Sequence record: NC_042098.1
Length of the DNA: 64,000 nucleotides
Strand: one strand, 5' to 3'
Shown: piece by piece, positions 1 to 64,000 of the stretch
Layout: each line of letters begins with the position of its first letter
Numbering within the stretch: the stretch's first letter is position 1
Notes under the pieces: generated by a model
Databases searched by the model: none
What the model was told of the DNA's origin: nothing
Seen by the model: only the letters and a program-made list of their open reading frames with translations
Position numbers and translations under genes: made by a program

Positions 1-45
1 CGTCGTGCTGTACAGTACCGTTACAAGCGCACGGCAGTCATCAAC

Positions 46-249
46 ATGAACACCATCATCGATGAGTCGATCGAGCACATGGTAGAGAAGTTCGGGGATG
101 GCGGTTATGCCTGGGAGAGCTACCCGACATATGCGGCAGTGATGCACGGTGATGCGATCCAACAAGTGAAGCAACAACTGCGCAGTAAAGAAGGAAAGGC
201 GCAACTCAAAGAGTACGCTGAACTCCACTTTGATGAGTGGGTAGAGTAA
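46..249 (+). CDS. hypothetical protein (may be the 3' part of a gene starting before the window)
   Basis: ORF ending just before a hairpin terminator; the frame is open upstream to the window edge. Confidence 0.55.
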   Translation: MNTIIDESIEHMVEKFGDGGYAWESYPTYAAVMHGDAIQQVKQQLRSKEGKAQLKEYAELHFDEWVE

Positions 250-257
250 GCTACGTG

Positions 258-286
258 GCCGGAGGATTACCTCCGGCTGTTATGCC
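258..286 (+). terminator. hairpin terminator followed by TTATGCC
   Basis: gccggagg-atta-cctccggc stem, then tgttatgcc and a T-rich tract. Confidence 0.75.
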
Positions 287-409
287 TGTTCTTTCTTCTT
301 TGTAATTCTCAACACATTCGGTCTTTGTTATACAAAGGCTATAATCTTTGTCCCGAGCTAAGGGTAACGTGAACAGTTATGCTGGCTTACTTTTTAAAGG
401 TATCTTTTC

Positions 410-940
410 ATGGATGGTTTATTTAATCTCTCCTCATGGCAATCGCTTTTACTTGTGGTAGTCGTACTCCTACTGTGGGCGTATTACCAACGACTTCAAC
501 ACCTGCGTCGTAAGTATCATCGCCGTAATGAACGCATGATGGCGCAGAGCGTGGTCATGACATCCCGGCTGTTACTGAGTACCTTCTCGGAGATTGTGGA
601 ACGCGCTAAAGAGGAGGACATCTACCAGCGTGATCCTAACTCCCCGATTGCGGCAGACCGGGCCAGTGCGATGGCCTGCTCCTCCATCTTCAGTGGGTTG
701 TATAACCTGGTTGTGGTGCCCGTCACCACCCTTGATCCGGTGTTCAACGATTTATTGATTACCGGTACTGAGCGGGAAGATGTTGAGGAAGGGGTCTTTG
801 TGTCGTTTTATTTGGGTGAACAGCGTAATGATGTGGTTAGGCATTTTATACCCGACCGGTCGTTACAGGCCTTTATCACCCAAACGCGTGCCTTCAGTGC
901 TTACCTGCGACAGGCTGCGAATACAAAACCACCACAATGA
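410..940 (+). CDS. N-terminally membrane-anchored hypothetical protein
   Basis: hydrophobic segment LLLVVVVLLLWAYY followed by basic RRKYHRR; aagg RBS. Confidence 0.7.
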   Translation: MDGLFNLSSWQSLLLVVVVLLLWAYYQRLQHLRRKYHRRNERMMAQSVVMTSRLLLSTFSEIVERAKEEDIYQRDPNSPIAADRASAMACSSIFSGLYNLVVVPVTTLDPVFNDLLITGTEREDVEEGVFVSFYLGEQRNDVVRHFIPDRSLQAFITQTRAFSAYLRQAANTKPPQ

Positions 941-948
941 GGTGACAC

Positions 949-1479
949 ATGACCAATTATGGTTTTCTGCTGAACACAGTACTTCTGGCTTTTCTTATTT
1001 GGTTTGGTTACCGACTGCACACGTTGGTAAACAACAGCGAGAAAGCCACCCTCGCCGCTGATCATAACGCCAAGCTGCGCTTCCTGACCTATGCAGCCCG
1101 GCAGATAATGAGTGACTTGTATACGTCGCTCAATCTTCCGACGCTCACCGGGTGTGCGAAGATGTATCTACGTGATGACGGCAAGCTTGATAATATTGAA
1201 GTCATTATGCGACTCTTCATGAAAACCCATAATGAGATTATTACCAAGCTCTCCGAGGGATTGGTGTCGGATCATTTGAAGATCACCGATGTTAAAGTTA
1301 CCCATGATCTGGTGACCAACGAAGTGCTCATCACACTCTTGTATCCGAATAAAGTCACTGACATCCTGGTTTTCCATCATAACCACCTGGCGCAGGCGAT
1401 CTACCAGCTGGATCGATTGCAGCATCGGCTCTCAACGTTCCACAAAGCGGTGCCGAACCGCGACCTGTACCAACTCTAA
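949..1479 (+). CDS. N-terminally membrane-anchored hypothetical protein
   Basis: gaggtg RBS; N-terminal TM segment; same length and architecture as 410..940. Confidence 0.7.
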   Translation: MTNYGFLLNTVLLAFLIWFGYRLHTLVNNSEKATLAADHNAKLRFLTYAARQIMSDLYTSLNLPTLTGCAKMYLRDDGKLDNIEVIMRLFMKTHNEIITKLSEGLVSDHLKITDVKVTHDLVTNEVLITLLYPNKVTDILVFHHNHLAQAIYQLDRLQHRLSTFHKAVPNRDLYQL

Positions 1480-1483
1480 ACCA

Positions 1484-1511
1484 AGGGAGGGCTTCGGCTC
1501 TCCCTTATGCC
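1484..1511 (+). terminator. hairpin terminator + TTATGCC
   Basis: aagggagggc-ttcg-gctctccctt followed by atgcc. Confidence 0.8.
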
Positions 1512-1599
1512 ACCCGTTCTTCTTTTTTGGTTATTACTATGAATTGCAAGATTCACCACGTTGTTCGTTTCACTTATTAACCCTTAAAGAGGAATAGTC

Positions 1600-3522
1600 A
1601 TGACAGATAGCACTACAGCGCAGAGCCCGACCGTGACGTTAGACCAAGTCATTGCGTCAGGCGGCCAGATTGTCTTCCTGGACAATGGGCAACTGAAAAG
1701 CTTTCCTGTCTCTCAGATCACTGACTTACTGAAAAGCGGCATGTCTACTGACGTGTTGGGTCAGGCTGATTCTCTGAGTATGTTTGGTCAGGTGGAGTCG
1801 TTCGAGGCTCTACGTAAGCTTAAGCCACAGAAAGAAGGTGCACGCATCTCTCTTCGTGGTTGGAACAAAGGCAGTTGTCTGGGTGGTGGTGAGTTCATTG
1901 GTCATCTCGTCACCAAAGAGCTTAAAGCCCGTCCAGATGATGGCGGTATGATTGCAGCCGGTAGCGGGTTCTTCTGGGAACGTGTGTGCTCAGATTGCGG
2001 GCAAATGAATGTCACTCACTTCGGTGCGCTTCCTGGCGCAACTGCAGCGACTGATTGCGTGCCAGCAATGACCGCCATGCTGAACTGGAGTAATGCCAAC
2101 GCTGTTGGTTTAGGAATTCAATTCCCAGCCGGTACTTTCTTCGCTTCCAGTTTAAAGTTCACCAAAGAGATCGGGTATTTCCGTATCGCCGGTAACCACA
2201 TCAACTTTGGTTATTTTGCTAACACGGTATTGGTGAGTGACGCTACTGAAAACTTTATGTTGGATGTTGCGGCCCGTCGGGTTGAGTTGGCAAACATCAT
2301 CTTCCGCGGTGTGAGTACTACTGAGAAGCCGAATAAGAAAGGGATCTTTAATAACATCGTCATTGGTGGTCAGTACTTCAACATGACCTGTGTGCGGTTT
2401 GAGAAAATCGGCGGGACCTGTGTTAATCTGATCGATACTCTCGATACCAAGATGACACAATGGTACGCGTCACAATGTACTGGTGATGTGATCGTTAACA
2501 AATGGTCCGATCGTCAGGCAGGTGGCTGGAACCATACCACTGCTGTTGAAATGACCAACTTTAACATCCAGAAGTGTGTTGGTGGTAAAGTGTTTGACAT
2601 GCAGCGCTGCGCTCAGTCGTTTATCACTAATGGCTGGATCGAGCACTGTGATGATCCAGGCGACCTGTCTAATGGTCAATGGACGGTAAATGGCCTGAGT
2701 ATCGAAGATTGTAAGAAACCATTAAAGGCCTCTTACGCTCGCTTTATTGAGATCCAGCGTAACCTGCAGTCCGGGTCACGGATCGACTACTCCATTGACC
2801 CAGAGCTCGAAGAGTGGCTGAGTGAATGGGAACGCGGTCGTCTGGATATCGCCAACCACGGCATCTTCATCGACGGTACCTTAGAGCCGGGTACGATCAT
2901 GTCTCGCAACAAGCTGAGCAACAGCAGCGACAAAGCGAAATGGTTCCGGGTCGGTACCTGGTACAGCCCATCTGAAGGCGATTCCATTGACATCAACTTG
3001 GTCGGCACCGGTAACTTCCTGTCGGTCGCACCAAAGCTTGATGATATCGATGGTGTGCGTCAAGGTGGCGGTAACACCCTGATCCGTGTGCAGTTGAAGA
3101 AAGACTCCGTAGGTGCGACCTTAGAACCACATGGTTCAAGCCCCCTGCAAGCGGCGAAGATTGCCAAAGTCGGTGCCGGTAAGTTTGTGATCTACGCCCA
3201 GCTGAAACCGTATACCCGTAATGTGATCCCGGTGATTGTTGCAACCGGCGCCACGCACTACGAAGCCGGTGTCTCTTATTACTTCCGTCCGGCGATTGCC
3301 TCGATGAGTGATGAAGAGATCGCAGCAGTGCCGGATGCGGTGGTGATTGCTGAACAGTGGTCGCTCGGTCAAATGGCCGGTGTGGGCGCCACTAACGAAG
3401 GTAACCTGATGCTGAAGAGTAAGATCGTTAACGATCACTTGCAGGTACAGGTCATGGTTAGCCAAGCACAATGGGCGAAACCAGAACTTCGTTATATCGA
3501 GCTGAAGAAAGAAGCCAAGTAA
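1600..3522 (+). CDS. AmsF-like / tailspike-like beta-helix protein (putative exopolysaccharide-interacting protein)
   Basis: N-terminal FEALRKLKP..GGGEF..DDGG..FWER motif typical of tailspike/AmsF N-termini; long beta-rich body; gagga RBS. Confidence 0.6.
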   Translation: MTDSTTAQSPTVTLDQVIASGGQIVFLDNGQLKSFPVSQITDLLKSGMSTDVLGQADSLSMFGQVESFEALRKLKPQKEGARISLRGWNKGSCLGGGEFIGHLVTKELKARPDDGGMIAAGSGFFWERVCSDCGQMNVTHFGALPGATAATDCVPAMTAMLNWSNANAVGLGIQFPAGTFFASSLKFTKEIGYFRIAGNHINFGYFANTVLVSDATENFMLDVAARRVELANIIFRGVSTTEKPNKKGIFNNIVIGGQYFNMTCVRFEKIGGTCVNLIDTLDTKMTQWYASQCTGDVIVNKWSDRQAGGWNHTTAVEMTNFNIQKCVGGKVFDMQRCAQSFITNGWIEHCDDPGDLSNGQWTVNGLSIEDCKKPLKASYARFIEIQRNLQSGSRIDYSIDPELEEWLSEWERGRLDIANHGIFIDGTLEPGTIMSRNKLSNSSDKAKWFRVGTWYSPSEGDSIDINLVGTGNFLSVAPKLDDIDGVRQGGGNTLIRVQLKKDSVGATLEPHGSSPLQAAKIAKVGAGKFVIYAQLKPYTRNVIPVIVATGATHYEAGVSYYFRPAIASMSDEEIAAVPDAVVIAEQWSLGQMAGVGATNEGNLMLKSKIVNDHLQVQVMVSQAQWAKPELRYIELKKEAK

Positions 3523-3546
3523 GGCAAGCGCGTTATACCGCTAACT

Positions 3547-3577
3547 GGAGGAGGGGAATCCCCTCCTCTTTATGCCG
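3547..3577 (+). terminator. hairpin terminator + TTATGCCG
   Basis: gaggagggga-at-cccctcctc then tttatgccg. Confidence 0.75.
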
Positions 3578-3594
3578 CCCTAGATTTTACCAGA

Positions 3595-3613
3595 CCTATA
3601 TTACCCTTGTGAT
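3595..3613 (+). promoter_or_regulatory. putative phage early promoter CCTATATTAC-N4-GTGAT
   Basis: one of nine intergenic copies; the core matches the phiKZ early consensus TATATTAC. Confidence 0.7.
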
Positions 3614-3695
3614 CTCTGTAGAAATAAACGGAATCACCCAGTCTTATAACCCGCTGACCAAACCGAGTGTCGGCTAAACAAAAAGAGGAAATACC

Positions 3696-4397
3696 ATGAC
3701 TACCCGTAAGATTGCTCGCTTAGACAAACTCGCTAAATTTGTAAACGACAATTTTGATCGTGATTACAACCTGCCATTTGCGATCGAGATCGAACAGCAT
3801 GAAGATAAGTGGCACGGTGTTCGATACAGCCTCAACCTGACTCAGCCAGAGTGTGACGGTAGTCCTGTAAAAACGTTATTCCGTTCGAAGATGTTACCGG
3901 CTGAATTCGTTGGTGATCGGTTTACACGGCTAGAAGGCAGTGTGGTCGGAATGGCATCTGGGATTGAACTCCTGGGACAAGTTGCCTGGTACTGGATGTT
4001 ATCAGGGGTAAACGGCAGTGATCGCGAATTGGGTGTGCAGGTAGCGTCGATGGCCTGGGATGCCTGGACACTGGCAACCGCCATATTTGATGGCTCTAAA
4101 GCCCGTGATCTCTTCGAGCGTGACGATTTCCTTTGCCCTGGCGTAACACTGAATCAGCACGTCCTGTGCGAAAAGTTTGTCAGCATTGACCGCGAAGTAT
4201 GGCTAAAGCGTCGCACTAAACTGCTCGATAATGCGGTGGTTATTGAAAGTCGTTGGACCTTCGTAAAACAATATATCGGGGCAGGTGGTCTGGGTCATGA
4301 AGAGAAACACACTGTCGCCGAGGTCACCAAACGCAGGCAAGTACCCGCGCCTTTTGAAATTATCTTTAAGGCCAAATCGTCTCCTTTTAATCCATGA
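3696..4397 (+). CDS. hypothetical protein
   Basis: gagga RBS; directly downstream of the promoter motif. Confidence 0.7.
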   Translation: MTTRKIARLDKLAKFVNDNFDRDYNLPFAIEIEQHEDKWHGVRYSLNLTQPECDGSPVKTLFRSKMLPAEFVGDRFTRLEGSVVGMASGIELLGQVAWYWMLSGVNGSDRELGVQVASMAWDAWTLATAIFDGSKARDLFERDDFLCPGVTLNQHVLCEKFVSIDREVWLKRRTKLLDNAVVIESRWTFVKQYIGAGGLGHEEKHTVAEVTKRRQVPAPFEIIFKAKSSPFNP

Positions 4398-4459
4398 GAA
4401 TGAGGAGGGGGTTTCGACCTCCTCCATTATTGCTATTTTAAGTTGCAGAAAATCTAACG

Positions 4460-4478
4460 CCTACATTACTAATGGGAT
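4460..4478 (+). promoter_or_regulatory. putative phage early promoter CCTACATTAC-N4-GGGAT
   Basis: repeated intergenic motif. Confidence 0.7.
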
Positions 4479-4514
4479 AGGCCTGATCAACAATTCTAAT
4501 TAAGGGAATTTGTA

Positions 4515-4985
4515 ATGAGTGAAATCACGTTTAAAGACGCGCGGTATTACGACCTGATTACCAAAGAACAATTGCAACCCGGACACACCATCCTGCTGAG
4601 CCTCAAAGGTCAACCAGCGGGTGTCATGACCCCAGCAGTACAGTGGGCTAAAGACAACCTGGAAAACACGGTCGTGGTGTACGGCACGGTTGACGATCTG
4701 CAATCAATCCGTAAAGAGATCAGTACTTGCGATCAACCGGTAGCTGTGGTCCTTACCGGCGGCTACCACGCAACGTATGAACTTACTCACTGGGCACGGG
4801 AAAACAACGTAGTGGTGTTCCTGGCTTCAGATACCAATGCACCGCGTCCACGTTATGCGATACTGCTCGGTACCTGTCTGATCCAGCTGACTTATGATCA
4901 TACTGGTCGAGTGAGTTCTGCTACCGCCATTCGTAATCAAGCAACCGCATCAGGCTGGGTGATTGACTTCACCACTGACGCATAA
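4515..4985 (+). CDS. hypothetical protein
   Basis: ORF with RBS after the promoter motif. Confidence 0.65.
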   Translation: MSEITFKDARYYDLITKEQLQPGHTILLSLKGQPAGVMTPAVQWAKDNLENTVVVYGTVDDLQSIRKEISTCDQPVAVVLTGGYHATYELTHWARENNVVVFLASDTNAPRPRYAILLGTCLIQLTYDHTGRVSSATAIRNQATASGWVIDFTTDA

Positions 4986-5024
4986 CTCCTTATTCATCCA
5001 ATTAATTTAACCTGAGGTAATATC

Positions 5025-5630
5025 ATGCAACTTCATCAATACGTCGCCCTCTTACTCGGTGTGGGTTTAATCACGATCATTCTCGTTATGCTGGTCGGTT
5101 GGCTCGTGCTTGAAAACCAACGCAAATACGCCGCATTCCAACGGGTGCGTTACGAAAACATGCTGCGCTATCGCCTGACCGATTTCAGCAACCAGGTGAC
5201 GGCAGATCTCTCCGCCATGTTCCTGCGCTATTTACTCTCCCCGCGGGTTGGTAGTACCGAGCGGGTGAGTGTGGAGGCAATTGCCGGTACCATCCAAGGC
5301 ATGCTGCAAGCGATCGCTGCTCACCACAACCACGAGTTTAAAAGCTCAGAGGTTGGTGATACATTACTGGGTCTGTTGATTAAAGAGGTCTCTTATGAAA
5401 CACAGAGTGACCGGATCATCTTTACCCTGACACGTCCAGGTGCCACGAACCTCACTTATACCCTGACACATCCCGAAGCGTACGGTTCGATGCTCTGCTG
5501 TGAGCTGGAAGACTATCGCATGCGTCTGCGTGACCGCGCAACCCTGCAGATCAAGCGTGAGTTCGATCAGGTACCGCAAACGTATAAAGCCGCCTTCCCT
5601 AACTCGGAGCGGATTAACACAACCGCGTAA
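5025..5630 (+). CDS. N-terminally membrane-anchored hypothetical protein
   Basis: long hydrophobic N-terminus; gaggt RBS; followed by a hairpin terminator. Confidence 0.7.
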   Translation: MQLHQYVALLLGVGLITIILVMLVGWLVLENQRKYAAFQRVRYENMLRYRLTDFSNQVTADLSAMFLRYLLSPRVGSTERVSVEAIAGTIQGMLQAIAAHHNHEFKSSEVGDTLLGLLIKEVSYETQSDRIIFTLTRPGATNLTYTLTHPEAYGSMLCCELEDYRMRLRDRATLQIKREFDQVPQTYKAAFPNSERINTTA

Positions 5631-5729
5631 TAAATGGGAGGCCTTGCCTCCCTTTATTTTTTGTCATTGTAGTAAATGTGTACAACTTAACTAAATCATT
5701 TAGTAAACGTAAAAAGGAAAGTCAGCATC

Positions 5730-6026
5730 ATGTCAAACGAAGCCATTCTGAAAGCCCTGGAAACCATTGCCACTACGTACCCAAAAGTTGAGGTGGTGTC
5801 GATTGGTGGGATTATCGCCTGCTTCGGCACGATGAAAGATGGAAAGGTAGAAACCACGGTGTTTGGCAATCTGCCCGAGTTCACTGTCGCCAATGTGAAG
5901 AAGCTTTACAACGCGAAGTGGTCACAACGTCAATTGGGTTATATGTACGGTACATCACAGGCCCAGATCGCTAACTTCATGAAGAACCGTGAGGTTAACG
6001 TTCCCAATACGGTAAAAGGTTATTAG
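5730..6026 (+). CDS. small protein with C-terminal helix-turn-helix-like motif
   Basis: WSQRQLGYMYGTSQAQIANFM resembles an HTH. Confidence 0.55.
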   Translation: MSNEAILKALETIATTYPKVEVVSIGGIIACFGTMKDGKVETTVFGNLPEFTVANVKKLYNAKWSQRQLGYMYGTSQAQIANFMKNREVNVPNTVKGY

Positions 6027-6027
6027 C

Positions 6028-6318
6028 ATGAAATGGTACGAACGACTGGTCGAGAGTACGGTGCTGCGGTTTATGGCAACCTTCCTCTTAGCCTGCTTGT
6101 GGTCCCTGCTCCTCTTAAGCCAATGCTCGTTAGCGCTCGATCTTACCTTAAGTGTGATCTCTCTGGTGATCGTGTATAACCTGCGGGATTTCTTAAAGGA
6201 CCTGCACCACGGTGTTTCAACCCGTCATGACTTCGCAGGCTGGTTTGTGCTGAACGCTGCTGGTATGGCATTGCTCTCGGCAATCATTAACGCCCTGTTC
6301 ATCTTACATAGACTCTAG
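6028..6318 (+). CDS. small multi-pass membrane protein
   Basis: three hydrophobic segments; abuts the previous gene. Confidence 0.6.
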   Translation: MKWYERLVESTVLRFMATFLLACLWSLLLLSQCSLALDLTLSVISLVIVYNLRDFLKDLHHGVSTRHDFAGWFVLNAAGMALLSAIINALFILHRL

Positions 6319-6326
6319 GAGCTCTC

Positions 6327-6908
6327 ATGTCAAAGAAACTCGATACCCGTAAAAGTATGTTCCTGGCCTTGGTGTTACGCCACCGTCCTGAGGAGATCGG
6401 AATTACCCTGGATGAGAACGGCTGGGCTAAAGTCAGCGAAGTGATCACCGGGTTTACCTTTACCGGTCGTGGGCTCTCGTTACCTGAACTTGAGATCATC
6501 GTTGAGACGGATGAGAAGAAACGCTACCAGCTCTCTGACGACAAGTGCTATATCCGCGCTGTGCAGGGGCATTCTCACGAAAGCGTGATGAACATGCAGC
6601 TGGAAGTGGCGACACCGCCAAAGTACTTGTATCACGGCACCCAACAGATCTCCTGTGAATCGATCGAGCGACAAGGGATCTTGCGCCTTAAACGTTTATA
6701 TGTCCACCTAACGGATGACATCGAAGCGGCTTGGCGCGCAGCAACTCGTAAACGAACAGCCGGTGCAGTCTACCGAATCGACACCGAGAAGATGACGCGG
6801 ATGGGCCATGTGTTCTATCGCGCTGAGAACGGGGTCTGGCTGGCGAAGCGCATTCCTTTCTCAGTCATTGAGATGGTTGATGCACATGACGAAGAAACAA
6901 GTACCTGA
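6327..6908 (+). CDS. kptA: RNA 2'-phosphotransferase (KptA/Tpt1 family)
   Basis: LRH, LDENGW, KKRY, IRAVQGHS, LYHGT and VHL motifs. Confidence 0.92.
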   Translation: MSKKLDTRKSMFLALVLRHRPEEIGITLDENGWAKVSEVITGFTFTGRGLSLPELEIIVETDEKKRYQLSDDKCYIRAVQGHSHESVMNMQLEVATPPKYLYHGTQQISCESIERQGILRLKRLYVHLTDDIEAAWRAATRKRTAGAVYRIDTEKMTRMGHVFYRAENGVWLAKRIPFSVIEMVDAHDEETST

Positions 6909-7170
6909 GTGGTGGCACGTCCCCATGTTACCCATTGGGTTCATGATGATTTGGGTAGGATATGTAATAGGTGGGCAGTTCCTCAGTTTCTGGGGGTGTA
7001 TCTGTGTCACGTTGATTTGTGGTGGGGTTTCGTACCAGCACTGCATGCGCTCAACCAAGTATCGCAAAAATTCCGTAAGCTGGTTTATCTGTTGGAATGC
7101 TTACGGTATCATCGCGTGTTTGGGTATTGGGTTTATGGTAGCGGCAATTTATCTAGGCGGAGTCAAATAA
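6886..7170 (+). CDS. small membrane protein (start moved to the ATG at 6886)
   Basis: hydrophobic segments; overlaps the end of kptA. Confidence 0.55.
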   Translation: MTKKQVPEWWHVPMLPIGFMMIWVGYVIGGQFLSFWGCICVTLICGGVSYQHCMRSTKYRKNSVSWFICWNAYGIIACLGIGFMVAAIYLGGVK

Positions 7171-7443
7171 GTGAAAAGTAAAACAGGCAGTAAGTTAACA
7201 CGCACGTTGTTGTTTTGTTTTGGTGCTTACATCACGGGGATGTTTGCCTTGATGATGATCCTGTCATCACAAAGCACTGCAGACATCACTGCAGGGAACT
7301 ATGACAAAATGAGCGTGGATGACTCGCCTGAGTTTATTTTAACAGATCGCAGTAATGGATGTAGATACGTCTATGACTCGGTTACCAAAACAGCCCACAC
7401 TGCAACAGGCTTCGATTACTGTCTGTCGCTAAGGAAAGAATAA
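7171..7443 (+). CDS. membrane-anchored/exported small protein
   Basis: N-terminal hydrophobic segment; two Cys in the soluble part. Confidence 0.55.
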   Translation: MKSKTGSKLTRTLLFCFGAYITGMFALMMILSSQSTADITAGNYDKMSVDDSPEFILTDRSNGCRYVYDSVTKTAHTATGFDYCLSLRKE

Positions 7444-7515
7444 TGGTTCGTGCGTATCGACACTCTGAGCTGCTACGATGGCCGCATCCCGCGGCCTGCA
7501 CTCGGAGTTCGTTCT

Positions 7516-7743
7516 ATGTCTATTGCAGTCAACCGTCATCACGCTAAACGTTTAAAGGCCAAACGTAAACATTACTGGAACGTCGGCGGGAAACGCCAGA
7601 ACAACAAGGCGGTGGGAATTATCTTCCATACCCCGTGCAAATGCAGCTGCACTATGTGCGGTAACCAACGCAAGCATTGGGGTCGTCCGATCCAGGAAGT
7701 GAAACAAGCGGCCCGTTTTAGTGATACGGTCACTGACATTTAA
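7516..7743 (+). CDS. small basic Cys-rich phage protein
   Basis: ggag RBS before the ATG at 7516; CKCSCTMC motif. Confidence 0.6.
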   Translation: MSIAVNRHHAKRLKAKRKHYWNVGGKRQNNKAVGIIFHTPCKCSCTMCGNQRKHWGRPIQEVKQAARFSDTVTDI

Positions 7744-7791
7744 CCATGCAAGGGGAGTTGTTGGCTCCCCTTCTTTATTTGAGGAATCCGC

Positions 7792-8157
7792 ATGAAACGC
7801 GGCTACCCATCAGGCCAGCCGATTGAAGTCGAAGTCGGTGGAGTCATGTACCAATTTAACCCCCTTGAAAACATGCTGGCTGATCTGCGTGCCAATAAGT
7901 TGATCATCGTGTGTTGCAGTAATAAGAAGCGCGCCATTACCGATATCTGGATGTGTGATAGCGAGATCGACTACTCGACGCAGGCACGCATGGAGCACAT
8001 CCTGGTCAGTGATCGTTGCAAACAGTTCACCAAAGACTACGCCTTAACGCGAGTGGTGGATGTTGATAGCCGGTCATTGACGATTGCCGGGCCAGATAAA
8101 AAGATGCTGTCGATGGTGATCATGGGGGATACCCTCTACGCCGTTAAGCCAAGTTAA
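7792..8157 (+). CDS. hypothetical protein
   Basis: gagga RBS. Confidence 0.6.
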   Translation: MKRGYPSGQPIEVEVGGVMYQFNPLENMLADLRANKLIIVCCSNKKRAITDIWMCDSEIDYSTQARMEHILVSDRCKQFTKDYALTRVVDVDSRSLTIAGPDKKMLSMVIMGDTLYAVKPS

Positions 8158-8180
8158 CAGAACAGCAGTTGGGAGCCTCT

Positions 8181-8282
8181 ATGAACAATGTTTGGCTTTT
8201 AGTAATGGCCCTTATTTATACAGCAGGGCTTATTGCCGCATGCGTGGTCGCACGCATGGCAGTCTTTCATCATGTGATCTAA
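8181..8282 (+). CDS. 33-aa hydrophobic peptide (not in the ORF track)
   Basis: ggag RBS; MNNVWLLVMALIYTAGLIAACVVARMAVFHHVI fills the intergenic gap. Confidence 0.5.
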   Translation: MNNVWLLVMALIYTAGLIAACVVARMAVFHHVI

Positions 8283-8291
8283 AGGGCAATT

Positions 8292-8570
8292 ATGAGTAAA
8301 GGTACTTTAAAAGGCCTTGGTGTGGTCCTGGCGTGTCTTGTGATCGGCATGTTGCTGTTTGTTTTTGCAACCGCTGTTCAAGCTGCCGATACACCCGTTA
8401 ATCCCCACTGCGTTGCCATCACTAACGACAGTACAATTACCACCCAGTGTGATGACGGTACCGTGGTCATTACCAACACCGCAACCTCGACGGTGATGGT
8501 GTGTCATGTAAGTAAAGAAACAAAAGGTCTTCCGCAATGCGTGAAAGACCGGGTTGTCATTTCTAATTAA
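8292..8570 (+). CDS. putative exported small protein
   Basis: signal-peptide-like N-terminus ending AVQA; four Cys in the mature part. Confidence 0.6.
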   Translation: MSKGTLKGLGVVLACLVIGMLLFVFATAVQAADTPVNPHCVAITNDSTITTQCDDGTVVITNTATSTVMVCHVSKETKGLPQCVKDRVVISN

Positions 8571-8585
8571 ATAAAGGAGCCAGAC

Positions 8586-9422
8586 ATGCACTTACTTGAT
8601 AGTCCTGACGTTTGGATGCCCATACCTGGATTCTCACGTTACGAGATCAATGAGGTAGGTGTAGTCAGGAATTGGAATAAACAAATCATTAGCCAATCTA
8701 AATGGGGTGATTACTTAAAGGTTGTTATTGCGGCCGATGACGGCGAACAGCGGATGATCATGGTCCATGTTGCGCTATGCCTCGCCTTCCATGGCAAGCG
8801 TCCCGATCTAGGTCCTAATGTTCTAGTAGTAACAGTAAACCATAAAGACGGTAATAAAGAAAACAATACCAAATCTAATGTCGAGTGGGTGTCTAACTCA
8901 GACAACGTGTTACATGCCTATAAGACTCGTCTTAACAAGACATCTCAGCATGTGTTGATCGATGATGAGTTAACCGGCGAGCGATTCTCGGTACATTCTT
9001 ACGAAGAGCTTATGCGCTGGGTCGGTAGTCCTCATTTGAAAGGCCGAATCTTTTGTAGCATATACCGAGACAAACTTTATCAAGATAGATATCGAATCAC
9101 CGAATTACCTGGTTATGAACCAGGGTCAGGTGCGGCGGCAGCTATTCAGATTAAAGTGTTCGATATTGCGGCAAAGCATAATTTACGGAAGAGCGCATAT
9201 GACGGCTATGTATTTGGCAGCGTCGATGAAGCTTCCGGAATGTTAAGTTTGAGTGTGTCGCGTATAAAAACGATATTAAGGCTGGGTAACCTGATTTTAT
9301 TCAACGGTTACCTTTTCATGAAAGCTAACGATATGCGAACTATACCTGGTTTCACTAAAGAACAAGTGGAAAAGTCACTTCGCATATTTAAAGCAAAACA
9401 ACGACGTAAGAACATTTACTAA
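8586..9422 (+). mobile_element. free-standing NUMOD4-HNH homing endonuclease
   Basis: WMPIPGFSRYEIN (NUMOD4-like) and VH..VNHKDGNKENN..NVEWVS..N (HNH); AT-richer than its neighbours; directly upstream of nrdB. Confidence 0.88.
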
Positions 9423-9435
9423 AGGTAAACACAGC

Positions 9436-10572
9436 ATGCAGTACAGTACTTTCAACCAGAATAAAGTTGACTATCTCCAAGAACCAATGTTCTTTGGTGA
9501 AGCCGTGTCTGTTTCTCGCTACGACCAACAGCGTTATGAAATCTTTGAAAAATTGATCGAGAAACAACACAGTTTCTTCTGGCGTGAGATTGAGGTCGAT
9601 GTGTCTAAGGATCGTATTGATTTCAATACAAAGCTCACCGACAGTGAAAAACACATCTTCATCAGCAATTTGAAATACCAAACCCTGCTGGACTCGATTC
9701 AGGGTCGCAGTCCTAACGTGGCATTCCTGCCGATCTGTTCTATCCCGGAACTCGAAACCTGGATGGAAACCTGGTCGTTCTCTGAAACGATCCACTCGCG
9801 CTCATACACCCACATCATCCGTAATGTGTTCAATGAACCAGGGGTGGTGTTTGATGATATCGTCACTAACGAACACATCAAAGCCCGCGCAGCATCAGCA
9901 ACCAAATACTACGATGAGTTGATTGAACTCACGTCTTACTGGAATCTGTTGGGTGAAGGCACTCACGTGGTCAACGGTAAGAAAGTCGTGGTTAGTCTTC
10001 GTGCACTGAAACGCCTGCTATTTCTCTGTATGGTGTCTGTTAACGCATTAGAAGCTGTTCGTTTCTATGTGTCGTTCGCCTGTTCATTTGCCTTTGCTGA
10101 ACGTGAGTTGATGGAAGGCAATGCCAAGATCATTAAACTGATCGCCCGCGATGAAGCCCTGCACCTGACCGGCACTCAGTACATGATCAATCTCTTGAAG
10201 TCTGGCGAAGATGATGCTGAGATGGCGGAGATCGTTAAAGAGTGCTGGAAGGAAGCCTGGGACATTTTTGTCGAAGTTGCCGAACAAGAGAAAGATTGGG
10301 CAGCTTACTTGTTCCAGGACGGCGGAATGATTGGTCTGACGGAGAAGGTGATCGTTCAATATATTGAATATATCACTAACGTCCGCATGCGGGCTATCGG
10401 AATGGATATTCCATTCCCTAACGCCACCAGTAATCCAATCCCATGGATCAACTCCTGGCTGGTCTCTGACAACGTACAGGTGGCTCCACAGGAAACAGAA
10501 ATTACATCCTATCTGGTCGGTCAGATCGACTCGAAAGTGGACGCCAACGATTTCGACGATTTCCAACTGTAA
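9436..10572 (+). CDS. nrdB: ribonucleotide reductase class Ia beta subunit
   Basis: E. coli-like motifs [38 protein letters not shown] and VAPQETEI. Confidence 0.97.
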
Positions 10573-10593
10573 CTGCTAGGCACCCATGCTTCG

Positions 10594-11217
10594 GTGTGGG
10601 TGCTGTATAAAGGAGGATGTATGGATGTAGGGCAACGCAATGTCCAGATCTCAGATCAGTATGAGATTATCGGCATGGCGGGTGTAAACTACCTGCCTTT
10701 AAAGAAGTCTTCCTCCGATACATACCGCGTGGTGTTGTGTCGGTTGGATGGGTTAGGGCGTGACAACACTAACTTGCATTATGACATCGATGATGCCTTC
10801 ACTGACCACTACCGCTTTATCACCCAGCAACTCCCCTTTGCCGAATTTGATGGCAGGGATCGTGTCACCACACTCATGCAGAACTGGCAAGGCAAAGCAA
10901 CCACCGAGATCATTGACAACATCTTTAGTTCAATTGATCCCGATGCAGGTGCCTTTACGCTAGAAAGCATCAGTGTGGAAAACGGTTACCTTTATGGCGA
11001 AGTCAAATTAGCCAATAGCATTGTGGGAACGAACCTCTCCATGATGTTGAACCACCCACGTCCCGATCAGGCGGCCATGATCTTTGGTGTTCGCTACCTG
11101 TCGGTCAATACCCGGCTTGACGGGCTGCAGTATGCTGACGTCAAGAAGATCTGTGCGTATGACGTGAATATCGTCAGCGAAACCGAATTAACCCAACGTC
11201 GTAACGGGGTAAAATAA
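10594..11217 (+). CDS. prohead-protease-like protein, probably catalytically degenerate
   Basis: motif order resembles the phiKZ gp175-type protease (YRVVL, EFDG, IDPD, GEVK, FGVR, AYDV), but the expected His and Ser are absent. Confidence 0.5.
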   Translation: MWVLYKGGCMDVGQRNVQISDQYEIIGMAGVNYLPLKKSSSDTYRVVLCRLDGLGRDNTNLHYDIDDAFTDHYRFITQQLPFAEFDGRDRVTTLMQNWQGKATTEIIDNIFSSIDPDAGAFTLESISVENGYLYGEVKLANSIVGTNLSMMLNHPRPDQAAMIFGVRYLSVNTRLDGLQYADVKKICAYDVNIVSETELTQRRNGVK

Positions 11218-11251
11218 TGAACCGTTTAAAAGGTGCTGTGAGAACCTATAA

Positions 11252-11869
11252 ATGAAAAGAACAAAAAATATAAAGCTTGATCGTTTTCGTAAGGCATGGA
11301 AATTTAAGAAGGTTACGCTGGCATTGATGGTGGTAACCGGATCGTTTTACCTGGTGGCGTGCGATGAGCCGCGTGATCAGCAAGTACAGATGTATCAGAA
11401 TGCGGATGACTGTAGTCGAGCTCGCCCGCAAGACAAGCAGCGCTGTTCTGATGCGTACAATAACGCCCTGCGTGAATCTGAACGTACCGCCCCGCGTTAC
11501 GGATCGAAAGGAGATTGTGATGCCGAGTTTGGCTCTGACAATTGCTACCAATCCACGGCTCATAGCCCGACCTGGATGCCGTATATGGGCGGATACATGT
11601 ACGGGCGCAACGGGAGTTACGCACAGCCGTTGTATTCCTCACGGGTAACGTCAAGTCCTGCCTATCACCGCTACGTCGATGCTGGCGGACGTAACTACGG
11701 CAGTGCTATCTCTGGACGCTCGATTAATACCACACGCAGCGCGTTAGCGCCCAAGCCTGTAGTCACTTCAACCATTACCCGTGGCGGGTTCGGTGCAAGC
11801 GTGGCACACATGAGTAGTTCTCATTCTTCGTCCAGTCACAGCAGTGGCGGACATTCATCTGGCGGTTAA
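11252..11869 (+). CDS. DUF1190 (YgiB-like) lipoprotein-like protein
   Basis: LVAC lipobox-like motif; APRY..CDAEFG..C, WMPYMGGY, AQPLY, TITRGGFG; Ser/Gly tail. Confidence 0.88.
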   Translation: MKRTKNIKLDRFRKAWKFKKVTLALMVVTGSFYLVACDEPRDQQVQMYQNADDCSRARPQDKQRCSDAYNNALRESERTAPRYGSKGDCDAEFGSDNCYQSTAHSPTWMPYMGGYMYGRNGSYAQPLYSSRVTSSPAYHRYVDAGGRNYGSAISGRSINTTRSALAPKPVVTSTITRGGFGASVAHMSSSHSSSSHSSGGHSSGG

Positions 11870-11878
11870 GGAACAGTA

Positions 11879-12400
11879 ATGCAAATCCCCGGTATGCCAA
11901 CTTCATTTGAAGAGCTGTGCAGTATCATTGTTAAACTCGGGTTAGTTGATGCCTCGGTTGAAAAGACCACTGAGCTTTTGTGGCAGTCTGTCGAAGACCA
12001 CGGCTACACCCATCGGTGGGACGACCCAGATCAAGAGATGACGTCAACAGAACGTTGGTTCAACCGCGCAGAAGAGTTGAAAATGACGTTCCATGGTGAT
12101 GTTGTCGCCATGCTGGTTGATTGGTCTATTATGACGGGTCGTATGGCTCAGTACCATAATGACATTGATTATCAGCAATATTATCGCAACTGGTTGGCTT
12201 CGCAGATCAGTGTTAAGCTACAACTCGATGAGGAAGGCGTCACCGAAACGACCTTACATCCACCAACCTATCGCTATCTTCAAGGTGGCAAGATCTTTGT
12301 CATCAATGCAGCCACTTCTGGTAACGGTGGTGGCATCAACTATTACACCATGTCATTAGAGGAGTATGTGAAGTACATTAAAACGCAACCGGCTATTTAA
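11879..12400 (+). CDS. hypothetical protein
   Basis: tight operon packing; agga RBS. Confidence 0.65.
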   Translation: MQIPGMPTSFEELCSIIVKLGLVDASVEKTTELLWQSVEDHGYTHRWDDPDQEMTSTERWFNRAEELKMTFHGDVVAMLVDWSIMTGRMAQYHNDIDYQQYYRNWLASQISVKLQLDEEGVTETTLHPPTYRYLQGGKIFVINAATSGNGGGINYYTMSLEEYVKYIKTQPAI

Positions 12401-12433
12401 TGTAAGAGCCCGCTATCAGTAGGAGAGTTACGT

Positions 12434-12736
12434 ATGGCGAACAAAAGTGTTATCGGCGTGATCAAATACAGTCGGGTGGACAACAAAGACACCTGGACGG
12501 TCTACCAGCACGGTAAACACGTTGAGCTTTTCCAGAAAGCTTTCCAGCATCCCATCGAGGCGTTTAAGCTTCGGGATATTTCCAAAGTAGGTCGGCCTGA
12601 AGTCAGTCATGCCTCGGGCCATTATCCGATCGTTGATAACCCCAGTATCCGCGTCTTCTACGAAGATGGCAGTATCGGTGTGGGTGCGGGTGCGTTAATC
12701 AACATCATGTTGCAACAGTATCAATTAACGGAGTGA
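12434..12736 (+). CDS. hypothetical protein upstream of the HigA-like gene
   Basis: aggag RBS; 4-nt gap to the next gene. Confidence 0.65.
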   Translation: MANKSVIGVIKYSRVDNKDTWTVYQHGKHVELFQKAFQHPIEAFKLRDISKVGRPEVSHASGHYPIVDNPSIRVFYEDGSIGVGAGALINIMLQQYQLTE

Positions 12737-12740
12737 CATC

Positions 12741-13031
12741 ATGGGTAAAGTCAAAGAGATTTTGTATGGTCGCCGCGGTAGCACGGCCGGTGAGATTCTT
12801 AAGTTAGAATACATGGAGCCGTTAAACCTCACCGTCGATGAAACAGCAAAGAAACTGAAAGTTGCAAAGTCTACCATCAGCCGGATTATTAATGGCCGTT
12901 GCCGCTTGAGCAAGCCCCTTGCCACCAAACTTGCCAAAGCGTTCGCCACTACTCCGGAATACTGGATGAACTTTGCTGACAACTGCACCAACCCCTATCC
13001 AAACTTGCGGGCCAAGGGCTGGTACAGATGA
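12741..13031 (+). CDS. HigA/VapI-family antitoxin-like HTH protein
   Basis: AGEILKLEYMEPLNLT..AKKLKV..STISRIING..LATKLAKAF.TTPEYWMN. Confidence 0.85.
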   Translation: MGKVKEILYGRRGSTAGEILKLEYMEPLNLTVDETAKKLKVAKSTISRIINGRCRLSKPLATKLAKAFATTPEYWMNFADNCTNPYPNLRAKGWYR

Positions 13032-13249
13032 ACATCGCCGAACCCATCTATGAGGTGGAAGTCGGCAAAACGTATCTGTCACCTTCGGGTTTGCCGTTCG
13101 AAGTGTTGTTCTTAGCCGCCCATGGTCAGGACTGCACGGTGCCGATGGTGGTATACCGCAACCTCACCCCGACGTACGACAAACCTGCAGGGCAGATCTG
13201 GACCACATCGGAGTCACTCTTTCTAACACAATTCCGCGTGCCTGCGTGA
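13028..13249 (+). CDS. DUF1653-like protein
   Basis: Y..PSG..FEVL..A.H......MVVYR..L pattern. Confidence 0.7.
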   Translation: MNIAEPIYEVEVGKTYLSPSGLPFEVLFLAAHGQDCTVPMVVYRNLTPTYDKPAGQIWTTSESLFLTQFRVPA

Positions 13250-13293
13250 TGCTATGGCGGTAACTGACCGTCCATCACTACAGAGGCAAGCGC

Positions 13294-13599
13294 ATGTCTA
13301 CGAACGAGAACTTTCATGTATCCGATCAGGCGATTATCGATGCCATCCTGGAATACACCCGTAACGGGAAAGAACCAGCTGTAGTCAAGTACGACCCCGA
13401 TGGCCCTGAAGCAGAACGCATGAGTCAGGAACATCGGATTGTCACCTGGTTTCAAGACATCCGTACCATTGTTGACGCGGTATGTCAACGTCCAGGTTTC
13501 TCCGGGCTTAACGTGCTGAAGATCGCAACCCGTGCTATGGAACAGGATATCATAGCACAGTCAGCGGGACCGGCATCACCTATTAACCCTGAACTGTAG
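13294..13599 (+). CDS. hypothetical protein
   Basis: gagg RBS; operon packing. Confidence 0.6.
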   Translation: MSTNENFHVSDQAIIDAILEYTRNGKEPAVVKYDPDGPEAERMSQEHRIVTWFQDIRTIVDAVCQRPGFSGLNVLKIATRAMEQDIIAQSAGPASPINPEL

Positions 13600-13620
13600 A
13601 AAATAAGAAGACTTTCACAC

Positions 13621-13878
13621 ATGCAATTAAAAGAACTGCTTACCTGCATTCGCCCTGGTGACGTTATCACCAATACCGCCTGGCCACAGGGACGGGCCTT
13701 TACCGTCTCAACGGAGTTCATGAAGTTTCATACCGGTCGTGGTACGGATGTTCATGAACGCAATTCATGCCCAGATGGTGCGTGGCACGGTTGGTCGGTA
13801 GCAAACAAATATGCCACCGTACTTAACCGTCGTGCAGTAGCGCAATCCCACAACCCGATTAAAGAGGACGTTTCATGA
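13621..13878 (+). CDS. hypothetical protein
   Basis: ATGA overlap with the next gene. Confidence 0.55.
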   Translation: MQLKELLTCIRPGDVITNTAWPQGRAFTVSTEFMKFHTGRGTDVHERNSCPDGAWHGWSVANKYATVLNRRAVAQSHNPIKEDVS

Positions 13879-14276
13879 TTACCATTACGGACATGCACGA
13901 TGAAGAAGGGTTCACTGACGAAAAGAAAGATGCGTTAGTGAAACTTCTGCCAGAAGACAACAACGGTCTTGCACACACCTATCGTTTTACTGATGGTGCT
14001 GAAGAGAACCCGTTTGAAGGCTTCCTGATCATCGGCGCCCCAACGCTGGTTTATCACTTTATCCGCACCGGTAAGAATGACGCGGGTGAAGAAGAAGAGA
14101 CCTATCTGGGCCAATACGTCCCAACGGTCGATGGCGGTGTAATGCCAGAGAACGGCCTGGGTCAGAACCTGAGCGACAACGTGGGTACTCGCGTGGCAGA
14201 GTTTGAATCTGTTATTCGTAGCTTCCACCGTAAAGTGCTCGAGCGTCTGGGTCAGCCAGTCCCTGGCGCACGGTAA
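13875..14276 (+). CDS. hypothetical protein, paralogue of 15293..15691
   Basis: gagga RBS; shared F.GFL(I/V)I.P.L.Y motif; followed by a terminator. Confidence 0.7.
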   Translation: MITITDMHDEEGFTDEKKDALVKLLPEDNNGLAHTYRFTDGAEENPFEGFLIIGAPTLVYHFIRTGKNDAGEEEETYLGQYVPTVDGGVMPENGLGQNLSDNVGTRVAEFESVIRSFHRKVLERLGQPVPGAR

Positions 14277-14382
14277 GATGACACCCGGGGGTTCTCCCCG
14301 GGTTTTATGCCGTCTTTTTATTTTTTGTTACAGATTACATAGATGGTACTTATTATACACCACTACTGAAAAGGAATACATC

Positions 14383-15288
14383 ATGTCTGAGCAAGCCGCT
14401 GTAAAACCGAAGAATTATACCAACCTGACTGTCACCATCGCCGGCAATGATCCGGTTGCCGCCACTGCCGTTGCCAGTGTGTTATCAACGTACCTGAACG
14501 AAAAGGGTCTGGCCGGTCGTCGTCTGGGTGAGAATGCTATCGCCCCTGACTTCGCGGTGCAATCTGTTGAAGGCCTGGCTGCTGACCAGAACAACAGTGT
14601 AAACGTTTCTGTTGACACCCTGACCATGGAATCCCTGCAGGGCAAAACCCAAGTCTGGGATTGGCCAACCTGGGGTGACAGCGAACAACCCTGGACCGCG
14701 CTGGTCGGTGACGAACTGCGTAACCTCTGGTCAACGTTCTCCGGTGTGCAGAAGCGCGCTATCTATAAAAGCCTGGCGGCACTGAACATCGTGGTGGAAG
14801 ACGATGAGATGACTGAAGAGAAAGCACAGGAGATCATCAACAACTCTGAAGTTTATGTTGATCTGCGTGATGTGCGTAACGACGGCAGTTATAGACGCGT
14901 GCTGATTGACGGCACAGCAACCATTGAAGAACTCGACGCCATCAAGTTCATCTTCCAGACCGCACGTGAAGGCAACCCGGTCACCCACGAAGACATCACA
15001 CTGCAACAGCAGCAGGATGTCAGCAACGGCGCGCATGCAGCGCCTGAACTGCCGGATGGTCGTGAGACACCAGAGCTGCCGGACACTCTCGAACCGCTGG
15101 CCAGTCCGGAATACAACCCGGAAGATTTAGAGCCGGGTACAGGCATTCCTGCTGTAAACCCAACTGACCCTTCGCTGGCGCCACAAACCAAACAGCAGGC
15201 TGTGTCGTTTGACAACAGCGACAAAGCTACCCTGGCTGCTGCACCTACTTCAGGAACCGTCCGTCCATCCGACGACATGGGAGACTAA
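14383..15288 (+). CDS. hypothetical protein with acidic Pro-rich C-terminus (start moved to 14383)
   Basis: aagga RBS before MSEQAA; the longer ORF-track start crosses a terminator. Confidence 0.7.
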   Translation: MSEQAAVKPKNYTNLTVTIAGNDPVAATAVASVLSTYLNEKGLAGRRLGENAIAPDFAVQSVEGLAADQNNSVNVSVDTLTMESLQGKTQVWDWPTWGDSEQPWTALVGDELRNLWSTFSGVQKRAIYKSLAALNIVVEDDEMTEEKAQEIINNSEVYVDLRDVRNDGSYRRVLIDGTATIEELDAIKFIFQTAREGNPVTHEDITLQQQQDVSNGAHAAPELPDGRETPELPDTLEPLASPEYNPEDLEPGTGIPAVNPTDPSLAPQTKQQAVSFDNSDKATLAAAPTSGTVRPSDDMGD

Positions 15289-15292
15289 GTCA

Positions 15293-15691
15293 ATGCTACC
15301 GAAGTCTGAACCAATCTCCATATTCAGCGTCTCGAGTGTTCAACTGACCGAAGCGTCAGAAGCGCACTTTCGTAAAGAGCTGAACGAGGCAGATGCCATT
15401 CACTCTGTCTACGCCTTTAAAGATGGCTCGCAATTCGGTGCCCGCTTTAATGGCTTTCTGGTGATCACCGGTCCTATCCTGGCGTACCAGTTATTCCGGG
15501 GTAGTGAACTGGAGTCGTCTGAGTTCGTCGGCACCTTTATGTACGGTGAAGGCGGGGAAGCGATTATCCCAGAGAACGTTAAAACGGTGTTCAGTCAATA
15601 TGACCGTAACCGAGTGACCCAGTTTAAGGCATTAGCCCAAGCACTGCACTCAGCGGTCACTGACCACATCAAAGGGGTACGGCGTGACTGA
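15293..15691 (+). CDS. hypothetical protein, paralogue of 13875..14276
   Basis: ATG 4 nt after the previous stop. Confidence 0.65.
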   Translation: MLPKSEPISIFSVSSVQLTEASEAHFRKELNEADAIHSVYAFKDGSQFGARFNGFLVITGPILAYQLFRGSELESSEFVGTFMYGEGGEAIIPENVKTVFSQYDRNRVTQFKALAQALHSAVTDHIKGVRRD

Positions 15692-16388
15692 CATCACTTC
15701 AACACCAGAAGCAGCGGCGGCCCTGCCGGCGTTTAAAGGGATGTTGGGTGAACAGGTAAAAGGCTTCGGAGCAAGCCAGCTTACCGGCTGGCACATTGTG
15801 GTCGCTGATCCGACTGACCTGCCAAAGGGGGTGCAAGAAGGCCTCAGTGCTTTGGTGGGTCGCTCCAGCATCTTTACCTATCTCGGTGCCCGCTGGGTAT
15901 TTGACAGCATCGGCACCGGTTACCTGCAACGCACCCGTATGGTCATTGACCCTGACACGGTTAACATCGAACAGATTGAAGACCGGTCTGCTCAACACGG
16001 TATCGTCCGGGGAAGTGAAGATCGTCGAGAGTGGAACCTGGGTAACTGGGTCGCACACCTCGGGGGTCGCATCAACCGGGATAGCTACCTGGAGTTCGGT
16101 AGTCTGTATGCATTAGATCAGATGATCAATCAGATGCATAAATTGATGTTTCGCACCAAAGATGATGAGCTGAAGATTCACATCGTGGGCGGGTCACCTG
16201 ATGATCAAAAAGTTATTGCCCTGCTGATTGGCGGTGTCTTGGACGACTACGATGTCACCCCGAGCACCAGTCTTGGTAAACTCATTGAAGAGGCATCAGT
16301 TAATCCCCCTTCAATGGATAGCCTGAATGACACAGCGGATCATTCGTTGCGTCTTAAAATTGAAATTAATATCGTGCCTCGTAACTGA
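15684..16388 (+). CDS. hypothetical protein
   Basis: overlapping start; long ORF. Confidence 0.65.
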   Translation: MTDITSTPEAAAALPAFKGMLGEQVKGFGASQLTGWHIVVADPTDLPKGVQEGLSALVGRSSIFTYLGARWVFDSIGTGYLQRTRMVIDPDTVNIEQIEDRSAQHGIVRGSEDRREWNLGNWVAHLGGRINRDSYLEFGSLYALDQMINQMHKLMFRTKDDELKIHIVGGSPDDQKVIALLIGGVLDDYDVTPSTSLGKLIEEASVNPPSMDSLNDTADHSLRLKIEINIVPRN

Positions 16389-16417
16389 GGCCTTATTTCT
16401 CGTCGAAGGAAAAAGAG

Positions 16418-17065
16418 ATGGCTGACATTAACTATTACGAACTGATTCGCAACTGGGGTAAAGCCCGTAACATCATCGGTGGTGGTTCTACCCCGATCGA
16501 TCAGTTCATCAAAGGCACCACGGAAGCGGCAGAGCTCTGGGCCAATGTGTTGGGTAAAGAACCCGCTAAGCTGAAAGATGATATCGGCGATACGCTGGTC
16601 TGTCTGACACAGTCTTACGGCATTGCTGGCAGTGTGGTGATTGAAGACGCAGCATCTCATGCTGACCAGTACCTGGCATCACTGCGTAAAGATTACGAAG
16701 CCTACGGCGAATGGGCACTGAAACGCTTTGCCCTGAAAGTGCTGCGTAGCATGTCTGATATCTCAACACAGATTGAACACGCTCAGTTCGACCCTGACCG
16801 CCATTGTCCGGATCGTCTGTCTGATGAAACTGCAGAGCTGGTAGCCGTCCTGACGGTGATTGCAGAGAACCAGGGCTGGACGCTGGAAGAGTGTCTGGAA
16901 GAAGCGTACAACGACATCAAAGACCGTAAAGGTGTGATGTTCAACGGTGGCTTCGTAAAAGAAGCGAGCCTGTCAGTTGAGCGCGCACAAGAGATGCTGG
17001 CTTCTGGTACCGTCGGTGGCGTGGGTGCTGAATACCTGAATGACTACATCAGCGCAAACAGCTAA
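16418..17065 (+). CDS. MazG-like nucleotide pyrophosphohydrolase
   Basis: EAAEL..DDIGD motif and C-terminal CLEEAYNDIKDRKGVMFNGGFVKE. Confidence 0.82.
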   Translation: MADINYYELIRNWGKARNIIGGGSTPIDQFIKGTTEAAELWANVLGKEPAKLKDDIGDTLVCLTQSYGIAGSVVIEDAASHADQYLASLRKDYEAYGEWALKRFALKVLRSMSDISTQIEHAQFDPDRHCPDRLSDETAELVAVLTVIAENQGWTLEECLEEAYNDIKDRKGVMFNGGFVKEASLSVERAQEMLASGTVGGVGAEYLNDYISANS

Positions 17066-17082
17066 CTGTAAATAAAGCTAAA

Positions 17083-17101
17083 CCTACATTACCTAAGGGA
17101 T
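17083..17101 (+). promoter_or_regulatory. putative early promoter overlapping a terminator hairpin
   Basis: CCTACATTAC-ctaa-GGGAT; the GGGAT is also the left arm of agggatag-tgaaag-ctatccct. Confidence 0.65.
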
Positions 17102-17146
17102 AGTGAAAGCTATCCCTTTTATGCCAATTATAATTGAGGATTCAAA

Positions 17147-17527
17147 ATGAAACAGGTTGCTGCTAATGTAAATGTTCTTTCTGTCGATTATCGTTTCGGC
17201 GCTAAACAGATGGAGACCTACGCCAAGTTTATCACTGATGCATTAACGGCGGGTCGGAAAGTCTTTATCTATGCGGATAAAGAAGCGCGGGCAAAAGTGA
17301 ATGAACTCTTTCCTAAAGTCCTCGGCCAGGAGGTGATGGAGAAGGTACTTGTTCGTGCGTACCCTATTAGTGAACTGACTGCCATTAACGTCGGCCGGGG
17401 TATGTCCAACATGTCGGCTATCTTCATCAGTGAAACCGGGCGTTATACCGATCATATCACGAAAACGTTTTCAGCCGTCAAAGACCATGATGCGCTGATT
17501 GTTGAATGCAACGAAGTGGTGGCGTGA
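17147..17527 (+). CDS. hypothetical protein
   Basis: gagga RBS. Confidence 0.65.
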   Translation: MKQVAANVNVLSVDYRFGAKQMETYAKFITDALTAGRKVFIYADKEARAKVNELFPKVLGQEVMEKVLVRAYPISELTAINVGRGMSNMSAIFISETGRYTDHITKTFSAVKDHDALIVECNEVVA

Positions 17528-17877
17528 TGTCAAAGGCTAAAGCAGTCTGGGATGACCTATCATACACCCTGCTCATTCTGGGCGCGTGGCTTCTGTATAT
17601 TGTCTTTGTTGGCTGGTGCGCTTATTTCTTCCCAGAGAAAACTATCATCAAGAACGATGAGGATTTGCTGGCGTACCAGGAAGGCGATGGGCGTTTCAAT
17701 CGGTTTGTTAACGAAGCATTAGAAACGGTGATTGCTGACACGGAATGTTTATACCCCATCACAATCACTAAACGCGGGCATTGGTTCTTTGCCGCAGATA
17801 TGTTTACTGTTCAGAATGCCAAATGCATAAGTCAGGTTGGTCTCAATAATAACGTGACGACTACCCCGATCATTTAA
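17527..17877 (+). CDS. membrane-anchored hypothetical protein
   Basis: TGATG overlap with the previous gene; N-terminal TM segment. Confidence 0.6.
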   Translation: MSKAKAVWDDLSYTLLILGAWLLYIVFVGWCAYFFPEKTIIKNDEDLLAYQEGDGRFNRFVNEALETVIADTECLYPITITKRGHWFFAADMFTVQNAKCISQVGLNNNVTTTPII

Positions 17878-17919
17878 CCCTCAAGGGAGGTAATTCCTCC
17901 CTATCACTCATTAACCTAC

Positions 17920-18351
17920 TTGTGGAGATTTGCCATGACAACGTCGCGTACTGACTTGATTACTAGCCGGATCAAAGAAGCATTGAATGGGGTCCGGGTA
18001 CAAACCAGTGAGTTGTATCATGAATCGACTGATGTCGCATCGTTCGGTGCGGTAAAAACGGTGATGTTCTTTTGGAATGTAGCTGACAATGATTTAACTG
18101 CTGAGATGGTTGAGCGTGAAATCCTGGTCCGACTACAGACCGAGAACATTTACGTGGCCTTTCACAAAACCCGCCGGCGTGAAGGGGAGCGCTTAATCGC
18201 GGCCAGCATTGCCTGTAATCCGAATAACCCGAATTACACCTACGGCAACCTGCGGGGCTTCACCCAGATGTGGCTACAGAAAAGCTTTGGGGCAACGAAA
18301 GAACGTCTGCAGCAAAAGCAACGTGACAGCAATTTGTTTATTCGTCGTTAA
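17920..18351 (+). CDS. hypothetical protein (start possibly 17935)
   Basis: ORF after a hairpin. Confidence 0.6.
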   Translation: MWRFAMTTSRTDLITSRIKEALNGVRVQTSELYHESTDVASFGAVKTVMFFWNVADNDLTAEMVEREILVRLQTENIYVAFHKTRRREGERLIAASIACNPNNPNYTYGNLRGFTQMWLQKSFGATKERLQQKQRDSNLFIRR

Positions 18352-18362
18352 TTAAGGAACGC

Positions 18363-19091
18363 GTGATGGATATTGATAATAAAAAGATCTTGGGGTTGGT
18401 GTTGAATGACTTCGTGGACATGTACATGCTACAGCTCAACAACAAGAACCGTGATGTCTGCATCAACGAGTTAAACTCGGGGCTGTGTGGTGTAGCGGCC
18501 ATGTGCGTTGGGAATGTCATGCGTGAGCGCTACGGAGCAACTGACATCGACTGGGAGTCACACTGTTTGCACATGTGGCTGGTATTGGATGGCAAACGCT
18601 ACGACACCCTTTATCCGGAAGGTTATGACGTACCGGTGGTAGATGCCTGGTTACTGAAAGAGCAGAAATACAACAGCCATGTCATGGCCGGGGAAAGTGT
18701 CATCGATATTGAAGATAACAGTGGCTATGTGGCGGGTGGTTGGTGGGATTGTCTTTATCTCATCAAAGGCTGGTATGAACGCTACGGTATGGCGCCTCCT
18801 GCTTACGTTAAACGCATGATGACCAATCTACGCGGTAATCATCTCCATCGCCGAGAGCGTCGTGCAGCGCGTCGTTACCAGCTCGTGTTGAAAGCCCCAC
18901 TTCCCTCTTTTACCGATGAAGTGCGCACCAACACCGTATTGCCGATGACCCACTATTGGCACGGTGAGTTCGAAGGTAGCCAAGAGCGTGTTCTGGCGCG
19001 TAAGCCGGGCATGCCGTCCGTGAAGACCTATAAAAGCTTATTGAAGTATTACCGTGAGAAAGGTGTGCCTGTCACGCAGTACTTCTGTTAA
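18363..19091 (+). CDS. putative Cys-His-Asp (papain/transglutaminase-like) protein
   Basis: NSGLCG...HMWL...YDT motif order, shared with 26525..27064. Confidence 0.55.
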   Translation: MMDIDNKKILGLVLNDFVDMYMLQLNNKNRDVCINELNSGLCGVAAMCVGNVMRERYGATDIDWESHCLHMWLVLDGKRYDTLYPEGYDVPVVDAWLLKEQKYNSHVMAGESVIDIEDNSGYVAGGWWDCLYLIKGWYERYGMAPPAYVKRMMTNLRGNHLHRRERRAARRYQLVLKAPLPSFTDEVRTNTVLPMTHYWHGEFEGSQERVLARKPGMPSVKTYKSLLKYYREKGVPVTQYFC

Positions 19092-19240
19092 TCAATCATA
19101 TACGTAAAGGGGTCTGGCGAAAGCCATATCCCTTTTGGTTATGCTGTCTTTTTTTTGGTTAAGAAATACTAGCCTTCTCCATTATATGCAATTTACACGA
19201 TACACTTTTCTATTTATTACATCAGCAAGAGAGATAAGAC

Positions 19241-19384
19241 ATGAGCGCACCTGAAGAATTTGATATGGACGGCCTGGAAGCACTGGATCTGGAAGGCGCT
19301 GAGAAAGCGGCAGAAGAGAAAGCAGCCGGCGGTGGCGAAGCCCTGTCTGATGGCGAAGCAGATTGCGAAGGTTGCAAGATCTAA
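19241..19384 (+). CDS. 47-aa acidic protein ending DCEGCKI (not in the ORF track)
   Basis: MSAPEEFDMDGLEALDLEGAEKAAEEKAAGGGEALSDGEADCEGCKI; purine-rich RBS (aagagag); coding-like codon usage; resembles an NrdA C-terminal tail. Confidence 0.75.
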   Translation: MSAPEEFDMDGLEALDLEGAEKAAEEKAAGGGEALSDGEADCEGCKI

Positions 19385-19410
19385 ATGCCGTGATGTGAAT
19401 CGGGTCTGAT

Positions 19411-19737
19411 ATGGGATCAGTTAACCGAGGAAACATCATGAACATCTATCTTGTCCAACGCAAATCAGAGCCCCGTTACACACCGGATTCATTTATCGCT
19501 GTTGCAGCATCGACCGAAGAGGTGCTGATGATTCACCCTAGCTACTTTCAGGGAAAGAACACGCCTGTGAAGTTCGACGAGGCAATGGCCGCCCTCTGGG
19601 CGAATGAGTTATCCGATAGTCCAATGGATCATCAATGGGTTACCGATAAGAACGAGCTCGAGGTCACCTATCTGGGTCAGGCTGCGATGGAGTTCACCGG
19701 TCCCACGATCATTGAGATGTGGTACGGGTACGCCTGA
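19411..19737 (+). CDS. hypothetical protein (likely start ATG 19438)
   Basis: gagga RBS before MNIYLV; terminator follows. Confidence 0.65.
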   Translation: MGSVNRGNIMNIYLVQRKSEPRYTPDSFIAVAASTEEVLMIHPSYFQGKNTPVKFDEAMAALWANELSDSPMDHQWVTDKNELEVTYLGQAAMEFTGPTIIEMWYGYA

Positions 19738-19814
19738 TCATACGGGGAGGCTTCGGCCTCCCTTTATGCCGGTCGTTATCCTATGACTTGTATTTGGCAG
19801 GTCTGAGGTGACGT

Positions 19815-20426
19815 ATGTTTAAACGTTTCATGTTCTATCTGTTCAGTAAGTTATTTGACCATAAAGGGGAGTACACCATGTCCGAAGCAGTGAAAGATCA
19901 GCAAAGCAATGACGTTAATGCAACCAACGATGTTGAGGTGCAGCCAACACCTGCTGAGACCTCTGCACCGGAACTGGCATCTAACGATGTGGTTGCCGCA
20001 CCGGAAGCCGCAGGCGACGCCCGTCCTGAAGTCCAGGATACGGTAGAGTCGACGCCAGTGGTGATTGAACCGGCTGCAGTTGCTGAACCATCCGCACCTG
20101 CCGTGGCACCTGCTCCTGTTGTTGTACCTGCGGCTGAGCCAGCTCCCGCACCTGTAGCACCGACCACCCCGACCGACAGCGACAAGACTGAAGGCGAGCC
20201 CGATACCAATCGCTTCGACCATCTGGCCAGTACCCTGAAGAGTTTACTTCAGGTAGCCGGTCATGAGCTCGACGAAGCATTTGACGATGCAGTACCTTTG
20301 GCAAAACAGATCGCTTCCAGTGACGAAGAGTTCGGTGACAAGCTGAAAGACATCCTTGTGGTTGTCGGCCGTGAATACGGTGAAGCTTTCCATCATTTCT
20401 TCAGCTATGCGAAGAAGCACATCTAA
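19815..20426 (+). CDS. Pro/Ala-rich protein with a duplicated C-terminal helical module
   Basis: two in-frame starts, each with an RBS (19815 and 19878); PAPA-rich linker. Confidence 0.7.
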   Translation: MFKRFMFYLFSKLFDHKGEYTMSEAVKDQQSNDVNATNDVEVQPTPAETSAPELASNDVVAAPEAAGDARPEVQDTVESTPVVIEPAAVAEPSAPAVAPAPVVVPAAEPAPAPVAPTTPTDSDKTEGEPDTNRFDHLASTLKSLLQVAGHELDEAFDDAVPLAKQIASSDEEFGDKLKDILVVVGREYGEAFHHFFSYAKKHI

Positions 20427-20504
20427 GAAAACAGGGGGCGGGATTTCCTGCCCCTTTTATACCGATTATCTTATAACTGACTTACATCATTAAAGGGTTT
20501 TACC

Positions 20505-21470
20505 ATGACAGTTATTCAGCACGAGGCTATTGGTTATTGCGGGCATGCCATGATGGTGCACCAAATGGAAAAAGATCAAGTAACCATTAAGCAATACGCA
20601 AAGCAGTTGGAAGGTGCCGGGCTGGAGGCGTTTGATACTCCTTCGCACAAACTGGTACTGCAGGGTATGTCCGCTCGCTACGGCGACTACATGAAACTTG
20701 GTTCTGGTCAGGAAGGCTTGGGAACAATGGTTCTGTTGGGAGTGGCTATCGGTGGTGGGGTAGCGGCATACAAGAAATTGATGCTGGCGAAAAACTCTCC
20801 GATTACAAAAGATATCAGTGACGTATTGAGTAAGGTCACTGAAACCTATACCCCGAAATGGCTCGAAGGTAAAACATCGGTTAATAAAGATGTGACTTGC
20901 GGAAAACTGAATAAGTTATTCGGTGGGTCTGAGTTGTCAGTACTTGATACTGCAGCCATCAAATACGCCACTCAAGCTGAACGTGAAGCAAAAGCAGCCG
21001 GAGTATATTTGACAGGTGCGTGGGATAAAATAAAACCTCTGTTGGAGCGGTGGAAGAAAGCTGGTGAAGGGGAGGAGGATGAAGTCATCGAGTTAATGAC
21101 TGATCTATACCCAGAGCCACCTTACTCTACTATGCCTGTTATTCACGCCAATACCCCTGGCGGTAAAGGTGAAAAAGTTAAAGCTCTCTCAGAGGCTGAA
21201 TACCCTAAAGCAGTTGCGTTATTGAAAGCACTCCTGAAAGCCGCCGAAGAAGTCGACGGGATGTCTTATGATATTGCCAATAGCGTTGGATTTAAAGATC
21301 ACTGGTACGAGGGTATCCCGACCGATAAACGTGGCGAGGAGCACGCATTCCAATACGGACACTACCGCTACTACCTTGACCATTATGGTGTAAAGACATG
21401 GAGTCAACACGAAGCATTGATCAATGCTGCCCGCGGTGTCGAGGAATGGATCACCAAGTCATTTAAGTAA
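20505..21470 (+). CDS. putative virion (internal head) protein
   Basis: GLEA/GQEG motifs near the N-terminus resemble phiKZ-type maturation sites; isolated transcription unit. Confidence 0.45.
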   Translation: MTVIQHEAIGYCGHAMMVHQMEKDQVTIKQYAKQLEGAGLEAFDTPSHKLVLQGMSARYGDYMKLGSGQEGLGTMVLLGVAIGGGVAAYKKLMLAKNSPITKDISDVLSKVTETYTPKWLEGKTSVNKDVTCGKLNKLFGGSELSVLDTAAIKYATQAEREAKAAGVYLTGAWDKIKPLLERWKKAGEGEEDEVIELMTDLYPEPPYSTMPVIHANTPGGKGEKVKALSEAEYPKAVALLKALLKAAEEVDGMSYDIANSVGFKDHWYEGIPTDKRGEEHAFQYGHYRYYLDHYGVKTWSQHEALINAARGVEEWITKSFK

Positions 21471-21554
21471 TCGCTACGAGGGGAGGTGTGATCACTCCCC
21501 TTTTATGCCGGGCGAGGAATCGTATAGGTGCTTTTGCCAACGAGGAATCTTATC

Positions 21555-22337
21555 GTGTTTGAAATGCTTTTAGGCGGTAGTCCGAACGGGAACTTGCCAT
21601 TTGGGCAGTTGTTAGCCAAAACAACAACAGACTTTACAGTCCCTGCCGGAGTGACCGATATTTCCGGTGTTGCTATCGGTGGCGGCGGCGGGAACTCACG
21701 CGGCAATACCATTGGTGGGTCAGGGGGTGATTTGCGCTGGCGGAATCACATTGCCGTTATTCCAGGTGAAGTGCTGTCACTTATTACCGGTGTGGTAACA
21801 GCGGCTGGTAAACCGGGCACCTCCAGTAAGATCATCCGTAAGTCAACCGGCGAAGTATTACTGATCGCTAAAGGCGGTGACTCCACCGATGTATCAACGC
21901 CGATCAATGGAGCTGATATAGGTGGAGGGAACGGCGGTGTTGGCACCAATCCATCAGGTGGTGGAGCTGGCGGGTATACCGGCAATGGCGGTAAAGGTGG
22001 TTCAGCTGCCGATGTTGACTCTGGCGGTGGTGGCGGTGGTAGCTCTTATACCTTCAGCGGAAACAGTTTTGGTTGTGGCGGTGGGGGCATCTACCCTAAC
22101 GGCAAAGGCGCTGATGGTGGTGCGCCGCCTGTCAATACCGGCAGTCAGGCATTTGGTGGCAGAGGGGGTTCTGGTGGTAATCCTGGTCAAAACACGAATG
22201 GGGGCTTATACGGCGGTGGTGCTGGCGCACCCATTAGGATAACCTATGCAACAACAGGGACTGCTGGCTGCATCCGACTCATTTGGGGTTCAGGTCGCGC
22301 CTTCCCAGCTACGAAGACTGCAGATATTACAGCTTAA
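21555..22337 (+). CDS. glycine-rich putative tail-associated protein (GTG start, MFEMLL)
   Basis: gagga RBS before GTG 21555; FTVPAGV..GGGGG..GG.LRW..V.PGE.L; ends RLIWG.GR.FP. Confidence 0.7.
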   Translation: MFEMLLGGSPNGNLPFGQLLAKTTTDFTVPAGVTDISGVAIGGGGGNSRGNTIGGSGGDLRWRNHIAVIPGEVLSLITGVVTAAGKPGTSSKIIRKSTGEVLLIAKGGDSTDVSTPINGADIGGGNGGVGTNPSGGGAGGYTGNGGKGGSAADVDSGGGGGGSSYTFSGNSFGCGGGGIYPNGKGADGGAPPVNTGSQAFGGRGGSGGNPGQNTNGGLYGGGAGAPIRITYATTGTAGCIRLIWGSGRAFPATKTADITA

Positions 22338-22346
22338 GGACTGATC

Positions 22347-22952
22347 ATGTTTGAAATGTTATTTTGCGGCAAGCCAGCATCAGTTGGCGGCCAACAACTC
22401 TTCACTACTGCCGGTACCTTTAGCTTTGTAGTCCCGGCGGGGATTACTGAGCTCGACGCCTATACTCAAGGTGGTGGCGGTGGTGGCGGTAATGGTAACC
22501 CAGGTGTATACAAAGGAGCGTCAGGCGGCTCTGGCAAAGTAGGTGCTAACGGTTATCTGAACAATATTTCAGTTACACCCGGTGAAACACTGACCGTTAT
22601 TGTTGGTGCTGCAGGTGCGGCATTAAAAGCTGGGGAGGCGACCCAATTACTTCGTGGCAGTAACGTGTTACTTGCTGTAGCGGGTGGGGCCGCAGGTGTT
22701 ACAGCAACTGGCACAAGCAGTTCTGAGAACAACCTAGGCACTAGCGGTACCGCGGCACCAACGATTCCAGGTAATACCACAACCTACCCTGCTGCAAACA
22801 AACGCCCTGGAAGTGGTGGTAACGGTGGTGCGGGGCGTTACAACGGCGGGGGTGGCATAGTGACCGGACCAGGTATCGCAGGTGGCTGCCGCCTGATGTG
22901 GGGTAAAGATCGCGATTACCCATCAACAGGCGTAGCTGACGTCAAGATGTAA
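22347..22952 (+). CDS. glycine-rich putative tail-associated protein
   Basis: paralogue of 21555..22337 (FVVPAGI, VTPGETL, RLMWGKDRDYP). Confidence 0.7.
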   Translation: MFEMLFCGKPASVGGQQLFTTAGTFSFVVPAGITELDAYTQGGGGGGGNGNPGVYKGASGGSGKVGANGYLNNISVTPGETLTVIVGAAGAALKAGEATQLLRGSNVLLAVAGGAAGVTATGTSSSENNLGTSGTAAPTIPGNTTTYPAANKRPGSGGNGGAGRYNGGGGIVTGPGIAGGCRLMWGKDRDYPSTGVADVKM

Positions 22953-23004
22953 ATATGTAAATACTCGCTTTCTTATATAACCCTTCCCTCATTGAGATTG
23001 AATT

Positions 23005-23583
23005 ATGGCCAAGATGACTTTCTATTACGCTTCGATGAACGCCGGAAAATCCACCGCATGCATCCAAGCAGGTTACAACTATTTAGAACGCGGACTGCGG
23101 GCCTTGATGATCAAGCCTGAAGTTGATAACCGCGATGACACAGATAAAGTCAGCTCGCGTGTCGGTCTCAGTGCGAAGGCGGTTGTTTTTGACAGTGAGG
23201 TTAATCTAACCGAACTGGTATTACACCAGATGAAGACTTCCAAGGTCTCGGTGGTATTGGTTGATGAAGCGCAGTTCCTGACACCGGATCAAGTCAAAGA
23301 GCTCAGTGACATCGCCGACTTCGAAGACATCCCCGTGGTCTGCTATGGTTTGCGTACCGATTTCCAAGGTGAACTCTTTCCTGGGTCTGCAGCCTTAATG
23401 GCTCGCTCAGATCGCCTTAAAGAACTGATCGGTGTTTGCCATTGTGGCAAGACAGCTCACTTCGTACTGCGTCGTGATGACAAAGGTCAGGTGGTGAAAG
23501 AAGGCGAGCAAATCCTGATTGGCGGGAATGACCGCTATGAAGCAGTGTGTCGCAAGCACCATCGCGTGGCCATGCTGAGTTAA
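23005..23583 (+). CDS. tdk: thymidine kinase
   Basis: MNAGKS, VDEAQFL, YGLRTDF.G.LF.GS, IGGN.RY and the CRKH zinc site. Confidence 0.96.
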   Translation: MAKMTFYYASMNAGKSTACIQAGYNYLERGLRALMIKPEVDNRDDTDKVSSRVGLSAKAVVFDSEVNLTELVLHQMKTSKVSVVLVDEAQFLTPDQVKELSDIADFEDIPVVCYGLRTDFQGELFPGSAALMARSDRLKELIGVCHCGKTAHFVLRRDDKGQVVKEGEQILIGGNDRYEAVCRKHHRVAMLS

Positions 23584-23598
23584 GCCTAAGAGGTAGGT

Positions 23599-24315
23599 AT
23601 GTTAGAAATGATAATGGCGATGCCAAAGGCGTTGATACCTAAAGCCGGTCAGCCGCTGATGGGATTTAACTTTGACCAGGCTAAAAGTATTAGCGCACCG
23701 AGTGCAACAGCATACTCCGGCGGGACGATTGAAACACTTAGCGCCAGTAACGCCCTTGCGGGATATAACCGTAGCTTGCGTTGTAATGGTACGGTGACCA
23801 ACGTTACCCCGCTGAGCGCATTATCAACCCTCGGGCTGGGTGATTTCGCCTTAGAGTGTTACGCCTGGATGACCACAATTCCCAGTACCTATTTCCAACT
23901 CTTCCTGCTTCAGTTCGCTAACGGCAAATATCTCACCATCCGTGTGGGTGATGGCGGGTACGGTCAGCGCATGCAGGTGGGGATCGATTTAGGCAATGGC
24001 GGTAACTACTGCAGTAGCAAGACTGGCCCTTCATTGCGTAACGGCTGGCATCATTATGCTTTTGTGCGTAAAGCCGGGAAGTGTCGCTTCTTCATTGATG
24101 GCCAGCTTCAGTTACTGGCGCTGGGTACTAGCACCACCTTTAACCTCACTGAGTTTAACGGGAACTTTGATCTGTCGGGTAATTTGAGTTCGTTCGCTAT
24201 TGGTAAAGCCAACTCCGGCGCGGGTGATATGTATATGCCGGAATTCCTCTTGTCCAATACCGCACGCTATCAAGAAACCTTTACACCACCTCCCGGCCCT
24301 ATCTACCGCCCGTGA
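23599..24315 (+). CDS. concanavalin A-like (LamG) lectin-domain protein, putative virion protein
   Basis: GDFALECY, WHHYAFVRK.G..RFFIDG, SNTARY..FTPP. Confidence 0.75.
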   Translation: MLEMIMAMPKALIPKAGQPLMGFNFDQAKSISAPSATAYSGGTIETLSASNALAGYNRSLRCNGTVTNVTPLSALSTLGLGDFALECYAWMTTIPSTYFQLFLLQFANGKYLTIRVGDGGYGQRMQVGIDLGNGGNYCSSKTGPSLRNGWHHYAFVRKAGKCRFFIDGQLQLLALGTSTTFNLTEFNGNFDLSGNLSSFAIGKANSGAGDMYMPEFLLSNTARYQETFTPPPGPIYRP

Positions 24316-24365
24316 CATTCTGCCAGGGTTTGTCCCTGGCTTTATGCCGTCCAAAGTATCTCAGT

Positions 24366-24384
24366 CCTACATTACCCTTGTGTA
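24366..24384 (+). promoter_or_regulatory. putative early promoter
   Basis: CCTACATTAC-cctt-GTGTA, just after a TTATGCCG terminator. Confidence 0.65.
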
Positions 24385-24437
24385 GAAAACAACATTGTTA
24401 ACTTAACCTATAGTGTTTTAGCTGGGAGGTTTTTAAG

Positions 24438-24800
24438 ATGAATCACTTATTATTGGATGTGACAGAGAACGTCGCACCGATCACTCGCCAGTTTACCAAC
24501 ACTGATTGGGATGGCATCTTGCGTGATGTTAGCTTGTACATCATGCGCCTTTACTGTGCCTCCCAAGTACTTGGCGAACATATTCCTCATAACCCTGCGG
24601 CGCACTTAAAGGACATTCAGTGGCGCTATGGCTTTGACCCGAATGACGGGTCGGTCTCGGTAGAGTTTGTGAAACTGTATAAATGCCTGAGTGATACCAT
24701 CGGGCTTTATGTGACACAGACCAACCCCACTAAACTGTTAACCGTAGTACGTGTTTCAACGGCTAACAATATTTTTCAACTGCACTTAGGATATGCCTGA
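24438..24800 (+). CDS. hypothetical protein
   Basis: ggagg RBS; stop overlaps the hslU-like start. Confidence 0.65.
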   Translation: MNHLLLDVTENVAPITRQFTNTDWDGILRDVSLYIMRLYCASQVLGEHIPHNPAAHLKDIQWRYGFDPNDGSVSVEFVKLYKCLSDTIGLYVTQTNPTKLLTVVRVSTANNIFQLHLGYA

Positions 24801-26509
24801 TGTCATCATTAACCACCAATGAAGTTGTTGAGCATTTAGACCAGTATGTTATTGGTCAGCTGGATGCCAAACGGGCGATCGCACTGGCGTATCGTGAACG
24901 AAGCTTGAAAGCGGAAAACAGCGGAGAAGGCTGGCGTTACATTACCCCCTCTAACATCATGATGGTCGGGCCGTCAGGCAGCGGTAAGACGGAACTGGCT
25001 AAGCAGTTAGCGGACATGACCAACTCACCTTTTGTGAAGTGCGAAATCACCGAGTTCACACAAGTCGGTTACTACGGGCGTGACGTTAAAACCATTCTGA
25101 CTGATCTGTTGAAAGAGGCCATTCGGATTGCCCCGGAGATCTGGCGGAAAGAAAACAAACCAAAACTCAGTAAAGCGAACCGCGACCTGTTGGCACTGAT
25201 GCTCAAAGACCCGGAAACGTTGGATGCCTTTGCTAAAGCGTTGAACATCACTGCTGATAAATGCACCGTGCCGTTTGTGGAAGAGAAACTCCTCAACGGC
25301 ACCACCCTGCGTAAGCTCAATGTGCGTTATGGTTGGCGGGCAAATCCTTTATTGGCAGCCATCGATAAACGGGCGGATAAACCGGAGAAGGGAGAAGAAG
25401 AGCCACCAATGGAAGATGCGGCGGCGTGGACACAGTGGTATGTCCGCACCAAGATGAACTTTAGCAAGCTCGGGTATTCAGGCACTGAAGACAGTCTGGT
25501 GAAAGAAGCTGCCCGCGTGTTAGAAGCGATTCCTATTAAGGATAAGATGGAGCCCGTGCTGATTGAGGTGATTGGCGAAACCCTTAATGAGAAACGCAAA
25601 AAGATCATCGCTGCCCGCGGCGCCAGTCAGCCGAAACTGATTCGTCTGCTGCTGGATGAGAAAGACTACAAAGTCCTGTGCCGTAAGCTACTGGAAACAA
25701 TGGGTTCCCGACTGTGGATGAAGCTTGACACTATCATCGATATCGGTGATGCGCTGAATCAAAGCAAGAACCCACCGCCGGACTTCATTGTTAAACTGGT
25801 TGAAGAACGTGGCATTGTCTTCATTGATGAGTTCGACAAGATCTTCCTCGACAGCCGGGGCGAGAACGTCGGTAACATGGGTGTAGTGCGTGACCTGATG
25901 CCTTACCTTGATGGGGTCGTGACTGAAGTCTCTACGGTCAATGAACGTGAACGGGGTGGTGGGTTATTTGGTGAACGGAACGAGAAGTACATCATCAATA
26001 CCGCTAATATCCTCTGGATCGCATCAGGTGCGTTTCATCTCGCTAAGGTGAGTGATGTGCCCGCTGAGATCTTAGGACGTCTCCCTGTGCATGTGAAGCT
26101 CAATCGCTTGACTGCAGACGATCTGGAAAAGGTACTCATCAAACCCCACGGGTCGATCATTGCGGGCGTCACGCTACTGATGTCAGCGGAAGGAGCTGAG
26201 TTCGTTATTGATGCTGCTGCGATTCGTGCCATTGCTGATCTGGCCTATGAGTGCAATACCGTCGGTGAGGATACCGGGGCACGTCGTCTGAAAGGCGTCT
26301 GCTTTGAGTTGTTCCGCGACATGCTCTATGGCGCATCCAACCTATTACCTGACCAAAAGAAAGTGCACTTCACCGCAGAGCAAGTAATGGCTGAGCGTGA
26401 ACGCATTCTGGCGACTGTTGAACGCCGTAAAGAAAAACCCAAAGAAACCGACCCTGCTCAGCGCTTTGCAAAAGCCATGAAAGAGCTTGGGGCTTTGGTT
26501 AACAATTAA
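24800..26509 (+). CDS. hslU: HslU-like AAA+ ATPase
   Basis: IGQ.DAKRA, NIMMVGPSGSGKTE, VGYYGRDV, IVFIDEFDKI, GARRL. Confidence 0.88.
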   Translation: MSSLTTNEVVEHLDQYVIGQLDAKRAIALAYRERSLKAENSGEGWRYITPSNIMMVGPSGSGKTELAKQLADMTNSPFVKCEITEFTQVGYYGRDVKTILTDLLKEAIRIAPEIWRKENKPKLSKANRDLLALMLKDPETLDAFAKALNITADKCTVPFVEEKLLNGTTLRKLNVRYGWRANPLLAAIDKRADKPEKGEEEPPMEDAAAWTQWYVRTKMNFSKLGYSGTEDSLVKEAARVLEAIPIKDKMEPVLIEVIGETLNEKRKKIIAARGASQPKLIRLLLDEKDYKVLCRKLLETMGSRLWMKLDTIIDIGDALNQSKNPPPDFIVKLVEERGIVFIDEFDKIFLDSRGENVGNMGVVRDLMPYLDGVVTEVSTVNERERGGGLFGERNEKYIINTANILWIASGAFHLAKVSDVPAEILGRLPVHVKLNRLTADDLEKVLIKPHGSIIAGVTLLMSAEGAEFVIDAAAIRAIADLAYECNTVGEDTGARRLKGVCFELFRDMLYGASNLLPDQKKVHFTAEQVMAERERILATVERRKEKPKETDPAQRFAKAMKELGALVNN

Positions 26510-26524
26510 CCCTCTGGAGTTGTC

Positions 26525-27064
26525 ATGGACCACAATACCGCTCTTTGTACGTTAAACCCGAAAGTCTTGATTCAGAATGAGTTGTATCGCTTCATTCGTC
26601 TGTACGCTTTGTTTAATGGCTTGGATGTCCACGATGTGAAAGCAATAACCAAGAAGATCAATTCTGGCGATTGTGGTCTGGCGGCAATTACCGTGCACCA
26701 CCTGCTAAAAGAAAAGTACAAACTGGATACGGATATCCTGATGTGTCGTAATCACTGCTGGCTGGCTTATCACGAAGGTGAATACGACACGGCCTTTCCC
26801 AGCGGCTACACGAAACGGGTGGTGGAGGTCTGGGATGGAAGCCCGGATGAGCCTGTCCACTATTTAACCTTTCAGGAAGCGTGTGATGAATGGATGCCGA
26901 TGGATGTCAAAGGGGCTTACATTGTGAAAGCCTTCTGTGCCATCACGTGGACACAGTTTCCCAAAGAGCTTCAGCATTGCTTAGACAATGCGGACGAATA
27001 TGAGATGCCGGGTATTGCAGCGCAGTACGAGGCGAAATGTAAATTTGTCACTGACAACATGTAG
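26525..27064 (+). CDS. putative Cys-His-Asp (papain/transglutaminase-like) protein
   Basis: NSGDCG...HCWL...YDT; paralogue of 18363..19091. Confidence 0.55.
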   Translation: MDHNTALCTLNPKVLIQNELYRFIRLYALFNGLDVHDVKAITKKINSGDCGLAAITVHHLLKEKYKLDTDILMCRNHCWLAYHEGEYDTAFPSGYTKRVVEVWDGSPDEPVHYLTFQEACDEWMPMDVKGAYIVKAFCAITWTQFPKELQHCLDNADEYEMPGIAAQYEAKCKFVTDNM

Positions 27065-27611
27065 GTGGATTATGTCTGACGTTATCGTTATTCCTCGTTT
27101 AAGTGTAGTAAAAGGCGGATCGTATCAGCAGGTCAGTGGCGGTGTGTTGGCGCAGCTGCGACTTATCCTTGGGCCGGATATCCGCAACGTTATACTGCAT
27201 GGCGCCCAGCGCAGTCATGCTAAGTTGTTAGTGGATGCACTGCGGGCAGAGTACGAGCCCTTTGGTGTGACGCTGCAGTTCAATGCCAAGCCGTTGTATG
27301 ACACGCTGGACATCAGCTGGCCAGACAGTGATGCGGTGACAATCCTAACCCTTCGCCCTGAAGAGTTTGATGTCGAAGCGCCGTTACGTCTGAGTCACGA
27401 TACCCACATCGTGGTTATCAGCACCAAACCGATACTGACCACCCAACTGCTCAATCTCTACGACCATGCTGTCATGAGCGGTGTGCACGTTACATTGTTC
27501 ACCACCGGGTATGTTCCAGCTGGGATCGTGTTGCTTGAGCCGTTGGAAGGGTTTGTTTATCAACCGATGATTGACAACGTCATCAAGACGCGAGCGATGG
27601 CGCACGTGTAA
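26988..27611 (+). CDS. hypothetical protein (likely start ATG ~27072, MSDVIV)
   Basis: aggtgg RBS before MSDV. Confidence 0.6.
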   Translation: MRTNMRCRVLQRSTRRNVNLSLTTCRWIMSDVIVIPRLSVVKGGSYQQVSGGVLAQLRLILGPDIRNVILHGAQRSHAKLLVDALRAEYEPFGVTLQFNAKPLYDTLDISWPDSDAVTILTLRPEEFDVEAPLRLSHDTHIVVISTKPILTTQLLNLYDHAVMSGVHVTLFTTGYVPAGIVLLEPLEGFVYQPMIDNVIKTRAMAHV

Positions 27612-27635
27612 TTGGCGACATAATCTGCTGTTTAT

Positions 27636-28055
27636 ATGTTAACCGGCCTCCTGGTTATTCCGGGAGGCTTTTATAGCAGCATTCATTTTTTATCGAGGTT
27701 GGGTATGGTTGGTATTGGCTTATCTGTCTGCTTTCGTTTACGTGCAGAAGAAGTCGACCCTTTCTTGGTGGGGGTGTGTAATTACGATGTCCTGATCACC
27801 GAGGAACGGGTGCCCAGTTTATTGAAAGAGCTGGAGGGGATGTATAAGCGGGTGATGTATCGTTACGATCATCAGTGTGATTTCAAACTGGAAGGTAACC
27901 TGTTGGAGATCGTGTTGCCGTTTCATCCTAACCCGTTTGAAGGAAAGCTTGCACCGGCAATCACCGTGCGCATCCCTAAAGATGTGAACTATGCGGTGAA
28001 CGGGTGTATGAAAGAAACCCATGAAGTGTTGTATCCGCTGACCAAAGCAGCTTAA
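27636..28055 (+). CDS. hypothetical protein (true start probably further downstream)
   Basis: gagg RBS before MVGIG. Confidence 0.55.
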   Translation: MLTGLLVIPGGFYSSIHFLSRLGMVGIGLSVCFRLRAEEVDPFLVGVCNYDVLITEERVPSLLKELEGMYKRVMYRYDHQCDFKLEGNLLEIVLPFHPNPFEGKLAPAITVRIPKDVNYAVNGCMKETHEVLYPLTKAA

Positions 28056-28067
28056 AGAATTTATAAA

Positions 28068-28086
28068 CCTACATTACTCTCGTGAT
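28068..28086 (+). promoter_or_regulatory. putative early promoter
   Basis: CCTACATTAC-tctc-GTGAT. Confidence 0.7.
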
Positions 28087-28114
28087 GTAAGATAATTAAC
28101 TAAGTGGGTGCATT

Positions 28115-28732
28115 ATGGCCTGGAATGGGTATGTCCTGGAATTCTTGGGCAATGACCTCGGGAAGTATTACCTGGGAATCAGTAACATCGATGCTAAGCA
28201 GCAAGATGAGTTGATGCTTGCAGCATTGCGTGCCGGTGGTCCTGCGTTACCAGTAGAGATCCAAACAGCCTATAAACAGATGGCTGAGAAAGAAGTCTTG
28301 CTGTTTACCCATGTTCCGTTTAATGCGGAGTACGCGGTTGTGGAAGCCTGGCAGAATGACCACATTCATGCACAGTCTCTGAAAGCACGTCGGTTTCGAT
28401 TCCCGAGTCATCGACGAGAGACACTGTTCCAATGTATCAATGCCGAACAGATTGTCAGTAAGATAAAGCAATTGCGCAGTCGAGTGACCGTGCAAGCCGG
28501 TATCCGCTTTGATGGCTTTTATCATCCGCAGCTGATGATGACAGACCAACAATGGGTGCAGGAGCTGGAGATGCTCAATCAACTGCAATCGCTTTATTAT
28601 TATCTGGGCGATTTCATTGAGTTCTTTGATGAAGAGTTCAAGGAGTTCAAAGGCACCGAAAGTGTCAAGGCGTTACCGTACCGCAATCCGTATTTCATCA
28701 ACTTAGGATTGCAGTTAAGTCAGATGTGTTAA
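28115..28732 (+). CDS. hypothetical protein
   Basis: ORF following the promoter motif. Confidence 0.7.
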   Translation: MAWNGYVLEFLGNDLGKYYLGISNIDAKQQDELMLAALRAGGPALPVEIQTAYKQMAEKEVLLFTHVPFNAEYAVVEAWQNDHIHAQSLKARRFRFPSHRRETLFQCINAEQIVSKIKQLRSRVTVQAGIRFDGFYHPQLMMTDQQWVQELEMLNQLQSLYYYLGDFIEFFDEEFKEFKGTESVKALPYRNPYFINLGLQLSQMC

Positions 28733-28742
28733 CCCTCCTACC

Positions 28743-29414
28743 TTGGCCTATCATGGCCGCTTACTAAAGCAAAGAGAGATTACCATGAATATCATCAACA
28801 CTGTATGTGAACTGACCAACATCTCCATCGCCATCAGCATCACCCATGATGAGGAGGTGAACTCCACCCTGGTGGCATTGGATATCAACAATGTCCCGTT
28901 CTTCAGCTACCAGTGGGGTCAGGTAACCAAAGGTCAGCGTAAAGTCCAGCTGGGTGCTACAAGCCATGGCCTGAGTGCGTTGTATCTGCACCTGCATCAC
29001 AATGTCATCGACAGCCGTAACACCGACATCGCCCAGTGTTATCTCACCAACCGGGATGAGATCTTAGCCGTCGTGCGAGACCTGGGTGTGATCTTCAATG
29101 GCACTGAGTGGATTGAGAAACTCGATATCTCGCATTACCGTCTGGCAATCGAAGAGCAGTTCCCAGGGGAAACCAAAGCAGTGATGGTGCTGACCAGCAA
29201 GGGTGATGAACACCGTGCGGCGTACACTTTCACTGCTAACAATTTAGGTGACCTTATGGGGACCGGGATCAAGCGGGGTGAGACGGTGGTGTTAAGCGGA
29301 CATAACAGCCGATTTGTTCACGACTACGCATCCACTGTAGTGCCGCCTCAGATCAGCGATGTTATCAGCAGTCATGCCGATACATTGAAAGCCCGTTTCC
29401 CGGCGTTAGTTTAA
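28743..29414 (+). CDS. hypothetical protein (likely start MNIIN)
   Basis: agagag RBS before the internal ATG. Confidence 0.65.
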   Translation: MAYHGRLLKQREITMNIINTVCELTNISIAISITHDEEVNSTLVALDINNVPFFSYQWGQVTKGQRKVQLGATSHGLSALYLHLHHNVIDSRNTDIAQCYLTNRDEILAVVRDLGVIFNGTEWIEKLDISHYRLAIEEQFPGETKAVMVLTSKGDEHRAAYTFTANNLGDLMGTGIKRGETVVLSGHNSRFVHDYASTVVPPQISDVISSHADTLKARFPALV

Positions 29415-29447
29415 TCTCCCCTTTTCCTTCTATTTAGAGAAACCGTT

Positions 29448-31061
29448 ATGCACATTCAAGATATGACTTTTCGCATTCACACAACTATAAGTTCACGTGA
29501 CGATCTGGATAACGTTGTTCGCCTGGTCAATCAAAATGATGAGGTGATTATTGAACACGCACTTCATGACGCCATGCTGCCTGTCATTTATCAAAATGAT
29601 AAACTGGCTGCTGCGTATTTGGCGGTGGTTTACATGTACACCCGTGACATGCCAGAAGGACAAGGTGCGGCAAGCTATGACTTCCATCGTACGGCCGGCA
29701 TTATCCTGGATCAGTTTGTAGAAGACAGTAACCTGGGTGAGTTCGAAGCAGATGACTGGGGTCAGATTGAAGTGATGGTACCCAACCTACCAGAAGGGGT
29801 GCGGGCCTTTGTACATACCACCGATGGGTCTGATGTGAACATCCGTATCTATCGCCAAGACCGCGGTCTGGTGAATGAGCGTCTGTTTACCTACAGCGAT
29901 GAAGAGACGGTTCCTTCTATTGAAGAGATGCTTGCGCAATGGGATGCTGATGTCGCTCCTACCGCAGATCCGGTACAGGAAAACGCAGCCAGCATCTCGT
30001 TTGGTGACGTCTCCTTTATTTACACCCTGGACATGAGCAAGGAAGGGCGCGAACAACGTAAAGCTATTATGCAGGTGGTAATTGGTGATCGCCTGGTCGC
30101 TCAGCAGAAAGTCCATGAGAACACCCAGCCACTCATGTATTACATGATGGAAGTGTTCAACATGTTGGCGCTGCGCATGACCGTGGGTCCGGTAGAAGGC
30201 ATTAACGCTCAAGACCGGGTAACCTTACTGACGGCTATCAGTGGCTTTGTGGGCGGGCATTTAGCGATGCCAGATCAGGTGCAGATCGCAGAAGGTATGC
30301 AGTACATGCACGAAGGTGCGATCAGTGACGAAGTAACCTACATGGTTTCACATCAGCTGATTGCCGACAACCATCTGCGGGCGACCTACCAGTTCAATAC
30401 CGTGGTCGATGAAACGATGCGTCGTTCAATCACCATGTGTGATGAAGTGAGCTACCTGGAAAACCCGATGAGTCCACAGGCGTTCTTCACTGCGTATCAG
30501 GCAGACCTCAGCCGTGAGCTGAAACTGTCTCGGATGTTTGACATCGCAATGATTGCGGCCATCGATCGCGGTCAGGGTCTCGGTAAAGATAACGAACTGC
30601 TGTATCGTATCAAAGAAGACATGAAGTACTTCAAAGAGATGACACTGCATTCACCGGTGATCATGGGACGGAAAACATATGAGTCGTTACCGAACCCGTT
30701 GGTAGATCGCCTGAACATCGTTATCACTACCGCCCCGACCAACACCTATACCACCCGCTCAGGTGTGGTGTTCGTCAACAGCAAAGAAGAAGCCCTGTTG
30801 CACGCGAAAGGTTATCTGGCTGAACATGGCGGTGATAAGATCTGGATCATCGGAGGCGCGAGTATCTATGCTGCATTCCTGCCGGATGCCAAAGAGATCC
30901 ATCTGACCACCATCGGCACTGAGCGTGAAGATGCTGATACGTTCTTCCCGGAAGTTGATCTGCGTCAGTTTAACGCTGCACGTCAGTTTGAGGAAGACCA
31001 GGTGTTCGAGCGTGAAGGTGAAACCTTTGGCTACAACCGCGTCATCCTGACCCGTAAGTAA
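29448..31061 (+). CDS. dihydrofolate reductase fused to a large N-terminal domain of unknown function
   Basis: C-terminal MIAAIDR..GLGKDNELL..IKEDMKYFK, VIMGRKTYES, R.NIVI, IWIIGGASIY, DTFFP. Confidence 0.9.
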   Translation: MHIQDMTFRIHTTISSRDDLDNVVRLVNQNDEVIIEHALHDAMLPVIYQNDKLAAAYLAVVYMYTRDMPEGQGAASYDFHRTAGIILDQFVEDSNLGEFEADDWGQIEVMVPNLPEGVRAFVHTTDGSDVNIRIYRQDRGLVNERLFTYSDEETVPSIEEMLAQWDADVAPTADPVQENAASISFGDVSFIYTLDMSKEGREQRKAIMQVVIGDRLVAQQKVHENTQPLMYYMMEVFNMLALRMTVGPVEGINAQDRVTLLTAISGFVGGHLAMPDQVQIAEGMQYMHEGAISDEVTYMVSHQLIADNHLRATYQFNTVVDETMRRSITMCDEVSYLENPMSPQAFFTAYQADLSRELKLSRMFDIAMIAAIDRGQGLGKDNELLYRIKEDMKYFKEMTLHSPVIMGRKTYESLPNPLVDRLNIVITTAPTNTYTTRSGVVFVNSKEEALLHAKGYLAEHGGDKIWIIGGASIYAAFLPDAKEIHLTTIGTEREDADTFFPEVDLRQFNAARQFEEDQVFEREGETFGYNRVILTRK

Positions 31062-31092
31062 TTTAACCCCCTGGGGAGGCAACTCCCCATTC

Positions 31093-31749
31093 TTGTCTAT
31101 AAAGGAAACATTTCTCATGGCGATTGAAAAAGCAGCAGTACCGGCAAATGTAGTTGAGATCACTGGCAAGACCCTGGACCAGGCCCGCGGCGATATCCCG
31201 AACGCCATCATGTTACTGGACAGCAATACGGTCGATGTGCGCTACACCCCGGCATTCAATAAACTGCCTGCAGATTTGCAGCACGTCATCCTGGTTGCAC
31301 AGACCGGCAACCCAGTGATCTCATTAGAGCGCCCACTGGATGCGACCGGAAAGGTTGACGCGACCAACCCGAACATGGTGATTGCCGCAGCAGTACAAAA
31401 AGATGGCCAGCCATTAGGGATCTACCACCCTGCTCTGATGGGTCGTCTGCGTCAAATTCCAAACGGCTATCTGCTTTATACCCACTACCACACCAGTAGT
31501 AAAGCGGACTTCTCTTATCCGGCGTTTGAGAAAGCCTTGGCGGAATATTGCATGCTGGCGTTTGCGTTAGGTACGAAAGAGCAACCGGTGGTAATTAACA
31601 TGCCCGGTCTGCAATGTGCCAATAGCTTCGTCTGGGAAGAGATCAACGGTGAGCGTGTACCGGTACTGAACCCACGTCATCTTGAACGTGTGAAAGAAGT
31701 CATTGCTAACACCATGTTCGCCGGGTCAACGGTTTATCTGGTGCTGTGA
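31093..31749 (+). CDS. divergent macrodomain-like protein (likely start MAIEK)
   Basis: LLYTHY..FSY.AFEKAL..VINMPGLQC..W pattern resembles the C-half of phage macrodomains; the GGG loop is not evident. Confidence 0.4.
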   Translation: MSIKETFLMAIEKAAVPANVVEITGKTLDQARGDIPNAIMLLDSNTVDVRYTPAFNKLPADLQHVILVAQTGNPVISLERPLDATGKVDATNPNMVIAAAVQKDGQPLGIYHPALMGRLRQIPNGYLLYTHYHTSSKADFSYPAFEKALAEYCMLAFALGTKEQPVVINMPGLQCANSFVWEEINGERVPVLNPRHLERVKEVIANTMFAGSTVYLVL

Positions 31750-31940
31750 TGAAAGCGTGTCCCCTCTGTGCTTCATCGGCTAAGACCTACAAATACGCGT
31801 TAGTGTTCTGGGGTGTGCGTTGTACCAGCTGTATGCTGTTCCTCAAAGATATGAACACCTCTGAGGCAGCGGCTATTCGTCAGTGGGATACGCGCATTAC
31901 CCCCGAAGAGAAAGCAGCAAAGAAACGCAAGAAAGCTTAA
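31746..31940 (+). CDS. Lar-family restriction-alleviation-like zinc protein
   Basis: KACPLC..VRCTSC..EAAAIRQWDTR. Confidence 0.7.
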   Translation: MMKACPLCASSAKTYKYALVFWGVRCTSCMLFLKDMNTSEAAAIRQWDTRITPEEKAAKKRKKA

Positions 31941-31961
31941 CCCCTGGATAAAGGAGTCGTC

Positions 31962-32276
31962 GTGCTGAAAAGAACAGTACTGAGTTTGGTCACCTGCTTT
32001 ATGCTATCGGGCTGTGGAATGGCAGAATCCGAAGATGTACCGGTCAAATCGGTTGAGGGTGTTGTGATCAGCGATGAGGTCTGTCAAGTCGGTCAAAAGT
32101 GCGAGGCAGTGATTGCCCGCGATCAAACCGCCTGGACATACCAGATTGCAGAAGGGCCTTTTAAGAAAGGCACGGTGCTTTATAAAGCGTGTGCATATCA
32201 CCGCACACACGAGCGCTGCAGTTCGGTCTGGTCGCCCACTCCCGATCGGTTTATTCCGCCGGAGTCAAAGAACTAA
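31962..32276 (+). CDS. putative lipoprotein
   Basis: aaggag RBS; LSGC lipobox. Confidence 0.65.
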   Translation: MLKRTVLSLVTCFMLSGCGMAESEDVPVKSVEGVVISDEVCQVGQKCEAVIARDQTAWTYQIAEGPFKKGTVLYKACAYHRTHERCSSVWSPTPDRFIPPESKN

Positions 32277-32336
32277 GTTGTAACCACGGCGTGTCATGCG
32301 CCGTTTTAATTTAACCCTGCTGTAAGGTAATTCACC

Positions 32337-33425
32337 ATGAAAGACTCAGAACACCAAGATACTACAATTGATAATGTCTCTCCGTATGCGGGGGAACTGG
32401 CGGACCTGATTGAAGAGTTTGTGGCAGACCGATTTACCTTAATGGATGATGCGGTTCTTGAATCCCTTTATGCCGACTTACCGGATGTCACCTATTTGAA
32501 AGGTGTGGTAAAAGGCTTACGTCGAAACCTGATGCGACAGGCAGCATCGATCAATGTCGAAGACGCATACCCGAAAGTTATGCTGTTTAAAGAACACCCG
32601 CTAACCGCTGAGGATATCAAAGAGATTATCCAGACTGATTGTCCGGACATGCCGGCGGATGAAGTTACACAAACCGTAACAGAAGTCATGACGGTAACTG
32701 ATGAAGAAGAAGACGACGATAACAGCGAAGCGCTGCGCCTACGGGAACGCAACAAACCGGAACATATCCCAAGCCTTGATGAACTGATGCAAGCGGAGGG
32801 GAAAGGTTGGGGTTCGGTGAGTGCGGTGATCACACCCCCGCCAGTCATTGAACCTGCTCGTCCTGCAAGACCCTCACGCGCTGAACGCTTTGGCACCTCA
32901 AACGTTGAGTTAGCTGAATTACTGAGCCAGGCCAAGCCGGGTAGTGTGTTCTCTGTTGACACCATTAAATCTGCAAAAGATAAAAACCTGGTGTTGGTGA
33001 AATCCCCCGAGACAAAACACTTTGAACCTCTGCGTTTGTTAGAACGTTCTGATCCGCAATATTACCAATACATGTGGCCAGCTTTATTCGAAGCCCTGGA
33101 AGCTGTGTTGAATGACACAAGCTTAACCGTGAATCGGATGCGTCGTCTGGATGAAGAGATGCTTGAGCGCTTTGGTGATACCTTAGCTGCCGCGGTCACG
33201 ACCATCCTGAGTATTGGTAATCACGATCTGTTGATTAAAGAGAACGTCAACTATTTCATGCAGCAGTGTAATGACCGTGGGTTGGATATCAAGCTCTATA
33301 TGGGTGCCAAGGTTTATAAGCAAGGTCGCTGGACTGACACCTGGATCGACGCAGCATTACAAACCCCTAAAGGCAAGTTTATCTTTGGTACCCCGGAGGT
33401 GGATGTGGTATGGCAAGCGAAATGA
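32337..33425 (+). CDS. acidic hypothetical protein
   Basis: long ORF; aagg RBS. Confidence 0.7.
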   Translation: MKDSEHQDTTIDNVSPYAGELADLIEEFVADRFTLMDDAVLESLYADLPDVTYLKGVVKGLRRNLMRQAASINVEDAYPKVMLFKEHPLTAEDIKEIIQTDCPDMPADEVTQTVTEVMTVTDEEEDDDNSEALRLRERNKPEHIPSLDELMQAEGKGWGSVSAVITPPPVIEPARPARPSRAERFGTSNVELAELLSQAKPGSVFSVDTIKSAKDKNLVLVKSPETKHFEPLRLLERSDPQYYQYMWPALFEALEAVLNDTSLTVNRMRRLDEEMLERFGDTLAAAVTTILSIGNHDLLIKENVNYFMQQCNDRGLDIKLYMGAKVYKQGRWTDTWIDAALQTPKGKFIFGTPEVDVVWQAK

Positions 33426-33727
33426 TTGAATGGGAAAAGCTCTTTAACTCATTAAAGGCGATTGAACAAAGTGATCAGGTCTGTGACTTACCGACACGCA
33501 ATCTGTCGGTCATGATGGCACAGCGGCGTCTCAAGGCAGGATTGCAACGCTCAGTGAAACGGGTGGATGCGATCATGAGTGCACAGGTACAAACCGATGA
33601 AGCGTACGATGAACTGATGCACCGACTGCAAGCGCTGGCATTACCTGTCACTGTGACGCGCTTTACCGGTGGGAAGTGGAATCATGGAGTGATCAGAACC
33701 AAGAAAGGTACGATCATGTATGGTTAG
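33410..33727 (+). CDS. hypothetical protein
   Basis: ggagg RBS; overlapping operon gene. Confidence 0.6.
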   Translation: MASEMIEWEKLFNSLKAIEQSDQVCDLPTRNLSVMMAQRRLKAGLQRSVKRVDAIMSAQVQTDEAYDELMHRLQALALPVTVTRFTGGKWNHGVIRTKKGTIMYG

Positions 33728-34040
33728 AAATAACGTTGTCTCTATTTATAAACCGACGTTTCGTAAACGTCTCGCTGTCGACCCGATGGTACTCATCACC
33801 GAGTTGCAGCATGTCTTTACAGTGATTGAATTGTGTAAAGCATCTAACAAATATGACCATCGTTTGTATGGTAAATTGCTGAAAGATGAGGTACAATTAG
33901 TTCGTGACTGTGCAGCGGTGCTTGTACGACATGTGCAGACACCATCCATCGTGCAGATGTTGCAAACCGCAATTACCCACGAGAAGCCGGTTGAGTTGAT
34001 TGCGGCCCGACACGGTGAGTTTTTACAATTGATAAATTAA
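33720..34040 (+). CDS. hypothetical protein
   Basis: aagg RBS; overlap with the previous gene. Confidence 0.6.
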   Translation: MVRNNVVSIYKPTFRKRLAVDPMVLITELQHVFTVIELCKASNKYDHRLYGKLLKDEVQLVRDCAAVLVRHVQTPSIVQMLQTAITHEKPVELIAARHGEFLQLIN

Positions 34041-34066
34041 CCCCTGAGTATAAGGAAAATAAAAAT

Positions 34067-34357
34067 ATGGCTAAGAAGATTACCGCAGCAGCTTTAGAGA
34101 AAGACATCTTTGATCACGAAGGCATCCGTGTCATCTTCCGTGTACCAACTGGTAAGCGCATTGCTGAACAGAAATACACTGAAGTCTTCACGAATCGTTC
34201 GCCAAAGAACTACACGTTAAAAACCTTACGCGAACGCATCGTCCGTGTGGTGGGCGAGAACATTGAGTTCTCCATCATCACAGGCGGCGGTGAAATCGCA
34301 AACGGCAATTACAAGATCGGTAACTTACGCACCACCTACGAAGTAATCGAAGAGTAA
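34067..34357 (+). CDS. hypothetical protein
   Basis: aagga RBS; strong codon bias; ends at a bidirectional terminator. Confidence 0.7.
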   Translation: MAKKITAAALEKDIFDHEGIRVIFRVPTGKRIAEQKYTEVFTNRSPKNYTLKTLRERIVRVVGENIEFSIITGGGEIANGNYKIGNLRTTYEVIEE

Positions 34358-34360
34358 TAG

Positions 34361-34413
34361 ACGGCATAAGAGGAGGAGCAAACGCTCCTCCTCTGTTTAT
34401 GCTGCTTTTTTTT
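34361..34413. terminator. bidirectional terminator GGCATAA-hairpin-TTATGC between convergent genes
   Basis: acggcataagaggaggagc-aaac-gctcctcctctgtttatgctg plus poly-T. Confidence 0.85.
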
Positions 34414-35253
34414 TTATCCCGCGACTACAGTCTGGTCGGCAGTTAACGCAGAAGGGAAGCTTCGACCTTTACCCCAGATGATACGAATCCCGCCTGTACC
34501 TGGGGTATACGCACTCCCCATCCCAGCGCCGCCACCGAATCGCCCACCGGTACCACCATTTGCGGCTGTACCGGCAGACCCGGCTTTACCAAACTGCGTA
34601 ATTGTACCGCCTGCTCCTGACGTGCTACCGATTGCGATATCCCCACTGGCACCTTCGCCGTAGAGGCCAACACCCCCACCGCCAGCACCATAGCGGTTAC
34701 CGTTGTAAGACCAACCAGCACCACCGCCACCGCCACCTCCTTTACCGGCCTGACCGTCCACTGTAGGACAACCACCCATTCCGCCATCACCGGAGTAGCC
34801 ACCTGCGCCACCGCCACCGTTATTGGTGCCGGCAGTCTGTCCACCCAACCCACCGTTTCCACCACCGAGGAGAGGTAGACTGATGGGGGTACTGGTGCTG
34901 GTCGAATCACCACCCCTGGCTAGCAACAAGACCGTATTGCCCCTTAAGAGTTTACTGTCGTTGCCGGTCATGTCACCAACGATCAGGGTCAGTACTTCAC
35001 CCGGGGTCACTTTCAAACGGTTGACATAACGTAGATCACCGCCACGTGCACCGATATGAGGCGTGCCGGTAAGTCCTTTGCCACCTGAGCCGACCGCCAC
35101 AGCACAGATATCAAACACACCGGCAGGTACCGTCCAAGAGGTGGTTCCGCTGGTTGCAAATATCTGCTGACCTACCGCAGTGGTGTCACTATCCGGTAAC
35201 GGACCTCCTCCGGATGCTGGTCGGTAACTTGAGTTCAGTAACAGTTCAAACAC
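34414..35253 (-). CDS. glycine-rich putative tail-associated protein
   Basis: MFELLL start; WTVPAGV, GGDLRY, VTPGEVL, RIIWGKGRSFP; paralogue of 21555 and 22347. Confidence 0.72.
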   Translation of the reverse strand: MFELLLNSSYRPASGGGPLPDSDTTAVGQQIFATSGTTSWTVPAGVFDICAVAVGSGGKGLTGTPHIGARGGDLRYVNRLKVTPGEVLTLIVGDMTGNDSKLLRGNTVLLLARGGDSTSTSTPISLPLLGGGNGGLGGQTAGTNNGGGGAGGYSGDGGMGGCPTVDGQAGKGGGGGGGAGWSYNGNRYGAGGGGVGLYGEGASGDIAIGSTSGAGGTITQFGKAGSAGTAANGGTGGRFGGGAGMGSAYTPGTGGIRIIWGKGRSFPSALTADQTVVAG

Positions 35254-35262
35254 GGTAACTCC

Positions 35263-37386
35263 TTACCAGCTAAATGCTTTATTGGCACGTGGCATAGTCA
35301 CTTCCATTGGGATATCTTCCGTGACGAGCTCTTGGCTTTCCAGATCGTCTAACCACGCTTCCATTCCTGCTGAGAGGAACTGGTGCTCGTGTGCACTTTC
35401 TTCAAACGATTCCAACCCTACTGCTTCAGCGATCTCTTCAACTTCAACGTTCGAACCATAACGGTCCAAGCCCATCAGTGCATCGACCTGAGACTTCGAC
35501 CAGGCCATGATGTCTTCTGAGCGTGTTGAGATGTTCGGCATGGCACCGGTATCCAATACGAAGTTAAAGATATACACTTCGTCTTCTTGGCCGATACGGT
35601 GCATACGTGAAACAGCCTGCTCGTAGTGGTGGAAGCGGAAAGGTTTGTTCAACATCAATCCACAGTTCGCTTCAGTCAGGGGTACCGCTTCTGCCAGTGA
35701 GCGGAAGGTGGCGATCCCGGGGTTAACGTCTTCAGAAGCACGGAACGACTTCACCATCTCAACCAGGTCTTTGTTGGTATCGCCGTAAACCACGACGGGC
35801 TTATACCCCAGACCCCGACAGATCAACGCCATGGTTTCCAGCGCAGGCACAAAGTCAGTGAAGATCAGGGTCTTCTTCTTGGCGTTGTCGATGTAGGTAC
35901 CGAACGGAATCGCCTCAGCAAGCTCTACGTGACACATGGTGCGTTCTTTACCCAACACCCTACCCAGACACTCCCCTTTGATCTTCAAGTCCACATACTT
36001 GATTACAGAGCGGGCATCTTTGAACGTCTTACGCATATGGTCCGGGAGCACCGGGATGATACGCTTGAGTTCGTACTCATTACAATACTGACTCATGTAG
36101 GCCATCGAGTAGGGATCAAAACCCTGGGTGACAAACGTGTTCACGTATTGGTTGTAGAGTTTGAAGTCCTCTTTCTCTTTGGGGGAGTGCAAGGTCTTCT
36201 CATACCAGCCCAGTGCATCGTCGTAGATTTTCTGGTAGGCCGGCTTGTTGTCGGTGTAGAACTTAAACCGCTCTTGAATGAATGCCATCATGATCCGTTG
36301 GATGTTATCCAGGGTGTAATGCGCGCCATTCTTGATCTTGATCTTCACCGTCATCTCGATCGGCTTGGTGGTCATGAACTTCGACTTCGGTACTGAGAAG
36401 CTCACAATCCCCAATCGGTTCGCCAGGATGTCGTTGGCTTTGGTGGCGGTTTTGCCCCAGATCTTACGCATCGCTAATTCAACATCATTAGTGAAACCTG
36501 GGATCAGGGTACGGAACAACGGCACCGCCTCAGTACCCATGGCGGTCAATGCCGTGCCGGAGGCCCAGACGATATCCTGCGACCCTGAGGCCTGGCAGAG
36601 TTCCACAAACAGGTTGGTGCGAATCGACTCTTTGGTTTTCTGGTTTAAGTTGTGCGACTCATCGAGGATAATCCCGACGTTGGGCAGACGCAGTTCTTTT
36701 ACCATTTTCACCACTTCGTCCAGGCGCTCGTAGTGCGCAACGATCCATTTGGTGCCTTTACGGTATGGCTGGTCATACTCTGCAACCCAGACCGACTCCT
36801 CTGTCGTAAGTTCTGTGGTGATCGTGCGTTCCCAAACATCGCGTGTGGCTTTCTTGGGGGCAATGACAATCACGTAATCTTTCTTACGACAGAGCATGGT
36901 CATGATACTGCAGAGCGTCTTACCGGCACCGGGTGCGGCAGAGAGTAAAGCACCGCGCAGGCCGTAACGTGGGATCACGGTGTTGTAGTAGTTCAACCAG
37001 TTACGCTGTTCAGGTAACGGGGTCTTTTTAACATACTTCAACTGGTTCAGGTCGATGATATCTTCATACTGCTCCTCGAGGTTGCGCATCCAGGTGTTCT
37101 TGCGCAGCAGCTCCAGGATCTTACCCAGGCCCCGACGATCTGACCAGGTCTTATCGTGCTCGTAGAGTTGCTTTAAGATGTACTCGACTTCGATGGCAAA
37201 GAAGCTGTTAAAGCTGATCTTGTTCTGGGTTACCTCTCGAAAGAGATAGCCGGCAATTTTACTGGTCTTCCAGACCTTGAGAATATCGCGCGTTGCCAGC
37301 GGGGCATTAAAGCCAGTGATGGTGATGATATCGTTTTTCTCTTCGACGTTAATGAACCCTAACGCCCGACGCAGGTAGTCAAACAT
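35263..37386 (-). CDS. superfamily 2 (SNF2/DEAD-like) helicase
   Basis: LSAAPGAGKT Walker A, IILDESH Walker B, SGT motif III, QAVSRMHRIGQ motif VI. Confidence 0.88.
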   Translation of the reverse strand: MFDYLRRALGFINVEEKNDIITITGFNAPLATRDILKVWKTSKIAGYLFREVTQNKISFNSFFAIEVEYILKQLYEHDKTWSDRRGLGKILELLRKNTWMRNLEEQYEDIIDLNQLKYVKKTPLPEQRNWLNYYNTVIPRYGLRGALLSAAPGAGKTLCSIMTMLCRKKDYVIVIAPKKATRDVWERTITTELTTEESVWVAEYDQPYRKGTKWIVAHYERLDEVVKMVKELRLPNVGIILDESHNLNQKTKESIRTNLFVELCQASGSQDIVWASGTALTAMGTEAVPLFRTLIPGFTNDVELAMRKIWGKTATKANDILANRLGIVSFSVPKSKFMTTKPIEMTVKIKIKNGAHYTLDNIQRIMMAFIQERFKFYTDNKPAYQKIYDDALGWYEKTLHSPKEKEDFKLYNQYVNTFVTQGFDPYSMAYMSQYCNEYELKRIIPVLPDHMRKTFKDARSVIKYVDLKIKGECLGRVLGKERTMCHVELAEAIPFGTYIDNAKKKTLIFTDFVPALETMALICRGLGYKPVVVYGDTNKDLVEMVKSFRASEDVNPGIATFRSLAEAVPLTEANCGLMLNKPFRFHHYEQAVSRMHRIGQEDEVYIFNFVLDTGAMPNISTRSEDIMAWSKSQVDALMGLDRYGSNVEVEEIAEAVGLESFEESAHEHQFLSAGMEAWLDDLESQELVTEDIPMEVTMPRANKAFSW

Positions 37387-37465
37387 AAATGCCCCTTAGG
37401 AAAGTTAAATCATACTAATGTGATCTATAAAATAACGTGCGATATAGAATCTATATTTTTACATA

Positions 37466-37499
37466 CCTACATTACGGTAGTGATATGTTGTACAACATA
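37466..37499 (+). promoter_or_regulatory. putative early promoter followed by a perfect 16-bp palindrome
   Basis: CCTACATTAC-ggta-GTGAT overlapping TATGTTGTACAACATA (37484..37499). Confidence 0.7.
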
Positions 37500-37591
37500 A
37501 AACATATTAGTTGGGTATACTAAAGTTTTATTAGATCCACTACACTTTCGAATAGTGTTTTAGTATACAACCAACAACTTGGAGGTCCACT

Positions 37592-37663
37592 ATGGATCGT
37601 TTAATCATTTTCACCGGGGTAATCGTTACATTCGTCATTAGCATTGCGATGACTGTGACGTAA
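37592..37663 (+). CDS. 23-aa hydrophobic peptide (not in the ORF track)
   Basis: ggagg RBS; MDRLIIFTGVIVTFVISIAMTVT. Confidence 0.55.
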   Translation: MDRLIIFTGVIVTFVISIAMTVT

Positions 37664-37679
37664 CACAAAGGAGAGGGTT

Positions 37680-38093
37680 ATGAATCGCCCTACATTGACC
37701 GTTCGCGGCATGATCGATGAGCTATTAGCCGCTGCAAAAGCGCAACACCCAGATATAACTCGACTGGCAATAAAGGTCGCATATATTCAGAATGAAAAAA
37801 TTAAGTACATTGTGAATATCACCACCGCTACAGGAGTGATACCATTCACGGATGAAAGTCAGATGGATGTTATGGGAGTTGTCGAGCATGAGGTGGCAAA
37901 GATCACCGAACGCGAACGCAATAGACCCAACGTAGGCGAATTAGACATAGCCAGTAACACCACAATAAACCTGTATACGAAGTTTAGGCGCATCTTTGGG
38001 CCTCGACCCATTATCACAGTGAAATTGGGTTATCTTGATCCCGTCACCCCTAACGTCAACAGGGTTACCGTGGAATTAGACTACACTTACTAA
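37680..38093 (+). CDS. hypothetical early protein
   Basis: aaggag RBS. Confidence 0.65.
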   Translation: MNRPTLTVRGMIDELLAAAKAQHPDITRLAIKVAYIQNEKIKYIVNITTATGVIPFTDESQMDVMGVVEHEVAKITERERNRPNVGELDIASNTTINLYTKFRRIFGPRPIITVKLGYLDPVTPNVNRVTVELDYTY

Positions 38094-38098
38094 AGGGT

Positions 38099-38683
38099 TT
38101 GACAATAATGTTAAACAAAATCATTACTGAGAATGTTGGACGCATCTCACTGAAGGTCTGGGATAACTGCGAAGATTATTTGCTTCGCGTCACCCAGGGG
38201 ATTAAACGTGACATCATGCGGGAAATCAAAACGCATGGTGGTCGCACGCAATTCCGCGTCACTGTCCGTAACTCTCTCGGCTATAACAAGGCCGAGGGGA
38301 TCTTTCACGATCTGCAAGTGGTGGTCACCTGTCTGGCCACTTCCAAAGAACTGAAAGAAACCGTGCGCCTGCCCGTCAGCAAAGACAACCCCCTGGCCAT
38401 TATCCAGGGTACGTTAATGCATGCGGCGATCAAAGCCAACGCAGTGCGCAGCTACACCTCGATGAACTCACGGGCTGATGAAGTCCGTAAGACACTGAAG
38501 AGCAACCTGGATGACATGCTGAAAACGCACTCCACGGTCATCTCAGTGCATCAACACAAATCTGGCCATCCTGAAATTGCTGCGGAATTCATTCAAACTG
38601 ACGGTCCTTCCATGGCCGCCTTATTTGAGAAACTTGCGCAGCACTCCCCATTGGGTGGTCTCTCAACACAACCTTCCATGTAA
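38099..38683 (+). CDS. hypothetical early protein
   Basis: operon packing. Confidence 0.65.
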   Translation: MTIMLNKIITENVGRISLKVWDNCEDYLLRVTQGIKRDIMREIKTHGGRTQFRVTVRNSLGYNKAEGIFHDLQVVVTCLATSKELKETVRLPVSKDNPLAIIQGTLMHAAIKANAVRSYTSMNSRADEVRKTLKSNLDDMLKTHSTVISVHQHKSGHPEIAAEFIQTDGPSMAALFEKLAQHSPLGGLSTQPSM

Positions 38684-38740
38684 GTTCTCGTAATCGGCTG
38701 GGCGGGTGAGTATCACCGCCTGGCTTTCCAGGAGTCTATT

Positions 38741-39241
38741 ATGAGCACCTTGCTTAGAGAACTCCTCTCTGGACCCGCAATTCCTTTCGGGTTGGTAATT
38801 GGTATACTCGTTTGGTTATTGCATGTGAAGCTGTCAAACAAATCACATCGACATGTTTACGATGTGGTCGGTCATCAATTGGTTAATGATATCGAACACC
38901 TGTGCCGGGAACTAGCCAGCCCATCGGATCATCGGCGTTACATCAAAACCGATCTTCCACCACAAGGTGATCAGATTAACTACCTGCGTAAGCACATCGA
39001 ATCGCACCTTAAAGCGCGTGTAACTAAATACATCGATGCTGCTTGTTATAACGACAGGACAGCCCGCAGACCACGGGCGAAGTTACACGTCAAGGTGGTT
39101 AACCTGGCGCATATGGGGCAAGGGCTTGAGATAAGTTTTAAACTAGGCCGAGGGATCTTCACCGATCACCGTACCTATTTTAAACCATCCACCTATGCCC
39201 ATGTCAGTCTCTTCTTTAAAGATGAAGTTCTTTCCAAATAA
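38741..39241 (+). CDS. membrane-anchored hypothetical protein
   Basis: aggag RBS; N-terminal TM segment. Confidence 0.65.
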   Translation: MSTLLRELLSGPAIPFGLVIGILVWLLHVKLSNKSHRHVYDVVGHQLVNDIEHLCRELASPSDHRRYIKTDLPPQGDQINYLRKHIESHLKARVTKYIDAACYNDRTARRPRAKLHVKVVNLAHMGQGLEISFKLGRGIFTDHRTYFKPSTYAHVSLFFKDEVLSK

Positions 39242-39253
39242 AGGAATCAGTAG

Positions 39254-40570
39254 ATGTCAAGCAAAAAAGCAGCCAAAGTCAATCCAAAGAAACAACACAA
39301 ACAAGCTGTTGCGCAGCAGACGCAGCAGGTTAACGGTGACCTGGAATGGGCCCGTGGTATCTTTAGCCATATCGACAGCTATTTTGTTCAGCAGGTGAAT
39401 AACCTGGTGCACCGTCGTTATAAAGGCAGCGACAACTATCCGAAACATTTCGGTGCCCGTGTTGAGATCAATGAAAAACACGGTCGCTACGACATCCTGA
39501 AATTCCTGAGCTGGGATGAAGCCGGTGTGCTGGATGACTTCGGTAACCAGACCGGTGAGTTCGAACTCGGCTACGTGCATTTCCATCGCCTGAAAGAGAT
39601 CTCGCAGGATGCACACAAAAACAACCGTCCGGTGGATATCGGCTGGGCGTATGTACCGCACGTTGATTTCGAACACTCCGTTGATGCGGCCATGAAAGCG
39701 GCAGCAAAACATGATCACTTCGAAGCGGCGGTGCGCGCACATCTGCAAGGCGCACTGGATGTCTATGCAACACTGGTCGATGAACTCAAAGCTGAATACC
39801 AGCCTGAGAACGCAGACGGCCAATACGTTGGCGTGTGTTTCTACTTCAACCCAGAAACCAACGTATTGGAATACGTGATGCAGAAACACGGCGTAACCGA
39901 TCTGATCGACGGTAAAGCCTCTGAGCGTGACTTCCGTGACCTGCCGGCTGGCGCTGAAGTTACTGGCCCAATCGTGGTGGATGGCGATACGGACTTCCGT
40001 AACTACAACTCCTGCATGCTGCGTCTGGTAAGCGAAGTGGCGCGTTGGGAACGTATCAGTAAACCAAACAAAGAGTGCATGGAAACTGCAGCAACGGATC
40101 TGGTTGGTCGCATGATCACCAATGCCGAAGCGGCGTTTGAGAAAGCCAAAGAGAAAGCCGCTGCTGAAGGCATCACAGCAGATCTCTCTCTGCGTTACAA
40201 TGGTCTGCGTGGTCTGCTGGAAGTGGTCTACAAAGATGAGCTGGGTAATACCGCGCTGGTTGATATCGGTATGGACGCAGCCGCTGTGCTGTTGATCATG
40301 ACCCGTATCGAACCGGATCTACAGATGTACGTCACCCCACGTTTCAACAAAGCCTTTGTTGAGCGTTTCGGTGCAGGTGACCAGCACGTCAAAAATGACA
40401 ACGGTGATGTGATCGCCACCGAAGTCCCGGCGCGTGGCCTGACTGCTGACTTCCTCGCTTTTGATGAACTCGCTGTCACTGGTCAGGCGTCACCGGTACA
40501 GGAGCTGGATGATGCGTTTGATAAAGACGACGAACCGGCTGCTGATGAAAACTACGCCCTGAAGGCGTAA
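39254..40570 (+). CDS. hypothetical protein, apparently highly expressed
   Basis: aagga RBS; strong optimal-codon bias (ctg, cgt, aaa, gaa); terminator follows. Confidence 0.8.
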   Translation: MSSKKAAKVNPKKQHKQAVAQQTQQVNGDLEWARGIFSHIDSYFVQQVNNLVHRRYKGSDNYPKHFGARVEINEKHGRYDILKFLSWDEAGVLDDFGNQTGEFELGYVHFHRLKEISQDAHKNNRPVDIGWAYVPHVDFEHSVDAAMKAAAKHDHFEAAVRAHLQGALDVYATLVDELKAEYQPENADGQYVGVCFYFNPETNVLEYVMQKHGVTDLIDGKASERDFRDLPAGAEVTGPIVVDGDTDFRNYNSCMLRLVSEVARWERISKPNKECMETAATDLVGRMITNAEAAFEKAKEKAAAEGITADLSLRYNGLRGLLEVVYKDELGNTALVDIGMDAAAVLLIMTRIEPDLQMYVTPRFNKAFVERFGAGDQHVKNDNGDVIATEVPARGLTADFLAFDELAVTGQASPVQELDDAFDKDDEPAADENYALKA

Positions 40571-40658
40571 GTTCGGTTATGGGGGAGGGCTTAGGCTCTC
40601 CCTTTTAACAGTTATCTTTCTTTTTTATTTGATTTTTTACAATGCAGATTTTTTCAGA

Positions 40659-40677
40659 CCTATATGACGGAAGTGAA
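40659..40677 (+). promoter_or_regulatory. putative early promoter (variant)
   Basis: CCTATATGAC-ggaa-GTGAA. Confidence 0.6.
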
Positions 40678-40731
40678 TAGAGCCAGTAGTCACTGACTCG
40701 ACAATCTTAATTCACTTACGAGGTATAGATT

Positions 40732-41169
40732 ATGAAACTGAATAAACTGCGTTATGTTCTTTCTAAGGGATTCATTTCTCTTTGTGCCGACAACATCGAA
40801 GCCATGGGCATGGAAAAAGTTATCCGTATGGCCGAACGTCGTTACATGTTCGCTAACCCAAAAGCTGACGAAGTCGAAATCGACGAGTCTGATGTTAACC
40901 GTGCCCTTAGCATCGCTAAGAACAAAGATGCACGCTATGACCGTATTGCTAACCTGTACTCTTGGTTGGCACGTAACATCTCTGGTGTTCGTAACACTGC
41001 GGCGTTAAACCGTGATGTAATGAAAAGCCTGTGGATGAGCTACCGCGGTTATATCACTGCAAACGCTCTGGAAGAACTGTGGGTGGTTACTAAGGTGTAT
41101 GACAATGGTACTGACCTCGAAGTTGAGTTCAGTGAAGTTTGTGCCCTGATTGCCAACAGCGAAGTATAA
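40732..41169 (+). CDS. hypothetical early protein
   Basis: gaggt RBS; optimal codons. Confidence 0.7.
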   Translation: MKLNKLRYVLSKGFISLCADNIEAMGMEKVIRMAERRYMFANPKADEVEIDESDVNRALSIAKNKDARYDRIANLYSWLARNISGVRNTAALNRDVMKSLWMSYRGYITANALEELWVVTKVYDNGTDLEVEFSEVCALIANSEV

Positions 41170-41665
41170 GGAGCACATTATGTCAAACGGGGTAATGTGG
41201 ATGATGCTAGCGGCCTGTATCGCTATCGGCTTCAAGATTATCGGTACGGCCTTATCTTCCCCGGCCTCGACCGTTGCAGATCTAAAACGCTGGGCTTCTA
41301 TTAAGACACCAGATTTCATTGATGCGGCTTTCACCGGGGAAACGATGTATTGCATTACTGAGCGTACTGCGAAACGCCATTTGGAACTTTATGGCCCAGA
41401 CGGTATCGTAGGCATGTACAGTGATGTGTTTGATGAACTTAGACAATGTACCACTATGGATGGGTGGTTAATCGACGGTAGGATTGTCGACAATAAAAAC
41501 GGAGCAGTACAGATCGCCTTGACCATGACCCGCAACGAAGTGGTTCTCAATAAAGCATACGTTGTCCCATACTTGCAAATCCTGCGAGTCACCGACACGT
41601 TCTCTCCTGAGATTCTCCGTCGTTCTGTTCGTGATGTTCAGGTTATTAATGCAAATGTTGTTTGA
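41150..41665 (+). CDS. membrane-anchored hypothetical protein (likely start MSNG, 41180)
   Basis: aggag RBS before ATG 41180; TM segment. Confidence 0.65.
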   Translation: MPTAKYKEHIMSNGVMWMMLAACIAIGFKIIGTALSSPASTVADLKRWASIKTPDFIDAAFTGETMYCITERTAKRHLELYGPDGIVGMYSDVFDELRQCTTMDGWLIDGRIVDNKNGAVQIALTMTRNEVVLNKAYVVPYLQILRVTDTFSPEILRRSVRDVQVINANVV

Positions 41666-41880
41666 TCCCTCCGAATTTTAGGCCAGGTGCAAACCTGGCC
41701 TTTATGCCGGCCTGGGAATGGTACCCGTTATGCCACTATCAATTAACCAAAATGTAGAAATGGTAGATTGGCCTAACCAAGGGCCAACTACCTAGCCGTC
41801 ATACTGCGCTGGGGGTTCGATGTAACCCCCAGGCAACCCTTATCTATTTAACCTAATTTAACACCAGGGAATTTACTAAA

Positions 41881-42045
41881 ATGGCTTTTATCAAATCACT
41901 GTTCCACAAAGCGTCTTCTACTACTCCTGTTAACATCAGTGTAATCGAAGCCCAGCTGGAAGAGACCCAGCGTATCCTGAACCGTTTAAACAAACATCAG
42001 ACATCAACCGTCCGTGGTGAACGTACTCGCCACAATCACCACTGA
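41881..42045 (+). CDS. 54-aa hypothetical protein (not in the ORF track)
   Basis: aggga RBS; MAFIKSLFHKASSTTPVNISVIEAQLEETQRILNRLNKHQTSTVRGERTRHNHH. Confidence 0.5.
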   Translation: MAFIKSLFHKASSTTPVNISVIEAQLEETQRILNRLNKHQTSTVRGERTRHNHH

Positions 42046-42091
42046 GTGGTGTGCACGAAAGCAAGAAAAGTGTAGTGCAGAAAATCTCACA

Positions 42092-42110
42092 CCTATATAA
42101 CCTGGGTGAT
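42092..42110 (+). promoter_or_regulatory. putative early promoter
   Basis: CCTATATAAC-ctgg-GTGAT. Confidence 0.65.
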
Positions 42111-42170
42111 ATACAGTAGTAAATCAATTGCAGTAACCAACTTAACCTAATTGTCTTGTGAGGTATTATC

Positions 42171-42800
42171 ATGTCAAACGTACTCGAACTGAACACAACT
42201 CCTTCTAACCCGGCAATGGCTGAAGCTTTCCGTAAAGCAGCAACCAAGGATCTCTCGCCGGAACTGGGCGGTGATACCTTACAAGCCGAATTAGCAAACA
42301 TGGAACGTGCAAAAACTGAGCCTGAATCAAACACTGCACGTCTGGCCAAAACCTTAGCGGGCATGACTTCTTCTGTGAAGGACATGAACGAGACGCTGCA
42401 CGAAGCAGCAGGAGAGAACACCATGCATCACACCGATGGCGCTGACAACATGTTCAGCGAAGTAGAAGAAATGATCGAGCCTGAATTCACTGGCAGTCAT
42501 GGTCGTGTCAAAGCAATCGCTCTGCTGTCAGCGGGTTCATTGATTGCGACCGCTGCTACTGCTGCATTATTCACACGTGACAGCAAGACTGTCAAATCAG
42601 TCGCAGTAACGGGTCTGTTAACCAGCAGCATGCTGATCGGCATGGAAGCGATTCAGGCTAAGCGTAATCCGTCTGTGGCGGATCGTCTGGTCATGGGCAA
42701 GAAACGTGCCGCCAAGTTACTGGGCGGTGGTCTGGCAATCGGTGCGGCAACCATGTCAATCGGTTTAACTGTAGGTCGTATCTTTAACTCCGGAGAGTAA
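42171..42800 (+). CDS. early protein with C-terminal hydrophobic helices
   Basis: gaggt RBS; Ala/Gly-rich hydrophobic segments. Confidence 0.7.
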   Translation: MSNVLELNTTPSNPAMAEAFRKAATKDLSPELGGDTLQAELANMERAKTEPESNTARLAKTLAGMTSSVKDMNETLHEAAGENTMHHTDGADNMFSEVEEMIEPEFTGSHGRVKAIALLSAGSLIATAATAALFTRDSKTVKSVAVTGLLTSSMLIGMEAIQAKRNPSVADRLVMGKKRAAKLLGGGLAIGAATMSIGLTVGRIFNSGE

Positions 42801-42801
42801 C

Positions 42802-43182
42802 ATGAGCCAGTTATTCGAGAACATCGATGACGTCATCGAACCAGTAGTCGATCTGAATGTGGCGAAACGTACCCTGATGTTAGCATCCGGGGTGCGAGCT
42901 GTAGCACTGGCAGTGGGTGTCGGTGTCGGCGCAGCTGCCATGAAGATCAAACCTTCAACTGCGGTGAAAGCCGCAGTGATCCCAGCGGTGATCGAACTAG
43001 GTGCAACTTACCTCGGGGTGAGTCGTGCCAGCGAAGTCGAGATCCTGGATAAAGAAGCAACTGTCAGCAACAAATCACACCTCAACGATGCAGCCGTCAA
43101 TTTCATTGCCGGTGCCGTTGCCATTGTAGGCGGTGCAGTCATTGCCCGTGTACTCAAAGGGCCGGAAACACCGGCTGAATAA
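42802..43182 (+). CDS. small hydrophobic early protein
   Basis: ggag RBS; LFENIDDVIEP..AKRTLM motif. Confidence 0.7.
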   Translation: MSQLFENIDDVIEPVVDLNVAKRTLMLASGVRAVALAVGVGVGAAAMKIKPSTAVKAAVIPAVIELGATYLGVSRASEVEILDKEATVSNKSHLNDAAVNFIAGAVAIVGGAVIARVLKGPETPAE

Positions 43183-43197
43183 TCCCAGTAAAGGAAC

Positions 43198-43392
43198 ATG
43201 ACCATGTTTAACAAAACCTGCGAACAGAAAGAGCCAGCTTGTGAAGTCACCATCAATCTTAACGTACAGATCGTAGGCATGGCCGTGGGTTGTGTTCTTG
43301 CGCAGAGTGAGAACACCATGGTCAAAGCCGGCGGCGTGGGCTTGGTAGCCGCGTCCTTCCTGGGCATGATTAAGAAACTGTCTAAACTGTAA
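43198..43392 (+). CDS. small hydrophobic early protein
   Basis: aagga RBS. Confidence 0.6.
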   Translation: MTMFNKTCEQKEPACEVTINLNVQIVGMAVGCVLAQSENTMVKAGGVGLVAASFLGMIKKLSKL

Positions 43393-43458
43393 TTCCTTGT
43401 AGTAACCAAACCCAATCAAACTCACTGTAATTAACCTAACTGTAAAAGAGAGAATATC

Positions 43459-43758
43459 ATGGAAAACATCAACGCATCTGCAATCAACGAAACTGCTAAA
43501 ACTGCTGGCGCTACTGTTGAAGGTATCGTAAAAGAAACCATGTTCGCGAAAGTGGCAGAAGCTGTCGAACCAACTGTCGCGAAGAAGATCGCCAAACGCA
43601 CCCTGATGGCAGGCGGTGTGTTAGCGCTCTGCGGTCTGGGTTACTTCGGCTACCGTGCGCTGAAGAAAACCAAAGCAGTCGTAATCATCACCGAAGGCGA
43701 TGCAGCTAACGAAACCACCACTGACACCACCGTGGTAGCAGACGACACTGCTGCGTAA
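43459..43758 (+). CDS. small early protein with one TM helix
   Basis: MFAKVAEAVEP..IAKRTLM motif; terminator follows. Confidence 0.7.
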   Translation: MENINASAINETAKTAGATVEGIVKETMFAKVAEAVEPTVAKKIAKRTLMAGGVLALCGLGYFGYRALKKTKAVVIITEGDAANETTTDTTVVADDTAA

Positions 43759-43829
43759 TTTTGTGAGGGCTAGGATATCCTAGCCCTTTCCTTTCTCACT
43801 CTTTTTTTTTTGTTAAAGTAGGGACGCCC

Positions 43830-44300
43830 ATGCATGCAATCACAACCGGTACCGTCGCTATTCTGATCTTCATCACCTTCTTGTTTATTTCAGAATGGCG
43901 ATTAAAGGTAAGTAAGAACCTTATCTTCAAAGAAGTCACCCGAATCGCGTACTCGATTATTCGCTATACCGACGTCAAGCAGATCACCCCGGAGATCTAC
44001 CTTATCGCAGCGGAGTTACAAAACCGCATGGTGAAGGTGGGGAACTTCAGTGTGACCGAGAAAGACCGGGAAGTCGCCATGACCATTGCCAAGTACATTT
44101 CAATCTTTGGCAACCAGCGGGTGCGTGATCCGGTTATCCTGTTGCACGTGATCGCCAGACGGTTAAATGAGTTCGATGGGATATCCGCTAAATCGCTGGT
44201 CTCCACCAATGGCCGCCTGGAGCTCGTTATAGGGCGTGATGACGCCACAGACTATGATCGGGTCATCTATCGCTTCAACTCCCCTCAGACGCTCTTCTAG
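43830..44300 (+). CDS. membrane-anchored hypothetical protein
   Basis: N-terminal TM segment. Confidence 0.65.
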   Translation: MHAITTGTVAILIFITFLFISEWRLKVSKNLIFKEVTRIAYSIIRYTDVKQITPEIYLIAAELQNRMVKVGNFSVTEKDREVAMTIAKYISIFGNQRVRDPVILLHVIARRLNEFDGISAKSLVSTNGRLELVIGRDDATDYDRVIYRFNSPQTLF

Positions 44301-44336
44301 ACCGGCATAAGGGGCAGGGTTTCCCCCGCCCACTTA

Positions 44337-44975
44337 TTAACTGGTTAACCGTGCTTCGTAATCCGCAATGATCGTGCGTAACTGGGCAATGGTGTTGTTG
44401 GCTTCCAGCAATTGTGCGTGTTCCGTTGTCCGGCGTTTAATGGCGTTCAAACGGTTCTGCTCGGCCAATCGATATTGCTCAGCCGTCACAGCATTAGTAG
44501 AAGGAGCCACCGCAATCGCAATGGTAGGTTCTATCCCAATCAAATCACTGATCGCTGCTTTAATCACATCTTGTGTTTGTTGCAATTGATCAATGATCGC
44601 CGACGGTACTGCACCCAGCGACATCGACATGACAATGTACTGATATTGAATTGCCGAGTCATCAGGGAACTGGGTGATGTACGTACTGGGGATGTAGATC
44701 GGGGTACGACCTACCGCGCTTAAGGTGATGATGTTTGCCGCCGCCAATACATCCGCATCCATGTCCGCTTGCTTTAACCCCACCGGGGTATAGACACGCG
44801 CCAGAATGTCCACGCCTAAAGCCTGGAGCTCCTGGAAGGTACGAATGGCTTGCACGGTATAGATCACACCTGGATCAACCCGAGCAAAATCCGTGACGTT
44901 GGCCGCACCCATATACGGGGTGGCGACTTTGAACAACCCCTTCGTTAGAATGGGTGGGGTTAATGACGTTGCCAT
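44337..44975 (-). CDS. putative virion structural protein
   Basis: aggag RBS; co-transcribed with 44986..46347; C-terminal coiled coil. Confidence 0.55.
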   Translation of the reverse strand: MATSLTPPILTKGLFKVATPYMGAANVTDFARVDPGVIYTVQAIRTFQELQALGVDILARVYTPVGLKQADMDADVLAAANIITLSAVGRTPIYIPSTYITQFPDDSAIQYQYIVMSMSLGAVPSAIIDQLQQTQDVIKAAISDLIGIEPTIAIAVAPSTNAVTAEQYRLAEQNRLNAIKRRTTEHAQLLEANNTIAQLRTIIADYEARLTS

Positions 44976-44985
44976 GGACTACTCC

Positions 44986-46347
44986 TTATGTATACAGTGA
45001 CTCAACATAAGGTTTCGCCACGACTAAAAACTTAATGCCATTAACAGACTTCGCTGCACAGATTACACCGTCACGCACCACGCGGGAGATCTCTGATGGC
45101 AACTCACTGAACTCTGACATGGTTTCAGCGGCAATCAGCATCTGTTGCATGGCAAAGATAAACGCCTGGGTGTCTGGTGAGATACGGTCAAACTCCACAT
45201 CGTCAGACGGCAGCAAGGCATAATCCGGGTAGAGCTCTTTCAGCTTGATCTGGCCACCGCGGTTAGTCGGTTTCGCCACACTGTAGAGTGCCAGGGATTT
45301 GTGCAGTGCCGGGAAGACCTGCAGTGACGCTTTGATGTGATCAGCCGGATACCATTTCATTACCTTGGTCGGCATCTCCAGCATTGTTTCATAATCCACA
45401 ACCGGAGAGTTGGTGCCCGCTTCGGTGGTTTTGTTAGGAATGCTATAGGAGCGCCAGTCAGGTGCAATGACATACTCGATCGGGTTAAAAAGATCAGGGA
45501 TGACCAACGCCCACTCATCTTCACCGAACTTTGAGTTTGCCAGGATATCGGCTTTCAGCAACTCATAGATCGCATCATCGTTGTTACCGTTCTTACCGTA
45601 ACCGACGATGGTGAAATATCCCGTCTGCCATTTACTGGTATTCTCTTTGTCGTAGATCTTGAATTCAATATCACGGACAAAGGTCGGCGGATTAATGCCC
45701 ATGATGGCATTAATGTTCTTGGCGATATCGCCTTTCGTTACCGAATCGATTGCAGTTTTTGCTGTTGCGTAATCTTCGTGCAACACATCAATTTGGCTCA
45801 ATGGGACAGGATAGTCAGCAAAGAGTTCATAGCGCGGGTAGCTCAGCTCGAACGACTCATCAGATAACCAAATCTTGATGGTGTTGTCATCGCTGCCACT
45901 CAGTTTACCTGAGACCCATTCAGGCGCCCAGTACTTACCGTCAGTGATCATGTCACCGATTGCTAAGTTTTCCCATGACGTATCGAAGTCTGCTTTGATC
46001 TGCTGCAGCGCAATCGTCTTGTCATTGGTGAAACGACCATCAGCAATACGCACGAGCATCCACGCCTGCAAACTAAGGATTGCCAGACTGTAAGTATTTG
46101 CTAATTGGAACGCTACGTTATTCTCATCAACTGCTGTGAAAACAAGTAGAGCAGTACCTGGTTTATCCGTGTTAGTGTACGTCCCAATATCCCGTGAAAA
46201 AGACATTGAGAGTTGCGATATTTCGCCAATGGGGTTAGTAACACCTTTCTGGTTGTTATTCAGTGACGGATACACCGAAAACCCTAAGATCGTTTTCATA
46301 GCTCGCCCTTTACATGGGATGGGATTAAGATACATAACATTTAACAC
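44986..46347 (-). CDS. putative virion structural protein (likely start MKTILG)
   Basis: long ORF in the conserved-looking block next to RNase H/UvsX; the structural role is inferred from context. Confidence 0.5.
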   Translation of the reverse strand: MLNVMYLNPIPCKGRAMKTILGFSVYPSLNNNQKGVTNPIGEISQLSMSFSRDIGTYTNTDKPGTALLVFTAVDENNVAFQLANTYSLAILSLQAWMLVRIADGRFTNDKTIALQQIKADFDTSWENLAIGDMITDGKYWAPEWVSGKLSGSDDNTIKIWLSDESFELSYPRYELFADYPVPLSQIDVLHEDYATAKTAIDSVTKGDIAKNINAIMGINPPTFVRDIEFKIYDKENTSKWQTGYFTIVGYGKNGNNDDAIYELLKADILANSKFGEDEWALVIPDLFNPIEYVIAPDWRSYSIPNKTTEAGTNSPVVDYETMLEMPTKVMKWYPADHIKASLQVFPALHKSLALYSVAKPTNRGGQIKLKELYPDYALLPSDDVEFDRISPDTQAFIFAMQQMLIAAETMSEFSELPSEISRVVRDGVICAAKSVNGIKFLVVAKPYVESLYT

Positions 46348-46377
46348 AGTGTACGAGGGCCTGTAGGGAGACGAGAC

Positions 46378-46785
46378 GTGTTGTGGTTAAAGCTATTCTT
46401 TTGGAGTCTTCCTTTCATAAAAAAGCGGTCAAAGACTTTCATGGCCGATGGAGCGACTCGTTATAATGCATCGAAAAAAGCACGGGGTTGGTTCTACGCT
46501 ATTTCGATGTCATTCTTTCTATTCCTTGGCATCCTTACCTGGGGCTACCGCCAGTATGACTACCTGTCCAAACAGAACCGTCATATGACTGAAGAGATCT
46601 CCCAGCTTAAAGGTCGCATCAACATCTACCCTACTCTTTCTGATACAATTGAACAGAACCGTTTGTTATTGACACAAAACCATGATCTTGCAGAGGAACT
46701 CATTAAAACTCGTCAAAACAATAACGAGTTATATAAAGAGAACCAAAAACTGCAAAGTCAGCTTGAAAAAGCATTAGGTAAATGA
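46378..46785 (+). CDS. membrane protein with C-terminal coiled coil
   Basis: TM segment FYAISMSFFLFLGILTWGY followed by a heptad-rich tail. Confidence 0.6.
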   Translation: MLWLKLFFWSLPFIKKRSKTFMADGATRYNASKKARGWFYAISMSFFLFLGILTWGYRQYDYLSKQNRHMTEEISQLKGRINIYPTLSDTIEQNRLLLTQNHDLAEELIKTRQNNNELYKENQKLQSQLEKALGK

Positions 46786-46859
46786 TGAACACCCGTTTTG
46801 GTAATTTATTACGTAGTTGATCAATTATAAGAGAGATATTGTTTATTCGAGGGTGTTTC

Positions 46860-48380
46860 ATGGACAAGTTACCAAGTACCGCACTGCCAAAGGTGTCAAT
46901 GGTTTTATACACCGATGGCGGTTGTCGTCAAAACATCGGAGGCTGGGGAATACATGGTTATTCCTGGTTGGTTGAAGACGATGACAAAAAGAAAAAGAAA
47001 AAGCCGGCGCGTGACGTTCCGTCAACGACTGGCTACATTGTAAAAGACGATCCGAAACTCGACAGTCGTGAAGTGGTCAGGCCCCACGAAGTGATTGAAG
47101 GGTTTGGTGGGATTTTACCTAACACCACGAATAACGTTGCGGAACTCACAGCAACTATTAATGGTATTGACTTAGCACTACAGCAGAACACAGAAAAGCT
47201 CCTCGTCATCTCCGATTCCAAATATGTCGGCGACAATGCAAAGAACCAATTGCATCGTTGGATGAAAGCCGGCTGGAAGAAAGCGGATGGCGGAGATGTT
47301 GCCAACAAAGAGCTGTGGGAAACCCTCAGCAGCAAACTTGATGAGCTGAAATACCGCGGCATCTCGTTTGACATCGAATGGCTGAAAGGGCATGCGGGTC
47401 ACCGTGGAAATCAGTTCGCTGACTACATGGCAACCCGTGGTGTCTTTAAAGGCCGTGTTGGTGACGCTACCCCGTATTATCAGATCCAGGATGCCGGTGA
47501 GTACGATAAGTACAAAACTGAACGTCCGCGCTTTGTCACGCACTCGCGCTGGTACTTCACGTTACAGACTGAAAAGTTGATGAACAAGAACGAACAGGGC
47601 TTGTACGAGTATTGCTTTGGCCACCCAAGTAAAGGGGATGCTGATCAGCAGTACTTAGGCAAAGCGTTAGCCGACACCGCCTTTAGTGTGGTGTGGTTGA
47701 AAGCACCTGAAGAGTGTTTGGATCTGGTTTATTCACGCACCAAAGAGATCGCTACCGACGTTTACGGTAACGCCTTCATTGGTCGCCTGGATAACATTTA
47801 CAACTCATTCATTCACAAAGAGATCATGGACTACGGCGGGTCGTTATTGCAACGTGCGAATAAGTACAACAATGACATCACCAACTGTACCGATGCTCAA
47901 GTGGTGCGTGAGTGTAACCCGCCAGGTATCTCTTACCGGGCACTGTCGAATTTAGGACAGCTTAGTAAGATCCTGAATGAATTTGTCAGCGACAGTTTAC
48001 CTGCGACAACCAGGGTGGTAGAGATTACTGACAAAATCTACCAGACCGTGAAAGGTAAGAAAGAAGATAAGCTGGCATTGCTCGGTTCGATTCGTCAAAC
48101 CGACAAAGCGCTCAAGTTCGATGTACCGTGTGATGTACTCGACAAAGCGATCTCCGTCGAAGTTACAGCCACGCTTGGATTGACCTTACCCAACCGTAAT
48201 ACGTTAAACGGTCTTACGGAACTCAATCCAAAGGTATACCTGTTCTTGACAAAAGAGTCCGACATTGCATTTCGCTACGGATCGATTGTGGTATGCGATG
48301 AAGGGTATTGCATCATGGCCAACGTATACGCTGACCTGCGTACGCTGTCAAAAAAGGATCTGGAGCGTTGCGGGCAGTAA
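46860..48380 (+). CDS. ribonuclease HI with a long C-terminal extension
   Basis: LYTDGG, TNNVAEL, SDSKYV, NKELW, WLKGHAGHRGNQFAD. Confidence 0.88.
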   Translation: MDKLPSTALPKVSMVLYTDGGCRQNIGGWGIHGYSWLVEDDDKKKKKKPARDVPSTTGYIVKDDPKLDSREVVRPHEVIEGFGGILPNTTNNVAELTATINGIDLALQQNTEKLLVISDSKYVGDNAKNQLHRWMKAGWKKADGGDVANKELWETLSSKLDELKYRGISFDIEWLKGHAGHRGNQFADYMATRGVFKGRVGDATPYYQIQDAGEYDKYKTERPRFVTHSRWYFTLQTEKLMNKNEQGLYEYCFGHPSKGDADQQYLGKALADTAFSVVWLKAPEECLDLVYSRTKEIATDVYGNAFIGRLDNIYNSFIHKEIMDYGGSLLQRANKYNNDITNCTDAQVVRECNPPGISYRALSNLGQLSKILNEFVSDSLPATTRVVEITDKIYQTVKGKKEDKLALLGSIRQTDKALKFDVPCDVLDKAISVEVTATLGLTLPNRNTLNGLTELNPKVYLFLTKESDIAFRYGSIVVCDEGYCIMANVYADLRTLSKKDLERCGQ

Positions 48381-48390
48381 AGGGTGACTT

Positions 48391-48747
48391 GTGACCACGT
48401 TATTCGCCGGTGCACCAACCAAGCTTCCGATGATGGACCTGTCTGCGATCATTGATCCAGATAAGGATATCGAGTCTCGGCTTAAACGGAAACTGTTATT
48501 AACTTTCGTTTGTCATTGTCGACGTCCTCGTGCGAGTGCAGATGAGCTTAACCGCACACATGCACTATGCGAGGACTCGGCAGACGTTGAGCAGTGTCTT
48601 GATTACATCTCGCGCATGGGTCCTGAGTTCAGTGAAGCTTACGATGGTGTTGATCTTGAATGTGTGATGGATATCATCGGGCGTACGCCTGAATGGCTCC
48701 GTTACGGATCTGCTATTGAAATGTGGACAGACCTCAAGCAGTTGTAG
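48391..48747 (+). CDS. hypothetical protein
   Basis: operon packing; ends at a bidirectional terminator. Confidence 0.6.
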   Translation: MTTLFAGAPTKLPMMDLSAIIDPDKDIESRLKRKLLLTFVCHCRRPRASADELNRTHALCEDSADVEQCLDYISRMGPEFSEAYDGVDLECVMDIIGRTPEWLRYGSAIEMWTDLKQL

Positions 48748-48796
48748 GGCATAAGAGGAGGGCGTGAGCCCTCCTCTACTTTATGCTGCTTTTTTT
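48748..48796. terminator. bidirectional terminator GGCATAA-hairpin-TTATGC
   Basis: ggcataagaggagggc-gtga-gccctcctctacttttatgctg between convergent genes. Confidence 0.85.
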
Positions 48797-49594
48797 TTAT
48801 TTGACTTCTTTTGCCAACTTCACTGCAGTGTTGTTCAGTGCCGTGCCTGTTGAAATGAACAGGGTATGACAAACACTATAGAGATCAGCTGCACGGGCCG
48901 TAGACAGCAGCGTCTTCGCCAGGTTGTCGATATCGGCCTTGCTGAGTACCAGTTCACCAGACTCAATCTGACTGAAGACCAGATCAGACAGTTCCGCCAC
49001 GCGTTTCACCGCCAGGTTGAAATTGTAGATCTGCCCACGCTTTAACATCGCCACGAGCTTATTAAAGTCCGTGTAGACGTTGGTGAATTCCGTCAGGTTC
49101 GGGAAGCGGGCGGCGAAGCTGATATCGGTGACATCTTTTCCACCCAGCGATTTACCCAACATCGCTTCCACTTTACCCAGGATAGCCTTGTCCACGTTCG
49201 GGGCGTAGGCCACACTGGCATTACCCGCAGAGACACCCGCGAGCCAGGAGTGCAACTTACTGATATGGGTCGACTCCAGCATGGTACAGAAAGCCCGGGC
49301 GGTTGCCAGGTTCTCAACCCATTCCTGATAGCTGACATTCAGACGCGCCGGTTGATAGATCATGCGATCCATGAAGTCGGTGTAGTTGTGCGATGCCAGC
49401 GCTTTGGATAACGGGCTGAGGTCAGCGGTGATCAGATCCTGTGCAGTGCCGTACGCACGATCACTGAAGAACTTCTTAATACCATCAAAGAAGTTGCGGA
49501 TGGGGGCAATAATGTTTAATGCTTCGAGGCCGGCACCGGTTGACTCACGCAGTTCCTGGTAGTCGGCTTCGAGGTTTTCAATGTTGTACGACAT
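48797..49594 (-). CDS. putative virion head protein
   Basis: short acidic N-terminus ending GAGLEA (phiKZ-type propeptide pattern); ggag RBS. Confidence 0.5.
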   Translation of the reverse strand: MSYNIENLEADYQELRESTGAGLEALNIIAPIRNFFDGIKKFFSDRAYGTAQDLITADLSPLSKALASHNYTDFMDRMIYQPARLNVSYQEWVENLATARAFCTMLESTHISKLHSWLAGVSAGNASVAYAPNVDKAILGKVEAMLGKSLGGKDVTDISFAARFPNLTEFTNVYTDFNKLVAMLKRGQIYNFNLAVKRVAELSDLVFSQIESGELVLSKADIDNLAKTLLSTARAADLYSVCHTLFISTGTALNNTAVKLAKEVK

Positions 49595-49675
49595 ATGTAC
49601 TCCGTGAGATAAAAGTAATCTGTTACATAAGATGACTTATTATGAAGGTATTATTAATTAAAAGGACCGCACACA

Positions 49676-51061
49676 ATGTTGTCATTCGGTGAATTTGTTG
49701 AGAAGTCACGCCCTATTCGACCTTTCTTGAATATCGGCGCGGGCTTTGATATCCCAACCGGTAGCTATCGTTTCGGTAAGCACGGTGAATCTATTCTTAA
49801 TGGTGGTCTGGCGCCATTCATTGCGATTGTTGGTAAAGGCAACACCTTTAAAACAGCGATCGGTTGTTTCATGATGACCCGCGTGCTGGAGCGCTACAAT
49901 AACTCTAACGGCCTGCACTACGATACCGAGTGTACGTTCAGTGCTGATCGTCTTACCAGTCTTACCAGTCGTCTGGGTCCGAATGCTGCTGCAGAGTGGC
50001 TGGCCAACGAACGTATCTACCTGACTGATGACTCCATCATTAAAGGTAACCAGTGGTTTAAGAAGTCGGTGCAGGAATACTCCGAAGCGAAGAAGAAAGC
50101 CAAAATGGGTACGCTGCCGTTTGTGGATAAAGATGGGAACCTGATTCCTTATCCATACCCGACAGTCAACTTTGGCGATTCCATGTCTGAGATGAAATTC
50201 GACGATCTGGAAAAGAACTACGCCAAGATGGAAATCGGCCAGGGTGAAATGCAAACGGAAGCCATGCGTGTGTCGAATGCCAAACGCATGTTAATCGAAA
50301 AGACCCAGGGTTACGCCAACGCCGGCGGCATGTATGTTATCATGACAGCGCACTTAGGTAAAGAGCTGAACATGGACGGCAAACCACAAGAGAAGAAAAC
50401 CACCTTTATGAAACAAGGTGACAAAATCTCTAAGGTGCCTTCACAGATCCTCTCTCTGCCAAACAACGCCTGGGAGATCTCTACCGGTACGGTGTTGATC
50501 GATAAGAACACCAAAGAGTGGATGTACCCGAAACAGGGTCGCAATGACGTGGATACCAATGGTAACCCGGACATGATCACTCTGGTGGCGAAGAACCTGC
50601 GCGGGAAGAATGGCCCGTCTGGTGTGCCGTGGGAGTTCGTGATGTCACAGTCTGAAGGCCTGCTGCCATCCCTGACTGAGTTCCATTACATTAAGAACAA
50701 CGGCCGTTATGGCCTGGGTGGCAATGACCGTAATTATTATGTTGAATTGTGCCCAGATATCAAGCTGCAGCGCACCACCGTGCGTGATCGCATCGACGAC
50801 AACCCTGAGTTACGTCGGGCATTAGAGATCACCATGGAGATGTGTCAGATGCGTTTCCTGTGGCACACCCGCGATCCAAAGTACAACATGACTCCTCAGG
50901 AACTGCGCGAAGGCCTGGAGAAGAAAGGGTACAAATGGGATCAGCTGCTCAACACCCGTGGGTTCTGGACGTTTGAAGAAGACAACCATCCATTACCATT
51001 CTTAAGCACAATGGATCTACTCCGCATGTATCATGATGAGTATCGCCCATACTGGCTGTAA
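49676..51061 (+). CDS. uvsX: UvsX/RecA-like recombinase of the phiKZ type
   Basis: GKGNTFKT Walker A, YDTE, GDSMSE, IMTAHLG. Confidence 0.85.
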   Translation: MLSFGEFVEKSRPIRPFLNIGAGFDIPTGSYRFGKHGESILNGGLAPFIAIVGKGNTFKTAIGCFMMTRVLERYNNSNGLHYDTECTFSADRLTSLTSRLGPNAAAEWLANERIYLTDDSIIKGNQWFKKSVQEYSEAKKKAKMGTLPFVDKDGNLIPYPYPTVNFGDSMSEMKFDDLEKNYAKMEIGQGEMQTEAMRVSNAKRMLIEKTQGYANAGGMYVIMTAHLGKELNMDGKPQEKKTTFMKQGDKISKVPSQILSLPNNAWEISTGTVLIDKNTKEWMYPKQGRNDVDTNGNPDMITLVAKNLRGKNGPSGVPWEFVMSQSEGLLPSLTEFHYIKNNGRYGLGGNDRNYYVELCPDIKLQRTTVRDRIDDNPELRRALEITMEMCQMRFLWHTRDPKYNMTPQELREGLEKKGYKWDQLLNTRGFWTFEEDNHPLPFLSTMDLLRMYHDEYRPYWL

Positions 51062-51141
51062 GTGTACCCACTGTGGGAGAGGGTTATCCCTCTCCTTCTT
51101 ATACCGTCAGTAGAGGGAAATAAGCTAATAGGAAGCAGTAT

Positions 51142-51561
51142 ATGCTTAACAAAGAAATACGCATTGTCGTTGCGTCGACTAAAGGTTTCAACGACGCAGA
51201 GCGTTTAAAACTGACTATTGACGGCCTCCTGGAAGATATCTACTACCTCAACGAAGGGGTGGGCGATGAGGACGAGGAGTTGATCACTGATGCCAAGATC
51301 GTTTTCATCACCAATGGCGAACACAAAACAGCGGCTGAGTTGCTGCCTGGTGTGTTGGGTGATCGGAACATCGACATCGAAGTGATCAAGGTTGATTGGT
51401 CAAAAGGTAAGAAAGCGTTTTTTGATAACTGCGCTGTATTGGGTGCGAAGTCGACCCACGGCGTCATTTTTACGGACAGCAAAGATGACGGGATGCAGAC
51501 ACTGCTGAAAGCATGTCTCGATGCCGGCTCACGCGTTCGTACTTATAGCTCTGCTATTTGA
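51142..51561 (+). CDS. divergent SLOG (YspA/DUF2493-like) protein
   Basis: IVVASTKGFND...VDWSKGKKAF..N...GVIFTD...GMQTLL parallels the SLOG half of 52051..52932. Confidence 0.6.
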   Translation: MLNKEIRIVVASTKGFNDAERLKLTIDGLLEDIYYLNEGVGDEDEELITDAKIVFITNGEHKTAAELLPGVLGDRNIDIEVIKVDWSKGKKAFFDNCAVLGAKSTHGVIFTDSKDDGMQTLLKACLDAGSRVRTYSSAI

Positions 51562-51574
51562 GAAAGGTAACCCC

Positions 51575-52021
51575 ATGATAGCCTCAGAAGCTCACGTTAG
51601 TATACTTGACGTTAATGTCACCCACGTTATATGCACAGTTAATTGCGAAGGGCATATGGGTCGTGGCATAGCCTTGTATCTGCGTAAGTGTATTCCGGGG
51701 CTATATGAGCGGTATAAACACCTGTGCAGTTTAGGGATCATCACGGTAGACAAACTCTGGATCTACCCATCACACCCCCGTCAGATTCTCTGCTTTCCAA
51801 CCAAAGATAAAACCTGGGAAGACAGCAAGCTTGAATGGATCGAAGCCAATCTCATAAAGCTTCGTGACAACTACAAAACAAAAGGCATTGTCTCTGTGGC
51901 GATGCCTCCTCTTGGATGTGGAAACGGTAACCTAAAGTGGGATGAGGTGCGGAGCCTCATTTATGCCATCTTGGGCGATTGTGACCTTGAAGTCCACATC
52001 TGTTTAGGTAAACCGAAGTGA
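51575..52021 (+). CDS. DarG-like macrodomain ADP-ribose hydrolase
   Basis: TVNCEGHMGRGIA, ILCFPTK..W..SKLEWI, SVAMPPLGCGNG.L.W; aagg RBS before ATG 51575. Confidence 0.88.
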   Translation: MIASEAHVSILDVNVTHVICTVNCEGHMGRGIALYLRKCIPGLYERYKHLCSLGIITVDKLWIYPSHPRQILCFPTKDKTWEDSKLEWIEANLIKLRDNYKTKGIVSVAMPPLGCGNGNLKWDEVRSLIYAILGDCDLEVHICLGKPK

Positions 52022-52050
52022 GGGAAACACCCTGAATAGGAGCCAGTATT

Positions 52051-52932
52051 ATGTCTGATAACGCACGCGTTTTACCCGATCCACGCGAAGATGGCAAGAC
52101 GCACATCAACGTCTATAGCCGTGGCGCTTCCTGGTTAGGACAGCAACTTTCTAATATGTCCTACTACGACTTCGCACATCCACGCTACGGCGTGTTCGCC
52201 TCGTTGGAGGGCTTCTGGTATTGGTTGTCTACGGGCAAGCAACACGAGGAGTTACGGAAGCTTGCCGGGGTCAAAGCGAAAATGACCGGCCGGGAGTTCG
52301 AGACGATCCCAAATGAAAACTTTGAAGAAGAGTTCAAAGAAGCCATGCGTCTGCGTCTGGAGCAACACCCGATCATTGCTAACGCCCTGGCTGAATCGTT
52401 ACTGCCGTTAAAGCACTACTATTGTTACGGTGGGAAAGTGATCGACTTGTATGACCGCCACAAATGGCAGATGGACTTCTACGAGGAGTGGCGTAAAGCC
52501 AATGCCCCCGAAGACACCACCTTGGTATTGTTGATCTCTGGCTCACGTAAAGAGAAAGACTACGACGCCTTTAAGCACATCGTGATGACCTACCTGCAAC
52601 CGTATATCGACAAGATAAAGGACACGTACAAAATCACCCTGCTTTCGGGGCTCGCCTGGGAAGGTCCCGATGACATGGCAATTCGTCTGTGTCGGGAAGA
52701 AGGCTTCATGTTGATTGGTCTGCCGGCTAAGTGGAAAGAGCAAGGCAAAGCCGCGGGCATGATCCGTAATGGTGCCATGGGGCGGTTGTGTAACAAGGCT
52801 CTGGTGTTCTGGGATGGCGAATCACCGGGGACAAAAGGGATGATTGATTACCTGAAGAAAAATACTATAGACCATCTTGTGTATTTACACGGTAAACATG
52901 AACCTGACTGGAAAGCCCCGGAGACATCATGA
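52051..52932 (+). CDS. NADAR-like domain fused to a C-terminal SLOG (YspA/DUF2493) domain
   Basis: N-terminal HINVYS..LSN..FASLEGFWY..AK; C-terminal ISGSR..SG.A.GPD..AKW...AAGMIRN...FWDGESPGTKGMI. Confidence 0.72.
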   Translation: MSDNARVLPDPREDGKTHINVYSRGASWLGQQLSNMSYYDFAHPRYGVFASLEGFWYWLSTGKQHEELRKLAGVKAKMTGREFETIPNENFEEEFKEAMRLRLEQHPIIANALAESLLPLKHYYCYGGKVIDLYDRHKWQMDFYEEWRKANAPEDTTLVLLISGSRKEKDYDAFKHIVMTYLQPYIDKIKDTYKITLLSGLAWEGPDDMAIRLCREEGFMLIGLPAKWKEQGKAAGMIRNGAMGRLCNKALVFWDGESPGTKGMIDYLKKNTIDHLVYLHGKHEPDWKAPETS

Positions 52933-53603
52933 CCCCAGCACGCGAACAGACCCAGCAATTTGTGATCGAGGCTATTGCTGAGATTCTCCCCGGTTCTAAG
53001 AACCGGGATATCTATATCGACTTCTTCTCGCGGTTGAGCGATGAGGCGTTTGATGCCCTGATGCAGCGGATGGATGAAGACCAGGAGATCTTCCCCTTCT
53101 ACCATCCGAACTTTACCGGCACGGTAATTGATGTTGAACGTGTGATCAAGTTAATTGAAAAGCACGGCGACACTATCATGGAGCAGCTCTGGGATATCGA
53201 CCCGGAAACCGGACTGCAGTACCTGACTCCATTGAAGTATCCGGTGCTGTTACTTCCGCTGCGTATTCAGCAGCAGAAGCTGCAGAAGAAGATGTCGATT
53301 CCAAAAGACAACAACCACATCGACGATCTGACTAACCAGCCCACCACCGAATCCAAAGGGGCTTCTTTGTCTTACCCGGAAGTGCAGATCATCTATGCCA
53401 TGGGTGGTGACAAGATTCTGGAAGAGACCATGAAGGTCCGTGGTGGTGATGAGAAGGCGTTTCGTGATTACAATAACGAAATCATTGCAAGCGGCGGTGT
53501 CACCATTGGTGCAATCAGCAGCAGCAAGACCAAGGTGAAGTCCACCAAAACCGTGCAAGTGATTCTTGAGGCCATGCACCTGAGCAACAACCTGGCCAGT
53601 TAA
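52929..53603 (+). CDS. virion RNA polymerase beta subunit, C-terminal fragment (phiKZ gp149-like)
   Basis: QKKMSIP..IDDLTNQP..SKGASLS.PE...KVRGGD resembles the RNAP beta C-terminal region; ATGA overlap with the previous gene. Confidence 0.75.
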   Translation: MTPAREQTQQFVIEAIAEILPGSKNRDIYIDFFSRLSDEAFDALMQRMDEDQEIFPFYHPNFTGTVIDVERVIKLIEKHGDTIMEQLWDIDPETGLQYLTPLKYPVLLLPLRIQQQKLQKKMSIPKDNNHIDDLTNQPTTESKGASLSYPEVQIIYAMGGDKILEETMKVRGGDEKAFRDYNNEIIASGGVTIGAISSSKTKVKSTKTVQVILEAMHLSNNLAS

Positions 53604-53612
53604 GGATGCAAC

Positions 53613-54173
53613 ATGAGTAGCTTGATAAACAACCTGACCGGTAAAAACAAAGTTGAGTTCAGCCCGATTGATCTTGACAGTGAAGTCGAGCGGGTTGTCT
53701 CTGAGTATGTCGGTACATACTTACGCAACCGTATCTTTCTGGCGGCGCAATCGAAGATACCGGTGAATGAAGACCCGGGGTATCTGCAGATTGTAAACTT
53801 CTTGGCGTTGGTCAACATGGAGTTCAACCATATGCGCATGTGGTCTACGTCTGACATGACCAATACCGTCTGGCCGCAGATCGTTGAAGATGAGTATGTG
53901 TTGCGCTTTGTGTTTAAAGGCACTACCCATGTCAGTGTGCGGTGCTTTGATGGCGACGTACCCTTTCAGAAACTGGTCGACCACGTGGCCGGTTCTCTAA
54001 GCTGCATGTCGCACGGCGGAAATGAAATCATCGCAGCAGCGTTAACCCAGGTCCTGCCACGCAATGACGAACTGGTTGAGCTCTTTACCGGTAACCAATG
54101 GTCGTTGTTCATTTATTACCTGACGCGCATTAACATCATTGAGATTGTGACCAATTCGGGAGGTAGTGTATAA
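53613..54173 (+). CDS. hypothetical protein (phiKZ-like core block)
   Basis: aagga RBS; operon packing. Confidence 0.7.
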   Translation: MSSLINNLTGKNKVEFSPIDLDSEVERVVSEYVGTYLRNRIFLAAQSKIPVNEDPGYLQIVNFLALVNMEFNHMRMWSTSDMTNTVWPQIVEDEYVLRFVFKGTTHVSVRCFDGDVPFQKLVDHVAGSLSCMSHGGNEIIAAALTQVLPRNDELVELFTGNQWSLFIYYLTRINIIEIVTNSGGSV

Positions 54174-54901
54174 TGGTGGGCGGAGATCGTATTGGGTGTT
54201 ACGTCCCCCTGGATGCTTTGTTGGATACCCGTATCGGGGTCATTGACCAAGTGGCCGGGGAAGTAGGATTGGAGTTGGTTAAGTCATGGTACCATACTCG
54301 CACGGCTGATCGCTTTGACCGAAAAGGCACACCGTTAACGCAGGCGGCATATCAGGCAGCCTGGGCCGCCCGCAGTGAAGAGACCTTAAAGCGTACACGC
54401 ATGACCTTTGTGCCGATGTACCTGATGAACCTGATCAGTCGCTTTAACACCTCACACGGCATGCCGATCATGGCCGCAACCTACAACATCACGGTGAACA
54501 CGTATCCGTATCGGTTATCCGATGAGCGCAAAGAACAACTGCAGAAGATCATCGAAACGTACACGTCGGGCATTGCTGAAATCACCATTGACTATATCAG
54601 TCCAGCAGACCTGACTGTCGAGTACGTGAAGGCGAACTACTCCGTGTGCATCATGTATGAGTTTGATGAATGGTTGATGTTGCATAAAGACGAGTTCAGC
54701 CAGACCCAGATGCCCGGGACCGTAATCCTGGCACCTAAGTTGTATCTGGCGGATGTGGGGGAAGATGTGATTAAGCGGGCAGAGCAGACCGATGGCTTTG
54801 CAGGCCTGAGCCTGGCACTCTGTGCATTGGTGACAGTGGTGTTCCTGGATGTAAGGTTGTTCTCTTATGTCACAGACACACCACCGAATCTGGATGAGTG
54901 A
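54173..54901 (+). CDS. hypothetical protein (phiKZ-like core block)
   Basis: ggagg RBS; TAATG overlap. Confidence 0.7.
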   Translation: MVGGDRIGCYVPLDALLDTRIGVIDQVAGEVGLELVKSWYHTRTADRFDRKGTPLTQAAYQAAWAARSEETLKRTRMTFVPMYLMNLISRFNTSHGMPIMAATYNITVNTYPYRLSDERKEQLQKIIETYTSGIAEITIDYISPADLTVEYVKANYSVCIMYEFDEWLMLHKDEFSQTQMPGTVILAPKLYLADVGEDVIKRAEQTDGFAGLSLALCALVTVVFLDVRLFSYVTDTPPNLDE

Positions 54902-55381
54902 TTACTTCTTTTCGCCGCCTGGGTTCATGATATCATCGTACTCGATGTGTTCACTGCCTTGACGGGTCTCACCTGCTTTAAACTCCGGGACCGGTAACTG
55001 ACTGGCATCCGGGGTTGGAGCAGGGACGGCGGCAATCGAGGTGTCTGCACCTTCACCACGCAGGGCAAAACCACCGGCAGCCAACACTTGCTTAACTGCA
55101 CCGATGATAACAGCACCTTGCGCTTCGTCGTTCTCTTGGGCTTTCTGCTCAAGGTCAAGACGTTGACGGTTAATGATGGATTTGTCGATATCACCCATCG
55201 CGGTCAGGGCGATCTTCAACATCTTCGGGTCTTGTCGGGAGGCCTTGATGGGAGCACCGGACTCAGAGTCCTTCTCATCAAGGATATCTTCGACAATCCC
55301 TAACCGTCGCATTTGCATACGACGCATCAAGGCCGCATCGTCTAATTCATAATCAGCCATGAGGCCTCCAGAATAATTCAC
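54902..55381 (-). CDS. hypothetical protein (likely start MADYE)
   Basis: ggagg RBS before MADYE. Confidence 0.65.
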   Translation of the reverse strand: MNYSGGLMADYELDDAALMRRMQMRRLGIVEDILDEKDSESGAPIKASRQDPKMLKIALTAMGDIDKSIINRQRLDLEQKAQENDEAQGAVIIGAVKQVLAAGGFALRGEGADTSIAAVPAPTPDASQLPVPEFKAGETRQGSEHIEYDDIMNPGGEKK

Positions 55382-55382
55382 A

Positions 55383-55401
55383 CCTACATTATCTAGGTGA
55401 T
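55383..55401 (+). promoter_or_regulatory. putative early promoter
   Basis: CCTACATTAT-ctag-GTGAT. Confidence 0.6.
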
Positions 55402-55425
55402 CGTAGTGTATTAAAAGGAATCGTT

Positions 55426-55956
55426 ATGCGCTTTTTTAAAAAGCTTGCACTCAAACGATGCATGGCGATGTTGCGTGATGCGAAGCACGATACCTTCACC
55501 GCGCAAGAAAGCATGAACGTTCTACATGTGCTTGATACCGTGATTTCCACGGACGGCATCATAAAATATTTCGATGTTCGGGTTTCGCTCTCCATATTGA
55601 TGGAAACACAACTCCCCAATGCGATGGCGATGCTGGACTTGATCACCGAAATAAACAAACACATTCAAAAGGATTTGGATGCCACGTTACCGGATCACGG
55701 GACACTATTTGCTGAGTTTCGTGATCTGCGAGTCTTAAGCTTATATGACTGGTTATCTGATAGCGCGGGTCGAGTAGTAGATGCACCACACTTTTACCAA
55801 CTGTTCATTGATCAGTTGAACCAATTAATTACCGTTATAGTGAACTGTGAAGACCAGGCAACCCAACAGTATTATCTGCGTAGATTGCAACCACTCTACA
55901 ACGAATTACTGGGAACAGTGTATGCGGCGTTACACTGCGGAATGCTGAGTCTCTAA
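55426..55956 (+). CDS. hypothetical protein
   Basis: aagga RBS. Confidence 0.7.
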   Translation: MRFFKKLALKRCMAMLRDAKHDTFTAQESMNVLHVLDTVISTDGIIKYFDVRVSLSILMETQLPNAMAMLDLITEINKHIQKDLDATLPDHGTLFAEFRDLRVLSLYDWLSDSAGRVVDAPHFYQLFIDQLNQLITVIVNCEDQATQQYYLRRLQPLYNELLGTVYAALHCGMLSL

Positions 55957-55967
55957 GGAGTTATCAG

Positions 55968-56432
55968 GTGTCTGACAAGAAAAAACCAAGGGATCAATTG
56001 ACGGAGATGTTAACCGATCCGACAAAGCGGTCACGGCAGACCGCGCATCCGTTGGTGAGGCTCTGGCGACAATTCATGGCACGGGAGCTCATCACTCCTT
56101 CCAAATGGGGTGCCTTGATTGCCGAGCACATCACTCGATTGCGACAATACAAAGAAATGGATGTCCAGGCTGTTGGTACCGAACGGGGTAATTTAAAGAA
56201 AGCGTTTATTGAAAAGAACACCATGTCTTTTTCGGCGTTTCAACGTGGCTTACGTTTCCTGGGTTTTGCCAAGGTCACGATCATCGTCATTGCAGAGCGA
56301 CCTAATGGTGAGAAGGTTGAAGAGCGTGTCGAGATTGAATTAATTAAGCGTATGTTTACAGCAGGAACACCGCCAGCCACACCGCCGACAGAGAAAGATA
56401 AACCCGATTCTGATAAACCGCCTGAGAAGTAA
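55968..56432 (+). CDS. hypothetical basic protein
   Basis: aaggag RBS; GTG start; terminator follows. Confidence 0.65.
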   Translation: MSDKKKPRDQLTEMLTDPTKRSRQTAHPLVRLWRQFMARELITPSKWGALIAEHITRLRQYKEMDVQAVGTERGNLKKAFIEKNTMSFSAFQRGLRFLGFAKVTIIVIAERPNGEKVEERVEIELIKRMFTAGTPPATPPTEKDKPDSDKPPEK

Positions 56433-56507
56433 AGACGATACTATAGAAGATGGGACTTCGGTCCCATCGCTATTCCCTTCNTTTTTTTTTTTTGTTGAGG
56501 TTTGATC

Positions 56508-57578
56508 ATGGCTGGAGTGGATATTGGGCAATCGATTCAAAACTCGATTAAGGCAGCAGGTTCAGTAACAACCAACGCCGTGAACAAAGTTCAATCAACT
56601 TTTGTCGGAGGCGTGAAAGAAGACCTGGCATTAATCGATGCCAAAGCGAAGTCAGCGGTACAAACCCTGAACTCGTTTAAAGATACCCAGATTGGTGCGA
56701 TCGATGGCTTTATCAAGAAAGTCTCCGGGGGTGCACTCAGCATCTCTGAACTCTCGAGCATCATCGACGTACGCAATGGCATCAGCATTGACTACCAGCG
56801 CCTCTATCGTCGCTTAGGGGACGCGGCGGGTTTCCCGATGGATTCAATCATTGGGATGACAGCTGATCTTAAAATGGAAGTGGCGAATCTCCTTGATGCC
56901 TATTCCAGCAAGAACTACACCTACCTGCTTAATAAAGCCGGGGTGAAGATCGGGGTCAATGACTCAAGCTATCAAGCGGCACAGTTGATTGCTGGCGTGA
57001 TCAGTAAGATGTCCAAGTCGGACTCTGACTTTAATACCATGGTGGATGAAGCAGCGCAACTGGCACTATTGAATGTCATGGTGCGTAATGCGGTGCAGGT
57101 CGGACTCTGGTCAGGGATTGATACCTTACTGGGTCAGTACACTGATAAAGCAGCCGGGATCACCAATCTGGCGACCTGTGCCCAGATCTCGATTCGGGGC
57201 GGCGATGTCTTTACCACCAAGTACATCATTGACACCGTCGGGATTGCGCGGGTCACTGCACTGAACACCGATTTCCTGACTGACATGTTACGCTACTTTA
57301 AGTTCAAGAGTGATGTGACTGCGGATCAGTACGCGAACTACCTGGCAACGTTGACTTACTGCTTACAACAGGCCGAAGCGGATTGGGCATATATGCAGTT
57401 CGGGACAGTGCGGGCATTGCGGTTAAAGCCGTTCACCAATGCGTCAACGGATGCGATCACTCTGTTCCAGCATACTGACGAATACCGTCAGCACGTCATG
57501 ATTGCCCGGACTTATCCACCCCGTGATCTGATGGATTTACTGAAACAGAATTACCCGTACATGGCTGTCGTGCAATAA
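56508..57578 (+). CDS. putative virion structural protein
   Basis: gagg RBS before ATG 56508; role inferred from context. Confidence 0.55.
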   Translation: MAGVDIGQSIQNSIKAAGSVTTNAVNKVQSTFVGGVKEDLALIDAKAKSAVQTLNSFKDTQIGAIDGFIKKVSGGALSISELSSIIDVRNGISIDYQRLYRRLGDAAGFPMDSIIGMTADLKMEVANLLDAYSSKNYTYLLNKAGVKIGVNDSSYQAAQLIAGVISKMSKSDSDFNTMVDEAAQLALLNVMVRNAVQVGLWSGIDTLLGQYTDKAAGITNLATCAQISIRGGDVFTTKYIIDTVGIARVTALNTDFLTDMLRYFKFKSDVTADQYANYLATLTYCLQQAEADWAYMQFGTVRALRLKPFTNASTDAITLFQHTDEYRQHVMIARTYPPRDLMDLLKQNYPYMAVVQ

Positions 57579-57582
57579 CCAA

Positions 57583-57628
57583 CATAAGGAGAGGGCCAGC
57601 GCCCTCTCCTCTATGCCGTCTTTCTTTT
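57583..57628. terminator. bidirectional terminator
   Basis: cataaggagagggc-cagc-gccctctcctctatgccg between convergent genes. Confidence 0.8.
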
Positions 57629-58345
57629 TTATGCCGACCCTATTAGCTCTAACACTGGGCGCCAATGCATATTGCTAGCGGTATAATTTTTGTTAGTATT
57701 ACCGCTTTTGGTAACAGCGCTGTACGGTCCAATGTTGTTACTTGTGACGTTGACTTGTGTTTCCTGACACTGTATAAGTGTCGAGGATACAGCTAAGTTG
57801 ATCGAAGCCCACTTTTCCCCTGACTCAGTTTGCGCGGCAGTAGTCTCGCTGGCAATATGGAACATGGTGCGACCCCATTCTGATGTTTTCTCAATCGCAT
57901 TAGGGGGGTAGGCCAATGGGTCTGCTAAACCACATTTTGGTAATCGTACCAGAAACTTATAACCAAGAAAGGTGATGGTCTTATTCTGCGGCACTAATGG
58001 CGTTGCTGGGTATGGGTATTTGCCCGGCCCTGCGATGCCATACACCATCCCTTTGGCATACAGCTGCTCCCAACTACACGAATTTATCATAGTGGCAGTA
58101 GGAATGAACAAGATTTTACCATCAACAACAAACTTCGCCCATGTGACGCCGCTGTTATATACGGTCCCATTGTTAAAACCGGTTAAGGAGCGTAGCGTTG
58201 CAGTATCTATAAACTGGCTAGGTGGGATCGTGCCGTAATATCCGGTTTCATACCCTGGACTGGGATTGTAATAGTTGAGTAGGGTTGCTGGACCCGGTCC
58301 AGTACCCACTAACTTTTTCCCACCAAAAAATAACATTTCTAACAT
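57629..58345 (-). CDS. putative virion structural protein of a jumbo-phage paralogue family
   Basis: MLEMLFFGG start; GYYG, WAKF.VDGKILFIP, SWEQLY..G.VYG, SEW. Confidence 0.6.
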   Translation of the reverse strand: MLEMLFFGGKKLVGTGPGPATLLNYYNPSPGYETGYYGTIPPSQFIDTATLRSLTGFNNGTVYNSGVTWAKFVVDGKILFIPTATMINSCSWEQLYAKGMVYGIAGPGKYPYPATPLVPQNKTITFLGYKFLVRLPKCGLADPLAYPPNAIEKTSEWGRTMFHIASETTAAQTESGEKWASINLAVSSTLIQCQETQVNVTSNNIGPYSAVTKSGNTNKNYTASNMHWRPVLELIGSA

Positions 58346-58470
58346 AGCGTTAACCTTGGTTAAAGACGTTCATAGAATCTACAGGAAGTCTAGGTCATGC
58401 ACCGAGAATAAGGTGAGGGAGTGGCGTTTGCCACTCCCTTCCACCTATGCTGTTTTTTTTTGTTGAAGGA

Positions 58471-60459
58471 TCAGTTGCGGTACGTACCCTCGACAAAGGC
58501 GCTGATAGCTTGCCCGACCAGCGAGGACGAGAAGGTTGCAGCCATTTGGGTTGGGGACACCCACTGTTTCACATCAAGCTGGGTCTTGGCTAACACGCGT
58601 GCCAATTTGTCTGAACGGTAGATCTGTTCATTCAATCCCATACCAGACAGCACCGCCAGGTAGTCGGAGTAGTTGTTGTCATCGGTCATGAGCTTAGCCG
58701 CTGCACGGGCCGGGTTGGTTAAGTCACCCGGGTTCAACGCAGGATCGATCGGTGCATGCAGCATTGGTGACATATCGGCCACCGAGAACGTCACGTCAAT
58801 CCCCAAAGGATGTTTGTCTTTGTTCCAGCCCACGTTACCCACACCACGTTGAATACTCATTGAGTCGATCATCCCTAAACGGGTTTGTGAGCGACCTTTT
58901 GAATACGCTTCGACTAAGAACGGTGAGGTATAGGCCTGAGCGCCCACAGAACGCGGCAGGACCATGTTTAACAAACAAACCAAGGGAATGATCAGGTTCT
59001 GGATGCGTGCCACTGGGTGACCGTACGGAGAGCGTAGATTGATGGTGTACGTTTCCCGGGGTAGTGACGCAGTCGAGCCTGTCCAGTGTTGTGGGATCTC
59101 AATATAACCTTGGCCCAGCATCAGGTTAACAATCCCACCAAGACTGGTGCCGGATGCATAACCTTGGACTACCTGCATACTGGAGTCAATCAAGGCATCG
59201 ATCGGTGCAAAGCCAGTCTTACCGCCGCCGGCCATGAAGCGAGCATCCTGTGCTGCAGTAGACGCGCCGTTCAGTATTCCGGTTAACTGGTTCTCACCAA
59301 ACGAACTCTGGAAGGATTCTCCGATCGCGCCGTTATGGTTCACCTTGAAACCAATAAAGGAACCGCCATCCCGCAACTCCGATTCCATGTGGTCGAGTAC
59401 ACTGTTAAAGAACCCAGTGGATTTCTCCACATCTGTGACCGACGCAGCATCACCGGTGGCAGTTGGTGCAGTTACTCCGGTATCGCCATCAGCATCCGTG
59501 GTGTAGTTCCCCGCCCCTTCCATCCCGGTACCAGACGGATCTTTCACCTGACCCAATCCCGAACTGAAGTAGGATTGCAGATACGTGGTCAGATTAGACT
59601 CTGGGCTGTCGCCAGCCGGATCGGTCCATTCGTTACCGTGTTTGTTAATCGCCCGGATCGCACTGTTACGTTCCGTTACCGAAGAGGACTCGATACGCTG
59701 GGCCAGTGCTTTCTGCCAACGAATGTGTTTACGGTTTGCACGGTTAGCAAGATAGAAAAGGTCAACAGAACCATCAGCACGCCACAAACCAGGCAACATG
59801 TTCGCAAGCAGTTTACGCTCGTTCGGTGTGTAAGCAGAGAAGTCAAACGTTTGTTCCTTAGCCTGAGCATGACGTGTACGGAATGCCGGTGGGATAATCC
59901 CCATGTTGATCATGATGGCGTTCAACATATTGGTGCAGGATTTCCAATAGAGCGGCATCGCGTTTTTGGAGTAATAGAACTTGGATTTCGGAATCCCCAT
60001 CAGCCAGGTAACTGTGGTATAGGTGACCGAGATGGCCTGCAGTGGCCAGTGCACAATCGCTGACGCCGCTTCGGCAAAGTGGAACAACCAACCCGGGGCA
60101 CGACCAGTACGCGCCAGGTAGGCGGCATTGGCATCAAACATGTTGGCCAGGAAACTGAAGATCCCGTTGAACTCCGGCACCCCCATACGGAAATAGACCA
60201 CATCGGCATTGTCATCAATGTTAGCACTATAGTCCGACCCCATTCCACCAAACTGATCATTCCACCAACGACTGGCACGAATGTCACAGCTCGGCGACCA
60301 CTGAGGCGGTGGGTTAATCCAGAAGTTACCACCCGGGGTTGTGTCTGTGAATTTGTTTCGGGCCTTCTGATATTGCCTACGGTCTTTTAACCCGTCATCA
60401 ATATTTACACCAGAAAGCATAAATGCCTGTTGTAAATAATCATGGTCTTTAATGTTCAT
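58471..60459 (-). CDS. putative virion structural (baseplate/tail) protein
   Basis: long ORF downstream of the lytic tail gene; GMIDSMSIQRG..W pattern reminiscent of phiKZ-like tail/baseplate proteins. Confidence 0.55.
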   Translation of the reverse strand: MNIKDHDYLQQAFMLSGVNIDDGLKDRRQYQKARNKFTDTTPGGNFWINPPPQWSPSCDIRASRWWNDQFGGMGSDYSANIDDNADVVYFRMGVPEFNGIFSFLANMFDANAAYLARTGRAPGWLFHFAEAASAIVHWPLQAISVTYTTVTWLMGIPKSKFYYSKNAMPLYWKSCTNMLNAIMINMGIIPPAFRTRHAQAKEQTFDFSAYTPNERKLLANMLPGLWRADGSVDLFYLANRANRKHIRWQKALAQRIESSSVTERNSAIRAINKHGNEWTDPAGDSPESNLTTYLQSYFSSGLGQVKDPSGTGMEGAGNYTTDADGDTGVTAPTATGDAASVTDVEKSTGFFNSVLDHMESELRDGGSFIGFKVNHNGAIGESFQSSFGENQLTGILNGASTAAQDARFMAGGGKTGFAPIDALIDSSMQVVQGYASGTSLGGIVNLMLGQGYIEIPQHWTGSTASLPRETYTINLRSPYGHPVARIQNLIIPLVCLLNMVLPRSVGAQAYTSPFLVEAYSKGRSQTRLGMIDSMSIQRGVGNVGWNKDKHPLGIDVTFSVADMSPMLHAPIDPALNPGDLTNPARAAAKLMTDDNNYSDYLAVLSGMGLNEQIYRSDKLARVLAKTQLDVKQWVSPTQMAATFSSSLVGQAISAFVEGTYRN

Positions 60460-60521
60460 TCACCAACTCCGAATGATTAAGAATAAGAAGGCGGGGCATG
60501 ACCCCCGCCTGATGTTACTGA

Positions 60522-63500
60522 CTAGCCATTACCGTATTTGCGAGCAAAGCTCACCGGTGGTGTACCAGCACCACTGGCAGGTGCTTGCGGTGCCGCCGGT
60601 GCAGGTTTGTTCAACATCTGGGTTTGCACCGCAATGAACTGCTTCATGATCTCAACCAACGAGTTCATGTTATTGTCGATGTTCGCCAGGTGGTCTTTAC
60701 TGCCAGAGATCGCCGCAGCAGACTCTTTCGGTAAGACCGGTACGGGTGCCGGTGCAGGGGTAACTGTCGTGACCTGCGGGGCATTAGGAACCTGCCCTTG
60801 GGTCGGTTGCATGCGAGGAGGTGTGTTAAGGGTTGGGGTGGTTGGTGTTGGCGTAGACGCATCAGCGGCTGCTTGCTTATCGATAGCCGATGCCGTGGAG
60901 TCTTTGGCATTCGGTGTCGATGAACCTGCAGAAACGGCTGCTGCTACACTTGGTCCGCTTGTTGACTTCAATGCTGGCGCATCGCCCTGGCCCGGAGGTG
61001 GTGCTACGGTATTAACCGCAGATGCACCCGGTGCAGTCAGCTCAGCTGCCGTCTTCGCACCCGACAATGCCGGAGTAGAAGGTCCGCTCTGTGCTTGACC
61101 GGATGCCAAGGTTTGTGCCTGGTTATCTTCAGCTGCATCACCTTGTGGGCCAGCAGACTGATCTTTACCCGAGAGAATGTCATCAAACTTCCCAGTCCCC
61201 ATTAGATCCGTATACTGTTTGAACAACTGACCACGTTCAGCTAAACCGTGTGTCCCGCCGTTGACCAATTTGGTAACAGTATTCAGATCCCCTTTCTTCG
61301 CAGCTTCCTCAATCCCATTACGCGACTTCCAATACCACAGTGCTGACTTCGCAGCCATGGTTGGGTCAGTCGAGATTTTATCGGGATCGGACACCAGGTC
61401 AACGCCAAGGCCTTTACTGGCGGCTGCGTAGTTGGCTTTACCGGTCAGCTGCATGAAGCCACGTCCACGGTACTTCCAACCATCACCTGGTTTGTCGTTC
61501 CCCATACGACCGCCGTAGATCGAGTTGGCAATCGCCACTGGACCCGCTGTCGCTAACTGCTGCGCAGCTGCCAGGGTGGGGAAGCGGTTAGGCCAGAGCC
61601 TCATCAGAGTCTCTGCTTTATAACGCAGGTTCTCTTCGAGTTTGCTAAAGCCTCCGGACTCCAGGTGAGTCTGGGCCAAGAGCATGGCGAGTTCTTGTTT
61701 ATCCGTAATGCCGGACTTCATGGCTTCACGAATCAAGATACGCGCACCCTCTTCAGCACCTGGACCTAACTTAATCGGCCCAACCTTCCCGGTGTTGTCA
61801 ATCCCCCCACCTGCACCTGCCGCACCACCTGCCGCACCGCCACCATAGGCTGTCTCGATACGTCCCGTTTCCGGGTTGTATGTTGTTACCTGACGCTGAG
61901 AGGTATAGACTTGACCGGTGCTCGTCTTCACCTGGTTGTTCACCATGTTACCGGACGAGTCCTTACGCCAATCTTTCTCAGTAGTGCCATCGGCCCGTTG
62001 TTGCACACCGCCTTTTACCGCTTCAGCAGAATACTGCGCTTGTTTGACTTGTGCCTTCAGGTTATTCAGGTGGTTTTGAACAACAGAGGCATCATCATTA
62101 AGTTCACCGGTTGACCACGGCGAGGTCTTAATGGTCCAAACAGAGATCGCATTCACGCCATCGCTGTATTTGGCATTGGTCATCGCTGTCGCTGCAGCGA
62201 ACTTCAACTCAGGTGGCATCTTCGGTACAGCAAGCGTCGGTCGACTGTCTCCGGTCTGGGTATAGACCGTGCTGGCAAACGCTAAGTACGCCGGTAAGAA
62301 GCGACGAGTAAACCATGGCTCCCATGATTTGTAAGACCACTGGTTGGATGGACTCAAGCCAAAGCTTGCAGCAACAACCCGGTAGATGTCTGAGGCTTTA
62401 CCGTCAAACGTCGCACCATTATCTGCAAACTTGATCTTGTTCGCCATCACCAGTTCCAACTGCAGGAGTGTCGACACACGATCAACATCCAACGTTGGCA
62501 GGCCATACACTTTCATACGCAGCGCAGTGAGATCATCCATCGGCTGACCGGCTTTAGGCAGTAAGCCACCTAAGAGATCCCCGGCACTGACCACAGTACG
62601 ATCACCGGTAAACCACGACGACTCTTTATGGCCAACCGTTTTCAGCTCAGGGATATCACCATTTGGATTAATGGCTTTGACCATGTCACTGCTGAGTTCA
62701 CGGCTGGAGGCAACCTTATCCATCCCGGTTGCAAAGACCGACGCTGATTTCCCTGTGGTCATCTTCTGAGCTTTGTTGCGCAGACGATCTAGCACATCTT
62801 TTACCAGCGCTTCGGTCTGTTTGCGATCAGTTGCATTCAGATCCGGGAAGATACGGCCGGTAAACATGTACGGGTGATCAGATGACTCATCGAACTGTTG
62901 TGCGCGTTTGGCGATCTCGTACTTCGCAGCTTCATCCGTCGACTTATCCAGATCCATGAAGGCCTGGCTTGGGAGGACTTGTTTCGCCACAGCTTTGTGG
63001 GTCAGGTAAACCGGCTTGAAGCGATGCAAGAACCAACCCGCGAATTGCTCCACTTGATCACGGTCATTCGGGTCATCAACAAACAATGAACCGAGTTGTG
63101 CGATTGGGGCTTTCGGGTCGAGTGAGGCATAGCCATCATCGGTGGTTTTGACATACGGCTCTAACGCTGCTTCCAACTTCAGGATGGCCGAGACATGACT
63201 GGAGTCATTATCCGGGACACCATACTGACGCAGGCGCATCTGCTGCAGTAAGCCCGGGTCATTAAACCAGGTGTATAAAGAACGACCGATAGCGCCGCCC
63301 CCTAATGCACCAATGGCCCCGCCAGCAATAGCACCGATGGCTGTACCAACAACTGGCACGACTGAACCGATAGCGGCACCCATCGCTGCACCACCCAGAA
63401 TACCACCAACACCGGAGCCAGCTGCTTCTGCCACACCTGCGTTATCACCTGCCTTGTACGAATCCCACGCTTCCAGTGCTGAGACCCCGGCTGTGACAAT

Positions 63501-64000
63501 TCCGCCACCTTTGACCAGTAGCTTCAGGTTACCGGCAACACCACGACCCAACATACCGCCTGTACGACCAACGATACCTCGGCCGAGACCACGGACACCA
63601 CGGGCAGCTTTGCCGGCTAAACGACGGATCAATCCACCACGTGGACGAGGGCCACCGCCACCGTCACCACCGCGGTTACGACGACCACCCCGACGCCTGC
63701 GACGCCTGCGACCGCCTTCCTCTTCACCGCCCTCATCATCATCACCGAGCGCATCGCTGAGTTCATCCATGACGCCTTTGCCGCCGGAGATCACACTACC
63801 GATCCCTTTGACAATATCACCGATCCAACCCAGCCCTAAGAACTTGGCCAGCCCACCGAGGATACCGAACTCCTTGATACCGGAGACCAGACCAGTAACG
63901 GAGGAGAACAACCCTGCCACCAATCCAAACAGTGTGGTGGGTTTCTCCTTGTCTTTGGCGTGGTCATCAGAGTCATGTGCGTGTTGGGCTTCTTCACGTT
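60522..64000 (-). CDS. large tail-associated protein with a GH19 (chitinase-like) muramidase domain; 5'-truncated by the window edge
   Basis: LAQTHLESGGF..EENL, YGGRMGN..GDGWKYRGRG.MQLTGKANY, TKLVNGG; the reading frame stays open from 63923 to 64000. Confidence 0.85.
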   Translation of the reverse strand, partial: REEAQHAHDSDDHAKDKEKPTTLFGLVAGLFSSVTGLVSGIKEFGILGGLAKFLGLGWIGDIVKGIGSVISGGKGVMDELSDALGDDDEGGEEEGGRRRRRRRGGRRNRGGDGGGGPRPRGGLIRRLAGKAARGVRGLGRGIVGRTGGMLGRGVAGNLKLLVKGGGIVTAGVSALEAWDSYKAGDNAGVAEAAGSGVGGILGGAAMGAAIGSVVPVVGTAIGAIAGGAIGALGGGAIGRSLYTWFNDPGLLQQMRLRQYGVPDNDSSHVSAILKLEAALEPYVKTTDDGYASLDPKAPIAQLGSLFVDDPNDRDQVEQFAGWFLHRFKPVYLTHKAVAKQVLPSQAFMDLDKSTDEAAKYEIAKRAQQFDESSDHPYMFTGRIFPDLNATDRKQTEALVKDVLDRLRNKAQKMTTGKSASVFATGMDKVASSRELSSDMVKAINPNGDIPELKTVGHKESSWFTGDRTVVSAGDLLGGLLPKAGQPMDDLTALRMKVYGLPTLDVDRVSTLLQLELVMANKIKFADNGATFDGKASDIYRVVAASFGLSPSNQWSYKSWEPWFTRRFLPAYLAFASTVYTQTGDSRPTLAVPKMPPELKFAAATAMTNAKYSDGVNAISVWTIKTSPWSTGELNDDASVVQNHLNNLKAQVKQAQYSAEAVKGGVQQRADGTTEKDWRKDSSGNMVNNQVKTSTGQVYTSQRQVTTYNPETGRIETAYGGGAAGGAAGAGGGIDNTGKVGPIKLGPGAEEGARILIREAMKSGITDKQELAMLLAQTHLESGGFSKLEENLRYKAETLMRLWPNRFPTLAAAQQLATAGPVAIANSIYGGRMGNDKPGDGWKYRGRGFMQLTGKANYAAASKGLGVDLVSDPDKISTDPTMAAKSALWYWKSRNGIEEAAKKGDLNTVTKLVNGGTHGLAERGQLFKQYTDLMGTGKFDDILSGKDQSAGPQGDAAEDNQAQTLASGQAQSGPSTPALSGAKTAAELTAPGASAVNTVAPPPGQGDAPALKSTSGPSVAAAVSAGSSTPNAKDSTASAIDKQAAADASTPTPTTPTLNTPPRMQPTQGQVPNAPQVTTVTPAPAPVPVLPKESAAAISGSKDHLANIDNNMNSLVEIMKQFIAVQTQMLNKPAPAAPQAPASGAGTPPVSFARKYGNG

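Follow-up and report, generated by a model that had tools for sequence, protein, structure and literature searches.

A conserved small protein of Enterobacterales jumbo phages carries a dithiol tail resembling the C-terminus of NrdA and is a possible mimic of it

To our knowledge, every turnover of a class I ribonucleotide reductase (RNR) requires re-reduction of the active site via the C-terminal tail of the enzyme. In the host enzyme, the Cys pair of the NrdA tail is reduced by thioredoxin or glutaredoxin, and the tail swings into the active site, where it re-reduces the catalytic disulfide after each turnover. The initial annotation of a 64,000-nucleotide stretch of NC_042098.1 (the window) described a 47-aa open reading frame (ORF) that looked like such a tail without the rest of the enzyme. 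The locus raises the questions of whether this ORF is a gene and whether its product could take part in ribonucleotide reduction.

The source of the window is Erwinia phage vB_EamM_Desertfox. The ORF occupies positions 19241-19384 of the + strand, as had been claimed, and its ATG-to-TAA translation, MSAPEEFDMDGLEALDLEGAEKAAEEKAAGGGEALSDGEADCEGCKI, is exactly the peptide that had been quoted (47 aa, including 15 Asp/Glu and three Lys). The description of the ORF as unannotated did not hold, since it is already present in MG655268.1 as DESERTFOX_107 (AUG86214.1, product "hypothetical protein") and belongs to phrog_10239. The profile of that family aligns with the protein, hereafter gp107, over its full length (residues 1-47 on profile positions 1-47; E = 3.1e-29, 102 bits). 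No family in Pfam or NCBIfam was matched. The dN/dS ratio of gp107 is 0.17-0.25, and the gene evolves under purifying selection. gp107 is a genuine conserved gene rather than a chance ORF. The gene and the DNA around it comprise the following features.

19092-19240: AT-rich spacer between gp106 and gp107, 149 bp
19097..19156, + strand: intrinsic-terminator-like hairpin with a U8 run after gp106 (by folding)
19157..19240, + strand: AT-rich leader with a candidate promoter and a Shine-Dalgarno-like site (from sequence only)
19241..19384, + strand: gp107 (DESERTFOX_107), 47-aa acidic protein, stop codon included (ORF translation, GenBank CDS, PHROG match)
19411..19737, + strand: gp108, 108 aa, phrog_11706, function unknown, starting 27 nt past the gp107 stop

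The AT-rich region that had been noted upstream of the ORF corresponds to the 149-bp spacer. The hairpin within it folds at -22 kcal/mol (z = -3.47), a value equalled by none of 200 shuffles, and together with the U8 run it sets gp107 apart from the upstream gp106. A simple terminator scan did not call this hairpin because the U-run lies ~6 nt beyond the outer stem. The Shine-Dalgarno-like sequence GAGAG is located at 19229-19233, 7 nt 5' of the gp107 ATG. Further upstream in the leader, a promoter is possible at the candidate 10-mer TATTTATTAC (19211-19220). Enrichment of this 10-mer in the window was not significant (6 matches versus 2.6 expected), and a search of the leader for sigma-70-like promoters found none. 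Because gp108 begins 27 nt past the gp107 stop with no intervening terminator, the two genes are probably co-transcribed; their synteny extends to close relatives only.

To describe the architecture of gp107, we combined AlphaFold2 models with alignments of its relatives, which divide the protein into two parts.

19241..19333, + strand: residues 1-31, acidic and helical, reaching to the GGG hinge (AlphaFold2, alignments)
19334..19381, + strand: residues 32-47, GEALSDGEADCEGCKI, the tail; contains the Cys pair C42/C45 and ends in CKI (AlphaFold2, disordered; alignments)

Helices are predicted at residues 9-14 and 17-31 (pLDDT 66-79), and residues 32-47 are modeled without secondary structure (pLDDT ~50). 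The Cys pair, at positions 42 and 45 of 47, lies in this predicted-disordered extreme C-terminus. The motif [DE][DE]F[DN]-h-x-x-L-[DE]-x-h-[DE], shared by the family, falls within residues 1-31, as does an AEK..AEEK helix. F7 and L12 are near-invariant among distant relatives, and L15/D16 and A20/E21 are invariant among close homologs. In most family members, the tail is invariably preceded by GGG (the GGGE hinge). The EADCEGCKI end is unchanged in relatives down to 47% overall identity. Across the family, the C-termini read C-x2-C-K-I or C-x4-C-[KSM]-I, and Cys spacings of C-x2-C, C-x3-C and C-x4-C all occur. Most members from Erwinia phages, including that of Desertfox, are of the C-x2-C type. 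We conclude that the family is a C-terminal module consisting of an acidic helical stretch, a GGGE hinge and a disordered tail.

We also searched for relatives of gp107 across phages. gp107 is found in 17 phage records, and its homologs form nine protein clusters with 70-98% identity; more distant relatives share 47-61% identity. A family profile search recovered 17 members among 1.84 billion representatives, with the match at the extreme C-terminus in 15 of the 17. The family spans at least five jumbo-phage genera, and the known hosts (Erwinia, Dickeya, Yersinia) are all Enterobacterales. The module is free-standing in Desertfox, as had been proposed; in other phages, it forms the C-terminus of larger proteins (127-296 aa), and the tails of these longer relatives match the same phrog_10239 profile as gp107. 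The N-terminal domains to which the longer members join the module are of at least four unrelated kinds, none with a known fold. In a Rosetta-stone test, none of these domains had a homologue in Desertfox or a Pfam family. AlphaFold2 produced a confident beta-beta-alpha-alpha-beta-beta domain for the longer member P0018 in one of five models only, and this model had no significant match among PDB folds (best E = 0.04).

We then compared the tails of the family with the C-terminus of NrdA. Known RNR tails are disordered, carry a Cys pair and are reduced by thioredoxin or glutaredoxin (PMC9669993; likewise in excerpts of PMC4078304 and PMC5704485). NrdA from E. coli ends in DDGCESGACKI, and all of 80 Enterobacterales NrdAs, including those of Erwinia sp. 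and Pantoea, end in ...DD[GD]CESGACKI. The family tails end in CESGACSI, CESGACMI, CEGGACKI, CEGGGCKI or CEGCKI, so that C-x4-C members and NrdA have in common C-E-[SG]-G-[AG]-C-x-I followed by the stop. When C-x4-C members were aligned with NrdA tails using hhalign, the 10 terminal columns matched end to end with 70% identity (P = 4.9e-6). Under an end-anchored position-specific scoring matrix (PSSM), NrdA scored 28.0 bits, compared with 25.5-30.7 bits for the family's own members. None of 5 million random tails reached the NrdA score, and the chance expectation of such a terminal match is <1e-5 per host proteome.

The resemblance is confined to the final 8-10 residues. The PSSM score for NrdA drops once residues further upstream are included, and no likeness extends beyond the last 10 residues. 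The likeness to the class Ia NrdA tail that had been reported for the Desertfox peptide is supported for the C-x4-C members, and weak for the peptide on its own. The C-x2-C subgroup, to which Desertfox belongs, aligned with NrdA tails at P = 0.011 and required a 2-residue gap. Given this score and the C-x2-C spacing against the C-x4-C of the host, any mimicry is inexact in Desertfox. Similarly, BLASTP of gp107 against E. coli NrdA aligned the tail alone (E = 0.48), and HMMER searches of PDB sequences with the gp107 peptide, the family member P0019 or the family profile returned nothing informative and did not retrieve NrdA at E <= 10. The codon usage of the gp107 tail gives no sign of capture from nrdA. 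The serine codon classes of the family tail and nrdA differ (TCA versus AGC), which argues against common descent.

To place gp107 in the context of RNR, we examined the genes for nucleotide metabolism in the phage. Those relevant to the locus are listed below, together with the gene directly 5' of nrdB.

8586..9422, + strand: HNH endonuclease (gp88), directly 5' of nrdB (PF13392, E = 5.6e-6, and annotation)
9436..10572, + strand: nrdB (gp89), orphan class Ia RNR beta subunit of the enterobacterial type (PF00268, E = 1.9e-48)
23005..23583, + strand: thymidine kinase (gp113), 3.6 kb downstream of gp107 (annotation)

The initial annotation had placed nrdB about 9 kb upstream of the ORF with no adjoining nrdA, and we found it 8.7 kb away. 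The phage NrdB is 74% identical in amino acid sequence to that of E. coli and keeps the C-terminal alpha-binding tail. NrdB was detected by mass spectrometry in the Deimos-Minion lysate (PMC6690015). nrdA is absent from the whole 272-kb Desertfox genome, both in the annotation and by tblastn with E. coli NrdA, which returned noise only. A 716-aa gene adjoining nrdB in phage AH04 was considered as a candidate nrdA and is not NrdA. Because the phage has no nrdA, there is no phage NrdA whose C-terminal Cys pair could be missing, and the suggestion that the tail was split off as a shuttle for a phage NrdA is unsupported. Host-type NrdA retains its own tail in all 80 Enterobacterales sequences, and codon usage lends capture no support. 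The target of gp107, if any, would be host NrdA or its reductants.

The phage nrdB is context for gp107 and not a proven partner. Yersinia phage fHe-Yen9-02 has a family member and lacks both nrdA and nrdB, so a link to a phage nrdB is not obligatory. Desertfox encodes several functions in dNTP supply (nrdB, thymidylate synthase, DHFR, tk and thymidylate kinase), and the thymidine kinase gp113 belongs to a loose nucleotide-metabolism neighbourhood of gp107. Family genes sit amid nucleotide-metabolism genes in three lineages: the neighbours include tk in Agricanvirus-like phages, and dCMP deaminase and thymidylate synthase in Rivsvirus and in Dickeya phages. In L191, tk and the family member are 1.1 kb apart; in L012, the distance is ~6 kb. 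The gene neighbours nevertheless differ between genera, and the contigs of P0014 and P0023 are too short to inform on gene context. A regex scan of Desertfox, which is a crude test, found no CGPC/CPYC-like redoxin motif in plausible genes.

Taken together, these features suggest a role for gp107 that we regard as plausible, if somewhat short of an even chance: that it is a mimic of the host NrdA tail and enters the thiol relay from thioredoxin or glutaredoxin to NrdA. gp107 would be a small cytoplasmic protein whose acidic helices form a "handle" and whose flexible C-terminus, bearing the dithiol, imitates the last 8-10 residues of host class Ia NrdA. Because the terminal motif is shared, we propose that the phage tail could be recognized by the same partners and join the relay, with electrons passing from thioredoxin or glutaredoxin to the tail dithiol and on to the NrdA active site. 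The conserved acidic helices would dock gp107 on its target. Most likely, gp107 would then serve as an extra electron shuttle in trans, aiding dNTP synthesis by host NrdA, whose beta partner in Desertfox would be the NrdB of the phage. Host NrdA appears to be a working partner of the phage already, given that the phage NrdB is host-like, keeps its alpha-binding tail and has no phage NrdA to pair with. Host reductants would serve, as no plausible Desertfox gene carries a CGPC/CPYC motif. The binding partners of gp107, its redox activity and its direction of action as a helper rather than a blocker are what we infer from sequence.

A broader version of this proposal is that jumbo phages of Enterobacterales carry a portable NrdA-tail module, made up of an acidic docking helix and a dithiol tail, which acts in trans and commandeers the reductive half-cycle of host class Ia RNR. 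As a whole, this reading is doubtful. Under it, Desertfox would complete a chimeric enzyme in which alpha comes from the host and both beta and the tail from the phage; replacing C-x4-C with C-x2-C would retune the redox step; and the fusions would deliver other domains to NrdA or thioredoxin.

The motif that suggests a mimic could also have arisen apart from RNR, with the Cys pair serving as a general redox or metal-binding tag and the likeness to NrdA reflecting convergence on a short, Gly-rich dithiol loop. In that case, the tail might bind Zn or Fe-S upon dimerization or form a regulatory disulfide, and the acidic helices might bind some other, basic partner. The likeness indeed amounts to 8-10 residues of Cys, Gly, Ser, Ala and Glu, which HMMER does not connect with NrdA, and the serine codons argue against descent shared with nrdA. 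The spacing of the Cys residues varies within the family, gene neighbours are not kept between genera, and the presence of the module on several unrelated N-terminal domains means that the tail could be a general-purpose tag with no particular role in RNR. We nonetheless consider this explanation rather unlikely, because the match takes in non-Cys positions and the exact distance from the C-terminus, at the chance expectation given above, every identified host carries exactly the CESGACKI end on its NrdA, and family genes tend to sit amid nucleotide-metabolism genes. The conserved residues are two Cys and no His, which disfavors a mononuclear Zn site in a monomer. If the tail does imitate NrdA, it might instead be a decoy or inhibitor that competes with the host NrdA tail and throttles or re-routes host RNR and thiol-redox activity. 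It could do so at NrdA itself, by filling the active site or the surface on which the tail docks, or by sequestering reduced thioredoxin or glutaredoxin. The motif evidence for such a decoy is identical to that for a shuttle, and its mode of action would follow that of yeast Sml1 and Hug1, which are small disordered regulators of RNR. gp107 is itself small, acidic and largely disordered, as are known RNR inhibitors (Hug1, in an excerpt of PMC4245953). Competition for NrdA between its acidic, F/L-bearing helix and the acidic C-terminal tail of NrdB is conceivable, although the likeness of the two consists of a few acidic and hydrophobic positions judged by eye. A family member also occurs in fHe-Yen9-02, a phage without any RNR genes. 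Raised dNTPs from a phage RNR can trigger host defenses (bioRxiv 10.64898/2026.10.27.754916), and limiting RNR is therefore not an absurd strategy for a phage. Desertfox, however, invests in dNTP supply through the genes named above, and a block of RNR would work against that investment. We regard a decoy as improbable.

Two further explanations concern what kind of gene product gp107 is. The acidic F-[DN]-L-[DE] stretch, the Gly-Gly sequence that follows and the Cys-bearing end recall class I lanthipeptides, whose leaders are known to carry an FNLD box (PMC3930743, PMC7296275). Family members could accordingly be precursors of ribosomally synthesized and modified peptides (RiPPs), with DEFNLDDLD or DDFNLDALD, as found in members, lying in the leader, the GGG before the tail, invariant in most members, as a double-glycine cleavage site, and a Cys-bearing core modified by a maturase. 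In the Yersinia phage, a radical-SAM gene is found 1.5 kb downstream of the family member. Its product, however, scores under all NCBIfam cut-offs and has no homologue in Desertfox or at other member loci, and we rejected the idea because this neighbour is generic and not conserved. Unlike lanthipeptides, the family lacks genes for a maturase, protease or transporter: no LanB, LanC, LanM, peptidase or exporter is annotated in Desertfox or listed near members. The putative core is very rich in acidic residues and does not differ between genera, its Ser/Thr position is unconserved (S, T, G, A or D), and the "leader" may be a folded protein of 100-250 aa, as the module is often attached to a large folded protein. 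A RiPP precursor is thus very unlikely. It is harder still to believe that gp107 is a decayed 3' piece of a captured nrdA or a spurious intergenic ORF, even though it is short, falls under the usual gene-calling cut-offs, has no Pfam or NCBIfam match, and is absent among the proteins detected by mass spectrometry in RAY and Deimos-Minion lysates (PMC6690015). Purifying selection, a C-terminus that is invariant over at least five phage genera at 47-60% overall identity, and a terminator-bounded spacer of its own with a Shine-Dalgarno-like site all stand against this view. The differing codon usage and the lack of NrdA similarity upstream of the last 10 residues led us to reject an nrdA relic.

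To evaluate the proposed mimic of the NrdA tail further, we compared gp107 with known systems. Like gp107, the NrdA tail is acidic and disordered, has its Cys pair at the extreme C-terminus and resides in the cytoplasm of the same cells, the location of gp107 being predicted. In contrast to that tail, gp107 is not part of the NrdA polypeptide and, by Pfam, has neither the RNR barrel nor the ATP-cone. It has its own helical handle and GGGE hinge, which are absent from NrdA, and a C-x2-C in place of the C-x4-C of Enterobacterales NrdA. gp107 was also considered as a thioredoxin, glutaredoxin or NrdH and was rejected as such: it matches no Pfam or NCBIfam family, is too short at 47 aa for the fold and has its C-x-x-C in the predicted-disordered end. 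phrog_10239, of which gp107 is a full-length member, has no functional annotation, and the likeness to NrdA is not recorded there.

Among the papers searched, none describes a class Ia tail that is provided by a polypeptide of its own. The closest precedent is the class II RNR of Pseudomonas aeruginosa, in which the C-terminal Cys-rich redox domain is encoded by a separate gene, NrdJb (PMC5704485). NrdJb is a C-terminal electron-transfer element of RNR present as a separate polypeptide, as gp107 is proposed to be. NrdJb is, however, a folded Cys-rich domain of the zinc-finger type, with four Zn-ligand Cys and a Cys pair, that is encoded with its own tail-less catalytic subunit, whereas gp107 has two Cys residues without a zinc motif, and its genome encodes no tail-less alpha to go with it. 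Expressing the C-terminal domain of a class II RNR on its own failed to restore activity in trans in the one attempt reported (PMC5704485). Unlike in the pair NrdJa and NrdJb, the host alpha that gp107 would serve keeps its tail. The benefit of a second tail in trans is hard to see, an observation that speaks against a shuttle.

Among cellular regulators, yeast Sml1 and Hug1 are likewise small and largely disordered and act on RNR subunits. Sml1 interferes with the regeneration of Rnr1 by the C-terminal C-x2-C tail of Rnr1 itself. Hug1 binds Rnr2, according to an excerpt of PMC4245953. These proteins are inhibitors without a Cys-pair tail, whereas gp107 carries the tail motif itself. Searches with the gp107 protein returned no match named Sml1 or Hug1, and a relation in sequence is not expected.

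Should the family enter the NrdA thiol relay, it would represent a new viral route to control host dNTP synthesis and would help explain why many jumbo phages have nrdB only. It would also provide a natural tool to dissect how the tail is recognized by the active site and by thioredoxin or glutaredoxin. Should the likeness to NrdA prove to be convergence, the family would still be a conserved dithiol-tail module in need of an explanation. Entry into the relay would, in addition, assign a function to an uncharacterized PHROG of Agricanvirus and of other jumbo phages of plant and animal pathogens. RAY, a member of Agricanvirus, forms a phage nucleus.

gp107 lies in the genome of Erwinia phage vB_EamM_Desertfox (genus Agricanvirus; MG655268.1, 272,458 bp), where genome base 62,001 corresponds to window base 1, and the region around the gene is 100% identical to that record. 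Translation confirmed the acidic 47-residue ORF described in the initial annotation, including its terminus. It is not unannotated: since GenBank holds a CDS for it (DESERTFOX_107, hypothetical protein), that description is true only of the track first used. Another 16 records from this phage group share the gp107 region (84.6-99.3% identity); the group includes the characterised nucleus-forming phage RAY (PMC10299810). The features used below are as follows.

9436-10572: nrdB, encoding a protein 74% identical to E. coli NrdB
Upstream of gp107, at the start of the spacer: hairpin plus eight U (-22 kcal/mol, z = -3.5)
19241-19384, + strand: gp107, ATG to TAA, 47 residues (15 acidic, 3 basic), C-terminus DGEADCEGCKI

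The AT-rich region noted upstream of gp107 is a 149-bp spacer. The hairpin and U-run at its start look like a terminator of the upstream gene gp106, and GAGAG stands at its end, 7 nt before the gp107 ATG. A promoter scan upstream of gp107 saw no sigma-70-type promoter, and an AT-rich 10-mer in the spacer was not enriched within the window. Because Agricanvirus genomes carry annotated multisubunit RNA-polymerase genes, the sigma-70 scan may not apply to gp107.

gp107 is a real gene. A tblastn search, the conservation check proposed initially, found it in 17/17 related phage records, with the AH06 copy at 74.5%. In a search of 5.8 billion proteins, the homologues fell into nine clusters (70-98% identity), the longest of their contigs reaching 288 kb. 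Pattern-scanning IMG/VR added more distant relatives (47-61% identity), and a family profile matched 17 proteins among 1.84 billion representatives. Compared with homologues 87-89% identical, Desertfox gp107 has a dN/dS of 0.17-0.25 (Nei-Gojobori). It belongs, over its full length, to phrog_10239, a PHROG without assigned function. Conservation in distant relatives, the low dN/dS and the lack of any codon sign of nrdA capture exclude a relic or chance ORF for practical purposes.

Family alignments (A1 to A5) define a module of ~45 residues with the following elements.

Acidic motif: [DE][DE]-F-[DN]-h-x-x-L-[DE]-x-h-[DE]
Short helix following the acidic motif: AE..A..K
Hinge: GGGE, conserved in nearly all members
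Tail: 10-16 residues ending C-x2-C or C-x4-C (C-x3-C in one member)

The C-x2-C tail EADCEGCKI occurs in Desertfox, Rivsvirus and Wellingtonvirus; the C-x4-C tails follow SN[EV]C[ED][GS]G[GA]C[KSM]I. AlphaFold2, run with the family alignment, predicted helices at gp107 residues 9-14 and 17-31 (pLDDT 66-79) and no structure for residues 32-47 (pLDDT about 50). The module always sits at the very end of the protein. It makes up nearly all of gp107 in Desertfox; elsewhere it terminates proteins 127-296 aa long, whose N-terminal parts are of at least four unrelated kinds and gave no Pfam family, no homologue in Desertfox and no significant PDB fold match. One such protein, P0015 of Erwinia phage pEa_SNUABM_5 (208 aa; L097:5507-6133), has as its middle an acidic stretch of ~70 residues, dominated by Asp/Glu runs, which makes an extreme tether linking a small helical N-domain to the dithiol tail of the terminal module.

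The family tail resembles the end of class Ia NrdA. The E. coli NrdA C-terminus, obtained via the neighbouring nrdB, reads ...QDDLVPSIQDDGCESGACKI, and the last 8 residues are CESGACKI without exception across 80 species of Enterobacterales, among them Erwinia sp. and six Pantoea. The C-x4-C family members end as follows.

Yersinia phage fHe-Yen9-02 member: CESGACSI
Dickeya phages JA11/JA33 members: CESGACMI
Family protein P0025: CEGGACKI
Remaining C-x4-C members: CEGGGCKI, CDGGGCKI or CESGGCMI

When five C-x4-C members were compared with eleven NrdA C-termini using hhalign, the last 10 columns aligned end to end (P = 4.9e-6, 70% identity). A PSSM anchored at the C-terminal end, for which just the final 8 residues of seven family members were used, gave NrdA 28.0 bits and those members 25.5-30.7. 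The NrdA score was not reached once in 5 million random tails, and the expectation is therefore <1e-5 per host proteome of ~4,000 proteins. With tails of 10, 13 and 16 residues the score dropped to 24, 18 and 11 bits, which confines the likeness to the terminal octa- to decapeptide. The proposed similarity to the NrdA redox tail thus holds for the C-x4-C members, and only weakly for the Desertfox-type C-x2-C group (hhalign P = 0.011, with a two-residue gap). BLASTP of gp107 against NrdA paired both C-termini best, yet with E = 0.48, and unbiased searching of PDB sequences with HMMER did not recover NrdA.

In the coding DNA, the Ser common to both tails is specified by different codon classes (TCA versus AGC), and codon comparison gave no sign of recent capture from nrdA. 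With no likeness beyond the terminal peptide, we rejected an origin as an nrdA gene fragment. We take the family tails to have been selected for the end peptide that NrdA has, by mimicry or convergence.

As initially noted, nrdB lies upstream without an adjoining nrdA. The Desertfox genome has no annotated nrdA, and tblastn with E. coli NrdA returned only noise; the suggestion that the tail was split off to serve a phage NrdA is not supported, as there is no tail-less phage alpha to complement. The alpha-binding C-terminal stretch is conserved in Desertfox NrdB, and MS of a lysate of Deimos-Minion detected phage NrdB (PMC6690015). With a phage nrdB and no nrdA, the enzyme during infection should consist of host alpha and phage (or host) beta. 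Such nrdB-only phages are known and rare, 2/128 in one survey (PMC3653736). Enterobacterial-type nrdB occurs in many other jumbo phages that do not figure among the best NrdA matches listed, and orphan nrdB may be far more frequent than in that 2013 survey. NrdB is 68-72% identical in pEt-SU, OBP, N1M2, Kc263, PCH45, AH04, Sureiya, Yubaba and Survivor, among others; none of them is among the listed phage NrdA matches of >56% identity. The 52-kb phiEcoM-GJ1 group follows this pattern too.

Co-occurrence of the family with RNR genes was assessed in two complete genomes. fHe-Yen9-02, a different kind of jumbo phage, carries a member and neither nrdA nor nrdB, so the peptide is not tied to phage nrdB. 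Gene neighbours differ from genus to genus, and the family gene tends to be placed among nucleotide-metabolism genes: thymidine kinase is 3.6 kb away in Desertfox and 1.1 kb and ~6 kb away in two loci of Agricanvirus-like phages (L191 and L012), and dCMP deaminase and thymidylate synthase flank it in pEa_SNUABM_5 and Dickeya phages. In Desertfox, a crude motif scan turned up no gene resembling those for thioredoxin or glutaredoxin.

Thioredoxin or glutaredoxin reduces the disordered C-terminal Cys pair of class I RNRs, and the pair in turn reduces the disulfide of the active site (PMC9669993; PMC4078304, PMC5704485). Because the same terminal peptide should attract the same partners, we tentatively favor, at a little under even probability, gp107 as a mimic of the host NrdA tail that enters this thiol relay. 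The peptide would be presented on a flexible tether in the cytoplasm and seen by the partners of the NrdA tail, passing into the thioredoxin/glutaredoxin-to-NrdA relay, with the conserved acidic helices as a putative docking element. If gp107 helps, it would serve host alpha as an additional electron shuttle, which would fit the phage's investment in dNTP supply; action as a decoy or inhibitor appears improbable. The main alternative, which we consider possible but rather unlikely, is that the module has another redox or metal function and converged on a short Gly-rich dithiol loop. Variable Cys spacing and fusion to varied domains agree with convergence, whereas the precise spacing from the C-terminus, the identity of non-Cys positions and the host range of members with identified hosts argue against it.

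Three features also recall a RiPP precursor (PMC3930743, PMC7296275): an FNLD-like box, a double glycine and Cys in the putative core. We regard this as very unlikely because there is no conserved maturase, Ser/Thr of the putative core are not conserved, and the putative leader can be modeled as a folded domain. A radical-SAM gene does lie 1.5 kb downstream of the fHe-Yen9-02 member (L188:33784-35178; 464 aa, Fer4_12 and Radical_SAM, below all NCBIfam cut-offs), with no homologue in Desertfox or other member loci.

On the favored mimic reading, gp107 would work like the class Ia NrdA tail but outside the NrdA polypeptide; not being part of an NrdA, it does not qualify as an NrdA tail, and this phrog_10239 member is neither NrdA nor redoxin. 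NrdJb of split class II RNR is a precedent for a genetically separate C-terminal redox domain (PMC5704485), and in one study a separated RNR C-terminal domain failed to restore activity in trans (PMC5704485). Our literature search found no paper on a class Ia tail as a separate polypeptide or on a phage mimic of one. The interest of gp107 is real, and its support consists of a 10-residue motif and context.

Several minor observations concern the surrounding DNA. NrdB is 99-100% identical across Desertfox, Deimos-Minion, Rebecca and MadMel, but identity falls to 77-79% in RAY, Ea35-70, Simmy50, Special G, Mortimer, Bosolaphorus and AH06; around gp107, these genomes are ~97-99% alike (AH06, 84.6%). 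Sharma et al. 2019 report an inverted order of HNH and nrdB for Deimos-Minion, Desertfox and MadMel, and the HNH endonuclease gp88 with nrdB gp89 (8586-10572) looks like an allele replacement linked to a homing endonuclease. The stretch 5' of gp107 (18363-19240) is variable; gp107 and downstream DNA are conserved. Bosolaphorus, Ea35-70 and Deimos-Minion lack gp106 (18363-19091; 242 aa, phrog_6870) or have other DNA in its place, and matches to the aligned 2.2-kb region come in two pieces in RAY, Simmy50 and Mortimer (~600 bp of extra DNA inside) and Special G (~120 bp). A second copy of the gp106 N-terminal part, 33-36% identical, lies a few kb downstream in RAY (L009:16744-16986, ~6.7 kb downstream of the peptide gene) and two related contigs, which suggests a paralogous domain. 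Just 3' of the gp107 area, gp109 (19815-20426) encodes a 203-aa Ala/Pro/Glu-rich low-complexity protein, and the three long antisense ORFs over it appear to be composition artefacts.

Follow-up and report, generated by a model that had tools for sequence, protein, structure and literature searches.

A macrodomain, NADAR-like and SLOG gene module next to uvsX in Erwinia phage Desertfox: a candidate eraser of ADP-ribose marks on phage DNA

Layout of the gp151-gp153 locus

The window analyzed here is a stretch of 64,000 nucleotides of record NC_042098.1, from the nucleus-forming Erwinia phage vB_EamM_Desertfox (Agricanvirus); window positions equal record positions minus 62000. Three genes, gp151, gp152 and gp153, lie between uvsX and a fragment of the virion RNA polymerase (vRNAP) beta subunit gene. 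All three are co-oriented in the ORF list of the window and are real genes, and their tight packing between these neighbors, as given in the preliminary description, was confirmed by the ORFs and by PHROG matches. The features of the region are as follows.

49676..51061, plus strand: gp150, UvsX/RecA-like recombinase, upstream neighbor, context only (phrog_97, E 1.8e-56; annotation)
51079..51094, plus strand: weak hairpin resembling a terminator, located between uvsX and gp151 (pattern scan)
51142..51561, plus strand: gp151, 139 aa, divergent, degenerate SLOG-fold protein (hhalign; phrog_289)
51575..52021, plus strand: gp152, 148 aa, predicted orphan DarG2-type macrodomain, AdfM homologue (Pfam, PDB, PADLOC)
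52051..52932, plus strand: gp153, 293 aa, two-domain NADAR-SLOG protein (phrog_11222, E 5.5e-214)
52078..52500, plus strand: gp153 residues ~10-150, predicted NADAR domain of the phage gp30.3/AdfN type (phrog_652; hhalign)
52516..52902, plus strand: gp153 residues ~156-284, YAcAr-family SLOG domain (phrog_289; Pfam YAcAr)
52929..53603, plus strand: gp154, vRNAP beta subunit fragment, downstream neighbor, context only (phrog_3233, E 1.7e-99)

The spacing is 80 nt between uvsX and gp151, 13 nt between gp151 and gp152, and 29 nt between gp152 and gp153, and the start of gp154 overlaps the stop of gp153 by 4 nt. The gp154 of phage RAY is vRNAP beta subunit 2. The gp152 start at 51575 is that of RefSeq and has a GAAAGG ribosome-binding site upstream. 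The start at 51521 that had been proposed earlier for the macrodomain gene is 54 nt too early; it creates a 41-nt overlap with gp151 and adds 18 residues that are aligned by no homologue. A scan of the region for promoters and terminators gave nothing above chance. The hairpin at 51079..51094 is listed as a mere note, because such sites in the region are not more frequent than expected from shuffled sequence.

The macrodomain protein gp152

The gp152 protein matched Pfam Macro with an E value of 1.4e-9 (38.3 bits; cut-off, 22). Its best solved relatives in a PDB search were the DarG macrodomains 5m3i (E 1e-22) and 5m31 (E 1e-20), whereas TARG1-type macrodomains reached E 3.8e-6 and ADP-ribose-1''-phosphatases E 0.2 or worse. 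The PADLOC DarG model was matched with E 8.6e-41 at profile positions 7 to 142 of 329, which is the macrodomain part only; the C-terminal DarT-binding part of DarG (positions 143 to 329) is absent from gp152. The DarG-type motifs quoted in the preliminary description were found in the translation, and with DarG as the best match in both PDB and PADLOC its classification of the macrodomain was correct. The plasmid matches of gp152 are DarG-length macrodomain proteins, and none of them is from an Erwinia plasmid.

Residues Asn23 and Lys77 of gp152 were invariant in an alignment of seven phage homologues that included the phiKZ-type gp104; the gp104 of KTN4 shares 34% identity with gp152 (E 8e-22). 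Lys77 is the Lys of the FPTK motif, taken here as the Lys that is catalytic in DarG. The Asn that was tested by mutation in AdfM corresponds to Asn23 in the alignment. The AdfM of PhiKZ (gp104) is a macrodomain that acts on the thymidine-ADP-ribose made by DarT2, i.e., an anti-DarT2 eraser, and the N23A mutation lowers its activity (PMC13309987). In PhiKZ, PhiPA3 and Erwinia phage Asesino, AdfM is imported into the phage nucleus (PMC13309987). gp152 resembles AdfM in being a single-domain DarG2-like macrodomain, in its length and in coming from a nucleus-forming phage, and phrog_335 is common to both. By homology, gp152 is an orphan DarG2-type macrodomain related to PhiKZ AdfM; removal of thymidine-ADP-ribose has been shown for the PhiKZ protein, whereas for gp152 it is predicted from this relationship. 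The gene context also differs. No NADAR or SLOG occurs within 3 kb of the solitary macrodomain gene of PhiKZ, 201phi2-1, Asesino, Goslar, PhiEaH1, 2050HW and FBKp24, whereas that of Desertfox sits in a NADAR/SLOG module and is fused to NADAR/SLOG in close relatives.

The two eraser folds predicted for the module are those of the two DarG classes (DarTG1 and DarTG2). Unlike in DarTG, the window yielded no DarT partner, gp152 lacks the part of DarG that would bind one, and gp153 did not match the PADLOC DarG model. The earlier observation that no DarT toxin is visible in the window was borne out by PADLOC and Pfam, neither of which found DarT among the three module proteins and the 72 other window CDS of at least 99 aa.

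The record annotates gp152 as 'phosphatase', and a bona fide Tpt1/KptA gene is present in the window at positions 6327-6908 (Pfam PTS_2-RNA, E 5.3e-39). Tpt1/KptA yields an ADP-ribose-derived by-product, and an RtcB homologue is encoded by RAY. The module might, on this evidence, serve RNA-repair housekeeping by removing ADP-ribose-1''-phosphate or related by-products of the phage Tpt1/KptA in tRNA repair. However, the KptA gene is 44 kb away and unlinked to the module, and ADP-ribose-1''-phosphatase macrodomains match gp152 very poorly compared with DarG. The RtcB of RAY is cytoplasmic, whereas its gp153 is nuclear, and PhiKZ AdfM has a demonstrated DNA-directed role. We consider a housekeeping function of this kind quite improbable.

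The domains of gp153 and the divergent protein gp151

The N-terminal domain of gp153 matched phrog_652 with E 1.1e-35, the same PHROG that is matched by T4 gp30.3 (E 9e-51). Homologues were drawn from a representative sequence library and from phage records, and T4 gene 30.3 was located with a 60-nt sequence from the primer table of PMC11257639. When the N-domain family (51 sequences) was compared with T4 gp30.3, hhalign gave a probability of 90.7 to 90.9% (E 1.2e-6), against a maximum of 7.7% over 50 shuffles; an ordinary profile HMM of the family gave T4 gp30.3 just 11.5 bits. The top PDB match of the family profile was the NADAR 8bau (E 0.12), and a direct PDB search with gp153 returned chance-level matches only. 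Pfam NADAR was matched at E 0.01 or better neither by gp153 nor by any of 40 homologues. The Muenster homologue, which is 43% identical, reached E 0.1, and the annotators of its record noted an HHpred match (probability, 98.2%) to NP_415319.1, presumably E. coli YbiA. Single-sequence AlphaFold2 models, with pLDDT values of 41.0 for the whole of gp153 and 40.9 for the N-domain, were too poor to judge the fold. The SLOG half of the NADAR-SLOG fusion proposed earlier was thus retrieved directly (phrog_289), and the NADAR half by remote homology only (phrog_652 and hhalign), being missed by Pfam NADAR.

Glu53 of gp153 was invariant in both the 51- and the 40-sequence alignments and aligns with the catalytic Glu36 of T4 gp30.3 and with the ADP-ribose-contacting Glu of 8bau. 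Conservation of His122 was complete or no lower than 90%; hhalign pairs this residue with a His of T4 gp30.3, and its placement on the last strand is predicted. A His on the last strand defines the phage gp30.3-type NADARs, while YbiA has Glu and the DarT1-linked NADARs have Asp there (PMC11125620, PMC11543638). The second AdfN catalytic residue, Lys43 of T4, falls on Lys63 (hhalign) or Ser60 (hmmsearch) of gp153, and 9 of 13 family members have Lys or Arg at position 63. T4 AdfN (gp30.3) is a NADAR that acts on the guanine-ADP-ribose made by DarT1 (PMC11257639, PMC11125620). With phrog_652, the catalytic Glu and the His that marks phage NADARs in common, the N-domain of gp153 appears to be related to T4 gp30.3/AdfN, a kinship that is remote but has support. 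It differs in the ambiguous counterpart of Lys43, in the remoteness of the relationship and in domain architecture, AdfN and most NADARs being single-domain proteins whereas this one is fused to SLOG. T4, unlike Desertfox, is not a nucleus-forming phage.

The identification of the N-domain as DUF4326 was rejected, because DUF4326 (rhodanese-phosphatase) is a separate, extra N-terminal domain that precedes NADAR-SLOG in 21 of 40 gp153 homologues and because the N-domain itself groups with T4 gp30.3. A direct test of the N-domain against Pfam DUF4326 was negative. Seventeen bacterial NADAR-like loci were found, and DUF488-N3a was matched by 4 of the 63 ORFs scanned around them. No DarT lay beside any of the 17 loci, so the NADAR-like family looks orphan or phage-borne, a pattern that does not indicate its target.

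The C-terminal domain of gp153 matched phrog_289 with E about 1e-20. The Pfam YAcAr match of gp153 (E 1.3e-4, 22.1 bits) was under the cut-off of 28.2, but 29 of the 40 homologues matched this family as well, with a best E of 9.6e-13. All 12 SLOG invariants are kept in gp153 (G164, G200, A202, G205, D207, W228, A235, R239, N240, M243, G260 and T261), and the domain is, judged from its sequence, a well-preserved YAcAr-family SLOG with intact pocket residues. The nearest solved relatives of this SLOG family were DprA structures (4ljk, 4ljr, 5mll and 3uqz) at a marginal E of 0.012; the PDB matches of the family profile up to E 10 included no ThsA or LOG chain. The ssDNA-binding signatures of DprA are G-S/T/A-R and x-x-x-R-N/D (PMC3950713). 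Both are fitted by gp153, in Gly164-Ser165-Arg166 and Met237-Ile238-Arg239-Asn240, which correspond in the alignment to Arg52 and Arg143-Asn144 of H. pylori DprA (chain numbering offset by 2).

The gp153 of RAY is 100% identical to that of Desertfox and is annotated as 'DprA-like' in its record and paper. These annotations, together with the DprA structures as nearest relatives and both ssDNA-binding motifs, would fit a DprA-like recombination mediator, perhaps including gp151, that works with the adjacent UvsX and to which the NADAR-like part is accessory. The place directly 3' of UvsX is kept in five lineages, RAY gp153 is nuclear, DprA-like proteins can bind RecA and ssDNA, and Pfam DNA_processg_A was weakly touched by 12 of the 40 homologues (best E 8e-5). 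However, gp153 itself did not match DNA_processg_A, and its best Pfam match is YAcAr. The protein is fully taken up by the NADAR-like and SLOG domains and has no room for extra DprA domains, although its SLOG domain has its nearest solved relatives in the ssDNA-binding Rossmann-fold (SLOG superfamily) domains of DprA and ShosA. A NADAR-like domain makes up half of gp153, relatives fuse the same SLOG directly to a DarG-type macrodomain, the gene is outside the chimallivirus core set, and the NADAR-SLOG chain is common without any UvsX context. A recombination mediator is very unlikely in our judgment, and the domain assignments suggest that gp153 should not be filed as DprA.

The gp151 family (5 members) aligned with the gp153-type SLOG family over 120 columns, with an hhalign probability of 96.5% and E 7.5e-10. 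gp151 matched phrog_289 with E 1.6e-6 and Pfam YAcAr with just E 0.19. The Gly-Ser-Arg, Arg-Asn and Gly-Thr positions of the SLOG family are replaced in gp151 and the pocket arginines are lost, in agreement with its earlier description as a degenerate SLOG. Its profile is that of a SLOG-fold relative, not of a regular YAcAr family member, and the loss of the pocket arginines makes it a poor candidate for a ligand sensor. The proposal in the preliminary description of two SLOG domains that could detect or soak up NAD-derived signals found no support and is weakened by this loss, by DprA being the nearest solved relative, by the retention of the DprA ssDNA motifs and by the nuclear position of the RAY protein.

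Fusions in relatives and proposed role of the module

The domains of the module are recombined in related phages. Macro, NADAR and SLOG are joined in one 429-aa protein in pEa_SNUABM_48, Macro and SLOG in one protein in Proteus phage 10, and SA002 has Macro-NADAR plus NADAR-SLOG. These fusions occupy the same locus, from UvsX to vRNAP beta and after the gp151 homologue, and each of the five module-bearing lineages keeps the UvsX neighbor (including AH06, pEa_SNUABM_48, SA002 and Proteus phage 10). The fusion of all three domains in the pEa_SNUABM_48 protein ties them to one another functionally. NADAR-like and SLOG domains were joined in one chain in 62 of the best 150 database representatives. 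RAY gp153, published as "DprA", co-localizes with the DNA of the phage within the phage nucleus (PMC10299810).

The novelty that had been attributed to the module was overstated: about half of chimalliviruses are reported to carry AdfM (PMC13309987), and the available portions of two papers from 2021-22 catalogue, computationally, jumbo-phage proteins in which YAcAr-SLOG is fused to Macro, NADAR and DUF4326 (PMC7824862, PMC9503650). The module shares this domain combination, and gp153 homologues are often DUF4326-NADAR-SLOG or Macro-NADAR-SLOG. While the individual parts are known, the combination of AdfM and AdfN relatives joined to SLOG domains has not been a subject of study. Those portions of the two papers make no mention of the paired degenerate SLOG (gp151).

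The same portions predict that the fusions act on soluble ADP-ribose signals or derivatives (PMC7824862, PMC9503650). Applied to Desertfox, this would mean that the module processes soluble ADP-ribose-derived molecules, with Macro and NADAR cutting ribosyl linkages and SLOG binding or cleaving the nucleotide. The DUF4326 domain ahead of NADAR-SLOG in about half of the homologues and the DUF488-N3a ORFs near the bacterial loci are in line with such a function, and nucleotides are general ligands of SLOG pockets. However, gp152 is specifically DarG-like, and its characterized relatives AdfM and DarG act on DNA; the characterized gp30.3-type and other phage NADARs likewise act on guanine-ADP-ribose in DNA. 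RAY gp153 concentrates with nuclear DNA, whereas signals of this kind arise and are sensed in the cytoplasm, and the pocket arginines are lost in gp151. In contrast to the catalogued reading, the DarG/AdfM and AdfN affinities, the nuclear localization and the DprA-type motifs point to DNA adducts here, and action on soluble molecules seems unlikely.

We favor, with moderate confidence, the interpretation that gp151-gp153 is an accessory, non-core module that rids phage DNA of ADP-ribose adducts within the phage nucleus. gp152 would reverse the DarT2 mark by hydrolyzing ADP-ribose off thymidine in single-stranded DNA, and the NADAR domain of gp153 would hydrolyze it off guanine, on which DarT1-like enzymes place their mark. 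The earlier claim of erasers for both DNA ADP-ribosylation chemistries is supported through homology only, to the experimentally characterized phage anti-DarT factors AdfM and AdfN. SLOG may be an accessory module common to either eraser, most likely one that holds the enzyme on ssDNA or on the ADP-ribosylated nucleotide through a DprA-like pocket. The degenerate paralogue gp151 would most likely be a non-binding structural partner of the gp153 SLOG.

If this interpretation is true, the nucleus-forming phages of Agricanvirus carry erasers for both known defensive DNA ADP-ribosylation chemistries, beyond the published anti-DarT2 macrodomain, and concentrate both erasers at the phage DNA. The AdfM story would then extend to guanine-directed marks, and the "DprA" of RAY would need reannotation as a NADAR-SLOG protein. 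A concrete, DNA-centered hypothesis would become available for the widespread NADAR-SLOG, Macro-SLOG and DUF4326-NADAR-SLOG fusions.

The module also bears on the role of YAcAr-type SLOG domains. A more specific, tentative possibility is that SLOG handles the DNA within a repair-like machine of the nucleus. At replication and recombination intermediates coated by UvsX, the DprA-type pocket of the gp153 SLOG would grip ssDNA or a flipped ADP-ribosylated nucleotide, and the domain would hand the adduct to the attached Macro or NADAR, which would be a new way to target de-ADP-ribosylases to DNA, while the gp151 pseudo-SLOG would pair with it as DprA domains dimerize. Such a DNA-handling role would account for the shuffling of Macro, NADAR and SLOG among fusions at a single locus beside UvsX. 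Homologues of gp151 occur only in phages whose eraser genes bear a SLOG domain.

Gene layout of the module

The region 51000-53000 showed 100% identity to Erwinia phage vB_EamM_Desertfox (NC_042098.1, genus Agricanvirus), 98-99.8% identity to RAY, Deimos-Minion, Simmy50, Ea35-70 and other relatives, and 84% identity to Erwinia phage AH06. Window positions correspond to NC_042098.1 record positions minus 62000. The three co-oriented genes noted in the preliminary description were recovered in the ORF list at 51142-51561, 51521-52021 and 52051-52932, and are named gp151, gp152 and gp153 in RefSeq.

Genes of the module (window positions)
51142-51561, + strand: gp151, putative degenerate SLOG (ORF list and RefSeq)
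51575-52021, + strand: gp152, macrodomain (RefSeq start; ORF list start 51521)
52051-52932, + strand: gp153, predicted NADAR-SLOG protein (ORF list and RefSeq)

The start at 51521 proposed earlier for gp152 would overlap gp151 by 41 nt and add residues that no homologue aligned. The start was therefore taken as 51575, which is preceded by a GAAAGG ribosome-binding site. The module is flanked by a UvsX-like recombinase gene on the 5' side and a virion RNA polymerase (vRNAP) beta fragment on the 3' side. Successive genes from UvsX through gp153 are separated by 80, 13 and 29 nt, and the stop of gp153 overlaps the start of gp154.

Macrodomain and NADAR-like domain

gp152 scored above the Pfam Macro cut-off. 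Its best solved relatives were by far the DarG macrodomains 5m3i (E value, 1.4e-22) and 5m31 (1.1e-20), compared with 3.8e-6 for TARG1-type macrodomains and 0.2 or worse for ADPr-1''-phosphatases. The match to the PADLOC DarG model (E value, 8.6e-41) was confined to the first 142 of 329 positions, indicating that the DarT-binding half of DarG is absent. The PhiKZ macrodomain gp104, named AdfM, clears DNA of ADP-ribose added by DarT2. It enters the phage nucleus by import and is required for DarTG2 resistance; its activity is lowered by an N23A change (PMC13309987, 2026). AdfM is present in about half of the nucleus-forming chimalliviruses, and in PhiKZ, PhiPA3 and Asesino the homologue is nuclear (PMC13309987). 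gp152 shares 34% identity (E value, 8e-22) and the same PHROG with the phiKZ-type protein of phage KTN4. Asn23 and the FPTK-motif Lys were invariant in an alignment of seven phage macrodomains that included gp152. Judged from its sequence, gp152 belongs to the AdfM family and is an orphan macrodomain of the DarG type. The KTN4 homologue (L004, 4977-5465) is annotated as a putative virion-associated protein; if this annotation is right, the eraser could be packaged.

Assignment of the gp153 N-terminal domain relied on remote homology. With the Pfam NADAR model, neither gp153 nor any of 40 homologues was hit, and the homologue of Klebsiella phage Muenster (43% identity) reached an E value of only 0.1. 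The experimentally characterised AdfN, T4 gp30.3, removes DarT1-made guanine ADP-ribose (PMC11257639, PMC11125620); its gene was located by a primer sequence taken from PMC11257639. Both T4 gp30.3 (E value, 9e-51) and the gp153 N-terminal domain (1.1e-35) matched phrog_652 over the same profile span. When the 51-member family alignment was compared with T4 gp30.3 by hhalign, the probability was 90.7-90.9% (E value, 1.2e-6), against a maximum of 7.7% for 50 shuffles of T4 gp30.3. For the Muenster homologue, its annotators noted a 98.2% HHpred match to NP_415319.1, presumably E. coli YbiA. The top PDB match of the family profile, with an E value of only 0.12, was 8bau, a Phytophthora NADAR with bound ADP-ribose.

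Glu53 of gp153 is invariant in the family and was aligned to T4 Glu36 and to the Glu that contacts ADPr in 8bau. His122, which is invariant or almost invariant, was aligned to a His of T4 gp30.3. A His in the last strand is the mark of phage NADARs, the corresponding residue being Glu in YbiA and Asp in DarT1-linked NADARs (PMC11125620, PMC11543638), and His122 appears to correspond to this hallmark. The equivalent of T4 Lys43 was ambiguous between alignments. Several independent lines point to a gp30.3/AdfN-type NADAR.

SLOG domains and gene fusions

Residues ~156-284 of gp153 matched phrog_289 (E value, 7e-21). The Pfam YAcAr model fell just under its cut-off for gp153 and matched 29 of the 40 homologues (best E value, 9.6e-13). 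All SLOG-domain invariants of the two-domain family are kept in gp153, whose C-terminal domain is a preserved YAcAr SLOG. For gp151, hhalign of the protein and four homologues against the gp153-type SLOG family gave a probability of 96.5% (E value, 7.5e-10), and the Ser-Arg, Arg-Asn and Gly-Thr positions of the SLOG family are replaced, as would fit a degenerate SLOG. Homologues of gp151 were found only in 21 phage records, from the Agricanvirus group, pEa_SNUABM_37 and 48, Salmonella phage SA002 and Proteus phage 10.

The only credible PDB matches of the SLOG family profile were DprA chains (E value, 0.012). Gly164-Ser165-Arg166 and Arg239-Asn240 of gp153 were aligned to Gly50-Arg52 and Arg143-Asn144, respectively, of H. 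pylori DprA, and fall within the two motifs that form its ssDNA-binding pocket (PMC3950713). A DprA-like role in recombination together with UvsX, as the annotation of RAY gp153 as 'DprA' implies, is a less likely alternative; the NADAR half of gp153 and the occurrence of Macro-SLOG fusions argue against it.

AH06, pEa_SNUABM_48, SA002, Proteus phage 10 and Desertfox share a common locus order: RNase H-domain protein, small ORF, reverse-strand ORF, UvsX, gp151-like gene, eraser gene(s) and vRNAP beta.

Arrangement of eraser genes at the locus
Desertfox and RAY: two genes, Macro and NADAR-SLOG
AH06: as Desertfox and RAY, but with the Macro and NADAR-SLOG genes separated by an additional 115-aa ORF
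pEa_SNUABM_48: single 429-aa protein, Macro-NADAR-SLOG
SA002: Macro-NADAR, then an ORF in which NADAR-SLOG is preceded by a short macro-like remnant
Proteus phage 10: single 276-aa protein, Macro-SLOG, without NADAR

These different arrangements indicate that the SLOG domain travels with either eraser. The macrodomain gene occurs alone in seven other jumbo phages, including the PhiKZ-type KTN4 and Asesino. In SA002 (L010, 4427-6303), the module appears partly duplicated. AH06 (L002) has extra ORFs at 5029-5376 and 6261-6545, inside or next to the module, both missing in Desertfox: the 115-aa ORF had no family match, and a 94-aa ORF (phrog_625) after NADAR-SLOG is annotated as an RNA binding protein. 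Macro and SLOG are also linked, independently, in the unrelated phiEco32-like podophages: in Escherichia phage MN03 (Kuravirus; L003, 3995-5491), a sigma-factor-like gene (phrog_1740) lies between genes for a DarG-type macrodomain and a standalone YAcAr SLOG.

Among the best 150 representatives from a library of 1.8 billion proteins, 62 combined a NADAR-like with a SLOG domain in a single chain, 44 of them with a further domain (mostly DUF4326) at the N-terminus and 4 with a macrodomain; another 65 had the NADAR-like domain alone. NADAR-like homologues without SLOG were encoded at 17 bacterial or metagenome-assembled loci (L012-L028), including Pseudomonas megaplasmids and prophage-like regions. 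No DarT neighbour was found at any of the 17, where 4 of the 63 neighbouring ORFs scanned matched DUF488-N3a. This domain belongs to the same rhodanese-phosphatase superfamily as DUF4326, the domain fused to NADAR-SLOG elsewhere.

Localisation, proposed function and the rest of the window

RAY gp153 is 100% identical to gp153 of the window; it is nuclear, and its gene is listed as non-core (PMC10299810). The best-supported reading is that gp151-gp153 would form a nuclear module for removing ADP-ribose of either known chemistry from phage DNA. What is shown is which domains the proteins contain, which residues are conserved, how the domains are fused and where gp153 localises; all activities are inferred. 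The SLOG domain is proposed to be a shared accessory that would bind ssDNA or a modified nucleotide, and gp151 may be a non-binding partner.

The other features noted in the window were as follows.
6327-6908, + strand: gp82, Tpt1/KptA RNA 2'-phosphotransferase (Pfam PTS_2-RNA; E value, 5.3e-39)
12741-13031, + strand: gp94, HTH 'plasmid antitoxin' (annotation only)
31746-31940, + strand: gp124, Lar-like restriction alleviation protein (annotation only)
46861-48380, + strand: gp147, ~506 aa, RNase H domain (Pfam RNase_H; E value, 3.8e-25; phrog_3265)

gp82, 44 kb upstream of the module, is a clear Tpt1/KptA, so the phage makes its own ADP-ribose-derived by-product. RNA-repair housekeeping tied to this enzyme is a less likely alternative, against which stand gp152's DarG/AdfM specificity, the gp30.3-type character of the gp153 NADAR and the nuclear location. 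The same three features weigh against the processing of soluble ADPr-derived signals or toxins, a further less likely alternative and the one favoured by those who first catalogued these fusions (PMC7824862, PMC9503650).

Published work already covers AdfM, AdfN and the Macro/NADAR/SLOG fusion architectures. In the papers examined, no description was found of an AdfN-type NADAR next to AdfM in a nucleus-forming phage or of a degenerate SLOG gene accompanying the module; nor was the nuclear 'DprA' of RAY found described as a NADAR-SLOG protein.

The 72 other CDS of the window (99 aa or more) gave no match to DarT or another ADP-ribosyltransferase, nor to a Macro, NADAR or SLOG family, in agreement with the earlier observation that no DarT toxin is visible there. 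gp147 may correspond to 'Rhc'. An RNase H-clamp protein of this name has been described for chimalliviruses (PMC13648698, 2026 preprint). Judging from annotation, gp124 and gp94 are possible further candidates for counter-defence or regulatory genes.
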